Shown here: one piece after another, positions 1-64,000 of the stretch
Layout: the number at the start of each line of letters is the position of its first letter
Position numbering within the stretch: position 1 is the stretch's first letter
Assembly: GCF_041956535.1 (NCBI RefSeq)
Contig: NW_027192206.1
Coordinates: 551,504-615,503 of the forward strand
DNA length: 64,000 bases
Source: Calcarisporiella thermophila CBS 279.70
Lineage: Eukaryota; Fungi; Calcarisporiellomycota
Direction of reading: 5' to 3'
Position numbers and translations under genes: made by a program
Notes under the pieces: model-generated
What the model was told of the DNA's origin: nothing
What the model saw: only the letters and a program-made list of their open reading frames with translations
The model's database searches: none

Positions 1-387
1 TGTAAGCCTATCCGTTTTATACTATTTCTATTATTTCCTTTTTTTTTTCTTTACCTCCTAATACCCTCTTGCTATCTCAGCTTGTTTCGCCGCCCCTTTC
101 CTCACCCCGCCCGCCCGCTTATTTATTTATTCTTTTGCTTGCTCTTCTTCATTTCTCTCGTAGTTTATAAGATAGAATACATATTTTGTATCCTATAGTC
201 TCAAGGTGACAAAGATGGAAACGGTGAAAACCAAGTTGGTCTAAATTAAACCTTCAAACGGGTGTCTCCTAAAGGAACTCTTGGCTTATGTTTCCGAGAA
301 TAAGTTTGTGTTCATAGTGGACACGGATGCATTCTCTTCACTTTCTCTCTTCTTTCTCTTTTTAAAGGATGAATTCCCCCGGAGGAG

Positions 388-578
388 AAGTCGGCATCAC
401 CCAGAGGTAGTGCGATACTGGGGACACCGGTGGGGGTGAGGATGGCAAGCCAGAGCCTCGCCGCCCGCTGACCAAAAATCAGTTTGATATCAAGAACTGG
501 GACGTGCCCAGTGGAACAGATATCAAGCTGTTCAGAACAGATACTACACTTGATCTTAGCCAATAGGCCTGAGAGGAT
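388..578 (-). ncRNA. U2: U2 spliceosomal snRNA
   Basis: Minus strand reads ATCCTCTCAGGCCTATTGGCTAAGATCAAGTGTAGTATCTGTTCT (U2 5' stem I and branch-site recognition GTAGTA). It continues with stem IIa GAACAG/CTGTTC, Sm site GATTTTTGG and a terminal stem-loop with loop ATCGCACTAC. Length about 190 nt; TATA-like CTATAAAG about 35 bp upstream. 3' end approximate. Confidence 0.95.
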
Positions 579-913
579 AGGGAAACCAGGCTTGCCTACT
601 TGGATAGAGCCTTTATAGGACGTGAAAGAGAATAGGTTAGGTTAGAGATGTGGTAAATCCAACGGGGAGTAAACAAGTAGGGGCTGGGCCATTTGGCGCC
701 AGATGGGAGGGAATGTCTATAGATCGATTTCTCGTGCCGAGCGTTTCTGGTGAAAGAGAAAAAATCATGATCATCGCCGGTAAAACAGCGCCCAGTCCAG
801 ATACTTTCAATTCAAGAACGCTTTATTGAACATACCCATCCTCCACCAAGCTCTATCACAAAGAAACCCAATGTATATATATAAATATATATAACTATAT
901 ACGATCAACGTAT

Positions 914-1545
914 TTATTTCTTCCCAAAGATGTTCTTCATTTTGCTCATTAGGCCGGGCTGATCCTGCGACGCGGTGGAGGATCTATCTTCGAGAACATT
1001 GGTGTCATATTGCGTGGCCTGTTCGCCCTGCGCAGCTTCTCCTTGCATCGCTTTGGAAAGCTCCATGATGGTGCTCATATCGAGTTGAATGCCGGCGGCC
1101 TGGAATTGCTGTGAAATTTCGCCCACCTTCTCCTTGATCTAGGCCGCGGAAACAAGTTTCAGTTAGTAAGGGTACACCTGAATCCCATGCCCATGAAAAG
1201 GGGCCCTATTTCTACCTGCGAATCCGTCATAAGCTTCATCATTTGCATGAAGCTTGGCGGCTTGGCTCCCGTGACATCGAGACCTTTCTCCTGCAGCAGC
1301 TGCGTGAACTCGGTGAGCGAGTGCAAGATATGCGGGTTGCTGGCCAGCTGCTGAATGAGAGGGTGATTGGGATCGACGCCTCGGTGCCCGCTCTCATTCT
1401 GATCGCGATGGAACGGGGACGAGTGGAAGGATCGATTTAGCGCAGGAGAGACGACTCTGGTCGGGCACACGGGACGAGAAATCCGCGGGGAGAAGGCAGC
1501 ATAAGGGCGAAAGAGAACGTGAAGACGAGAGGGAAGACGCGACAT
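914..1545 (-). CDS. Uncharacterised protein with a probable mitochondrial targeting peptide (2 exons)
   Basis: ATG at 1545 gives MSRLPSRLHVLFRP..., an R/S-rich, acid-free N-terminus. GT-AG intron 1215-1139 joins in frame to IKEKVGEISQQF...KNIFGKK*. Confidence 0.7.
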
Positions 1546-1920
1546 GGAGCTTTTCGATCTGAAATGGAATGTTTCCTTCTTTTTTCGGCTCTTGACAAAA
1601 ACGTCAACCTGTATCCGAAGGGGGGGATCGGGCTCGAATCTCGAACAGAGAAATTGCGGCGCAGCATTTTTTTCCCACTTGACTCTTTGGTGGCCACCTC
1701 CGCTTTTTCCTGACAAGGTGAAAAGAGATACTGAACTTGAAATTGTAATATTGTCGCTCTGACTTTGGTCAGGATGCCGGTCAATTCGGATTCTATATGG
1801 CATCGAACTTACGCGCGCACCTCACCGCACAGGCCAGTGACCCTCTATCGCCCGCCGCTGCCCCTACTTTCGCCCCCCAACCATTCGGACATCTACGGCA
1901 AAAACAAATCGCCCTCCTCC

Positions 1921-2615
1921 ATGCCATTCACTAGCATCGACGACGAAGAATATCTGCGGTTTGAAATTGTAACCCATGACGGCGGCGTATTTAGCCACGC
2001 GTACTCGATCGAGAATATTTTGCACGATGATGCAACGGTGTATTGGTATGGTAGTCAAGAACTTCCATTGGGGGCCATGATTTGGCTGATCCCTTTTGCG
2101 TCTACTCTACAGCTCTTCCAAGGCCGGCAACGTCAACATTCTACTCCGCTTCAACGATCCCCACCACACAGACACCACGTGTGTTCTCACGTCTTTCATA
2201 ATCAAGGCCCCGGCCTACGGATTCACCGCGCCCTGCACCGAAGGCCTTCTCTTCATTTCCCACGAGCCCATCTCCGAACAGGATACCGCGCAGTACGACG
2301 ACTATACTATCGAGGATTACGATGAGTTACAGGACACGGTGGAGGATCAGGAAAGCATGCTCCGCCCCGCCGCCTATTTCTCGCTGGAGGCTCCAAATGG
2401 GTATTTTTCGCGCACGCAGTTGAACCATCGCTCTGCACGCTATGTCCTGGTGAAGCTGCTGCGGTCGGATGGGAATTCAAACAATATAGACGTCCAATAT
2501 ATCGGGTTCATGGGTAAGTCCGAGCTGCGTTTTGAACCTCCTGGTGTGGCCCTGCTAACCGCGCTTCCTAGGTTATACTGGCGCGAGAAGCTTTCCCAAT
2601 GGACCTTTTCGCTAG
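1921..2615 (+). CDS. Conserved fungal protein with a galactose-binding-like / muskelin-N-like beta-sandwich domain (3 exons)
   Basis: MPFTSIDDEEYLRFEIVTHDGG..YSIENIL.DDATVY|CSSK..NVNILL..IKAP..GFTAP..EGLLF..RYVLVKLL..NIDVQYIGFMG|YTGARSFP. GT-AG introns at about 2046-2112 and 2513-2572. Confidence 0.7.
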
Positions 2616-3915
2616 CTCTCCCCTTCTCCCCCCCCCCCCCCTTCGCCTTCTTAGCTAATTTGAATATGCTGTATAATATTTTCTTGAACATCATTTCAAT
2701 GGATATGCTGTCAGTTTCTGTATAACTATTTTTCTTTTTTTTATTAACAACTTTTTTTTCTTTCCCGCTCGCATTGGATTCACGAACACCATTGCCATCA
2801 TCTCTGGCCAGTAATATGACAATTACAGAGTGGAAAGTAGGAGGAAAAAAATAGATATACTGTTTTGATGCAATAAAACAAGGTTATATCGGAACCATAT
2901 CCCTGCTCAGCGAGGCTGCTGTGCACTTCAGAGGGCTGGCTCGGGAATGAGTCCTTCCCCTCCGGTGTTTCTGGGTGATTCGCCTTGGAACTTGAGCCGC
3001 TAGATGCGCAATAGTTCTGTACGAAATTCGATTTGTGCCACCATTGCTGGTAGAATAGGCAACTTAATCGCCTCGCTGAAAAGCGACCGGCTTGGCATAC
3101 GGGGAGGAACCGTATGCGAACTCTCCACACCCTCAGGGGGAGATAGAGTTCTTGGCAGTGCCACCCTCATTTAAAAATAAAAACCATATTCTCCATCGCC
3201 CTGGAGGAAAATAGTTTAAACCCGGATCCAATATAGTAGGTGACACAGTTAAGGGCTCTTTATATTCGGTGGGATTTAACCTCGTTGTGAGGCCAAAGGA
3301 GAGCAACGTCATCCGCAAGGTAGTCGCTGTATTTAGGACTGATTTCAGAATTATATCCGTCACGTCTGTCGAAAAATATATCGAGGATGAATATGGCTCT
3401 CGTTTCTCACTTAGCAGGCGAATTGCTTATTATTCGATGAGCTGCAATATAATATTGCTAATCCGTATTCCAAACCCAAACCTCACTCTCAAACATTTTA
3501 ATAGCCAGATAACCGCACGTATCAGTGTTCACCCATAGTGTTTATGAGTAGTGTGTCTTATTTCTATAAAAACGACCATTTTTTCGATCAAAGAACGCAT
3601 GAAATTTCGCTGTTGAAGACGCACTATAACCAGCCTCCAGTGGCGAAAGCGGCTCTCCCGCGAGCAAAATTAACGGCCTATTAAGAGGTGGAAGTGGGGG
3701 GCAGAGAGCGCAACCCCCTAGAATTCATGTAGCAGCGAGGAATCCATGGTGCGGAAGCCAAGGTTCGATTTCTCTCTCCCTGGATTCCCCATGGAGCCTT
3801 AGGATGAATAAAGAAAATTCTCCTTCTTTATTACACGAGTAAAAAAGAAAGAAAAAAGACAGAGTAAACGAGGGCGCATATAGAAAATAAACTTGTTTTA
3901 TTAAGAGCCTTCCAC

Positions 3916-4882
3916 CTAATAGAAAGTCGTGGGCCGCTTGGCAACGAACACAGAGCTCTTGGCCTTGTCCCGGAGCTGGACGCGGTGCGGCAGCGGGAAG
4001 CGGAGCTTGGGCACCAACAGCTGCTTGATGTAGGGGCGGCGAACGTCGGCGTTCTTGACCTCAGCAACACGGATGATCTGGATGGAGCTGAAGCGGGCGC
4101 GGTGGCGGGCAGCCATGTCCTGGTAGCAGGCCTCGACGGCAGCAACGCGGGAGAGCTCGCGGAACTCCTTGTACATGTTGTGGGTACCGCTGCGGGAGTC
4201 GTAGCGGAGCCAGACACCGAAGTTCTTGACGGTGTCAGGGCGCTTCTCGAAGATCTGTTCACCCAGGGGGACTGAGTTAATTCCCGGCTCTCTACCCCCT
4301 CTCCTCGGAGACGATCCGATTCAAGGGGCAAATCAAAATCCTCAGAGCTTACCTCGTTCACTGAGACGATCTCGCCCGCAGCTTTCTTGACCTTGCGGAG
4401 CTTCCTCAGGAAGTACCAGAAACGGCTCTTGGCCACAACCTCATTAGGAGCAAACAAGCGCATGCGGTAGAGCTTGGGCACGGGCTCCGACTTGGAGGGG
4501 AGCTTACGGCCAACCACTTGATATTCGTGCAGCTACATGGGAAGAAAAAAAAAGAAGAATGGCGATTAATTAGGATAGATCGATCAACATCATGCTTCAT
4601 CCAGCCATCGCCCATGTTCCATCCATTTTGCCCATCCTACACCCCCCATCCCCGTCCATCCATTCCGTTGGATCAAAGGAGCAAAGGTCTGCACCTCGTG
4701 CCCTCCTTTGCCCGCATCCTACTGCCGCCCCCTCTTCCTCCATCCATCCATCCCCTCATCCAACCGAATACCCATCCATCACCCCACCCTCTTTGGCTCT
4801 CTAGCGGCTACTCCTCCCCACACTAGCCTCCCTCCCATCCCATTTCTATATCCTATCTCAGGTATATACTCACCCTGGCCAT
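3916..4882 (-). CDS. RPL20: 60S ribosomal protein eL20 (L20/L18a), 3 exons
   Basis: MAR|[37 protein letters not shown]..|[43 protein letters not shown]. Exons 4882-4874, 4532-4353, 4254-3916. Confidence 0.97.
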
Positions 4883-5326
4883 TTTCCTAATATCGATTTT
4901 CCAAAGGAATAAAAAAAAGAAGGACCGAACAAGATGATGAAGTGGAGATCTTTGAATGGGATCGAGAAACCTGCCCTCGACTTAATTTTTCCAAAATTCT
5001 TGCCCGACTATGATGATGAGGGGGGCCACCAATGAAAAAGGAATGATTTCAGAGACTTCCAATACAGCTCTCCAAATTTATTAGTCTTCTCTTCGCGAGA
5101 TATATTAATAGGGGTAAAATAGGGTGGAATAGGCTAGAATAGAGTTAAAAAAAAAAAGAGAGAGAGAAATGGAAAGAATATAGAATAGAGAAGCAAATGC
5201 AAGAAAAAACAATTATATCAGAATTAACAGAGAGAGAAAAAAAATAGGTATTGAACGCTTTGGATCGTCCCCCCAAAATAATATATTAACTTGTATGTAT
5301 ATGGGGAGAGAACTCAGTGCATATAT

Positions 5327-6406
<1,080 letters not shown>

Positions 6407-6718
6407 TAAGAGATAGCAATTGGAGGAGCAACCGCGGCGAAATGAAGTAGTTTGCTTAAATAAGAAGATAAATAGCGTCGAGACTGATTTCCTCCAGTAT
6501 TTACAACGTTTCACTTCGCTTTTCGAGTCAGGGGAAGAGAGATAACGCAATGGTCTCGAATACAAGATGACACTCGAGACGTTTTATCGAGACGAGCCGA
6601 AAAAAAAAGTGTGACGTTGAATTGTTACGTAACGGTTTTTTCTTTGAAAATCCTTTGCTCGAACTTTTGCATTGATCTTGGTATCCATATCAATCGAAGC
6701 CATAGATCATTCATAAAG

Positions 6719-8237
6719 ATGGGAAAGGATGGAGGATTTCTCACGCCCAAGGCTATTGCCAATCGCATGAAGGTGAGTTGTTTAGGCTGTTTGTCCATCA
6801 GGCTGAGATGTAGATAAAAGGGTCCTGATTTTCGATAATAACTAATCGCTTTTTCATTTTCCACCCCTCCTTTAAAAGGCCAAGGGTCTTCAAAAGTTAA
6901 GGTGGTATTGCCAAGTATGTGAAAAGCAGTGCCGAGATGAGAACGGCTTCAAGGTAGGTGGATCGACTATTATTTATGTTTAAGCACATTGGATGTATTT
7001 ATATGCCCTTGTTCCCATGTATAGTGCCACTGTGCATCAGAATCCCATCAGCGGCAACTTCTCCTTGTCGCCGAGAATCCCTACAAACACATTGAGAATT
7101 ATTCACGCGAATTTTTGACCGGCTTTGTTGATTTGCTTTCGAGGCGGTACAACACAAAGCGAGTGCATGCAAATCAAGTATACCAAGAGTACATCTCTGA
7201 CCGGAACCATTTGCACATGAATGCCACCAAATGGGATACGCTGACGGGATTTGTGAAATACCTGGGAAGACAGGGCATCTGCCACGTGGATGAAACACCC
7301 AAAGGCTGGTTCATTCAATGGATAGATAACAGCCCCGAAGCTCTGAAAAGACAGGTAAGCATTGACCACTCATGGCCTCTGGGCCTTTCTGGGTATGGGT
7401 GATTCATTAGGTTTGCTTTTTCTTTTTTTTTTGCTTGGCATTTATTAGGCTGCTATTCAAAAGAAAGAACGCCAAGATGTAGATGATGAGCAGCGAGAGC
7501 AGCGGATGATACAAGAGCAAATTGAGCGGGCAAGACGAGAAGCAGAAGAGAAAAACCGGCTTGACGAGGCGGAATACACCGAGCTTCAACGTTCCAAAGA
7601 GGATGAAAAAATCAAGCTCGCCATCTCGCTTAAACCCCCCACCACTACCACCGCCACCACCGCTACCACCACCCCTAATACTACCTCCAATACCATTACC
7701 AATGGCAAACCAAAGCCACTGAGTGCCCTGATTTCTGCTTCAGCACCTCCGAAAAAACCCACCTCGCTAGCTGCATTGGCTGCGAAAAATAGTTCGAAAG
7801 CCCCGGCCAATGGCAATGAGGGTGGGGAAAAGCGTAAACTAACAGCCATGGAGGAAATCATCCTGGCTGAGCAGGAGCGCAAAAAACGACGTGAGCAGTC
7901 GAGCCATCGAGACAGGGGATCGGAGCGAGACAGAAGTGATAGATTGAGCGAACGTGGCTCTGAGAGGGATGGTGACCGTTATGAAAGAGAGACGCGATAC
8001 AGCGAGCGAGAGAGAGAAAGGGAGAAGGATCGGGAAAGAGATAGAGATAGAGACAGAGAAAGGGATAGATATAAGGAGAGGGATAGAGATCGGGAACGAT
8101 ATAGAGAGAGAAGCCGAGAGAGAGAGAAGGATAGGGAGAGGGATAGAGAGAGGGATAGGGACCGAGACAGAGAGAGAGGTAGAGAACGTGAAAGATATGG
8201 AGATCGGGATCGGGAAAAGGATCGGGAGAGGAGCTGA
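6719..8237 (+). CDS. KIN17: KIN17/Rts2 zinc-finger protein with an RD/RE mixed-charge tail
   Basis: MGKDGGFLTPKAIANRMK|AKGLQKLRWYCQVCEKQCRDENGFK|CHCASESHQRQL..HANQVYQEYISDRNHLHMNATKW..DETPKGWFIQWID. Three GT-AG introns. Confidence 0.93.
7900..8235 (+). repeat. Purine-rich low-complexity repeat encoding (RD/RE)n
   Basis: Imperfect GATAGA/GAGAGG/GATCGG hexamer repeats translating to RERDRDRDRE... Confidence 0.85.
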
Positions 8238-9796
8238 GGTAGGAGATTGGCTGAGGGTTTACTTTAAAAAGGCATTCCATCTTGCCTTATACGTAGCTTT
8301 AGCTCTTGAAGATCGAGAGCAAATTCTGTTTCGGATATCAAGCTCCAGGTATCTAGCCCGCATTCTTTGCCGCACGCTCATTCGACCGATTCCTCCCCTC
8401 TATTTTCACTCGAGCCTTATCCCGTTTTTTATTTACTGTTTTTAATTTGTGTAATAGAATCAATAAATCAGCGCAATCTCTGATTCTTGTCGGTTATTTA
8501 TCGAGTGGCCAGCTCCACGCTGATCAAAATATTTGCAAGCTTTGTACTCGGTGAGCCATTACAATACGTAATTACCTGGGCCGCACCGGCTCGACACTCG
8601 CTAAGCTTGCACCTCACGGCAATAATTGGAAATAAAAGCCTAATTAGCAGCAAATTTACTGCTTGTGGCCTAGGGCGATAAAACCTGGTGTAATGGGGGG
8701 GGGGTGTGGGAAGGCCTGCGCGAGGACGTTAGCCAAAAACCTCCCGCCCGCATTCATTAGGGAAAATGTCACAAAGCATGTTTGTTTTTGTTTGGCTGGG
8801 GGGGGGGGGGAGGGAGGGAGGGCGACAGGATTGGCTTGTGTTGTTCAAGACAGGAGGATCGGATGGGATGGTTGGCCTCGGAAGTCTCTTAGAGGGTCCT
8901 TCCCTTTTTGCTCAACGATCACTCTAAGCCCAAACCCACATGAAAAATTGGCAGCACGAGCTCCCATTTGCCCCCCGCCCTCCCCCAGCGAAATCGATAC
9001 GCCATGCCTTTCACTAATGAGGGAGGTTCCGATATCGGGCGACGAGACAGGTGTTACCAGGACCAAGAGAGAAAAATGTCTAAGTAGTGAATCCGAGACA
9101 TGGCCACTGTAACGTTTGACTTGGAACTCTGGATCAAGCGTAACACCTGTCTATTCCTCCTTCTGGGCCTTGGATTTTCAAGCTCTGGGATTTGCACTGT
9201 GATTCCGCGGATTTTAACCAGGGTTTGGAGGGGGGAGGGGGCGAGGGGGGGAGGGGGAGTGATGGGAGTGCTGATGAAAAACCGTGGGCAATTCGAGTGG
9301 GAAAAGGCAAGGCCTTCTTAGGGGAGGAATTGAGACATTTTCACTTGTCATGCTTACCTTATTGTTTTCTTTGGAATTGCTTTCTCATTTCTAATGAGAC
9401 CGTGCTAACCAGGCTGGATCCAACAATATACACGCGAGGCAGGACTGGATCCCCCTCGAAAAAGGTACAGCGTTCAATGCCAGGATCATTTATTATATTA
9501 TATAAATAAAACCGACCGCTGTGTTGCCAGGTTTCACTCTTGTTACGGGCTGAGCTTTTCACAGGCGGCCCGCCAAATATATATACCTAGAAGGCCGCTT
9601 TTTTTTGGCTTTCCATCCCGTTTGGCTTTCAAGGACGAAAAAACGATAGGGCTACTTTGTCGCTAGTGTGCTTTCCCTCCTCTTTCCCCCCCGGCTGGTC
9701 TGTCTTTCCAATCCACTCGCCCTACTCTTTGCCACCCCCACCCCCACCCCTGTCGCTTGAGAACCTTGCCTTTGCGGCCGTGAGAGCAAGAAGAAC

Positions 9797-11810
9797 ATGT
9801 CAAAGCTGAACTACAACTTTGTGAAGAACTCCGAGAGCATCTGGTCCGGCGATGTGTAAGTGTGCCTGTCTGCTCTGTGATGGCCCCGCACCCTAACCTC
9901 CCTCTCGCCCGCTCTAGCTCCAATTTCTCGCTCATCTTCCGCCAGCAGCCTAAACAGGCCCGAGTGTGCAATTCCAAAGAAAGGGCGGATCGGCGTCCAA
10001 TCGACCCCCCGCCCATCGTCCAGATCAAACTCGACGACGCAGGTGCCGAGGAGTCCCAGTATGTGTTGCCGGCTGCGCTGCTCTCCAAGTGGAAGAAGAA
10101 CTCACCCTCTGCTTTCTTGTACCTAGGCGATTTCTGCAGAGCCCGAATTTTTTCATGTGCGCAGACATTGTCAGCGCAAAGGAGTACGCAAAGGACCCAG
10201 TCCTGGTGTCGCAGCGCCCGTTGGTAGGGAGCAACGTATCCTCACTGCACCGGCTGAAGGATATCGACAATACGGGTGAGTGAGCCGAAAGGGATCGCTC
10301 TGGCTAGAGCACTCTCGGTATTGACTCCTTTTTTTTTTCCCCACCTCTCTAGACGGCGGCTTCTTTGTTTTCGGTGATCTGTCGGTTAGAGTCGAAGGCA
10401 ATTTCCGTCTTAAGCTGAATCTCTATCGGATCAAAGAGTAAGTGTCGAAGATGAATGGCGCTCTGATCTTCCAATCCTCCCCACTTCATGGCCCTGTACT
10501 AATCATGGTCTTGATCAATAGTGAAGTGGCTATGCTCATCCAAACCATCTACTCCGAGCCCTTCACCGTGTACAGCGCCAAGGAATTTCCGGGCATGGCC
10601 GAATCGACATTCCTTTCGAGATCCTTCTCTGATCAGGGGGTCAAACTGCGCATCCGGAAGGAGCACCGCATTCAACTCAAGCGAGCCGCGCCTCTTCTCT
10701 CTCCTCCCAGCGGCCACGACCAAGACGCCTCTGGCAAAATGAAGGTCAAAAGGCAGCGCTCCAACGACGATGTGATGAGTGAAGATCGAGACTCTACTCC
10801 GCCTATGCCAACTCCGATTCCTACCCTGCCTCTCAACGCTGGCGAGCCCGGCCTCATTTCGCCAAGAGGTGGAATTGTGGAGGGACACACTCGGCTGGGA
10901 TATCCCTCCCCAATTTCCCCCGAATATTCGCGGCACTCTTTCTCGAGCCCCCACGGCCTCCCTACAGCAGGCCCCAGGGCAATGAGCCTCGATGCTGGCG
11001 TACGCTCCCTCCCACTTACCTCCTCCCTCTCCACCAGTGCTCCCTACCCGTCTCCTCTATGGGCCTCCGGCGCAGCGGGAGGTGCAGCGGGTAGGGATCT
11101 CTACGGCCAACCTTCGCAGCCGTCTTCTTACCCCCCCTCGTATTCCGAGCAGGGCCCGGCTCTGTCCGCGGCGGGTGCGCCCATGCGTTCTCCTCCCACC
11201 TCTGCCTTCACCCAGCTGCACTCCTACTCCCAGCACCAGCAGCAGTATAGTTACGCCGGCCAGCCCACTCACCACGAGAGGCCCAGCTCGGCCGAACCGC
11301 TCCCCAAAGCCCTGAGTCCCATCGCGTCGGATGCGTTGTATCGCTCCAGCTCCGCTGGCTCGTCCTCTCACCCCTCCACCCCCTCCCGAACAACCCCCAG
11401 CTTTCCCCTCCAACCCTCTCAGTCTCTGCCACTATCCCCCCCCCTCGACCACCAACCTTCACCATCGGGATACCCCGCCTCATCCCCGTACGCTTCCCCC
11501 GCCTTCCCTTCTGCTTCACCCAGGCTTCCAGGAACACAAGTCCTTATATCCCTCTCGCTGGGGCGATCTAGGCAAGCCCGCCGCGCCCACCTCCCCCTCT
11601 GCTGCCGCGGTGAGGCTCCCGCCTCCCAGCATGATGTTGATGCAGCAGCAGCACGAGGAAGCAAACAAGAGGGAGGGTGGAGGCATGCCCTTTCACTTGG
11701 CGTCGCCCATGATCACTTCCCCCCCCTCCACTACCCATCCAACCACCACCCAGTCCTCCTCCGCATTTCTCTCCATCTCTAATCTGCAGCATCCCATGGA
11801 CGAACACTGA
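9797..11810 (+). CDS. Velvet-domain regulator, VosA-like
   Basis: Spliced velvet domain: [44 protein letters not shown]|[53 protein letters not shown], then a P/S-rich tail. The stop is at 11782 or 11810 depending on a possible frameshift. Confidence 0.88.
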
Positions 11811-12390
11811 ACTATTTATCAGGGGAAAAAAAAATGCGTATCGCCGGACTCCCTTCCTTATATGACTTAAATATTACCTAATGGACTCCCAACGTTCTTA
11901 TATTTCTTTTTACTATTCTTTTCGGCCTCCTGCTTGGATATTCTACAGAACCCCAGTATACATTCCCCCCCCACTGATGATGTAGATAAGTTTTATATTA
12001 ATCCCTAATTTATCATTTTTTTATTCTCTTGTATATTTTTAGGTAATAGAAGATAAAATAATCTTAATAAACAAATTAATATATATATAATGAAACATGG
12101 CTTCTAACTAAGATATCAACTAGCAGATATCATGGTCACCAAATATGTATATAGAATAAAAGTAAAGGAGAGGGTAAATCCATCGGCGCTAGAGCAAGAA
12201 GACTGCATATAAAAAAAAAAGACTAGACCTAACCATGAAAGTATGTGAAATTAAAAATGATATTTACAAAGTCAAAAACATTGGGATTAAAATACAATTA
12301 GAAATTCAGCGTATGACATAGAGTACATTGGAATGAAGTGAAGCATGTGTAGGTGAGGCCCATGTTGTTCGCCCTTCTTTTTTCTTTCTT

Positions 12391-13818
12391 TTACTCCCTC
12401 AACCACTCCGTATCAAGAAGCTGGTCGATATCCCACCGCTTCTCAGGCTGAGTGTGGAATACCCCCGCTAACAGCTCCTTTAATGCTCCACTCGCTCCCT
12501 CTGGCTCGGAATACCGGCCAGAGATGATTTGGAAATGCAAGCGCGGCTGGTACTCGTCGTGGAATGGCAAACGTCCCGTGACAAGAGCGTAGAGGACAAC
12601 GCCCATGGCCCAGATGTCCACTTGGGGGCAGCGTAGCCGTGTAGGCGAACGAAGCTGCTCAGGCGAGGCATAGGGGAGAGACCCAACCACTGGCTCATCC
12701 CCCTCCTCCTCTCCCGCCCCCATCTCTTTAGGCTGTTCGCCATCGCCACAGCCACCACAGCCGCCTGCCTCATCCTTCCTCTTGGAACCTTCGTTGATGC
12801 TCCCCAGCAAAGCCCGCTCTGCTTCTGCGTCCCAGAACTCTGCTAAACCAAAGTCGCACAGGTGCACACTCCCATCGGTTCCAAGGAGGATATTCTCCAA
12901 CTTGATGTCCTTGTGACACATGCGCACTTCACGGTGCAAATACCGCACTGCGCGGCACAGCTCCCGAAATATGCGTCGAGCCTCCACCTCGGAGAGCTGG
13001 CCTTTCCGATTAAGATAGGATAGCAAGTCTTCTTTGCACAGGTCCGTGAACAAGAACACGGATTCGTCCATAACGAGCACATCTCGCAAAGGAAGAATAT
13101 TTTCGTTTCTCAGACATCGCCATATTCTTACTTCGCGCATGAGCGCCTTTTCGCCTCGTCCACCCTGTATCCGAACTATCTTCACCGCTACGGGCTGGGC
13201 CACTGGGACCACAGGATACGCCTCTCTGACCACGCAGGATGCACCGTGTCCTATCAACGGCCCCAGAATATAGTCTCCCACCTGCTCTCCTTCGTCGTCG
13301 ACTCGGGGAGAGATGGGGGCGCCTGCCAGGGCTGAGAGGTAATTGACCGCAGGCGAAGGGGGTAAATCACTGTAGGACGACGCAGTTACGTACGGAGTGG
13401 CTGATGTGGACTTTCGCCGAGGTAGAGGTACAGGGATGCCAGTTATGGGCTCGGGCTTACGAGAGAAATGGGCCCGGGCATCGGCCGGAGAGAGCCAAGG
13501 ATCGGTCAATGTTCGCCTTTGACGATGGCCATGTTGCATGGTTTCGTCAGTCGCAGAAGAGATGGACGAAGAGGGTGAGACGCTATGATCCGCCAAGGAT
13601 CGGCCCTCCTCGATTGGATAAGGATGGGAGTCTGTAGGAGAGGCAAAATAGGAGGGGATCTGGATGTTGAGCGGTTGATGAGGCAGAAACGGCTGTGAAT
13701 TGCGCAAATCATTAGCGCCGGTTATGATCTCGAATGGATTGATGAGTTTCCCACTAGCCCATTCTTCGCCTTTCTTTCTCCGTGCGGCCTCCTGCTGTTG
13801 CTGATAATATCCCTTCAT
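12391..13818 (-). CDS. Ser/Thr protein kinase (CAMK-like), intronless
   Basis: GHGASCVV, AVK, HKDIKLENIL, DFG, GSLPYASPE, DIWAMGV. Probable start MKGYYQ at 13818. Confidence 0.9.
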   Translation of the reverse strand: MKGYYQQQQEAARRKKGEEWASGKLINPFEIITGANDLRNSQPFLPHQPLNIQIPSYFASPTDSHPYPIEEGRSLADHSVSPSSSISSATDETMQHGHRQRRTLTDPWLSPADARAHFSRKPEPITGIPVPLPRRKSTSATPYVTASSYSDLPPSPAVNYLSALAGAPISPRVDDEGEQVGDYILGPLIGHGASCVVREAYPVVPVAQPVAVKIVRIQGGRGEKALMREVRIWRCLRNENILPLRDVLVMDESVFLFTDLCKEDLLSYLNRKGQLSEVEARRIFRELCRAVRYLHREVRMCHKDIKLENILLGTDGSVHLCDFGLAEFWDAEAERALLGSINEGSKRKDEAGGCGGCGDGEQPKEMGAGEEEGDEPVVGSLPYASPEQLRSPTRLRCPQVDIWAMGVVLYALVTGRLPFHDEYQPRLHFQIISGRYSEPEGASGALKELLAGVFHTQPEKRWDIDQLLDTEWLRE

Positions 13819-15233
13819 GGAGGATATTAAACGCGGAGTTGACAATGGGAATGATTTGTTGCGTTTTAGAGATAAGATGGATGCTTGATTGTGACCGTTG
13901 GACAGGCCGGTTTGAGAGCTTTTGTAGATAACGAAATAAATAAATGCGGTTTGAAGTGTCTTTGGCCGCCTTACGAGGGAGAGAAAGGAGGAGGAATATA
14001 AATATACGAAAAAAATGCGGATCCCGCTGATAAGCGATAAATCGTGACGTCGTTTTGCATATCGAACCAAACAAGTTTAGTGCCATTTAGAGTTTCCAGA
14101 GGGCAGCAGAGCTTAAATAAGACTTATTGCAGGACGCCCTCTGCCTCCACCCCCCTCGCGGCTCATCGCCACAGCCCAGCGGCCCCAACCTCGCCTCCGC
14201 GCTCCACTTCAACAGTCCCCCTCCTTCGCCTCCTCCTCCTCCTCCTCGGCTCTTCTTCCCCTCGACCCGCGCTTCCCCGCATGATTTAGAGCTGAGATAT
14301 GGGAAAAGTCACATGATGCTTATTTGGACAATTAGGGTTCTGGTGTTGCACTTTTCTAAAATGATAATAAGCGTTGTAGAACATTCGTCCGATTTTGTGA
14401 CTGCGGCACGCAGCGGGTTTGGATCCCAATTTCATCTTCCCGGTTTAAGTAAGCCTGCTGACTTTATCCGTCTAAGCGCGTCTATTTGAAAAAGGGAGCC
14501 CGAGAAAAGCTATCAAAACTCACGGCTGGCGTGAGGAGTCATCTTGCCTGCCATTGGTAAGATAAGTGTAGGCCATTGATTCAATAAAAGTGGGTTTCTG
14601 CAGAGTGAGGTAATACGCAGCACCTCTCCCTCGAGAGAGAAGGAGGGTAAGGTTGTTCTGGTTACTCAAAGTGACTCTTATCTTCTATTTCTTGTTGATT
14701 CCACATTCAACCTTCACGGCGGTATTGAACTATCACCTTCACTTGTATCCTCGAAATCGATGAATTAATGAAATCCTCCTCTTCCCTCGAACTCAACTTT
14801 GCCTGGCCAATAAGGCGCCCTATAGGGAGAGATAAGTGAGGCACGGTCAAATTGGAAGTTGCTTACCAAATTGCAGAATTAAATCTTATGGAATGATTTA
14901 ATTAAGTTATCTAACTTTGAGAGTAAAATCAGTTTAGTCAAGCCTCTCTGCATTTGCTTTTGTTATTTTTCTATATTTACAATTCTAGTTGAGTGGGCGG
15001 CTATTTTGATGGTATCGACCACATTGGCTTGCATTATTGAAGTTGGCTTCATCTATAGCCTTTTTATTTATTCTTAATTTCAAGCTATCGGAGTGAGCAT
15101 TCGATGACAAAAAAGTGCAGCACTGATAGATCAATCTTTGGTCAGGGATAAAATAATTTAGCAAAAGACGATTAATAATTCAAAGAGCACTAAATAAATT
15201 CTTTAATGAAAGGGTGAGTCTACTTTCGCAGGT

Positions 15234-17571
15234 TCAAAAATAGCTACCATTGGATAGTTTGGCGCTCGTAATGAAATCGAACCCTTCGATGTCTGCAACC
15301 GATGCTACCTCAAAATTCACCTCCCTGGTATGGTGCCCGTCAGAGTAGATAAAGGTAGAGCACTCTTCTATATGTATATACTGTTCCTGCTCGAGTATTT
15401 CCGCATATGAGGCGGGTCGGAGTAGGAACACTATTCGGAGCTTGGTGAAATCGTCATCGATGTAGTGTTCGCAGAGCATGCATGCCTCGTATATATTCCA
15501 GGTTTTGAGCTCTTCTATGAATTTTTCGGGGGAGGTCATTTTGACTTGCAAAAGCACCAGCTCGTCAGACTGGGCACTGGGGCCACGGTGGAGAATCGCA
15601 TAATTAATCGCCTTATAAGTCTCAGTTGCGGGTATAAGAAGGTAATTCTTAGACCTCTGTTCAAGGGTATCAAATAGGTGATTAAAAAGTTTGGGATGGC
15701 GTGCGAACGGGTTGACTGAAGAAATATCTATAGTGTCCACACTGTCTTCTTCCAAGGAGTAAAGGTCTTTCTGAAATTAGATCGCTAAAATCGATATGCC
15801 CTTTAGTATGGATGAGGTTGGACTTGTCGTCTTGCTCCAACTTAACCGTGTCAAATTTGATACACCTAGAGGTTTTGGCTTTTTATAAAAGGAGCCATTC
15901 GACTTCCTGACAAAATCCAGGGCCCACCATACTACCATCAAATGTGGGCGATCCGAGTGATTTGAGAAGGTCATTGAAATGGCGGCCGTAGTAGGCTCGA
16001 ACCCCTTCTTTAAAGACCGGATTGAAAAACTTGATTTCAGCGTAGCAAGATGTAGGCGATAGTATCTCGTACATTTACTTCCGGTCGATTGTGTAAGAAC
16101 CAGCTTCAATACCAATATCCATGATCGCGGCTATTGCAGCTACCTTCACCTTATCTACATCAACCAACCCAAAATTTCCTTTCAAAAATTTTAAGTGGTT
16201 TTCTTCAATTTCTCCACGAGCACTAGTAAGGAAAGCTTTTGCACGAGCCTTAACCCTGCGGAGGCGAATGGATTCTGAGACTTGGCTCAAATATCCTCTT
16301 TTGGCCAATGAGATAAGATGCTCGCAGAGTCCAGAGAGCAAGTATGGGTAAAACAGGGTAATCTCTCGCATCACATCCAGCACTTGTTCAGTTGGAAATG
16401 CGGCACACTTGCTTGGAGTGGTGTCAATAACCCATGCGACATCGGCAAATCTCTTTTCGATGAAGACTTTAGCTTCGGTATCATTAAAAGGAGTCATAAA
16501 CTGGTATGGCTTGAAACCACTTATCCCATATGGGGGTGTAATTGCGTTGTTGCTAGATGCGCACAGAACCACCACGCGTCCAAACAGTCTAAGAACTGTC
16601 TGGTAGACTACAAAAGGGTACTCAACCTTGTCTTCCTTCAACTCTTCGAGGTTATCAATAATCCAGATTGGGATCAACTTCTCATCGGTGCATAGGTTGT
16701 TGAGTTTGTTAAGAAAGATACCAGTTTCTTCGTTTAGGTCGTATTTCCGATAGCTGTATGATACATCGTAGAACTCTTTGACAAGAGAATGTACTTCACT
16801 GTCATCTGGAAAAGCCATGATAATATCACGCAGAAGGAACCGAAACCTTTTGCCGTAGCTCTTAAGAGCATACCAAGTTTTACAATCATTGATATATATT
16901 ACTCGGTAGGTAGGCTCTGTTAGTCGAAGATAGGTGGCAATCTGGAGCAACACGTGGCTTTTGCCAACACCATGTGGACCATGGACATAGATTCCCTTGA
17001 GGTCACTAGGGCCAACGGCAAAATTAGTAGAAGTTGAAGCAGTACCACTCCCAGCAGTGGTTCGCTGACGGTACGCGGTTGAAAACGCCATAGCTAAAAG
17101 GGCTTCTTTTTCTAAAAACAAGCCAGAGTTTTCGAGTATAACTTGCCTACTATTCGCTATGTGTTTCGCACGTAAAATTATTTCATTAAGTATGGGTTCG
17201 GCCGCCTTAAAACGATACAGCGTCTCGTATAATGTGAGGGAATTGCCAATGACTGGCACCGATAGAAAATCGTTTGAAATTTCTTCATGGGCGCAGTTGA
17301 CAATTCTAGTAAATTTACATTCATGAAAATCAGTCGCTTTGGTCCTGGAAATAGCATCTTTGCGCATGCTTGAGGATAATATAACGTCGTCGATTTCTAA
17401 TCATTAAAAGCATAGAAGAAAATTGTACTAAATTAGTTAGGGTCGCCAATGTAGTATCGAGCGAGAGGAGGAGGAAATGTGGAGTTGGAAGATACCTTTA
17501 CTAAGAGCGTCGTATTCACTTGCGCTCGATTCAGTATCCTCATATGTTCTTTTCGATGGCACCCACGGCAT
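15234..17571 (-). pseudogene. Crinkler-like P-loop NTPase plus PD-(D/E)xK-type nuclease gene, disrupted
   Basis: Walker A GPHGVGKS, RVIYINDC, Walker B-like WIIDN, and C-terminal LLIPATETYKAINYAIL..LVLLQVKM. In-frame TAA at 16075-16077 and 15883-15885, plus a frameshift near 15780. Short first exon from ATG 17571 and an intron at about 17497-17397. Confidence 0.65.
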
Positions 17572-17879
17572 GTGCAAGTAACGATGCAATTGTGAGCTAG
17601 ATTTGAACGACTTAAGAAAGCAGAGAAAGACGGCCCATCCAACATTTTTGCAAGCTATATATACAAAAAAGAGAAAATAAAGGAGGAAAAGTGGGAGGAA
17701 AGATGAAAGAAAAGGTGGTAACAATGGCGGAGGGAGTGAAACCAGCAGTGAAAACTAGGCAAAAGACTAGCGCTATGTATTGAACTTAATCCAACTTTTG
17801 CTGACAGACTGATTCGATACTAGTGTAAAAACAGACCTATCGTAATCTCCAAGTCTTCCATAACCGAAAAAAGATTTCG

Positions 17880-19056
17880 ATTTGTTGCCCGAAATCAGTA
17901 GACGGATGTCATCTATGGTTATTCATATTCCCAGGTCTAAGTCATACTCAACATCGGTAACAAGGAAATCAGCAGTTCGTCCCTAAAGACTCTCCGATAT
18001 TAGTTTTAATATCCATTACTTCACCGTAGCATTTCTACTTCGATACATAGCCCAATTCCAACAGCAACTTCTTGAACACCCAGACCCAAATTCTCCGCAA
18101 ATTGTTGTCGAATGAAACTATCCGTTGAGACGTTGTTTACTAGGATTCTTGCCGGCACGCTATTCATAATTGCATCGTTTCGGAATAAACTATGTTTTCT
18201 TGAATCACTCCGTCGTTTTTTTTTCCCAATTTTTTTCGATGATTTTCTCTTTATTCGTCTGACCTCTCTTGTCCGCTTTGCTTGAATCAGAGTTGTTTGT
18301 TGATATCGTGTCCTGTGCTGGCTGTGATCTTTGAGTTCTTTTCTTATTTGGGCAATTTTTGGCAATTTGATGTCTTTCGCCGCAATTGAAACACATACCG
18401 AACCGTAGGAACTATTGCTTTTGCTTCAAGTTCATTGTTCTTTACGAGAAACATTGTTGAGTTCCATTGTTGTCGTACTATTATCCTTGTCGATATTCCG
18501 GTTAATTCTTACATTACTGTCGGAATTTGTTGAAAATGTCATACCCCAGTTAACAGTTGTATCATTAGGAACCTCTAATTCAACTGCTTCTTAGAGGGTT
18601 TTGACAACCTTGTACTGACTTGTATTCTAACTCTGGACTTAAGGCCACTAATAAACATCGTCATCGTCTGCTTGTTGTCATAAGAATCCAACTAAACAAG
18701 GATGTTGCGGAATTGGAAGACGTAATCTTGAATGCTTGGCGAAGTGATGTAAGCTGATTACACAGGACATTTGATAATCAGCAGGTTCGGAAACCGCTAT
18801 AAGTTCATTGCCAAAATCTAGCCATATATTTGGTGTATCTGTGCCGAACTTATTTGATTGATACCACTGGTTTGAGGTATCCCTAAGTACGAAGCAACTA
18901 TAAAACCTTTCGTTCTTCCGGAATTCTCATTGCTTCAAATAGTGTATCTACTTGCCCAATCCACCTTTGCGCATTTTTTCCGCTTCGGCCATGAAATGGT
19001 GGCAAAGGAATTGAAATAAAGCCTTTTTTGAAGCTTTACAAGGTAGTTGAGGTCAT
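17880..19056 (-). mobile_element. Degenerate Ty3/gypsy gag-protease
   Basis: IPLPPFHGRSG..QRWIGQVDTLF gag N-terminus, zinc knuckle CFNCGERHQIAKNCP, decayed protease ARILVNNVSTDSFI and FLVTDVEYDLDLG. Many stops and frameshifts. Confidence 0.8.
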
Positions 19057-19177
19057 GTTTACAACGAGAGAAGTTATCTGCGACAGGAAAACTTCAAGAG
19101 ATTTTTGATTCACCGTATTTTTCCCACTTAATAACACAGAATAATAATAAATAATAATGTATTTTTTCTTGTTCATA

Positions 19178-19594
19178 GCTACCAAAATGTAGTGATCACA
19201 ATTGTAATAAGTACTGTAATAGTAGTATAATAGTACTTGAAAATGAGTTCGGTTCAATTTCGATACTTTCTTCATTTTACTGTAGTTTTCTAAATTCCTA
19301 ATTAATTGTTTGTATGAACTGTATTATAAGATCTTATCGAATTGGAATTAACTATTTATGGGATTTTTATAATCGAATTACTTTTAGGATTCTTTTAAGA
19401 ATCGAACTTTGTTTAATAAACACTAATATCATCCGAACCTTACTTTTGTTTATATCAACGACTCAATTCACAAGAACTATGATTTTTATTACATTTGAAG
19501 TTCGATTTAATTATTTACGACGAGAATAACCTTAAAAGGGCTTCATATAACAAGGATCAGAAATTATGTGCAAATAAACTATCCTATTGCTACA
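19178..19594 (-). mobile_element. Probable 5' LTR (19594-19188) with primer-binding site (19184-19178)
   Basis: On the minus strand the segment starts TGTAG at 19594 and ends CTACA at 19188 (5-bp inverted termini). TTT-TGGTAGC, an initiator-Met tRNA-type PBS, follows immediately, about 120 bp before the gag ATG. No second LTR in the window confirms the distal boundary. Confidence 0.6.
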
Positions 19595-19741
19595 ATTCTC
19601 GTCTCTTTACAATATAAATCCATTTAGGATAGAATATCAATCAATATATATTTTCCCTTAATTTTCTCTTGTTAACTTTCTCCTTTGGTTTTATGATTTC
19701 TTTTTGTGGCCAAGTTCACGCTTCAGTTTTCAATAGTTCGC

Positions 19742-20326
19742 TTACTCTTCCATCGAAATAACCCCGCGAGCAAGTAGAACACGTTTGATACGTTCTGTAA
19801 TATTTGTTCCAAGTCTCTTATCCAGCTCCTTGTATGTCTCGATCAGATACAGAGCTTCTTCTTCCGTTTCAACAAGAGATTCTGCACCCGGAAACGTGGT
19901 GGTGAGATAATTCTTATCTAGAGTACTGTATTTCTTCCACAGGTACGGATACACAGTCTCGTTTTTCTCCAGATAATCTTTGATTTGGACTCGGAAAAAT
20001 CGTTGGAGTCTGCGCGGGGTCAAATCATCTGGTGCTATTTTTGATTGCAAGCTCAAATCATCCTTAACGCCAAACTCTTTGTACACGGATTTGACGTCGA
20101 TTTTCTCGCCATTCATTTCAAACTCTCCAAATACTTTGTTACCGGAGCCGGTAATCGCAGTCTGGAGTGCACAGAACATCAGAATTTTCATCCCGTTCTT
20201 TGCTTTTATAGTTTCGTAGATTTCCTGATCGGAATACGAATCGGTGCTGATGGGCTTGAGGTCAGAATGGTCTGTAAGATTAACAAGCTCGGAAAGCCGT
20301 TGCTGGCTAAGATACCGTTCTGTCAT
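19742..20326 (-). CDS. Endogenous viral element: bunyavirus-like nucleocapsid (N) protein, intact 194 aa
   Basis: Intronless ORF with PDDLTPRRLQRFFR and YLTTTFPGAESLV. These match in order and approximate spacing the orthobunyavirus N motifs PDDGLTLHRLSG and YLSFFPGSEMFL (recalled, not searched). Preceded by TAGTAGTATACT and followed by an A-rich 3' UTR. Confidence 0.75.
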   Translation of the reverse strand: MTERYLSQQRLSELVNLTDHSDLKPISTDSYSDQEIYETIKAKNGMKILMFCALQTAITGSGNKVFGEFEMNGEKIDVKSVYKEFGVKDDLSLQSKIAPDDLTPRRLQRFFRVQIKDYLEKNETVYPYLWKKYSTLDKNYLTTTFPGAESLVETEEEALYLIETYKELDKRLGTNITERIKRVLLARGVISMEE

Positions 20327-21189
20327 TGTTTAGTATACTACTAACTCAATTTTATACTAATAGGTGCAATGTTGCTTGTTTATAAGACTCAATAAATATA
20401 GTAAATTGGTGAGGAGCAATATATCAAAATAAAGGATTTAATAGTCAAAGAAAATGATCTGATGATCTTATAATGTAATAGGATGGTTCATCAGCATAAT
20501 TTTGATTCTCATATTATGAACCCTGGCTATTATCTGGGAAACATTTGTAATATGTAACCAGACGGCTCACTTGCATTTTTCTCATGAATGAAGATAAGGT
20601 TTCTGTTTTTAAGCTTGGGACTGCTTAAAAATTATTTTCTTGTCTTTTGGTGAAGTATGGTCTGAGATTTTTCTTCATTTCTTATTTAAATCTACCTTAA
20701 CTTCTTTATCCTCATTGATATTTTATATTTATTAAGGTGAGTATCTCCTGTTTACTTCGTTATTGTTATGATATTAATAAAGACCAATCTCTTATTTTCA
20801 TTATTGCGTTTGACTACGATCTACAGCCCAATGAGTGTGGAACCATTCGCATAATTTAAGTTTGTCCGTGATTTACAGCCAAATGCAATGCAACAACACA
20901 GTAGCATATGGAAATGTGTTACGTTGTCTGATAAAGAATATAATGGACCAATAAAACATAGATCTCATTAGGGAGATGGAATATGGAGATCACTATGACT
21001 CGTGCGCATGACTAGTTATGAATGAATATCTCACACATTCGCCAACTCGTCAGACAAGTATATGGGACTAATCTAATGACTTTTTTTGTCAGTGAATGTC
21101 GAAATCCCACTATTCCGATGTGGTTTCTTATCTCTTAGCTTATGGATTATATATAATTGAGCTGATAGGAGAGTTTTGCATTGAGATGT

Positions 21190-21700
21190 CGAAGTTTCTA
21201 CATGGGTCTGATCACCCAAATGTAGCCTTATCTTTGAACAAGCTAGCAGAGCTCTATCGCCATCAAGGCAGGTGTTACCGGGGCTTTGAAATAGAGAGAA
21301 AGATTTATTACGATCTTAATTGTACAGTAAGTATCATCCTAAGTAATACCTACTAGAGGAAGGAAAGGTTTTGATGGTGGTTTTTAGGAAACTATTAATA
21401 AGTGATGGTGTATCGATTGCACTAAAAATGAGAGCTCAAGGATGGATCTTCGCAGAGTTATTGGCTCTCAAAAATTTTGCTATAATACTAGAGATGTATA
21501 TCCAAATAGTTTGGCTCAGGCTAATTTCTTAATTATTATTACTTAATCTCCGAATCTGTCTGATTTTTGGTGCATAAACCTCCCATATAGCCATCTCTTT
21601 GTGCAACCTAGCAATACTCTATACTCCACTGGGCAAATATGACAAAGCAGTACCATTTATTCAATAATTGCAGGAGATTTGGAAGAGTTTGGGACAGCAC
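21190..21700 (+). pseudogene. Decayed TPR repeats (kinesin-light-chain/NLR type), split by a dispersed repeat
   Basis: LHGSDHPNVALSLNKLAELYRHQG at about 21200-21270 and HIAISLCNLAILYTPLGKYDKAVP at about 21585-21655. Confidence 0.6.
21351..21590 (-). repeat. Dispersed AT-rich repeat, copy 1 (inverted copy at 61480-61711)
   Basis: TACTAGAGGAAGGAAAGGTTTTGATGG..GTGTATCGATTGCACTAAAAATGAGAGCTC.. aligns by eye with the reverse complement of 61480-61711. Confidence 0.8.
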
Positions 21701-22353
21701 TTTCGAGAATCATGCTATTCCGATCGCTGGATACTTAGGGATTTAGAAGACATACGGGCGGATTCATTGATTTTTCTACTGGCCCAGATTACGAGATGCC
21801 GCCAAGAAATACGTGACGAGCTGCGACGTGTACCAAAGAACTAAGACGAGCAACACTCTTCCAGCGGGACTCCTTCAGCCACTTGATACACCAACTCAGA
21901 AATGGCACCAGGTTTCCAAGAACTTAATCACGCAATTCCCTAAGACGAAGAATGGATTCGACGCAATTATGGTTTTCGTAGACCGACTGACAAAGATGGC
22001 GCATTTCGTTCCAACAACAACAGCTAATGCACCAATTATAGCCAAATTATTTTCGACACAGTATTCAGACTCCATGGCCTGCCACAAGCAATTGTTACAG
22101 ACCGAGATCCACGATTTATCAGCAATTTCTGGAAGGCCCTGCACGAATACTTAGGAACCAAACTTGCAATGTCAATAGCATATCACCCGGAAACCGATGG
22201 TCAAACAGAAAGAACCAACCGCACCCTAGAACAAATGCTGCGAGCATACGTTTCGTACCGACAAACTAATTGGGATGAATGTCTGACAGCCGCTGAGTTT
22301 GCCCACAATAACGCAAAGCAATCATCTACTAAAGTGAGTCCTTTTATCCTGAA
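21700..22353 (+). mobile_element. Ty3/gypsy integrase fragment (+ arm)
   Basis: SCDVYQRTK..GLLQPL..FDAIMVFVDRLTKMAHFVP..TDRDPRF..AYHPETDGQTERTNRTLEQMLR..AEFAHNN; frameshifted. Confidence 0.9.
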
Positions 22354-22685
22354 TTAGGTACAAAATGGCTCACTTTAGTAGATGATTGCTTTGCATTGTT
22401 ATGGGCAAACTCAGCGGCTGTCAGACATTCATCCCAATTGTTCTGTCGATAAGTCACGTACGCGCGCAGCATCTGTTCTAAAATCCTGTTTGTTCTTTTA
22501 GTCTGTCCGTCTGTTTCTGGGTGATAAGCGGTTGACATTGCTAGCTCCGTTCCTAAGTAATCGTGCAGGGCCTTCCAAAAGTTGCTGATAAATCGTGGAT
22601 CTCGGTCTGTAACAATTGCTTGTGGCATGCCATGGAGTCTGAATACTGTATCGAAAAATAACTTGGCTATAGTTGGTGCGTTGGA
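22354..22685 (-). mobile_element. Ty3/gypsy integrase fragment (- arm), inverted relative to the previous fragment
   Basis: MPQAIVTDRDPRFISNFW..AYHPETDGQTKRTNRILEQMLR..AEFAHNNAKQSSTKVS; the reverse complement aligns with 22025-22353. Confidence 0.9.
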
Positions 22686-23689
22686 GTTCGAGTGGATGAC
22701 GAATCAACGTCATTAAACTAATTGTTAACTGAGCCATAGCACGAATTTGTATTTGGTACGGTAATCGTAACGGTTCCTGAGCATGAGCTAGGATTTACCC
22801 ATTCCCCTAAGACCCCAGAGCACAAGAATTCTTGAGAGACCATCCTTACGGGAATTGCTTGACTGGACTCCTTCAATATTTGGACCATTAGTTTAGGACG
22901 AGGGACGAAATCTTGATTCCATTGAGGACATTGTAAAATTTTAATTCGCTCAAGTTAGCTTTGGAAGAACTGGTACCCTGGACTACATAAATACGTATGC
23001 GAGAATTCGTTAAGTAAAACCAAAGCTTGTCCTAGCAAAACATAATCTGGAGTTACCATCTTCATGATTTGATTGATTGTTATTCAGAACCATTGTGTCA
23101 GCACTAAAATCGCCATAGTCAGAAGTTGTTCCCGAATAAGTAATACAATCACTTTGATTTCCATGAATTGTATTGTTTTCAAGATTATTTTGATTACAAC
23201 GGGCTGTCATGTCTCCCTAAATAATAAAGCCAATGACTATCCGTAAGAATAGCATGTGAGCTATTTCGAAGAATTTATCGGCTAGCGTTTAACAACATAT
23301 GTAGAATAAGAATCAGGTAAGAAAAAAAGAAAGCATATTTTCCTCTAGAAAATGAATAAGCTGAATCCAATACCCGATTAATAGTGGTAAAATGAACCTG
23401 TGAACCCTTTTCGTCGACTGGCCCAATGTGCAGGCTTTAATCGACCTCATTCTCACACTATTCCATGCATTCATCTGGTTGGATCACGTCTCGTCGCAAA
23501 TTTAAGCTTCATTCCCAAATTGCTTTTTGGGTAATTTTGGGTTAGCTCTGAATAAATATCACTTACACATTCGACATTTCTTCGGTTTGGTCAAGAAATT
23601 TCGTCCAGGGTCATTCTTGTCGCGGGATCTCTCTATCCAGCTATATCGAACGGTTGCTTATCTCTTAGTCCAAAAAAAAATATGTTGGA

Positions 23690-24836
23690 GTTGAGCAGCT
23701 TGCACAGAAGTGCATCGAGATCTCCACAAGATTATATGGACCTAACCACCCACATACAGCCACTGCGTTGAATAATCCAGACATATTCTATGAGGAGCAA
23801 GGCAGGTACAACCGGGCTGAGTCACTCTACCAACAAGCATTAGACATATGGAAGAAGATGACTGGGTGCGACATACATACAGCTCAGTTTTTCAACAATC
23901 TGGCTGTAATCTTTCGTCAACAAGTACGACCAAGCCGAGTCACTCTATCAAAAAGCACTGGACATTTTGAAGAGAAAGTTTGGGCTCGACCACCCCCAAA
24001 CAGCCTCGATTATTGGCAACTTAGCAGAACTCTATCGTCATCACGGTAAATACAACCAAGCCGAGTCTCACTACCAAAGAGCTCTAGAGATTCAAAATAG
24101 GGAGCTTGGGCATTACCACCCAGATACAGCATCTACTTTGAATAATCTTGCTTCACTCTATGCCGAGCTGCATAAGGACGACCGAGCCGAGCCACTCTTT
24201 AAACAATCACTGGAAGTTCGGACGAAAGTGCTCGGAGCCGACCACCCAGATACGGCTGGAACTTTGGACAACCTAGCAATAATCTATCGAGAGCAGAGTA
24301 TGTACGACCAAGCTGAACAATTCCAACTACAATCCTTGGAGATTAGGAGGAGAGTGTTTGGAACTCGCCACCCAGATACGGCCAGATCTTTGAGCAATTT
24401 AGTCGAGCTATACCGGCAACAAGCCAGGTACAGCCAAGTTGAACCACTCTACTTGCAATCACTGGAGATTCGTAAGGAAGCGCTCGGGAAGTGCCGCCCA
24501 AATATAGCCTTAACTTTGAATAATCTAGCCATACTCTATTGTCATCAGCAGAAGCATGGTCAAGCCAAATCCCTTTTTCGACAATCCCTGGACATTAGGG
24601 GTAGGGTCCTTGGACAGGGCCATCCACACACCGCCTCAGCTTTGAGCAATCTCGCTGAGCTTTATTGTCAACAGGGCAAGTACGACTTAGCTGAGCCGCT
24701 GCTCAAACGATCCCTGGGCATAACGAAGAGAGTGCTTGGATCTTATCACCCACTTATAACTTCAACCTTGAATAAGCTTGCAACCCTCTATCGGCAACAG
24801 AGTAAGTATGACAAAGCCAGGTCACCTTTCCGATAA
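23690..24836 (+). pseudogene. TPR-repeat array (42-aa kinesin-light-chain-type repeats), typical of a fungal NLR C-terminus; N-terminus missing, frameshifted
   Basis: About 8 repeats of LG.DHPDTA.TLNNLA.LY..QGKY.QAEPL..QSLEIR..VLG; frameshift near 23925-23940. Confidence 0.8.
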
Positions 24837-27138
24837 TCTCTGTAGATTCTTAAGAGAATATCCGTGCTTTTCTATCCGCATACAAAAAGTCCTATCGACC
24901 TTTTACCCATATTTCATATTACAAGCATTGCCACTTTCGGTAGTTTGAAATAAATCATTAGCCCTATTTACCTTTATAAAATGGGAGTTAAAAATAACCC
25001 AGTCGAAGGGAAGCGAACTCGCTTCCTATTTATTTATATGTACCCATCCGAGAATATATGAGTGATAATAAATGCTTAGGCAGTTAAGCTACAACCCGTT
25101 TATTTCTTGCTCTTCAAGTGGAGAGCAATCTTATTCGCAACCTTCTAAAATCTCGGTTACCAAAATGTTTAAAGATTAAACGCAAACCGCCTTGTTTTCA
25201 TTACTTTTGGAACCCATTCCATAGCAATATACATGGAAGCATCTCAATCAAAGTAATATGTCGTGCTCATAAACTGATAGAAATACTATGTGGTGAAAAG
25301 AACCTTTGATAAACTAGAAAGTGCAAGGAGAAAATACAACAACCTTAGTGAATAGAATATACAATCCTATACCAAAGGATTAAATCCTTATTAATTAATG
25401 ATCCAAGCCAAACAGGGTTCTCGAACATCTTGTTATGGTTGAAGAACACAAGCCAGCCTGCTCCGGAAAACCGGATTACTCTACTATACCAGATTTGATA
25501 ATGTTAAAGTTTATTTATTAACAGAGCTACCGATTCGGACTCGCGGCATACAGTTTGTTAAGGTGGGTCGACCTGGCCCTTTTGATTGATCATGGGAGTA
25601 TTTTTTTTGCCGTGCAGCAAAGAGAGATGCATCATTCCCAGCGTCAGGCCCCATGTAATTAATCCGTGGAGAGTTATCACCGAAATTTTCAAAATATTAA
25701 TCGAGCATTAGCAAACTAGGAACGAACACAAAATATTGGTCCAAGAAAGCGTACCTCCACGGATGATAAATCATGATGCGGCAAGTCCCATTTGTAACTT
25801 TGATCTCTGAAGAGGCAATGGCCTTTGGTCTCTTAGGGAAAACAAAAAAAAAGGAAAATTGGATTTGTCATGGTCGGCAAAAGCACAAATTATGTGTGTG
25901 AAGTTATTCAAAACTTTTCGGTCGCAAATGCATTTTTCCAGGTCTGTGAGATGATGCAGTGTGGCTTTTCGTTCTTGCAATGCATTTAAGCTTTAGCCTT
26001 TTTTGTTTTTTCAATGCACACGCTGGTCTAAACCCTTAACGGCAGGATAGCATACCCGCTCAGGCAGAGCGGCATATGGGGGGCAAAGCAATGGTTTCTT
26101 CTTGTGGGGGCGATATCTTAACAGATTTGCTTTGTTAGCAATTACACCCGAGCAATTGCCAAGGACAACCTAATTTCTTAGGTGTTATTATTAAGCAGGC
26201 GAGGGGTCTTAGAAATCACCTCTCGATCCCCCCCCCTAAATGCAAAATTGGCTTTCAGATCTGGCGGGTGTGGCCGAGGCCTGAACGCCCTAGGCCCAGC
26301 AGAGTGGGCGAGGGGGGGAGGGGGGGAACGTGGTGAGTCACGATACAGGCCACTTGCGGTTGCGATTTGCAATAAATCTTTCCCGCATCTTCTCACGGTC
26401 CCATTTCTCAGGCACCGATCTGCAGACAAGCCGGCCGGCCTTAACACGCCGCAGCCTCTCTTGATCAGAATCGGGCCGTAAATAAAGCGGACATAGCACG
26501 CCCACCATGGGCCTATCGGCTCGACAGAGGGGTTGGGGGAAAACGCACCAACTGCTTGGGCGCCGGAGCTAAATCCAAACCGAGGGAAGAGGAGGGCCGA
26601 CTCTGGTTTTAGGTTGGCGAAGGAGCTTGAAAAAGAAGCTTACATGGGAACTGCCGTGTCCGGGGAAGAGAAGGGAAGGCAGCTCCGTGTTCCCGCACGA
26701 GCATGCAGCACCAACCAAACAGGAGGCCCATTGGCGCTAGTGGCTAACCGCTCTCGCAAAAGCCTCCTTCCTCTCCCAGTGGCCTGGTGGACCGACCCAA
26801 ACCTTATCCGTCGGTAAAGAGGGATTAGCAAAGGCTGCGCGCCAATTGCCGCGCAGGCGCGCCGAACAGAGTTCTCGACCTTAGCACTGGGAGGGTTCAT
26901 ATGAACAAGCGTGACGGAGCCCTCCGCGCTTTTCCCGTGCAGAGAAAACATAAGGGCCCGCTATATAACCTCGCCATAACCCAAGATCGCCGCCAGCTCC
27001 GAATCCTCTTTGTATCCACTTAACCTCTTGCTCCCAAGTCACCAATTATTCCGCTCTCCACCCTCTTCCCCGGACCGTCGATGCTAACCTAATATAAAGC
27101 CCCCGTCAGCGCTCGTTCCCGGTCCCCCCCCAACTTGC

Positions 27139-27920
27139 ATGCTCTCGTCCTCTCTAATGGCTTCCAAGGAAGTGATGGACTTCTTCTCCCTACAGCCGGC
27201 CTTGAAGCACGAGCCCCTCCTCCACACCGACCGCCTCGTCCTTCACCCCTCGCTCTTCCCCTCGGCCGAGTCCCCCCCGCCCACCCCCTCAGACCCCCTG
27301 GCCTACCCGTGCTCGCCCTTCCCCGCGCACTCGCCCCAGCTCTCAGACCTGTTCTCCGCCTCGCCCTCTCCCCCCCCCCTGCCGCCGTCCCCTGTTCCCT
27401 CCCCGCGGCCAACGCGGCCCTCAAAGCACCGCCGCCGCCTCTCTTCCCACGAGACCGCGCTGCTTATGTCTGTCTACGACGTGACACCAAAGCCCAGCGC
27501 CAACCTACGGCAGCGGTTGGCAAAAGAGCTTGGGATGACCCCGCGCAGCGTACAAATCTGGTTCCAAAATAGAAGGGCAAAGCTAAAGAGGGAGGAGCTG
27601 GAATGCGAGCGGTTTGAGCGGGAGAGCGGCAAGAAGCTTTTTTGTAAGTCCCGAGACCGCTCCCACGAGCCTTTTATCCTCTTCTTCCTCGTACTTGCGC
27701 AACTAACCCTGGCCTCCTCTGTTTAGCGACCAGCCCCACCGCGTCCAGCCTCTTCTATATACCAGCCTCCACGGAGGCCGCCTCGATGCTTCCCGAGGCA
27801 AGCGCCAGTTGGCCCTCCTCTTTCTCAAGCACGGCAGCCTCCCCCACTGATTTTAAATTTGAGTTGGCATTGGACGCGCCCATGGTTTCCGGTGGCTTTG
27901 AAGGCACTTTTTCAACTTGA
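27139..27920 (+). CDS. Homeobox transcription factor (2 exons)
   Basis: KHRRRLS..KPSANLRQRLAKELGMTPRSVQIWFQNRRAKLKR. Intron 27644-27726; exon 2 is open to TGA at 27918-27920. Confidence 0.9.
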
Positions 27921-28242
27921 TTGTAGCATCAGCACGCTTTGCATTTTTAATACTCTTGAAAATACCCCCCCCCCCCCTCCCACTATTCCCTTGTAGATAG
28001 CATCTTGCTGGTTATTAAAATATCAAATAAATATCCACTTCAAACAACAAAGATAAAAATATATTAAACATTATGAAGTTTGCACACGGCGCTTTTTTGC
28101 TCTATTGTTTTGGATAGCACTATTTTCAACATGGATCGCAAATAAATAACAACAAATTATAGAAATCAATCAAATCAAATGAGAAAAAGCAGAAGAATTA
28201 ACATGGAGGAAATGAAGCAATGGATCGATGGAGGGTCGCATT

Positions 28243-28542
28243 TCATGAGCTACGTGGCAAATGATCCCGTTAATTTCGATCCGGTAATTTTCCGAATGCA
28301 CGTAAACATGCTTACCTCATGACGACTCTGCCTCGGCCGATCCATCGGCGTGCCCTCTCTCGGTACATTTTGTGTGCTCCTGCCGCGGTTTCTCGTGCCC
28401 AGGCCTCGCCATTGACCAGCGCGGAGCGGCATTGCACGTAGGTGAGCATAAGCAAGTCGGAGACGAGCATGAGAATGGCGGGCGACAGGGTCATTAGGCC
28501 GAGGAAAAAGAAGAAATAGGAGATAAGAGAGGTGATGTCCAT
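28243..28542 (-). CDS. Small (~77 aa) single-pass membrane protein
   Basis: MDITSLISYFFFFLGLMTLSPAILMLVSDLLML hydrophobic stretch with a basic tail. A GTAAGC...CGTAG intron just before TGA; TATTTATA upstream. Confidence 0.5.
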
Positions 28543-29445
28543 GGAGTCTGCTGGGTTGGTTTAGAGAAGTGCTGCGTGGTGGGGAAAAAAAAGAGCGAGA
28601 GGAGAATGGTAATGGATGCCGGAATGAATGGGAAATGAGAATGCTTCTTCGAACAAACTAAGAACGAGCTATAAATACGGCGGATTTTTATTTGGCTTTC
28701 TAATGATTGCTGCATTCTCCTTTCATGTGGCTAAACGGCGTGAAGGCTGGGAACGAATTAGAAATCTTCCGGAAGAATTCTGTTATCCCATTATCAAGGT
28801 TTTATTTCCCTTTACGTTCCTGATAAAACCTACCATTGCAGGGGAGGCGATTTTCCTCACGTAAAAAATCGGAAGACGCAGAGTTACGCTCCAAGACAAG
28901 GAAAGATCAGCCTATCTCCTTAAACAATGAAAGAGAGCAAAAAATAAGCCTCCTCCCCTCTCTATTCACTTTCTTTTCGAGCCCACCATGAGCAAAACCC
29001 CGGAAAACCCCTCATAATGGAGGCGGTCGTACTAGCCAGACACAAAAACGTGACTATCATTGTGCGATTCCTTAGTGTGAAATAGATGGTTTATTCTAAG
29101 AGTTCAACTCTCTGGTGCTCTAAATCGCAACACCCAGAAATCATCCTGTGACTATAAAAATACAATAAGAATAACACGGTCTAAAAAATGACCAAAAAAA
29201 AAAAATCGGTGGCTCCTCATCAATCCAGCGAGGTTACGAATGCTTGTAGTGAGTAGCGAAATATAAACAAGAAGAAAGCATCTGAAATTAGCAGAATTCA
29301 ACTCCGGCCCTTTAGAAGAGTTGGCAAAGGGAGGAGCTGGACTTCGAAGCTGGATTTCTATAGAAGTCATACATTGATAAATAGAGATAGGAAAGGAAAG
29401 AAAGGGTGGGGTCCGGATGATCTAGGGTTGGTGGTATAGCTATAG

Positions 29446-31564
29446 CTACTGCCATATCTAATTTAAAACCATGAAGTGTAGATCAATCTTTCCTGCTCTT
29501 GGCAAATTAAATTAGAAATGAGTATCACCGCACCTTAATAGTTCGATCGGCACATCCGCTGATAAGAAAGTCATCGCCCAACGTCACCGCGTGGACGTAG
29601 CCTGTTCAAAAGGAAAAACGTTTCCATGGTCAGCGGGTGCAATTCACGTCAAAAGGAAGGGGAGAGAGAGAGAGCGCTACCTTTGTGCCCCTTCAATATC
29701 AAGTCACATCTCAACATCCGCGTGTCCCAACGCCTGATAGTGTGATCAAAGCTCCCGGAGAAGAGCTTATATTCTCCCGGCACGCAAACCAGCTGCCACA
29801 CCTCCCACCCATGGCCGTGCAGGGTTGCGGTGGGCCCGTAGGTGCGCACGTCGTAACAGTGAATGGCGGCCTCGTAGGTGGAGCAGAAGAGCTGCCCGTC
29901 CCCGACGGCTACCTCTAGCACTTCCGAAGCATGCGTGCCGATGGTGTGGAGGGGCGTGCCGGTGCGAGCATCCCATATGCGGACGGTCTTGTCGCTGGAG
30001 GCCGTGGCAAGCATGTCATCCACGCAAACCACCCCGTTGATATTGTCCGTGTGCCCGCTGAACGTTTCCAGGCAGCTCAGGGCCGCGGGGTCCCACATCT
30101 TCACGGTTCGATCGCTCGAGGCGCTATACAGCCGTCCGTTCCCAGTGGCAAGGCAATACACCTTTCCGCCGTGGTCGGTCAGGGTCGCCAGATCCTTGAC
30201 CCGTGCCCCCTCCCCACCCTCCCCCCCGTTCTGCTCCCATTCCCAGGCACGGATGTTTCTATCCGATCCTGCGCTAAAGAATCGATCCTGCTCGGGCACG
30301 ACCGTCATCGCCCATACCGACATCGAGTGGCCGTCCACCTGGTGCACAAGTTCGGGCGCTTCCTCACTCACCATGGAGCGACTGCGGAAGATCCGGACCG
30401 ATCCATCATGGGCCCCTGCATAGATAAGTCCCTGGCTATAGGCAAGGGAGGTGACACCACTTGTGTGCTGGGCAATGGTTTGCTTGCAAGAAAGTTCTCC
30501 ATGGGGGAAGCTCTGTTCAAAGTGAGTGTGGGATGAGTCCGTGCATTGTATAGGCAGAACAAATATAGTATACCGATCCGCTGGACTCCTCCTTCCCTTC
30601 TCCCTTGTCCTCATCCTCACTATGTTTCTCAACTTCAATCTAACAATAAAAATGAGGAGATCAGAACCACACAGGACAGAAACACCAGCGATGTTATTGA
30701 CTAGAATGCTGGGAGTAAAGAGGTGAAGAAAAAACGCACCTCATTTCCAAGCGAACGAATCATCTTTCCGGATATGTGATTCAATCGATCAATCTCTAGA
30801 TGTTGCTCCTGTTTGGAGTGGTATAGCAAAGAGGTTAGCTATTGCCACGTGCACTGCGAAAGCCAAGTCTCGGCCAGAATAAATTCACGGGCCCTCACCT
30901 CGACGATCTTCTCCAGCTTCATGATACGCTCCTCGAAGCCCTCGAATTTTCGCTTCACTCGTTCGAATGTGCACCCGTTCTTACCCTGGTGGACGCTCAT
31001 CTCCTTCCGCAGCCCCTTGAAGTCGCAGCCGTATCCTGCAAAGGGACACTCGGTGGGTGCAAAGTCACAGACACCGGTATGGTGCTTCATTTCGTCGAGC
31101 TTCAGGGTAGAAGTGCAGCCCGATTTTTTAAACGGGCAGTACACCTCAAGCTCTTGGATCACCGCCGCAAGGGCTAGATTCGGATGGAGATCTATCGGGA
31201 TGCATCGGGAAGGTGCTGAGTGAAGGGGGTAATGGATCAATGACATCGGCCCATGGTACTTACCCGCTACATTGATGCGGGCTCTGCACAGCGGACAAAA
31301 ATTCTCTACTTCCACCGCTTGAAAGATGCAGTTGGCACAGTAGGAGTGGCTGCAGCCCTGGGTTATAAGAGGATCTTTGAGGAGATCGTGGCACCTAGAT
31401 GCAGGGAACGCGCCGTTGGGGCAGAATTAGCATCTCTGTTTTTTTTTTCAGTTCGATGCAATGAACACTCACACAGGGCAGTAGAGAGAATGAGGCGGAG
31501 GGTAGACGAACTCATACTCTTGCTCTTCAGGTAATTCGGCCATTCCCGCGGCAGGGGTATTCAT
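29446..31564 (-). CDS. RING finger, TRAF-type zinc finger, coiled coil and WD40 protein (TRAF7-like E3 ligase)
   Basis: YEFVYPPPHSLYCPV|CHDLLKDP...CSHSYCANC...CPLCR RING; VYCPFKKSGC..H..VCDFAPTECP..GC zinc finger; about 7 WD40 repeats (SASSDRTVKMWD, SGSFDHTIRRWD), ending in an IWQ* exon. Confidence 0.85.
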
Positions 31565-32050
31565 CGAGTCGGGTAGATGAACCCAAGGGGTTACTAAGAA
31601 AATGAAAAATCTCGAGCTCGGTGATCTGGGGGCAGTCACAGGCGTTTCTATCGAATTGATTTCATGGACAATGCCGGTCCAGCCAATGGAGCAGAATCAA
31701 GGTCAGAGGTGAAATGATATGAACCGTTGCAAAGCATGTATATATTATTGGATAAAACGAATAGTCCCATTAGAATGGATAGAGAAAAAGCAAGCGTCGG
31801 GATAGAGATAGACTAATATACATCAAGAAAAAAAAAGCATCTTAGTAGGGTTAGAACTTCCAACATCAATCAAAAGAATGGAATGGAGACCTAGTAAAAT
31901 GGAGAGAGAAAAAGGAGAGGAAAGGGGTTGAAAAAAAAGTCCAAATATGATACAAAAAAGATATAGGGAGGAGAAATTGTAATAAATATATATATAGAAG
32001 AAAAAAAAAAAAGACTATTCACAATAGAGATAGGGCAAGAAATGCATGGG

Positions 32051-35000
32051 CTATTTTTGATTCTCCATCCAGTAGATTCTTTTGACGTCGGCCATCTCCT
32101 CTTCCACCATGGCCACTACCTCACGCATCTGGACCTCGGCCTCTCTGACGAGGCGCGTGAGCCCCACCACCTGCTCCTCAATGCCGAGCAACCGCGCCTC
32201 TTCTCGCGTTGGCACCGGCTTGGCAGACATCGAAGAGGTGTAGTGAGGAACGCTGGGCGCGGCACGCGAATTGAGCCGTTGGGAGAGATCCCGAAGCTGC
32301 CAAAAGACGAGCAGGTCGGCCACGACCATGAAGATCAGTGCGATCCAAACGAAGGCTTGAGCGTAATGGCGCATATGAATCACCACGGCCCATGCCTGTT
32401 TCACAGCGCACCCCACCCGATACACGAGCGAGTGCTCCACATTGGGCTGGCGACGGCTCTCCAGGTTCGCGGTGGCCGATTTCTCGGCTCGATCGCCAGT
32501 TCGTTTGGGCTTCCTGCCCTTCTGGCGTTTCTTCTCTCCCTCCTTCCGACTCGGCCGCCTGCTTTTGTCCTTCAGGGCGGCGCCCTCAAACTCTGACGGG
32601 TGCTGCCGGATATACTCGTGCATTTTCTTCGCCAGATTTTCATAGTAGGTCTTTTGCCCATCGGCTGTGCCTCGCTCGATGGCCCCCTTCAGCCAGGAGC
32701 TCTTCGTGAACTCCACTGCGGTGGTCACGATCACACGCGACTGTCCACTCCCGGCCCACATGATGCAGGTGCGCGTCTTGGTGACGAACGCGTTGCCGGA
32801 GGGAACATCTGGGGTAGTGGCCGTGGATAACACCGTCACCGCTTGGTTGAAATCCTTGGTAACTACCTCGTCCGTCACAAAGCACCGCGTGCCACGCGGC
32901 CCGATCGGATTGCTTAACTGCTTGTAATGCGAGACCTTTCGTGTCTCGGTCCCGTTTACCACCTGCCATTCACCAAACTCGACCTCTAAAACGGACGAAA
33001 CGTGTAAAATGATCAGTTAAAAAAATTCAGGACTATGAAAATCCACGTTTGCTGTTGCAAGCATCAGTCCACTCGACTACTCACCTTTGCTCTTCTCCTC
33101 ATTGATAAAAATGTTTTTCACAAATGGCCCCACAAACAACAAACGCCAGGCCTCCTCTACGCTCACAGGGAACACCTCATCCAATACCTTGTTTGTGTAG
33201 TGGGCATTATTATTCTCACACTGGCACACGGTCGGCCTACGCTGCTTTGGGGGGGTCGCTGTCTCGAAGGACGTGGCCTTTTCTACGGGCATCGTCAATG
33301 CACGCCCAGTAAGACGCTCACTCTCCTCTGATTTGCCTTCGGAGGGAGCAGACGTGTTCGAAATAGATGGAGGATGATTGCTCGCTTTCTCCAGGATATT
33401 ACCGCTGAAGGGCGGTTGCCTCGCCGAGGCTATTTCGCGCAAAAATGGCCGAGTTGCGTCCGATTGTGAGCGCCGGCGATTCCCTGCCAGGTTGCTGTTG
33501 CCTCCGGTACCCGAGTCGCCCTCCGCAGGTGCACGGCCACCTGTATCGGAAATGGAACGGTGTCGCCCCGCCTTTTCCGCTTTTAGGTGGTCGTCTTGCT
33601 CTTGAACTTGCTCCTGGTCCAGGCCCTGGTCCAGACGATCTTGGAAGCCTTGGGGATATGCGTTGAGGACGGTTGCAGCCACTAGGCTCCCCACGGGGGA
33701 GTTACGTCTTGCCCCTGTGCTTGCAGGCTTAAGCCCTACGCAGAACAAAAACATAAGAAAAGGGATGAATATGGTGGATACTGAGTGCACTTCAGCGGGA
33801 GGGGTGGCATTACCTGAGAAAACCTTGAAGAGAGAAGAGTCATTCGACAGGGCCTGCTTCGTCCATTTCTTGAAGTTGCTCTCGGAGCCCAGACTATCCT
33901 CATCCGAACCCGAAGTAGTGACCCCTGCACCCCCAGAAGAGCCGCCACATACCGTCATATCGTTGGAAGATTGGAAACACTCTCCACTAGCGGTGCGCGA
34001 AAGCACGTTTGGAAGGCTACGACGCCGTTGAAAATTGATGCGTGGGGTTGGATTTTCTAATTGCTCTGCGTGTGCTTCACCATCCTCATTCCAGTCGTCG
34101 GATGGATCTTCCTCCTCGTCTTCCTCGTCCTCGTCCTCCTCTTCTTCATCATCACTGCAATACGATTCCTGATCCTCCGAGAGCTCTTCGTCATAGCTTT
34201 CATCTTCTTCATCGCTATATTCCCTTCTCGATTTGCGCGAACGATTGTGCCGATCCTGGTGATGGTGACCAAGCTCTATATCCGAAGTGTTTTGTACTGC
34301 ACTCAGCACGCGCGCCATTACATGCGGCTGCGAAGCACGCCACACAGTAACCATGCAGTTGTAGGCCGAGTCTCGTGAGAGAAACGAGGCGAAAGTGTAC
34401 TATCCATTGCACGTCAATATGAAACCCCCAATCAGTAAAAAAGAGTTAAGAATGCGCGGGCTTACCTTTTTATGAAAGGTGGAAATTTGGATGGCGTTAG
34501 GGATGACTAGAGCAGTCATCTTCTTCTCTATATTGACAATGTCTTGCAGACCAATGACCAGCTTTGTCATGATGAGAAATCAAACCCATTAGATAATGTC
34601 TCGAGCCGATCTTAAAGCATTTCAAACAATGCTTACCGTGGTGACCCATCCAAATATGTTTGCATTGAAGCATATATGCCCTTCAGAAATGAATAACCGG
34701 CCCTGGACGAGAATCTCCTTTTGCAAAGCGCATGAATACTCTGCAGAAGAGGGAGAAATCAGCTGTGAAAAGAAAGGGGGAAGAGCAGCTCGCAAGTAAT
34801 TTACCATCCACCAGTCTGTCTTCCTCAGGGACACTTCGGAACATGACATGGAACTCGTCGTTTCTCTGCTCGCTTGCCATCTTTAATCCAGCCGCTCCCA
34901 CCGAACTCCCAAAGCTTCCCGAGTAGCTCTGGGATTCGCTGCGCTCACTTCCGGACTCGTGCCCATTTTCTACCGGGCGACGTTCTCTCCGCTTTGCTTT

Positions 35001-35462
35001 GCTGGAGACCGACGAGTTGAGATCGGCGGAGGGGGCCGAGGTGGTCGTCACACTGGCCGTGGAGAGTTGGGAAGTCGGGGCCCCAGTCTGTGAGGAGACT
35101 AGCGAGTTAGAGGGAGATGATGATGACAACGGGAGAGACTGGCTGGGGCGGGTTGAGAGGGGAGTGGGGGCTTCGACGGTGAGGGCAGGGGTATCGAGGG
35201 ATGAGGTATTGATGTTGAAGGTTGCTGCTCTCATTTTCGAAGACGCTCCTTGTTCTTTCGGTCTAGATGGAGAAACAAAAAAGGGAAAAGGAGGCGGGTG
35301 AATATTTACATAAAAAAGCGATCAGAATGGGTAGAAACAAGGAGTAGATGATTTGGAAGAGGCCGGCACAGCAGTTAAAAAAGAGGCTCTCCGTGTGGGC
35401 GAAAAGTCAAAAAAATGGAAAAATGGCTAAGTACCCGCCTACCTTTTAAAAAACAACGGCAT
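32051..35462 (-). CDS. GRAM plus VASt (StART-like) domain sterol transfer protein, LAM/Ysp2/GRAMD1 family
   Basis: RNDEFHVMFRSVPEEDRLV..YSCALQKEILVQGRLFISEGHICFNANIFGW (GRAM); TPDVPSGNAFVTKTRTCI..EFTKSSWLKGAIE (VASt); C-terminal TM helix and coiled coil. First exon MPLFFKR from 35462. Confidence 0.88.
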
Positions 35463-35962
35463 TCTGAAACACAGTCTCAAATCTATCTACGACTTGGGGG
35501 TGATCGGGCTCTTTCATTGGTCGCCCAGAGGCAATTGCCCATGTGCACAAAGCCGCTCTAGGCCGAATGGAAATCCCGATTTGAGAAACTAAGGAGCGGA
35601 GGGGAATAAGAAAGGGGGAGGGGGCGCTCTTATAGTCCTCGGATCCAAGACAAATTCAATTAGGCGATGGGCCCGTCGCTTTATAAGCAATTTTAACCGA
35701 GGAGAGGGGCTCCACTTTTCATACAAGCTTATGAATGAATTCAGGAGAAAATGCAAAGAAGCAAGGACAAGAGATTTTTCCATAAGCAAAGCGGTTCATG
35801 TTGGTTTCTGTGAGTAGATTTTTCCATTGAAAGACCAAGTCGGCGGGGTATTATTTTCCTGGGTCTTACAAGCTGACCCCTTCCGAACACACCAATCCCT
35901 AAGAGCTCAGCCCGATGCATCCTCGGGCTGACTTTCACCGTTGAACTCCCTCGCTCTCTCGC

Positions 35963-37954
35963 TTACTCGAAGCGCTTGCGGCATATCTCGCTTCCTATCT
36001 CGAAATATTCAGCTCTGGTCACCACTCTTTCTGCGTACTCGGTTGCACGTGTAGCTAGCGCCGCACCGCCTCTCCATGCAAACGTCACAGGGTCAGCGGG
36101 CTTGGCCACGCGAATCGAGAATTCCGAGGGGGCTATTAGCCGCAGGTCCTTCTCCCTTGTGAACAAAAAAGCGGGGTAAGTCCATTGTGCAATACAAGAG
36201 TAAGGTGAGGGGATGCATGGTTTGGTTGAAAGATAAGCATGAAAGAGAAAACAAAAAATCTCGAAAGAATTCATCTGAAACTTGTACATGTTTGTATACA
36301 TTTCAGAAGACGGACTTACACTCTCTCCTTGTACCCCGGAAAAACCGCATTTCCTCCAATAAGCACGATATTTCCGTAAAATAAGCCGTGCAGTTCTTTA
36401 CAGCAAACAAACAGAAAAATTTAAGCCATTTTGGTGATGTAATGAGCTCTTCATTCAGGCGAAGTTGAGCAAACGTCCACTCACCTGTCGGGGTCGCAGA
36501 GACCGCTTGTACAATGGCCTCCGCAACACCAGCTTGGTTCATTCCTATGTCGGAGGGGTGGAACAATATTTCGGGGACGGTGAAGCGCTCGTTATTCATC
36601 AACAGGACTTGCTCGTCCTCATTGGGCGGGGAATCCTTTGTCTATCGGATAAATAGAAACAAATACAAACATTTCGAGAAGGTTAAGAGTTTTTCTTGGT
36701 ATTATATTCCCAAGAAACAGATGCCTCTCACCTTGATAAACCCCTTTTTATTTCGCGAGAAATCGGGCAGCACGTATTCCTGAAGTATTGGATTGTGACG
36801 AGGGTTTTTCCTTGGATTGAGGTCAAAGAGAGGTTGCACAACCCCCGTGAGTTACTAGCACCCAACAGCGCAAACAAATGTGAACTTACTGGCAGATGTC
36901 CAAGTCGCCTAACAAGTCCTGGCTCACGTAGCAGCAAGTTTCCTTCACCTCGTTCATAAGATACGTCTCGTCCATCATATTCCAGTGGCGAAAAGAAACC
37001 ATCTCTTTCAAATGATTAGTGAGCAGTTTTCCCCCCACGTTTATCCTATAGATGCTCAACGACTTCAGAATGTGGATCATGAGTAGGGGATTTTGCATAT
37101 GTTACCTCCTTATGGCACGAAGCTGAGGCCGCCGTTTAACGAACGGGATTATATGTGTGAACGAATAGCCAGAGTCGATGACGAGCACACAATCTGGCAC
37201 TGTGTCCCCATCTCCAAATAATGCACCAATATCGTTGTAAAGACACATAGAGGGACCTAAGAAGTGGCGGAAAAAAATTAAAGAAAAGCGTGGGTGTTGG
37301 CGCAGAGTAAGCATCGAAATGTCAGTGTACCTGTCATGCGACAATATGACGCGAATTCGTATTCTTCAAATACAAACTGGTCGTAGGATTGCTGGATATT
37401 GGGGAGGTTAAAACAAGGCTCACTCAGCAGCAGACTGCACTCATCAGGATCCACCTGTTTGTTGAAAAGCGAATTCTATTTATTAAGAAAAATGTTCGCG
37501 GAAATGCAAAAATTGTTCAACGACATACCTTGAGAACCTCTTTTGAAAATACATGATCCCAGATTGTCTTCTCTACCTCCCAGTTCGTTAGATATCCCTT
37601 TTAATTCCAACCGTATTGCATTAGAAATATCATTATCCATTACTCTTTGCTAATGTGCGCGCTTCATACCTTTTCAAATGGTAACCGATAGTACAATCCG
37701 GAAAAGTCTCGACACAATTCCAACTGTTCACCAATAAATACGCGTCGATCTCCTTTTCCCTTGGTTATACTGTTTGGAATAATTCTGCAAGGTAGAAAAC
37801 AATAGAACGAGTGGATCCAACAAACATGAGAATGAATGAGGATGGATAGGCACCTTAAATCTTCTGAATCAGCATATCCGCACTTGATGGTGTAAGCGCC
37901 ATTGTCCAGCACTACGGTCCTGGAGGGTGATGGTGCGGGTGGCATATCCCGCAT
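35963..37954 (-). CDS. ARP6: Actin-related protein 6 (SWR1 complex)
   Basis: [85 protein letters not shown]; multi-exon. Confidence 0.92.
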
Positions 37955-38351
37955 GGCCCTTTGCAGAGTGATTGTTTGAAAGAGAAGACTTGAGCAAGCT
38001 GTGGCCAGCAATGTGAGGAGGACTGCAAGTCACAGAGGTGCGCAGCATCGTCGCTAATTTAAGTTTTGTGTAACATGTCGAAACTAGTTTTCAGTCGCGT
38101 TTTTATTATTCCCAAGTCAAGGCCATGAAATAAAAAAATCTCTTGTTCCCTCCATCTTCTCCATTCGCCGGCCTTAAGCCCAATTCCAGCAGAGAGCATC
38201 TTAAGCAATCTGGCTGTTTTTCGTAAAGGGGCACCTTTTCTTTACCACGTTCATTTGCATCCGACTTGCTACTTCATTTTTCGCCAGCTAACTTTTTTCA
38301 TATATCCATATATCTCCATAATATAATATACACAGCAGAGTTAGAGCGGAA

Positions 38352-39602
38352 ATGGCGATCGACATGATAAATCTTGCGGACCGTATTGCCGCTGCGCGCC
38401 AGGAGGCAGAGTTTCTCAAAGAGAAAATTCGGACCAAAAAAGATGCACTCGCCGACAGCACGCTGAGGGCCCAGGCTGCCAACATCGCGCCTCTGTCTCG
38501 GCTATCGATGCGCACCCGCCGCATGCTCAAAGGTCACCTGGCCAAAATCTACGCTATGCACTGGTCGACCGATCGCCGCCACCTAGTGTCGGCCTCTCAG
38601 GACGGAAAATTGATAGTTTGGGATGCATACACCACCAACAAGGTGAATGCCATCCCGCTTCGGTCCAGCTGGGTGATGACCTGTGCCTATGCTCCCTCTG
38701 GGAATCTGGTTGCCTGCGGGGGGTTGGATAACATTTGCTCCATCTACAACTTGCGGGGGAAAGACACATCCAGGCCGGTGAGAGAGCTGAGTGCCCATTC
38801 GGGCTATTTGAGCTGCTGTCGCTTCATGGACGACAGGCAAATGGTGACCAGCAGTGGAGACATGACCTGTATGTTGTGGGATATCGAGACGGGCGTGAAA
38901 ACGGAGGAGTTTACCGACCATACGGGCGATGTGATGAGGTAATTAGAGTCGCCCCAGCTCTGTGACCCCTATACTCTTGCCCTCGCTTCACCGGATGTTC
39001 CTGTGCACAGGGGGACTCCGTCGAAGCAAGCCACGTCTGAAAGTTGGGAGTCTAATGGTCTTATTATGGCATAGCATTTCCCTTTCTCCCACCAACCCAA
39101 ACACCTTCATCTCCGGCTCATGCGACACCACTGCTAAGCTCTGGGACCTCCGCACCGCGCGCTGCGTTCAGACGTTCAGCGGCCACGAATCCGACATTAA
39201 CGCGGTTCAATTCTTCCCTAACGGGGACGCCTTCGGCACCGGCAGCGATGACGCATCGTGTCGTTTATTCGACCTCCGCGCAGATCGCGAACTCAACCAA
39301 TACGCAAGCGAGGGCATCTTGTGCGGCATCACCAGCTGTGCCTTCAGCTTGAGTGGACGGCTGCTTTTCGCTGGCTACGACAACTTCGATTGTAATGTGT
39401 GGGACACGCTGCGTGGAGACAGAGTCGGCGTGTTACAGGGACACGAAAACCGCGTGAGTTGTTTGGGGGTGGCTGCCGACGGAATGGCTCTCTGCACGGG
39501 CAGTTGGGATAGTACCTTAAGGGTAAGCCGCTCAGCTCAGGCAGCTTTTGCCACTACCCAAGTGTATTCTGATCTATTTTCTTATATTAGGTATGGGCGT
39601 AA
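38352..39602 (+). CDS. GPB1: Heterotrimeric G-protein beta subunit
   Basis: [69 protein letters not shown]|VWA*. Introns at about 38939-39073 and 39523-39590. Confidence 0.96.
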
Positions 39603-39810
39603 ACCGAGTCGCCCTTCAGACCTCCGTTTTTTTATTAATCCCCCATGTTTCTTGACGAATTGTTTTGTTGCATTGAATACTATAATCATCATTCTATTTT
39701 GCTAGTATATTAAGCAAGCGGATCTAAAAAAACACTTTTGTCCAAATGAATTAGAAAAGCACTAGAATAGAGGAGTCAAGTAAAATGTAGCGCATCTGTC
39801 AAAATAATGG

Positions 39811-40741
39811 CTAGCATACGTCCACACTCACTCCACCATATCCGAGTAACCCGCCCCCTTCTTCTGGCTCTTCCCATTCTGCCACCTCGTCTGCTCGTTC
39901 TGGAGCCAGGGAGATCAGAGCCACGGCGTAGGCTCTACCCGAATCGGTGCATCCCGCTCCCAAATGGACCGTGACATTCACCTTGACATAGTCATTTCCA
40001 TCCCCCTTTTGTATAGACAATTGGGCGCGGAGGTAAGGAGTATTGGATTCGGGCACGGTAAGCACCGAAGGGGGAAGATTGAAGAGCGCTGACCGCGAAT
40101 CCAGTAGGGGATCATTAACACAATGAGCAAGTAGCCCCTGGCGAAGCTGATTGAGCGTGGTGTGGTCGGAGGGAAGCACCAGATCATATAGAGAGGTGTG
40201 AAGTAGGTCAAGGGGGGGGTGTCGGAGAAGAGACATGGATTCATCGGAAGCCCGGGCTATGCGCAAATCAAGCGAGAGAAACATGGTCACCATAGGTTGC
40301 TGAGAAGAGATAGAAGAGGGAGGAACGCGGATTAGCTGAGAGGCATGAAGGCTGGATGGTGAAGAATGCAATTGTGAGTGAGTTGGTGTGTGGTGAGGAT
40401 GGTACGCATTGAATGGAGCTCGTGTCTGTGAATAGGGCCGAGGGGGGGGAGAGGGCGAGAGCCGAGGACTCCCTTTTCGCGGCCTTCCCCGCTTTTTCGG
40501 CTCCACTTCCACGCAGTCTTCACCCCGAATGATACATCGTTTACAAGGCCTTGTACCTAACACAAATCAGAGCTAAGTTTTCATTCACGATGGATGCACT
40601 TCATGAATTAAGTAAGAGTGTACCATCGCAAGCAAGGTGTGCCTGCCTACAGCTCATACACGCGCTATTCGGTTGTCGAACTACTTTAGAGTACGGCATA
40701 TTTCGCAAAAAATCGTCATGCAAGAGTTTCTGCGATTTCAT
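39811..40741 (-). CDS. Zn2Cys6 transcription factor with AT-hook and PAS-like domain
   Basis: ACMSCRQAHLACDG|TRPCKRCIIRGEDC, KKRGRPRK, then MFLSLDLRIARASD..SLYDLVLPSD (PAS-like). Confidence 0.85.
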
Positions 40742-41016
40742 AACTTGCGTTTTCTTGCTATAAAAAAAGGGGGCACAAAGTGTGGAGAGTATGAATGAAA
40801 ATCGAAAAATGTATTGGGCATTCCTTCCCCTGGCGCAGTGATTTACTCCCCACTCTTCCGCTTTAACTTGAGCGGACGCCTGCATTTAGGAAAATCGCAC
40901 CAAACTCACAAGGTTCCCATAGGGACAAGCGATTGAGAGCATATATATATTATACAGGAAAAATAAAGGACAGAAACAAAAGAGAGCAATGATCCTTAAT
41001 GAAACCAATGATTATT

Positions 41017-41900
41017 CTACTCAGAAATATCCCCAAGGGCATCATCCTCTTCGCTTAAGCCGGCTGCATCATCATCACTTAGTAACCCCATATCCTCCTG
41101 TTCTTTCTTTTTCTTTCTGGCTTCTTCTTCATCCTCCTCCTCCAAACCCTCCTCCTCCTCCTCCAATTCATACTCTCCCTCATCTTCTTCTGCCTCCTCC
41201 CCTTCAATGGCATCCGCGCTACTTCCGCGAGCCGAAGAGGGGAGATCTACGGCCGTTGATTTCATGGCCTTGGACACCGAGGTTGTAGAAGTTGGCTTTC
41301 GCTTTTTCGGCTTAGCAGCCTCTTCTCCCACGTCCACTTCCCCTTCCGCCGTGGATTTCTCTCCTTTTTTGCGCTGTCTCTTTTCCTTTTGCAGGGCCTG
41401 GAAAGCTAGAAATATGAAAAGCGATCACCATTAAAAGCAAAATTATTAAAAAAAAGCGGTGATGATGCAATAGCAAATAGAGCATGCTAACCAGAATGTG
41501 CTTCCTTTATTCTTTCTTCGAAATAGTCATTCAGCTCTAGTACCTCTAGTGCTTTCAATACATCCTGCCCGCTGATAGTTTTGTGGTTGGCTTGACGTGT
41601 AATGTCATTAGCGCTATATTAGCTAAAGGATAAACGTACTGCACCGGCAGTTATTTGACATCTTATACGAGAAAACTTACGTTGCAGCCAAATAGTTAAT
41701 AAAGACGGGAGCAGCCTTGGAGATCGCAATCCGTGCCTCTTTTTGAATTGCTTTTCCTTCGGGCAACTTGAAAATAGATCAAAAAGATCAGCCGCTATAC
41801 TTTTGAGTTAATACCAGTTAATTAGACTCACAGCATTCTTTATAATACGTTGTATGATGGTCCGTGGGAGTTCAATGTCTTCTATTGATGTGGAGGCCAT
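41017..41900 (-). CDS. DPB4: DNA polymerase epsilon / CHRAC histone-fold subunit (Dpb4/POLE3)
   Basis: SIEDIELPRTIIQRIIKNA|LPEG..IQKEARIAISKAAPVFINYL..|ANDIT..HKTISGQDVLKALE, with an acidic tail; 4 exons. Confidence 0.87.
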
Positions 41901-41953
41901 CGCTTTTAAAATTATATATAATCATAAATAAAAAGGCTTTAGGTAATTATTAA

Positions 41954-41959
41954 ACGCGT
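41954..41959. promoter_or_regulatory. MCB-like element ACGCGT upstream of DPB4
   Basis: ACGCGT 54 bp upstream of the ATG in an AT-rich promoter. Confidence 0.5.
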
Positions 41960-42211
41960 TAATTACTAGGCTTTTTGGCTAGGTTAGGTTATTACCCCTC
42001 CATAATACAAAAATAGCTAAACTTAATATCAGATATTAATAAAATTCAGCATTCACTGCTAATAAAAAACAAATATGACCATAGCAGTGAGTTGCTAAAG
42101 TATCATCGAGCATCAGATTTATTAGTTGTGATTATAACAACTAGCATTTCATTACTTAATGCAATGTGTACATTTAAATTTTGGACAACAATTATAAATT
42201 AACTCAAGCTT

Positions 42212-43107
42212 TTATTTGAGATAGACCCCTACACGCTCATACCAATCGGTCAAGGTGGAGTTATTTTCATCTTCACCTGCAAACAGAACCTCTTTCACTT
42301 CGTCGTGAAGCATTCGATGGAAACACACAAAGGTGGCAGCAATAGCAAAATCAGCGTATCCAACTAGGATAAAAGTTGCATTAGCAAAACAATAATATAC
42401 GACATGCCCTCTCTGACTACTCACTACTCTCTCCACAGAAAAACTTGCCCGTTTCCTTCAAGTGATCTCGCAAAATCCCCAGAGCTTTCTCGGCCTCGGG
42501 GATCCACTCGCTTCTCCTGGCCGCTAGCGCATCTAAACTGCCAAATTTTGCCTCGCGACTCTCCACAAAATATCTTGCATTTGCTTCATCCAGCGAATCC
42601 CTCAAGTTTGTGCAATACAGTCGGAAAAGTGAGGCATGGAGGGTGGAGAAACTAAATTTCTCGACCAAGCGATGCACCGCTTTACCCCCTTGGAAAACGG
42701 AAGGTTCGGGATACTTGTTCTCGAGATACTCCGTAATAGCCCAACTATCTTGAATCACAGTATCCCCGTCGACGAGGACCGGAACTGTAGGTCGACCGTC
42801 AGTCTTACTGTTATAGAAAAGGGAGTGGGACATGAAATTATTCTCTGTAATGAATAGAATCAATGTCGCGACAGCTTACCATACTTTAGGAAGGATTTCG
42901 TGCAACTCAAGAAAGGTCAACAGGATCGTTTCAAACTTCAATCCCTATACAAAAGTAATGGTTTAGCTCCTCCTTATTCCGGCTATGGGATTCCACAAGT
43001 AAGCCTACCTTGAAGTTGAGAATAGCCTCTACCTTGACGCAATGAGGGGATATGGCAGTGGTTGGATCGCCTTTCTTTGTAACCAGATGATAGAGCTTAA
43101 TAGTCAT
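42212..43107 (-). CDS. Glutathione S-transferase-like protein, copy 1
   Basis: MTIKLYHLV..ISPHCVKVEAILNFK..TVPVLVDGDTVIQDSWAITEYLENKYPEP..GYADF; 4 exons. Confidence 0.85.
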
Positions 43108-43682
43108 GACAATTGGCCAAGTTAACAATTGCGTATACAAGCCAAGTCAGGGACTAGGGTAAAATATCTAGCTTATATAAATGGAGCTTTATACGAGATC
43201 GTGGGATCAGCTTAAAGCCTGCTGACTCATTTGCAGATAACATGTTACACAAAGGGTTACGTGGGATAGTTCTTGGCTTAATGAGCTCTCGGATATTTGA
43301 CACAGAAAGTCCGGGATGAGGATTTAACCGGCTAATACTAATAATAGGCTTATTCGATCCTCACATATTCCTGCTCTGGTCGCTTAATTATATCTAGGTT
43401 TTTGGGCTGAAGTAGATTCTTTACCGACAACCCTCTACAGGGTGCAGCTAAGGGGCACTCCTCTAGCTAAAAAGTCGCGACTGATGACTAAACTTAGCCA
43501 CGTTTAATGAGCCTTTACTCAGCAATTAAGGCGGAGAGGAAACTCATTCGATGATTTGATTTGCTCTAGTTATTGAACATGGGGCAATAAAATAGAACCG
43601 AGTTGAACAAGAATCAGATATTCCCTCACAAAATTCATTCTAAACAAAATGTTTATTATTATGGCGTGCTAACACAATCCAA

Positions 43683-44565
43683 TTAAAAGTACACCCTCAT
43701 GTTCTCAAACCAGTCTTTAATTATGGTATCGTCCTTATCTTCGCCAGCAAAGATTACCTCGTCGACGTACTCGGGGGCGTATCTTTGGTAACCAGTCAAA
43801 GAGCCAGCAATAACGAAATCCGCATACCCCACTAGTCGAGGAGGGGGGTTAGTGGAGAGTACCTCAGAAGAATAAAGACGCTATTCAAACCTTTTTCTCC
43901 GCAAATAAACTTTCCAGATACTTTCAAGTGCTCTCGAATGGCTTTAACCGCTTTCTTTGACTCAACCACCCACTCGTCTCGTCTCAGCCCCAGCGCATCC
44001 AAGTCACCGAATATCTTGGTGCGGGCTTCGACAAAATACTGTCTATTTTCTTCGTCCAGCACATCACGAAGCTTAGTGATATTCAATTTGAAAAACGGAC
44101 CCGACAGCGCGATATAATAGAAGCTTTCGGCAATATAATGCACTGCTCTTCCTCCCTGGAAAATAGAAGGCTCGGGATACTTGCGTTCGAGGTATTCCGC
44201 AATAACCCGACTATCTTGAAGGACAGTGTCCCCGTCCACGAGAACAGGCACTAGCGCTTTCTCGGTTTTACTAAATTGAGCTTATGAGACCTTCCATGCC
44301 AATACAAAAAACTTAATTGAATTTAATAGACCTACATTATTTCAGGAATTTGTTTGCGAATTTCGAGGAAAGTCAGTGGAATGGATTCAAACTTCAATCC
44401 CTACTCGAAAGAACAGGTTAGTTCATTTTCTCGGCAAGCTTGCAAAGCCCATGGGGAGAAGCCCACCTTGAAGTTAAGAATGGCCTCAATTTTGAGACAA
44501 TAAGGGGACATAGCGGTCGAGATGTCCCCTCTCTTTGTAACCAGGTGATAAAGCTTGATGGTCAT
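43683..44565 (-). CDS. Glutathione S-transferase-like protein, copy 2 (tandem paralogue)
   Basis: MTIKLYHLV..MSPYCLKIEAILNFK..VPVLVDGDTVLQDSRVIAEYLERKYPEP..GYADF; same intron positions as copy 1. Confidence 0.85.
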
Positions 44566-45566
44566 GCTGATGGCGTGTGCTGGTGGAGATAGTGGTGGAT
44601 GTGCTGATCAATGCGCTTTTCGATTTTTGATGTTCTCTGATGGAAGTATTCTTCAATTGATTTTATAGTAAAGGCTTGACCATGGTTCAAAGTGAGTAAT
44701 ATGGTTGATGACTAATGGGATCGTGGCTCTCCCTAAAATTAGCTCGTTACACGAGTTAGATACGGGAAATGATCCGTCAACTATTGGAGAGAGAAATTCT
44801 AGAAGTGGACATTAAAAGACCTCGGAGTGCATTTCTTTTTAGCATGGATGCGGGTGGCTTTCACTATCAATTGCAATTCTAAAACAATGGTACCGAACAA
44901 GGGTGTTGGGTCACTACTATTCACTAAATGTCTTTTCGAACATTCGTCTTCTTCTCTTTTCATTTTTTTCTTCAAACTCTTCATGGTCTGTGTTAAGCAG
45001 AATTAATGTAGCTTAATAACATACCAACTCCATTTATTAATAGAGATAATTATCGCCCTCGTGGTGGTGGCGTAGGTGAGATTGTCAGTGCCAAATATCA
45101 ATATTCCTTTAACAAGGAAAAATAAATAGTGAAATCTTCTAGAAGCGATCGGTCTGCCTCGATACATTTACATTCCTTCAACAAAATTAATAAAAAAATA
45201 ACTGATATAAGAAGAAGTCAAAAATAAAAACCATGAAAAGCAAAGGCCCTAAGAATATATGATCGCTTCCTTCCTCGATTGTCTCTACTGTAACTCTAAA
45301 TTGATTATCATCTAGAGATATGCAATTTGGAGTAAAAAATCTTTCAAAACAAGAAAGCTCCATTCCTTTTAATAATTCACTTTTCCTCATTATCTTCATA
45401 TAAGTAATTTTTTGCAAGCACCATATAAAAAATAAGATTATGTAGATATCATATAACATTATAACAAGGAAATAACGACAAGTTCTTGAATCTTTCATCG
45501 AAATATAAGAGAAACAAAGTCAAAGGTTGGTATATTAGACCCATCAGCATTTGCAGTAGTATGATA

Positions 45567-46772
45567 TTAAGGAGACCGCCAAACCAAAGCATCTGCTGCG
45601 ACACACATTAATCTTTGTACTGGACCTGGGGAACCAACGGTTGGGCGCTTGATTTTCAGCATTCCTAAAGTTATCACAAAGCTAGCTACTCCTAGACAAG
45701 CTGTAACGGGTGATGGATCGGAAATAAAATTCAGCCCATGAAGCACACGCACGGCTCCTGCTAAAGCATTGACGGCCTCCAACAGCGCTGCAACTGCCCA
45801 GAAACCAGCCATCCGCGATGTATGCCGCACTTCATGTTTACTGCTAACCAGGTGCCCTATTAAGCCTTGAACGATCACTCCAAAAAAATCGCTTAAACGT
45901 TCGACCCACCAAGCATCACTTAATATCGATGTGACCAACGACAGAAAGAAGGCAGCTATTGCAATAATCTGGAACCCTCGGTTGGCGGCAACTGTAATTT
46001 TCCGTCCAGCCCACTCCTTTCCACGCATTACTGCGGCAACATTGGCACATGCAATAGTCCAATCCTGATTTCCAATATTGGCCGGGCATACGAAGATCTG
46101 ATAAGGTCCCTGCATCAATGGATCCAATCCGAGATTTATAAATTCTGAGGGAGGCCACACTATATCAAGCAACTTAATAGCTCTTAAACTGGATGCATCC
46201 ACGACAATAGTTGTAGGTGCTGACACTATTTTGTAAGCGAGCTCTTCTACAAGGCATGCAGCACGGCAAACTCGCCATGCCCGTCGAGCTCGGCAGCCAA
46301 GTGCCATGCTTACAGATATCAACGGTCCTGCTGCTAACTTTGCTGCTTGTCGTTTCGCTGTTTGCTGGTCTACCATTTGCTGATCTGAGAGCAATACATA
46401 GTCCGCGATGAACTGAGAAATTGCTGCGGCTATTGTTGCGGCACTTAAAAACTCTGGTTCTCCAGACAATGCTGCGCTTACTGCTGTGGTAGCCAATACA
46501 CTGGCATCAATGACAGCACCTCGTATTTGCAGCTGTTCACACGATAGCTGGCACTTATTTTCTTCCGCCGATGCAAATTTCGCTGTCAATATGATGAAGA
46601 TAGCGCATTTATACATAATCGTGAATGCCGACATCAAGACGCACCAGCCGCTATTAATGAGATAACCCAACTCAACCCATTGCATCCATGATATACCAAT
46701 GACCTGGTATGGTTCTACTGCGATCCAAAAGAGACTGTTAACCTTAGCTAACGTGCCATGTAAATGTAGCAA
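45567..46772 (-). CDS. Intronless multi-pass membrane protein of unknown function
   Basis: 401-codon open frame in AT-rich surroundings with several hydrophobic helices; start uncertain (first ATG near 46686). Confidence 0.55.
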   Translation of the reverse strand: MLHLHGTLAKVNSLFWIAVEPYQVIGISWMQWVELGYLINSGWCVLMSAFTIMYKCAIFIILTAKFASAEENKCQLSCEQLQIRGAVIDASVLATTAVSAALSGEPEFLSAATIAAAISQFIADYVLLSDQQMVDQQTAKRQAAKLAAGPLISVSMALGCRARRAWRVCRAACLVEELAYKIVSAPTTIVVDASSLRAIKLLDIVWPPSEFINLGLDPLMQGPYQIFVCPANIGNQDWTIACANVAAVMRGKEWAGRKITVAANRGFQIIAIAAFFLSLVTSILSDAWWVERLSDFFGVIVQGLIGHLVSSKHEVRHTSRMAGFWAVAALLEAVNALAGAVRVLHGLNFISDPSPVTACLGVASFVITLGMLKIKRPTVGSPGPVQRLMCVAADALVWRSP

Positions 46773-47762
46773 CAGGTCTCAATAGTTTTTCGGACTTTCA
46801 TAGTTAATATAACTAGGGCAGATGCGATTTGGGTAAAAGCATGAAAATATATAGACAAGAAGTAAAGTATATTCGAATAGTTCTAGGAAAAATGGTTATA
46901 TTCTCGTTGCACATTCTTGGCGTTTATATTTAAATTCAACATCTAAAAATAACGTTAAAATGGTATTAGAATTAAAACTGTACGCAGTAATTGTATTAAT
47001 GCTTGCATATTTCAACTTTTTATCCCTTCCTCGAATAGATGTTTAATAAACAATAGTGCATAGTATTTACAACTTTACTCTTGCTCTATCTGTTGCACTA
47101 CATGAAATCACAGATATGACATTTTTGACAAAAAGTGAACGCCTTAATATATTCCCTCGATTGAATATCTTTCGCACTCGAAAAATTAAATACCTTTTTT
47201 ATCATCATGAAAAAATGAAAGCTATATCAAAATGTTTATTAAAATGATCATTTTGCTTTCTATTGCTCTTCTTTCTGACATTTTATTGCCACACTAAATT
47301 AAGAAACTTCCTGGAGGGGTCACAGCTAGAATAGCCTCCATAAATAAGCTTTATTCACAAGAAAGAACTCGCTTACACTGTATATATACTACGACTTTGT
47401 GAATAAATATCGAAACTTGTATACACTTTAAGCTCCCAAGTCAACTGCGGGTCTCACATTCTTTCAGAGAGACAGGAAACGCTCCTTAGTCGAAACTTGA
47501 AAGCAGATCTGCATGAGAATATTCTTGACTCAAAAGAAAATTCAAGCAGGATTACAATGCCGAGTTGAGCTTAATGAAAGAAAAGCTGGTTTACTGGGGC
47601 GCTGAATTTGAAAAATGTGCATATTAAATATCACAGTTTTTTTGGATAATAAGAATATTTTTGTAAATTGGATGCTCTTTGTACATTTATTTGATATTTT
47701 TCTCTCTTCTCATTTATTAAAACAACTTAACCACGATTTGTGTTTTTTAATCCAAAATTAAA

Positions 47763-48892
47763 ATGAAGCCTCTTTTAATCAAGACCCACACCACCATTAT
47801 TCAGCTCCCAAAAGAGGGGAAATCCTTTTATCAAATCGACGCATTGGACATTTATTTCTCTAGTGTAGCTAAGCTTGTAAGAGAAAAAGTAAAGCGACGC
47901 CCCGATCTTAAAAGGCAACCCGCTGGCCGCCCTCGTATTTTGAGTAAGAGAAAAGAGAGAAATATAGTGACATTGATGACGTCGGATCAGTGCAAAATCT
48001 CAACCGATGAGAGGAAATATTTCAAAGAGGAATACAACGGAGGTTTGGTCGCTGATACCGCGAGGAGAGTAATCCAAAGAGAAGAAGTACTGAATCGAGT
48101 GCGCCCAAATAATCTTCTTCTCTCAGCTGAGCACCGCAGACGTCGCCTGGAGTTCGCGAGAAAACATTTAATTGCTTATGGACTATGGAAGATTGGTGAT
48201 GAGTGATGATTCGAAAGATGCTCCATATTTTCTGCTAGATGTACTTTATCGTATAAAACAAATCCTTTGCCTCGAATCATTCCAAGTAAACGTGCTCGCG
48301 TATCTATCCTACTCGAAGGACTCATCATGCGAAATTGCCACCCGAGAAGGCATTGGAAAAAGTAGTGTAAAGAAACGTAATGAACCACTGCAAGAGCGCC
48401 ATATACAGCCAACAATCAAACACGGTGGTAGGAGTATTATGATGTGGGGTTGCATGACTTCATATGGCATTGGAAGAGCATGTCATATAATAGAAAATAA
48501 TGACACTGAGTTATATTCAAGTATCCTCGGCGAAGAGATGGCAGCTACACTCCAGTTGTATAATCTCAGCAAGCAAGAGATAGTGCATTAACGCGACAAT
48601 GACCCCAAGCATAATGCCAAACTCATTGATAGGTGGTTCGAAAGCAACCAAATCCAAGTTCTCGATTGGCCTTCACAATCACCAGATATCAACCCCATAG
48701 AAAACATATGGTCTGAGATAAAGGGACGGCGTGGAGCAGATTCCCAATGATAACGAGCCAAGGTGATCTATGGGAAAGGTGAATATTATCTGGGAGTCGC
48801 TCACGCAGGAGGATTGTTTGAAGTTGATCCTCACAATGCCATAACGGATCCAAGCCGTTATTAAGGCAAAAAGAGGATATACTAAGTGGTAG
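47763..48892 (+). mobile_element. Degenerate Tc1/mariner (DD34E-type) transposase
   Basis: [66 protein letters not shown]; frameshifts and stops; TIRs not resolved. Confidence 0.88.
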
Positions 48893-49778
48893 TCTGAGAG
48901 CACTTTATACAAATTATTGAGTATTTATTTTAATGCCCCTGTAAAGAAAGAGAATAAATGATTAGCAACAAGCAAAATATCCATATCAGGGTTTAGTAAA
49001 TTTTCCGAAATATTTCACTCGAAGAAAGTTAGTAAAGGGTATTTAGTTGTATATGCAATGGTAACAGCGTAAGTGGTTTTTTCAAATATTTAATTAATTT
49101 TTATACGGGCATTGTTTGTAAAGAAATCGGTAAACTAAATATTTTTTAAGGAACCCCAAAACTTTCCGGAGATACAGTACTTTCAATGTTTAGTAGTGGT
49201 GCCAGAGTCATAAATGTTTATTTGCACATGAGAGCCTGTTTACGAAATCGACCTTCATGTAGGTGAAAGAACACATTATCGCGAAAGAGAATAAAATAAG
49301 AGGATATAGGAACCAACAGTTTTGGGCGTAAATATCAAGCGTTATGAAGTATGTAGAGTAAATCAAAATGCTCTACTTAAGATAACCATTTTCAAGTAAA
49401 CATGAAAGCAAAAAAAAAAAAATCCAAGAACTATCTTTCAGAGAGTGCAAGCAAGGAAGTCGATTAAAGCATAAGAATGTGACCTGGACATGATACTTCG
49501 AGTGAGAAAACCGAACCGCAAAATCGCGAAAAATCAAACGTGAAGAGCCATTTAAAGAGGAAAAATGCTAGCGATACATAATTATATTATTTTTAAATCT
49601 CAATAATCGATTATTCAAACAATCGAACGTGAACAACCCCACTGCTGGCTCGATAGGGTGAATCACTGCCACCAACGTCCTCTACATGCTTAAACAAACT
49701 GAGTTAGATTGTTAATGGCCTTTTAGAGCTACTGTAACACTTAAAAATACCCTTGAAATTTCCATAGCGTGTGCATTT

Positions 49779-50966
49779 TCAACACGGACAGAGAGGCGTG
49801 CCACTAGGATCTACAATCACCTCGCATCCTGCTGTCAGTGCGCGCTCTATTCCACATGTCAAGCACTCGTGTTCATACATGTGATAGCATTTTCGTCGAA
49901 GATGTCCTGCGGCAATAAGAGCCTGAATGTGACCTACTGGATTGTTATGTGCCAACACCAACAAGGCTTTTGCTTTACTATATTCTAATATTAGACCTGG
50001 CCGACAGTCTTGCAGACCGTCTTCGACAAAAACTGGTGCTTCATTATGATGACAAGCTTTCCCAGCCAAAAAGCATAGTCGCATCACATCCTCAACTATC
50101 ATTGAGTCAGAGAAGGAAGCGCCAATACCAATCAGGAGGTTAACTTGAGGGGCTATTTCCAAAATATAGGCACACGTTCTGGTATGTTCCGAAGTCTGAT
50201 CCGAAATCCACAAGCCCTTCCCTGAACCAGGTATACTCAAAAATTTGAGTAGCTGCGAGGAGCTCTCTCCAATTATGTCGAGTTCTTTAAGTCCGCCTTC
50301 GAAAGTGACAATATACTCACTCAATAATGCCGAAGCGGCTACAGAGCGCCACCCAACGACCTTTTTATTTCCGGATGTCGGCGCACTCACTATTGCTTGG
50401 AACCATTGCTTTATACCTGCACCAAGCATCCACTGTAACTGAAGAGCATGCTGGGTTCGTGTTCGCATAGCCGCTTGAGGTGGTCGATAAACCATTATAA
50501 GTCCGAGGTTATTGAGCAACTCCATTAGCAATTTGCACGCTTTTGGGCGAAACACAGCACCAAGATCACTGGAAGTATAGATCTCCTTAAGCCATGGTTC
50601 AAATCCTTCCTTGAAGCGTGGTAGAAATTGCAATGCTCTCAGCATACTTTCCAAGGTTTTCGCCTGTCGCAACCCCTCCTGTTCACTGTCCTTGCTTGGG
50701 GGGTAAAAAGAGTTAAATATGATGCCAACACGAGATGGTTCGATATAATATTGATTGCTCCCAAAAGTATAAATTTGCATACGATCAGCTTTAGCGTAAG
50801 TTTTATCGTAGGAACTCTCTGGTTCATCCTGCTCAGGCTTAACTGGATTGGACATATTGATATTCAAAAATGGAATATGTGCAGAATACGAGGGCGGAGA
50901 AAGTGAGATTGTATCGTCTTGTAGCAGTGAGAATTGTACCTCAATTTTGCTGGCGTAGCTTTTCAA
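49779..50966 (-). CDS. Intronless protein of unknown function with a C-terminal HECLTC motif
   Basis: 395-codon open frame; likely start MSNPVKPEQ near 50855; no family recognised with confidence. Confidence 0.55.
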   Translation of the reverse strand: MKSYASKIEVQFSLLQDDTISLSPPSYSAHIPFLNINMSNPVKPEQDEPESSYDKTYAKADRMQIYTFGSNQYYIEPSRVGIIFNSFYPPSKDSEQEGLRQAKTLESMLRALQFLPRFKEGFEPWLKEIYTSSDLGAVFRPKACKLLMELLNNLGLIMVYRPPQAAMRTRTQHALQLQWMLGAGIKQWFQAIVSAPTSGNKKVVGWRSVAASALLSEYIVTFEGGLKELDIIGESSSQLLKFLSIPGSGKGLWISDQTSEHTRTCAYILEIAPQVNLLIGIGASFSDSMIVEDVMRLCFLAGKACHHNEAPVFVEDGLQDCRPGLILEYSKAKALLVLAHNNPVGHIQALIAAGHLRRKCYHMYEHECLTCGIERALTAGCEVIVDPSGTPLCPC

Positions 50967-51189
50967 AGTTTGAGAGGAGATTCCAAAACTGATCAGATAT
51001 ACTGAATTTAGAAATTCTCGTTGTTTCGCAATTGTTTCACGGAAAAATGGAAAGATGGATTTCGATATTTTATCTTCTCTTACATATAAAGAGCAATCAA
51101 ACAGCTTTGTTCAATTTATTTTCCATTCTCGCGGTTGGATGCTTTTAATTTCCCATTTATTAGAACACACCAATAAAGCGCTAACAATA

Positions 51190-52110
51190 ACGGTCAAGTA
51201 CTGGTATCCCTTGCCTCGGATCGACGGACTCGAAGACACAACAATGCAGAGATTTTTTTGAAAATCGAACTTCAATCAGGATATCACCAGATACGGATCG
51301 CAAAAGAAGATATTCCCAAGACTGCCTTTAGAGCCCGCTATGGTCACTTTGGATTACGCGTTTTACCATTCGGCCTCACTAATGCCCCAGCAACATTTAT
51401 TATCTTGAATGATATTCTCAGACCTTTTCTCGACAAGTGCGTAGTTGTGTACGTAGACGACATCCTCGTTTACAGTAAGAACAAGAAGGAACCCCTAGAA
51501 CACCTAGAACACCTCAGACAGACCCTCCAGATATTACGAGACCATAAGTTTTACGCCAAAGCAAGCGAGTACGATTTTTTCAAGACCAGCATAGATTTTC
51601 TTGGGCACGCATTTTCTTCCGATGGCATGGAGTAGACCCAAAGAAAACCAGTGCAAATGAAACCTGGCCATCACCCCAGAACGTCAGAGAACTCCAACCT
51701 TTTCCCGGACTTGCCAACCATAATCGAAAATTTGTGAACAACTTCGCAGAAATTGCCGCACTGCTATTCAATCTCCTTCGCAAGGATATTCCCTTTTTCC
51801 TAGACCCAGGAATGCAATAACACCTTTGTTTAGCTCAAAACCACTTTGCTCGCCTCGCCCACTCTTAAGATCCCTATTCCATCGATACCGTTCGTAGTTT
51901 TCACAGACGCCTCTGACTTCGCCATTGGTGCAGTATTAACACAGCCCGCAGAAAATAATTTACTGCAGCTCGTCGCCTACGGATCAAGGAAACTATCCCC
52001 CGCCGAGCAACATTACGCTACTCGCAGAAAGAATCTTTTGGCCATCGAACACCCTCTTAGAGTTTGAAGAATTTTAACTAGAAGGAAATCGTTTCAACGT
52101 TATCACCGAT
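51190..52110 (+). mobile_element. Degenerate Ty3/gypsy reverse transcriptase and RNase H fragment
   Basis: YPLPRID, SGYHQIRI..KTAF..PFGLTNAPATF, YVDDILVYS, FLGH, FTDASDFAIGAVLTQ, SRKLSPAEQHY; frameshifted. Confidence 0.9.
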
Positions 52111-52195
52111 CCAAGAGTCCTTATATTTTACCCTATGGTCTTAAATGGAAACCTAACGAATTAAAATAAAGACTGAGCACTGCGCCGCTTATTGA

Positions 52196-52201
52196 ACGCG
52201 T
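52196..52201. promoter_or_regulatory. MCB-like element ACGCGT upstream of CTF8
   Basis: ACGCGT 44 bp upstream of the ATG. Confidence 0.5.
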
Positions 52202-52244
52202 TTTTATTCAAAATTAATTCTCCTGAAGTTATTCAAAACTAATC

Positions 52245-52719
52245 ATGGTAGTAATTAAACTTCAACTTAAAGATACAGACGCAGCGGATCCAGCACATAT
52301 CGGCTCAGAGTTAGTGCTTCTAGAATTACAAGGTACTATTGAGACAGGCGATGATGAGATGTCTGCAGATGAATTGTTGGATGTCGGGAAAATGAAATTT
52401 TCGGATAATGTGAGTTATAAATGCTAATTCTAGCAAGTCATATGTTTCATTCCAGTCTCATATTTATTGCTTATATGACTATCGATTATAGGATATACCG
52501 TACTTCACTATTGGTCATCATCGCCTTGAAGGAAAACTCATTAAGCTTGATCGACCTCTCGCAGTCATCCACAAAGAAACTGCTGCCGATAGCGTAAACT
52601 CAACCATGATCGTCAATAACGACGCGGAAGAAAGAGCAGAAAAATATGAAGTCGTTTCATTGATAAGGCATAAATACGTGTTCAAACAGAGACCAGAGCC
52701 TATGTTGGCAGAAAATTGA
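52245..52719 (+). CDS. CTF8: Chromosome transmission fidelity protein 8 (Ctf18-RFC subunit)
   Basis: LLELQGTIE..|..TIGHHRLEGKLIKLDRPLAVI..YEVVSLIRHKYVFKQRPEP. Intron 52410-52491. Confidence 0.88.
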
Positions 52720-53202
52720 TACCCAACTTTTACTTGTTATTTTTTTTTCCTGCGAGGTTCGATGATACTGCAGATGTAATTGTCACCATTTTTTATTTTT
52801 TTATTCCAAAAATTTTAAGTAGAGTTCGAAGTTTTGCTTATATTGACATTCCCGTTTATCTGCATTTAATTGTGTTTTTTCATTTCGATGTATTGTAAAT
52901 ATATTTCAAACGGGCTCGACTCGCAATTTAACGTAGAAATTTGTGACGTAAACATTTATGGTATTCGTGCCATTTCAATTCACGCTATTATTTCTCTTGG
53001 CTCTATCGCTTAACACTGGAAAATTCTATCCTAGTTTAGAATATATATGATATAGCGAATAGCTCCTCGTGTTCTTTCCTGAACTCTTTACTTACTCCCC
53101 ACACTTTTTTTTCACGATTATATCCCCTATAATCTTGTAATCAATTCAGATCAATCTGAACATTCATAATTCTGAACTTCAGAGAGGAGCCACACTATAG
53201 TC

Positions 53203-56200
53203 ATGCCGGTTAACGGCAAATATTCGGCATCGAAGCCCAATCAAACTACAAACGCATCCGTAGATCCCATGTCTCCCTCCTCAGTTACCAATAATAGACC
53301 TTTGGATGCACTCTCAAGAGAAGGTCATGTTGAATTGGATATCCGATTTTCTGCAAAACATTATTTGACATCCGCAAGAAATTGCTTTGAGCGAGTGAGT
53401 ATATTAAATAGATCTCTGCGATTACTTAGGAAGCTGATGAATAGCCAATTTATATAGGGGGATGTAGAATACAAAAAGAATAATTTACAGGATGCGTATG
53501 TTTATTATATGCGCGGCTGCAAGTAATTGCCCTTTTTCTTAGTGTTTTTTCGGCTTGCTTTACTAATGATGTTTCGAATTCTTCTAGTATTGTCTCTTCC
53601 ATCCTGCCCACACACCCACAAAAGCAACTACTTCAATCTGCTCCATTAGTTGCTAGCTATAATAAACTTTATGAGGACGCTCATGTCAAAATTGATTTGC
53701 TTGAATCCATCGCCAAGGAGCTGAAGAAACAACAAAAGACGTTAGAAAGCGAGCAATCGAATGCTTTGAATGAATTGAGATCGAGGCCAGCTTCTATACA
53801 AAGCGACATAAGAGAGAATGAAGTGAAATGTGAATCGTCACAAGAGGCGAGACGTGCGGGTATGATCGACAGCAGCAGCTTAGTGAAACCTTCCGAGTGG
53901 CGTGCCAGGAACGCGGAGCGACCCATGCCAATTTATTATAAACCTGGATCTCAGAATAATACTAGCACCTCTGCCCCCAGCACTTCACTTTCTTCCTCGG
54001 AAAAAAGCGAGCATGCACCCCCTTCTTCCCGTTCGCCGTCTTTGGCCAATTCGGCTTCTCCGGTGCCATCCACAGCAGCCTTGAATAAACCAGCTCCTCC
54101 ACCTGTGGCGGTTAAGCCACAACATCTCATCTCAAAACCAGCATCTCTTCCCACTTCATCTTCGCTAGCCTATCTCCCGCTGCGCCCTTCCACTCGCGGA
54201 TTCCTCCCAGCCCCGCCACCTCCTCCTGTGTCTCCCCCCACAAGGCCCCCAGAGAGCTTAACGAGGATCACTCCCGCTAAACTTATAAGCTACTTCACGC
54301 GAGAACCTCGCCCGAACATTCTTTTGATTGACGTTCGGATGCAGGATGAATTTCGGCATGAGCGAATCCGTGCTCCTTATGTGATGAATCTAGAACCTTT
54401 GGTGTTGCGAGATGGAGTCGATTCAACAGCACTTGAAGCTTCGCTTGTTGTGGCAACCGACCGTGACCGAGAACTGTTTGCCGTACGGCATCACTTTGAC
54501 TTAGTGGTTTACTACGACCAGTCAAGTGAGAACCAAGAGGCCATGGGTCGGGTTGCAAAAAATCTGGTGGTAGCAATTGAAGACCTCGAAGTGAGAAAAC
54601 GCCTTATAAGGATGCCTGTTCTTTTGGTCGGGGGATTGGAGGGTCTAAAGCATGTGGCAGGTATGAAGTACATCGAGCAGGGTTGGGTAGAGGTGAATTC
54701 TCAGCCAACAGCAGGGTCGGCTGGACTGGAAACCAGTATTGGGCCCACCTTTACAACCGTTCAAGCAACTGAGCACGACAAGGCTTCCACGAATTTGGTG
54801 GCCAACCCAGTTAGTTCTAGCAATACCAACATGCCAAGCGGGGTGCCTGAGAATGATTATAACAGATCTAATAATGGTCCGACTGTTGACATGGATTCGA
54901 CGGCAAATAGGAGGTCTATCGATAATAGAAAGAGCTTCGAGAGCCGTACACCAGGCAGCAATAAGGAAGAAGTCATTAGCTCCTCTCCCACTGAAGTAGA
55001 ACCAGGTCAAGGCCAAAGCCGAGGTGCTGAATGGCTGGATGGTCTCCGTAGCCATCAGCAGGTTTCTCGCTCCCCTCCTTCGGGGCAGGGCTCGCACGCG
55101 ATCCTTATGAAATTGGCCAAAGGTGCTGCCATTAGTCCTGCACGTGGACAAGTGGTTGCCAAGAACATGTATGAGTTCATACAACATCAGCAGTCTGGTA
55201 ACCAGGTGCAGTCGATGGCATCTCCACAATACCCCCAACCCGTTGCTACGGGAGCTTCACCTGCATATATGGCTATGCCAGAGCCCTGGATGTACAAAAA
55301 CACGGGCGATTATTCCACAGGTTATAACGGGTACAGTGGCTATGATCGATATGGCGCTTATGGCAACTATGGACAACAGAACAACAATATGAAAGAGGGA
55401 GACGGGAGAGCTGTTCAACTGCAGAGGAGAAAAACGATTTTTGATGACAAGTATCATGGATTTGCGGGCTCTCTCTCTCACTCCACAATGAAGCCCCTAC
55501 CCGAGTCGTCTGCCTCCAATAGCAAGCCCATTCCGATTCCGTCTGCTGCAAATAGCGGCTCTTCTACCCCCTTTGTATCGGCTCCCATTCCTACTCCCAT
55601 GGCTCTGAAACCTATCAAACTTCAGGGTGATGATTGGTATGCCGCTACCTCGCAAAAAGCGGGGGACAGCCGTTGGGGCCTAGTTGGACTCAAAAACTTG
55701 GGCAACACGTGCTATATGAACTCCATGCTGCAATGCCTAAGTGCAACGGCCCCTCTGCGCCGCTACTTCCTCAATGGTGACTGGCTGCGCGATCACTCTC
55801 AGCGGAACCCACGCGGCCAAACTGCTCGTGCTGCTGCCCTTCCCAAATTACCAAAAGCTTTCGCAGAGCTTCTACGACAAATGTGGCACGGGGATAACGT
55901 GATGCTGTCACCCAATGAGTTTTGGAGGGTTGTTCGAAGTTTGAACGAGATGTTCGATAATAACGACCAGCATGACTCCCAGGAATTTTTGAGTTTCCTG
56001 CTGGATGTTCTTCACGAGGAATTGAAGGTTCCGGTGCAAGCCAATTCAGCACAGTATAAAAAGGGGTCGAAGGAAGCGAATGCGGAGGAGGAGCGGTTCC
56101 AGGCGGAACTGGAACAAATGCCGGATTCAGCCGCTGCTGAAGCCGCTTGGCAGAGATATTTGATGCGCGAATGGTCTGAGGTGGTGCGGCTCTTTATGGG

Positions 56201-56777
56201 GCAGCAACGTTCGCGTTTACAATGCTGCACGTGTGGTCGGGCCTCCAGCACCTATTCCGCCTCCAATATCCTCTCGCTTCCCGTGCCGGAAACCAACGGG
56301 GGGGGTCCAGTGACATTGGAACGATGCCTGGAGGAGTATCTACGGGTCGAGCTGCTTTCGGGGGAGAATGCATGGCAATGCCCGCAGTGCAAAGTGCCGC
56401 GACAAGCAACCAAGCAGCTGAGTTTAACTCATCTTCCAGACATACTTATTGTGCATCTTCGCCGCTTCAAGTTTGATCCACCGCATAGAACCAAGCTCGA
56501 GGTGGACGTGAGATGCCCTTTGCGTCGGCTGGATCTAAGTCGATTTGTGGAGACGAAGATGCCCGAGGGGCAACTGGTGTACCACCTGTATGCCGTCTCG
56601 AATCACATGGGAACCCTGAATGGGGGTCACTATACGGCCAACGTACTCAACGGGGCGAATGGGGTCTGGCATACCTTTGATGACTCTCGAGTTACCGTAT
56701 GCAGGGAAGAGAGCGTCATGAGCCGTGCTGCATACACATTGTTTTATGTCAGGGATGCGCCACCGCCTGTAAATTAA
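53203..56777 (+). CDS. DOA4: Ubiquitin-specific protease, Doa4/USP8 family (N-terminal MIT-like, rhodanese, UCH)
   Basis: AYVYYMR N-terminal region, LLIDVR..LVVYYD rhodanese, GLKNLGNTCYMNSMLQCL Cys box, QHDSQEFL, YAVSNHMGTLNGGHYTA His box; two short 5' introns. Confidence 0.92.
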
Positions 56778-57608
56778 GCGGTGCTGGTTTATTATATGAG
56801 GGCTTTCCCAATCTATACGTTCGTTTTTACCTATTACTCTCCTATATATCTCCTTTGTTTAAATCTCCACCAAGTCCTCTATTTTTATTTTCTCCAATCG
56901 GGTTTCTTGTCTCTTCTGCAGAACATTTTACTACACTTTCTGGTCTTTATGGTTATTTCTCAGTTTTTTTCTTTCTTATTTTTACAAACTTTTGTTCATA
57001 TATGTAATATATATATTTGAAGCCCGTGGCTTTTTTTTCCTCTTGCATTCTCCTTTATCTTTCTTTATATATTTTTATCCCCATGCCACTTCCAACCCTA
57101 ATAGACTTTTGTCTGCTTACTCCTTATCGACTATACCGTCGCATTCAATAAGCTATCCATCAGGTGTTTCATTAAAAATTACATATCGTTAGAGTAATCT
57201 TTATGAAAACCTGGTGTAATTGAGCAATAATTATCTTTCTGATTTTTGGTATTCAACTTAGCGGATGCGCTACCTTCCTTATACCAGCCTTTTTATTCAG
57301 AGCTTCTAAGCATTTTCTTTACTAGGGACCTGCTAGTTACCAAAGATTAGTTATTCATTGAGTTGATACCAAATAAATTCGATTTGGAGAAATAATTTTA
57401 CAACTAGGTTCACTGTAAAACTTAAACGAAGCATTAATTGCTGAAAGGTTATTTCTATGTTTGATGTAATACGATTCAAAATCATCCTCGGTATATAAAG
57501 TTTCGTCCTTGAGAAAAGAGATATATAATATGGATTATAAAGGGGGGCAAGTGAATCTGCTTGTACTAAGCAACGTTTTTCTTCTTATAGACTAATCTAT
57601 TTGTCTAT

Positions 57609-58662
57609 CTATACTAGAATTGTAAGTATGGTTCTCACTACTGACTGTAAGCATTGCTTGACTTTTCCACAAGGAAATTCAGACTCGAGTTTCAAAGTGG
57701 TATCTCCTTTCATAGGTGGGATTCGCCTTATCTTTTCCGATGGTTTTCTAAGGAAATATGAAGTGTAAGACGAAGTTGGTATGCCACTCTCCCTACAATA
57801 AATCTGGATATGTAAAGTGCTTAGAAAATATTGGGCACAGTGAATCGCGATAGATTCAAGCGGCGCATATTCACCACTGGGCACAACTTCCCCGAACGCT
57901 TCTCAATCATGAAGATGTTGGATACTACTCCTGGGGTGTTAATTGAAACTTCCCCTATCGTCCGTTTCTTCGACAATGTTTTCACCTCTTCCGCTCTGGC
58001 TACGGTGCTTACTTGGTTGGTGGGAAGACTTTTTGGTGGAGGAGGGTCCCCCTACTTGGTTGAGGTTCGGTTGATTCCAAAACTGTATTCTGTATCCCGC
58101 TTTGACTATCCTGTGTATTCAAGATGGTGAGGAAGTTTCTCGTCACGCGTTTTCGAATTTTTGCATTCTTCCTTCGACCTGTATGCGAGGCTTCTACCTG
58201 TCGGGGGCTTGCGATGTGACTTAACCTTTGGACGGGGAGGGTCGCTTTGCCTCGCCCGTATTCTTCCAGTTTTTTGATATAAATGTCTGACTACGTTGAG
58301 CTTGTAGGTTAGTCTGTTCGTATACCTGCAGCTGTTGTGGCTTCTCCCTGAGGGTATACATTCGTCTTCTCCGTGCACGGATCCTTGCTCTTATAGATGC
58401 CAGGTCCTCATGCAATGCTTTCTCCTCGAACACAAAACTTCTTCCCTCTCTTTGACTAGGCGCGGTGGCGAAGAAATTTGCCGCTTTGTAGGACTCGCGT
58501 CTGACCTAGTCCGCAGTCTATTTCAAAAAACCAAGACAGCTTGAACACTCCCACTGATTCTGTCTGATTCTTTGTGGAAATTCCCTTTGTCTTAATATTA
58601 TTGAGATTCTTTGACTCCGAATCACTCAGCGAATAGCTGGAATTACTGTGTTCTTTATCCAT
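57609..58662 (-). pseudogene. Fragmented ORF remnant, possibly retrotransposon gag
   Basis: Short minus-strand ORFs in changing frames, with a coiled-coil-like stretch and QYFLSTLHIQIYCRESGIPTSSYTSYFL resembling a gag N-terminus; no diagnostic motif. Confidence 0.3.
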
Positions 58663-58715
58663 TCATCAAATCTGTTTACAACACCATCACATTATCTGCA
58701 TTAGCCCATCCCAAT

Positions 58716-61401
58716 ATGTTCAGCTTCAGCGACTCTGTAGCAAAACCCATCTCGATGAGTAGAGGGCGGCAGAAGCGCCTCCAGAGGGCCATGGTGCTAG
58801 CTCAGGGGAATAATACAGGTGGAGAGACTATGGTTAAGAACACGCCTGTGCCAGACACGTCGCTACCCAAAAATCTACACCTGCTGCAAGTCTGGACCAC
58901 GCGATCAGAGGGTGTGGACGGCCTTGTACTCAGGGCAGAGGTGGGTGCTGAATTGGGGATTGAGTCCCTGGGGAAGCTACTCGACAATGTTGCCCAAGGA
59001 AAATATGCCCTATGGAAGGCAGCCTCTCGATTGAAGCCATATGCGATTAAGGCATGGACTTCCAGCCAGGAAGCCCACCCTCCGAGCGAGAGCATCCCAC
59101 ACCGGGTTAAGCCGCCTCGAGTGGTCAGCTCACGACACGCGGCCAGCCTATTTGGGTGGTCAAACAANNNNNNNNNNNNNNNNNNNNNNNNNNNNNNNNN
59201 NNNNNNNNNNNNNNNNNNNNNNNNNNNNNNNNNNNNNNNNNNNNNNNNNNNNNNNNNNNNNNNNNNNNNNNNNNNNNNNNNNNNNNNNNNNNNNNNNNNN
59301 NNNNNNNNNNNNNNNNNNNNNNNNNNNNNNNNNNNNNNNNNNNNNNNNNNNNNNNNNNNNNNNNNNNNNNNNNNNNNNNNNNNNNNNNNNNNNNNNNNNN
59401 NNNNNNNNNNNNNNNNNNNNNNNNNNNNNNNNNNNNNNNNNNNNNNNNNNNNNNNNNNNNNNNNNNNNNNNNNNNNNNNNNNNNNNNNNNNNNNNNNNNN
59501 NNNNNNNNNNNNNNNNNNNNNNNNNNNNNNNNNNNNNNNNNNNNNNNNNNNNNNNNNNNNNNNNNNNNNNNNNNNNNNNNNNNNNNNNNNNNNNNNNNNN
59601 NNNNNNNNNNNNNNNNNNNNNNNNNNNNNNNNNNNNNNNNNNNNNNNNNNNNNNNNNNNNNNNNNNNNNNNNNNNNNNNNNNNNNNNNNNNNNNNNNNNN
59701 NNNNNNNNNNNNNNNNNNNNNNNNNNNNNNNNNNNNNNNNNNNNNNNNNNNNNNNNNNNNNNNNNNNNNNNNNNNNNNNNNNNNNNNNNNNNNNNNNNNN
59801 NNNNNNNNNNNNNNNNNNNNNNNNNNNNNNNNNNNNNNNNNNNNNNNNNNNNNNNNNNNNNNNNNNNNNNNNNNNNNNNNNNNNNNNNNNNNNNNNNNNN
59901 NNNNNNNNNNNNNNNNNNNNNNNNNNNNNNNNNNNNNNNNNNNNNNNNNNNNNNNNNNNNNNNNNNNNNNNNNNNNNNNNNNNNNNNNNNNNNNNNNNNN
60001 NNNNNNNNNNNNNNNNNNNNNNNNNNNNNNNNNNNNNNNNNNNNNNNNNNNNNNNNTATCCATAATGGCATGATGGCTGCAATGGCGCTACACGTGCACC
60101 TAGGGTGGAGTTGTGACCTGGGAGAGTATTTCATAATGGGTACTAGTTTGCCGCGACATGCCTCAGTAGGATGGGGAAATGCGTATCATCTGGTCAGATG
60201 GGCGTGCAAGACTGGAGCTGCAATGATGGCCAGTGAAAGGAGGATCCAAGCTGGTCCCGACGGAGATGGGTTTGTTGATCATCTGATTCATGAAGCTGCT
60301 GTCTTGTACACAACATTAGACGAAGAGTTGCGGCCGATCGCTCGCACGTGGTACAACGGAATGTGTTCAGCAATAACGGCCCTGGCTGGATTGCAAGGGC
60401 GATGTATCAGAGTAGAAGGCGGGTACAGGAGCTTCGTTAGGACCGTATTAAGCCTCGAGCCAGAGATTCGGTCTGGGGGACATGCCCACTGTCTCCATTG
60501 TGAGGCCCTAGTCTGTCGGAAGCGGGCGGCCAACCGTCTGCGGAGGAAACTTGAGTACGCAGTGCAGCAGGGCGGATTACTTCTTTGCGGGACAGACACC
60601 GAATTGGCACTCCTCGTGGCATGGCCAAACAACCCTGCGGGCCTCCTGCGTGCCATTGGTGCTGCGCGGGGGACTAATAACACTTTTATAGATGTGCAGG
60701 ATCCTACTCTATACGGTCGCACTCCTGCTTATGGATCTAGGCCTATCATACCCTTGTGGGTCGACGGCAACGCTCGCTCATTGGCGATATACTACGGCCG
60801 TCTGAAATGGAACGGTGTATTCTGCCGGCTGGACATTCTGGTGCAGAGCAATCCAGTCATACAGGGGGAAGCTCCCCTCGCCAGAACGTGGAAAGCCAAG
60901 ACGGTTAGGTCACTGATATCCTTGTGGCGTATGCGGGGAGACGATGTCTTCGGGGTTGGGTTCCCCAAAGCCAGTTGTTGGCCATCCCACAGTCGGCGTC
61001 TTGAGGCTGTCCGGTTGCCCATGCAGCCATTCCAGCAGAGAGATGACGGCGAAGCCTCCGTGGCCCTCCTGAGGTCAGCATCTAATGGAGAGCTTGGGGG
61101 TGGGTGGTCATCATGGGAGTTCCTCTCCAGAAATACACAAGACATAGTCAGAATCTATGCCAGGGCCCAATAGCTGCTGCCTGCCGCTAGACTCTCTCAT
61201 GTCGTGCGGGGACAATGCGGCACGTCCGATGCTGCCGCAGTACTGTACTGCCATGCAAATGCTCTTGCACACTTAATTGTCACTGTTGCATGCTCTTACG
61301 GACACTCTACAGCTCTATTTGGTAGGACGAATGACGCTGCGCTCTATATTGGATTGGCCAGCTTGGCCGAGGGTCGGTTCCACTTCTTGGTGGAGTTATA
61401 A
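58716..61401 (+). pseudogene. Large intronless gene of unknown function spanning the assembly gap, with an in-frame TAG at 61171-61173
   Basis: Open frame 58716-59167 before the gap and 60057-61170 after it; the same frame resumes past the TAG to 61401. Continuity across the gap is assumed. Confidence 0.5.
59168..60056. other. Assembly gap (N run)
   Basis: 889 N characters. Confidence 1.
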
Positions 61402-61479
61402 TAAATGCAAGATTTCGTATATGATATGTAACGAATTCAAAGATGTAGAGCAAAGAAGCATAAAAATGGTTTCGAGAAT

Positions 61480-61711
61480 ATATGGGAGTTTCCACATAAA
61501 ATCAGACAGAAACAGATTTAAAAGTAAGAATTATGAAAGTTGATTGGGCCAAACTATTAAGATATAATTCTCCAATATTATAGATATAAATTTGAGAGCT
61601 AATAACTCCGCGTATATCCACCCTAGAGCTCTCATTTTTAGTACAATCGATACACAATCACTTGTGTTAGCTTTCTAAAAACTACCATCAAAACTTTTCC
61701 TACCTCTAGTA
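61480..61711 (+). repeat. Dispersed AT-rich repeat, copy 2
   Basis: Reverse complement aligns with 21351-21590. Confidence 0.8.
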
Positions 61712-61964
61712 AGTTTTACTTTATTTTCTTACCTAACCTAAAACCTCCCAAAATAATATACCAATACTTACTCTAATATTTACCCCGAAATTTAATTTAT
61801 TAATTGGATTAATGTATAACCCTATACTTACCATGATACGTTCCATAGGTCATACTCGAAACCCTATAACATGGTTAATTGTACTAGCGGCATTTTTATC
61901 CACTCTTAAATCCCTTTAGCACTTTTTTATTCAATAGTATTGAATATTATTTTTTGATAAAGTA

Positions 61965-63585
61965 CAAGTAGGGAAAAATGTGCCACAGTGTTTTAACAAA
62001 TTTTCTTTGGATGCTCAATTCTCCTGGATGGATGGAATATTATACAAGCGCCTTTATTATTAAACACTGGAGGAACTACACTATATGCTGTTCCACCCGC
62101 TACCCCGGTTTTATATGCTTTTTCTAAAAAACCACGGGTATTAATATTGATGCTCGGGGAAAATGGCCTTCATGATAAAATTGAAGACATATTTATTATC
62201 GTTATTTCACAAAAATATTTCAATACTTCGTGTATCTTCCTCTAGCTTTATAAACAGCTCGGAATCTCCTCAACATACTCTCGTATAGGTTATCAATATA
62301 AGCCTTAACTATATTCTCCCACGTATATTTGATTCGTTCCCAGAGCTCTTCCCTATCCTTTGGCCGAGTAGAATAATCTTGAAGCCTCCTCTTCAAGAGG
62401 CTCCACGCGTTCTCTATGGGATTTAAATCTGGTGACTAAGCGGGCCATTCTAATACTCTTATATTGCGATCTCGCAGCCATGCTTGAGTTGACTTGGCGA
62501 TATGAGGGGGGGGGGGCATTGTCATGTTGGAAAATGATCTTATCTTTGTCTATCCTGTACCGTTCGAGTGTTCCAAGAAAACCTTCATCTAAAATGTTCT
62601 GATATGTCCTGGCATTTATTCCACCTTCTACACGAAGTAGAAGCCCCACTCCTTGCGAGGTGATGCAGCCCCATATCATGATTGCCTCTTTTCCCTGCTT
62701 CGTGGTTGGAATAATATTGCACTCTCGCAGTGGTTGCCCCTTCTTTACGTATGTGTATTCCTTTCCAGTGGTCTGTAAAAAGGGCACTATGGTTTCATCC
62801 GAGAATATTATGGTTTGTATGGTCTGAAAATCCCACCTAACAAGTTGAGCTGCGAATTTGAATCGAGCTTTAAAATGGCGCGGGAGCAGCAAAGGCTTCC
62901 TAGGCTTGGATCGAGGCTTCATTTCGGGCCTTCTAAGCATCATTTTTACAGTTTTGTTTGTTACGCTCTTCTTCAGCTCTTCTTTGATAACTTGCTGCAA
63001 GTCGACAAGCTTAGAACATTCCCCGGTTGACGCCTTCTTAGAAATGTATTTCTCATCTGATTCACTTAGACTACGTGGACGACCATATTTTGGCTTCATA
63101 GAAGGATATTTCGGGGTGCTCCATTCCTTGATTATGCTTCTAGCAGTTTCACGGCTTATTCCCACCAGTGCTCCAATCTTACGTGTGGACACTCCCTTTC
63201 TTGAAAGTTCAAGCACACGTTCTCGAATCTTTTTACGAGCTGGCTCCATAGATGTCAGATATTGTTAAAAAATAAAAGCATCACCCTTGCAAATAAAAAA
63301 TATTTAGATGGAATGGTGGAGAGGATATAAAAAATATTTGGGTTTCTTTGGCACACATCGGCATATATAAAGATACCAATTTCCCATAAATTCGGGGTGC
63401 TATTCAACGATATCCTAGTTTTACAAGAAATGCATATTTAACCGGGGTAGCGGGTGGAACAGCATATAGTGTAGTTCCTCCAGTGTTTAATAATAAAGGC
63501 GCTTGTATAATATTCCATCCATCCAGGAGAATTGAGCATCCAAAGAAAATTTGTTAAAATACTGTGGCACATTTTTCCCTACTTG
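61965..63585 (-). mobile_element. Full-length Tc1/mariner transposon with 146-bp TIRs and TA target-site duplication
   Basis: TIRs at 61965-62110 and 63440-63585 (one mismatch seen), TA on both flanks. Transposase 63249-62220 with GRPRSLS, FSDET, IWGCI, FQHDNAP, WPA*SPDLNPIEN; frameshift in a G11 run (62506-62516) and TAG at 62436-62438. Confidence 0.95.
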
Positions 63586-63659
63586 TATATTTAAGGAAAT
63601 ATTAAAACTGTTGCAGAGAGTTCTGAAACACTTATTATTTAAAATCTAAATGCGGTACG

Positions 63660-64000
63660 TCTGATCAAGCTTGAAAACTTCCATATATTCTCGAAACCTT
63701 TTTTACGCTTCTTTGCACTACATCTTTGAATTCGTTACAATCATATACTAAATCTCCAAGTGGCTCCTGTTGAGGCTGGGCTGCGTCCTTACCCACACCA
63801 GCCCCGGGTTGTCGCCTACCCATACCTTGGATAGCCCTGCCACAATCAAGGCAGCTAACCATCTGCGCGTACTTGGGTAATGCGCCAGACATGTTCTAGC
63901 ATATGCTACAGCATCCGGTGGATCCAACAAGAAGTGGAACTGACCCCTGACCATTAGGCGTACGTGTAGCGCCATTGCAGCCATCATGCCATTATGGATG
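63660..64000 (-). repeat. Inverted, internally deleted partial copy of the 60057-61495 gene region
   Basis: ATCCATAATGGCATGATGGCTGCAATGGCGCTACACGT is identical to 60058-60095; GGTCAGTTCCACTTCTTG matches about 61372-61389; 63675-63755 matches about 61405-61495. Confidence 0.85.

Follow-up and report, generated by a model that had tools for sequence, protein, structure and literature searches.

An intact gene of RNA-virus type in a fungal chromosome raises the question of which protein it encodes, from which virus it came, and whether its host has kept it, since bunya-type negative-strand RNA viruses have no DNA stage. A preliminary description of a 64,000-nucleotide stretch of Calcarisporiella thermophila DNA, hereafter referred to as the window, placed such a gene at positions 19742–20326. 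Its account of an uninterrupted, intronless open reading frame (ORF) of 194 amino acids carrying the motifs PDDLTPRRL (residues 99–107) and YLTTTFPGAE (residues 140–149) was borne out, and the minus strand can now be added. The frame is intact, an intronless reading suffices, and nothing else in the 64-kb window matches the family profile. The ORF is located deep inside a 737-kb contig, in a low-GC island of decayed elements flanked on both sides by ordinary fungal genes. In the assembly it thus occupies host chromosomal sequence between host genes, as an endogenous element does. An eL20 exon at 3916–4254 has its best matches in C. thermophila proteins, at 97%, and 110 of its 110 residues match one paralogue. 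The features of the island are as follows.

15234–17367, minus strand (read from 17367 to 15234): P-loop NTPase-like gene, open over 430 aa and then interrupted by two in-frame stops and a frameshift
About 17900–19100, minus strand: LTR-retrotransposon gag/protease-like remnant in fragmented frames (RVP_2 E 0.008, which misses its cutoff; zf-CCHC E 0.49)
19221–19229, plus strand, and 20334–20342, minus strand: inverted 9–10-nt pair AGTAGTATA, bracketing the ORF
19742–20326, minus strand: intact ORF with a predicted nucleocapsid fold (P0001), 194 aa, ATG to stop, homologue of the RmPhV1 RNA3 protein
21096–24836, plus strand: fragmented TPR-repeat genes
21700–22703: retrotransposon integrase remnants (Integrase_H2C2 E 2e-12; rve weak)
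22050–22345 and 22362–22657: arms of a 296-nt inverted duplication within the integrase remnants

The preliminary description had also called the neighboring elements broken, and the NTPase-like, gag/protease-like, integrase and TPR remnants are indeed all fragmented. The gag/protease-like remnant, which we take to be gag partly from the general features of such proteins, begins on the ORF's own strand, approximately 0.65 kb downstream, and its protease call is weak (E 0.008). Around the ORF, the family terminal motif was absent and no remnant of a viral terminus or untranslated region (UTR) was found; blastn comparison of the ORF flanks with the fetched virus-like segments gave no match, and an Rfam search of the window from 17 to 23 kb returned nothing. 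The inverted pair AGTAGTATA was considered as a pair of segment termini and rejected. It is unlike the family terminus, some inverted 10-mer occurred in 7–57% of flank shuffles, and its two occurrences in the window, where 0.24 would be expected, concern a motif chosen after it had been seen. Elsewhere in the window, three long intronless ORFs lack a Pfam match (45567–46778, minus strand; 49779–51110, minus strand; 60130–61173, plus strand), the first two of them in a second transposon-rich island; all three could be further foreign insertions. An assembly gap of approximately 0.9 kb of N is present at about 59160–60070, 39 kb from the ORF.

Homologue searching with the window protein identified 81 homologues among 191 candidates, and an exhaustive search yielded 205 representatives at E ≤ 0.001; the ORF is therefore not a chance frame. 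Its virus-encoded counterpart is the RNA3 protein of RmPhV1, with 60% identity over 97% query coverage (E 1.5e-68). According to the available parts of its report, RmPhV1 has a minus-strand genome in three segments and is sister to Phasmaviridae, its polymerase grouping near that family; the same parts give the RNA3 protein no conserved domain and no function, mention BLAST matches in Streptomyces and Mortierella, and suggest that the virus took the RNA3 gene from its host (PMC11351042). A phasma-like fungal clade has been proposed as a new family from the polymerase alone, as far as the accessible text of that study goes (PMC10470027). The RNA3 protein and the window protein share their core motifs and a Mucoromycota host, whereas the window copy sits in a chromosome, is 20 residues shorter and has host-like codons. 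The two motifs had previously been read as the core of peribunyavirus N proteins. This reading is not confirmed: sequence searches of Pfam and of the PDB turned up nothing that ties them to peribunyaviral N, and the region that holds them is instead the conserved core of the RmPhV1 RNA3-type family. Across 121 sequences of this family, conservation reaches 99% at R106, 99% at R109, 100% at K132 and 100% at E149, and the window ORF retains 14 of 14 near-invariant residues. The earlier suggestion of a tulasvirid-like or leishbuvirus-like donor is not supported; the donor lineage is the clade of phasma-like viruses from Mucoromycota to which RmPhV1 belongs.

Metagenome searches provided 29 loci, of which 26 are real matches on contigs of 1.0–1.7 kb; the three others (L028–L030, 25-residue matches at E ~1e-4) were excluded from all counts, and one partial locus (L027) was excluded from the GC tables. 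Complementary ends of at least 10 nt (10–24 nt) were detected in 14 of the 26 contigs and not in the remaining 12, while internal controls never reached this length, and the complement of the conserved RmPhV1 terminus is found on 3 of the 26. Contigs of approximately 1 kb whose ends are complementary, together with the RmPhV1 terminus on some of them, indicate that the relatives have the anatomy of a segmented minus-strand virus and not that of a flexuous plus-strand virus. None of 67 candidates in IMG/VR was a relative of the window protein, and a search of a phage collection found none. The nearest relatives, P0002 and P0005, have in common a 70-residue acidic C-terminal tail that is 49% identical between them; the tail is missing from the window and Streptomyces copies, and no remnant of it was found downstream of the window ORF stop. 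One further locus (L003:289–876) and its cluster P0052 lack complementary ends, show a GC3 of 0.48 and occur on cluster contigs of up to 16 kb; they likely represent another cellular lineage.

The function of the family was approached through its fold. An AlphaFold model of the window protein, built on a 62-sequence alignment, reached a pLDDT of 90 and displays the helical two-lobe nucleocapsid (N) fold with an N-terminal arm, at moderate scores. The preliminary description had proposed structure prediction with Foldseek as a check, and all 24 PDB matches listed are bunyaviral N proteins, led by phleboviruses (E 0.015, TM ~0.5), with orthobunyavirus N from rank 33 on. In BFVD, the best match is the Penicillium discovirus N (E 0.003); no Foldseek match fell at E ≤ 0.001 in either collection (best 0.015 in PDB and 0.003 in BFVD). 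A Foldseek-independent search of 48,161 chains returned 13 at Z ≥ 5, all of them viral RNA-coating proteins, namely phenuiviral, hantaviral or orthobunyaviral N or flexuous-virus coat proteins. Cellular proteins account for 0 of the 13, and the cellular or transposon matches named beforehand as the contrary outcome were not among them. Among individual proteins, the N of SFTSV scored Z 8.9 over 179 residues (rmsd 5.8), that of RVFV Z 8.0, hantavirus N Z 6.5–7.4 and La Crosse N Z 5.3. Potyvirus and potexvirus coat proteins (Z 7.6–8.6) tie with phlebovirus N on Z and span approximately 120–150 residues; phlebovirus N aligns over 170–179 residues, N-terminal arm included, whereas potyvirus coat proteins miss the arm. 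Because three fold searches converge on one superfamily, though with moderate scores, the window protein is predicted to be an N protein, and as judged from the model it very probably is a viral one. Conservation of R106, R109, R112 and K132 is consistent with RNA encapsidation as an oligomer.

Within the bunyaviral N proteins, the model points to a phenuivirid/discovirid type rather than a peribunyavirid one, with the proviso that fold rank of N proteins is not phylogeny. Phenuiviral N proteins (Toscana, SFTSV and RVFV) provide the best fold matches, at Z 8–9.2, in alignments that take in the arm and extend to as many as 179 residues, and the discovirus N heads the BFVD list; the window protein differs from both in sharing only 9–15% identity, in being ~50 residues shorter and in lacking a sequence-profile match to them. 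Orthobunyavirus (Peribunyaviridae) N has the same broad fold at Z 5.3–5.9 and is outranked by the N proteins of phleboviruses and hantaviruses as well as by flexuous-virus coat proteins; with its place well under phlebovirus N and no sequence match, the earlier peribunyavirus-type label is not supported. Phenuivirid and discovirid families presumably belong to a different order from Phasmaviridae. No N family was identified when Pfam and the PDB were searched by sequence, whether with the protein itself, with two alignments or with the motif region. In Pfam, an orthobunyavirus N family appeared neither at E ≤ 1 for the protein and 62 relatives nor at E ≤ 0.05 when 121 relatives were searched, and the PDB sequence search gave no match at E ≤ 10. 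A single family member matched Tospo_nucleocap at E 0.049, which was not counted.

To place the gene, two trees were compared: a quick tree of 120 rows and a careful tree of 56 of those 120, with near-duplicates and distant proteins left out. Approximately unbiased (AU) tests used the LG+G4 model on groups named after the quick tree had been seen. Cellular copies occupy separate places, in Mortierellaceae, in Linnemannia, in Cunninghamella, and in a set comprising the window gene with Halteromyces and Streptomyces copies. In both trees they are nested, the window gene included, within exogenous virus diversity, and monophyly was rejected for all cellular copies (p-AU 1e-55) and for the fungal copies (4e-44). 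Since cellular copies are scattered in viral diversity and their monophyly is rejected, the gene passed from virus to cell several times. As read from these trees, the direction of transfer is from virus to cell, the reverse of that suggested in the accessible part of the RmPhV1 report (PMC11351042).

The sister of the window gene is P0002 (74% identity, support 94/92), which with its cluster mate is represented by 12 contigs, all of 1.5 kb or less. Among named relatives, those nearest to the window protein are Halteromyces copy b (71%) and the Streptomyces proteins (59–67%), ahead of RmPhV1. The window gene groups with the Halteromyces and Streptomyces copies in both trees, with weak support (82/38 and 90/81), and this grouping also takes in P0002 and P0005 from short contigs. 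A Conidiobolus homologue is more distant and lies outside both trees. The Mortierellaceae clade (P0033, P0038, P0045, P0071, P0073, P0090, P0091 and P0114) is distributed over Mortierella, Podila and Gryganskiella; its copies often form adjacent locus-tag pairs across genera and likely reflect an old domestication with tandem duplication. One further protein, P0028 of M. claussenii, has an N-terminal extension resembling a signal peptide.

The gene was found in nine named Streptomyces strains, including complete replicons of 7.8–9.0 Mb and a 2.8-Mb linear plasmid. Two of these copies were examined in their surroundings.

L001:8001–8597: Streptomyces copy, GC3 0.82, near secreted ALF-repeat/AbfB and ricin-lectin genes and an apparent integrase remnant
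L031:9995–10594: Streptomyces copy on the 2.8-Mb plasmid, GC3 0.87, near GntR, AraC-like and PhyH genes

Both stand in genuine Streptomyces DNA with unrelated neighbors, and only ~710 nt around the ORF are common to the two. The pair is codon-adapted, with a dN/dS of 0.25 at a dS of 0.24. The full gene occurred only in the center genome among 401 genomes of the genus, which contained one 39-residue fragment besides, so the gene is rare in Streptomyces; among 201 relatives and 401 family genomes it was likewise found in the center genome only. The fragment, a C-terminal piece at L033:415–531 of another Streptomyces genome (G288), suggests decay of a further copy. In Halteromyces, copy a is 96% identical to an S. 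natalensis protein (P0012) and falls inside the Streptomyces clade (100/100, 99/94 and 99/89), and Streptomyces-only monophyly was rejected (p 0.008); contamination as well as either direction of transfer may explain this copy. The two Halteromyces copies (P0008 and P0048) lie three locus tags apart and come from different sub-lineages, and P0012 carries Cys at the near-invariant R109. Taken together, we lean slightly toward a history in which the N gene was repeatedly domesticated in early-diverging fungi, crossed into Streptomyces, where it became codon-adapted and subject to purifying selection, and was re-exchanged with Halteromyces, making it a mobile virus-derived RNA-binding family of soil fungi and bacteria.

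Whether the window gene is recent or has been kept by selection was left as an alternative in the preliminary description; fourfold-site GC now leans to selection. GC at the 83 fourfold sites is 0.49 and GC3 is 0.47, compared with a median fourfold GC of 0.15 (range 0.10–0.30) in the 14 segments that have complementary ends. The GC3 of the window ORF lies 0.19 above the GC of its flanks, a difference of at most 0.07 in those 14 segments, and other island genes have a GC3 of 0.42–0.49 and host housekeeping genes one of 0.52–0.88. Under a rough neutral model with an assumed indel rate, the probability that an unselected ORF is still intact is 0.58 at 1% divergence, 0.06 at 5% and 0.004 at 10%; for the window gene, dN/dS is saturated in every comparison with a relative. 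Host-like synonymous sites, the kept core, the neutral model and the lack of a viral terminus or UTR together favor long cellular residence under selection, so that a long stay of the window gene under purifying selection is fairly probable on these sequence comparisons. Its codon shift may predate the Calcarisporiella host.

Our preferred reading, to which we assign a probability of roughly one in two, is that the ORF is a chromosomal N gene from the phasma-like lineage of RmPhV1, reverse transcribed by a retrotransposon and selected as an RNA-binding decoy against related viruses. Homology, the bunyaviral N fold and the fungal flanks uphold the original proposal of a negative-strand mycovirus gene in a fungal chromosome. 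Judging by the neighboring elements, a retrotransposon reverse transcriptase most likely copied viral N mRNA, and the cDNA would have landed in an element-rich island of the chromosome; selection likely retains the copy as an antiviral decoy. N supplied by the host would be incorporated into polymers of the viral N or would coat the viral RNA, thereby stalling the viral polymerase and blocking replication of related viruses, a mechanism we advance tentatively and by analogy. Virus-derived restriction factors include endogenous bornavirus-like N, Fv1/Fv4 and yeast totivirus capsid genes, in which, as here, a viral structural gene is kept intact by the host in a form that would permit dominant-negative interference. 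Precedent for retention within the family itself is provided by the paired Mortierellaceae copies across genera and by the dN/dS of 0.25 of the Streptomyces pair.

The ORF might instead be a neutral fossil of recent date, left by a viral N mRNA newly inserted into a transposon-rich island and as yet undecayed. Such an insertion would be intact too: intactness is expected below ~1–3% divergence, the window holds a single copy in a decayed island, and P0002 with its cluster mate resembles a discrete viral segment in being confined to short contigs. This reading is rather unlikely in view of a fourfold GC above that of all 14 virus-like segments, the missing family terminus and unmatched flanks, and a nearest relative only 74% identical. 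An improbable variant holds that the viral gene reached the fungus second-hand, from another fungus or from Streptomyces, as part of a cell-borne lineage. Halteromyces copy b and some Streptomyces proteins are indeed closer to the window protein than the 59% of RmPhV1, they group with it in both trees, and the position of Halteromyces copy a within the Streptomyces clade points to cross-kingdom movement in the family; the grouping is nevertheless weak and contains the short-contig P0002 and P0005, and the GC3 of the window gene is far from the 0.82–0.87 of Streptomyces.

Capture of a cellular gene of unknown function by a virus, as put forward in the available part of the RmPhV1 report, can draw on the abundance of cellular homologues among zygomycete fungi and in Streptomyces and on the absence of a conserved domain noted there (PMC11351042). 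We regard it as very improbable, given the viral N fold with no cellular protein at Z ≥ 5, the polyphyly of cellular copies inside segment-borne diversity, their patchy distribution and the intronless window copy. That the assembly joined viral sequence onto a fungal contig is scarcely credible, with the ORF deep in its long contig between fungal genes, its codon use unlike that of viral segments, and the established lack of a DNA stage in such viruses.

Endogenous viral elements of fungi are already known. Curvulavirus-like elements derived from RNA-dependent RNA polymerase (RdRp) have been described in Mortierellaceae genomes and, like the window gene, place a non-retroviral RNA virus gene in Mucoromycota DNA; in the part of that study available, bacterial-labelled RdRp hits were judged contamination or mislabelling (PMC12548735). 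The present family differs in being a minus-strand N gene with several independent captures and bona fide Streptomyces copies. A literature search covering few subscription journals found no paper that names the RNA3-type protein as N or its cell copies as endogenous. To these the present analysis adds the predicted identity of the protein as N, a direction of transfer opposite to the published one, capture on several occasions, and bacterial copies that appear to be under selection.

For the viruses, this work supplies what is likely the missing nucleocapsid of a clade of fungal bunya-like viruses, of family rank, for which mostly polymerase segments have been known, and the profile of 205 representatives can be used to find small segments of phasma-like fungal viruses. 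If true, a selected, codon-adapted structural gene of a eukaryotic RNA virus in bacterial chromosomes would be very unusual, because bacterial-labelled RNA-virus hits normally turn out to be contamination (PMC12548735). For the fungi, retention of the same viral gene, repeatedly and in unrelated lineages, makes nucleocapsid-derived antiviral immunity a testable proposition.
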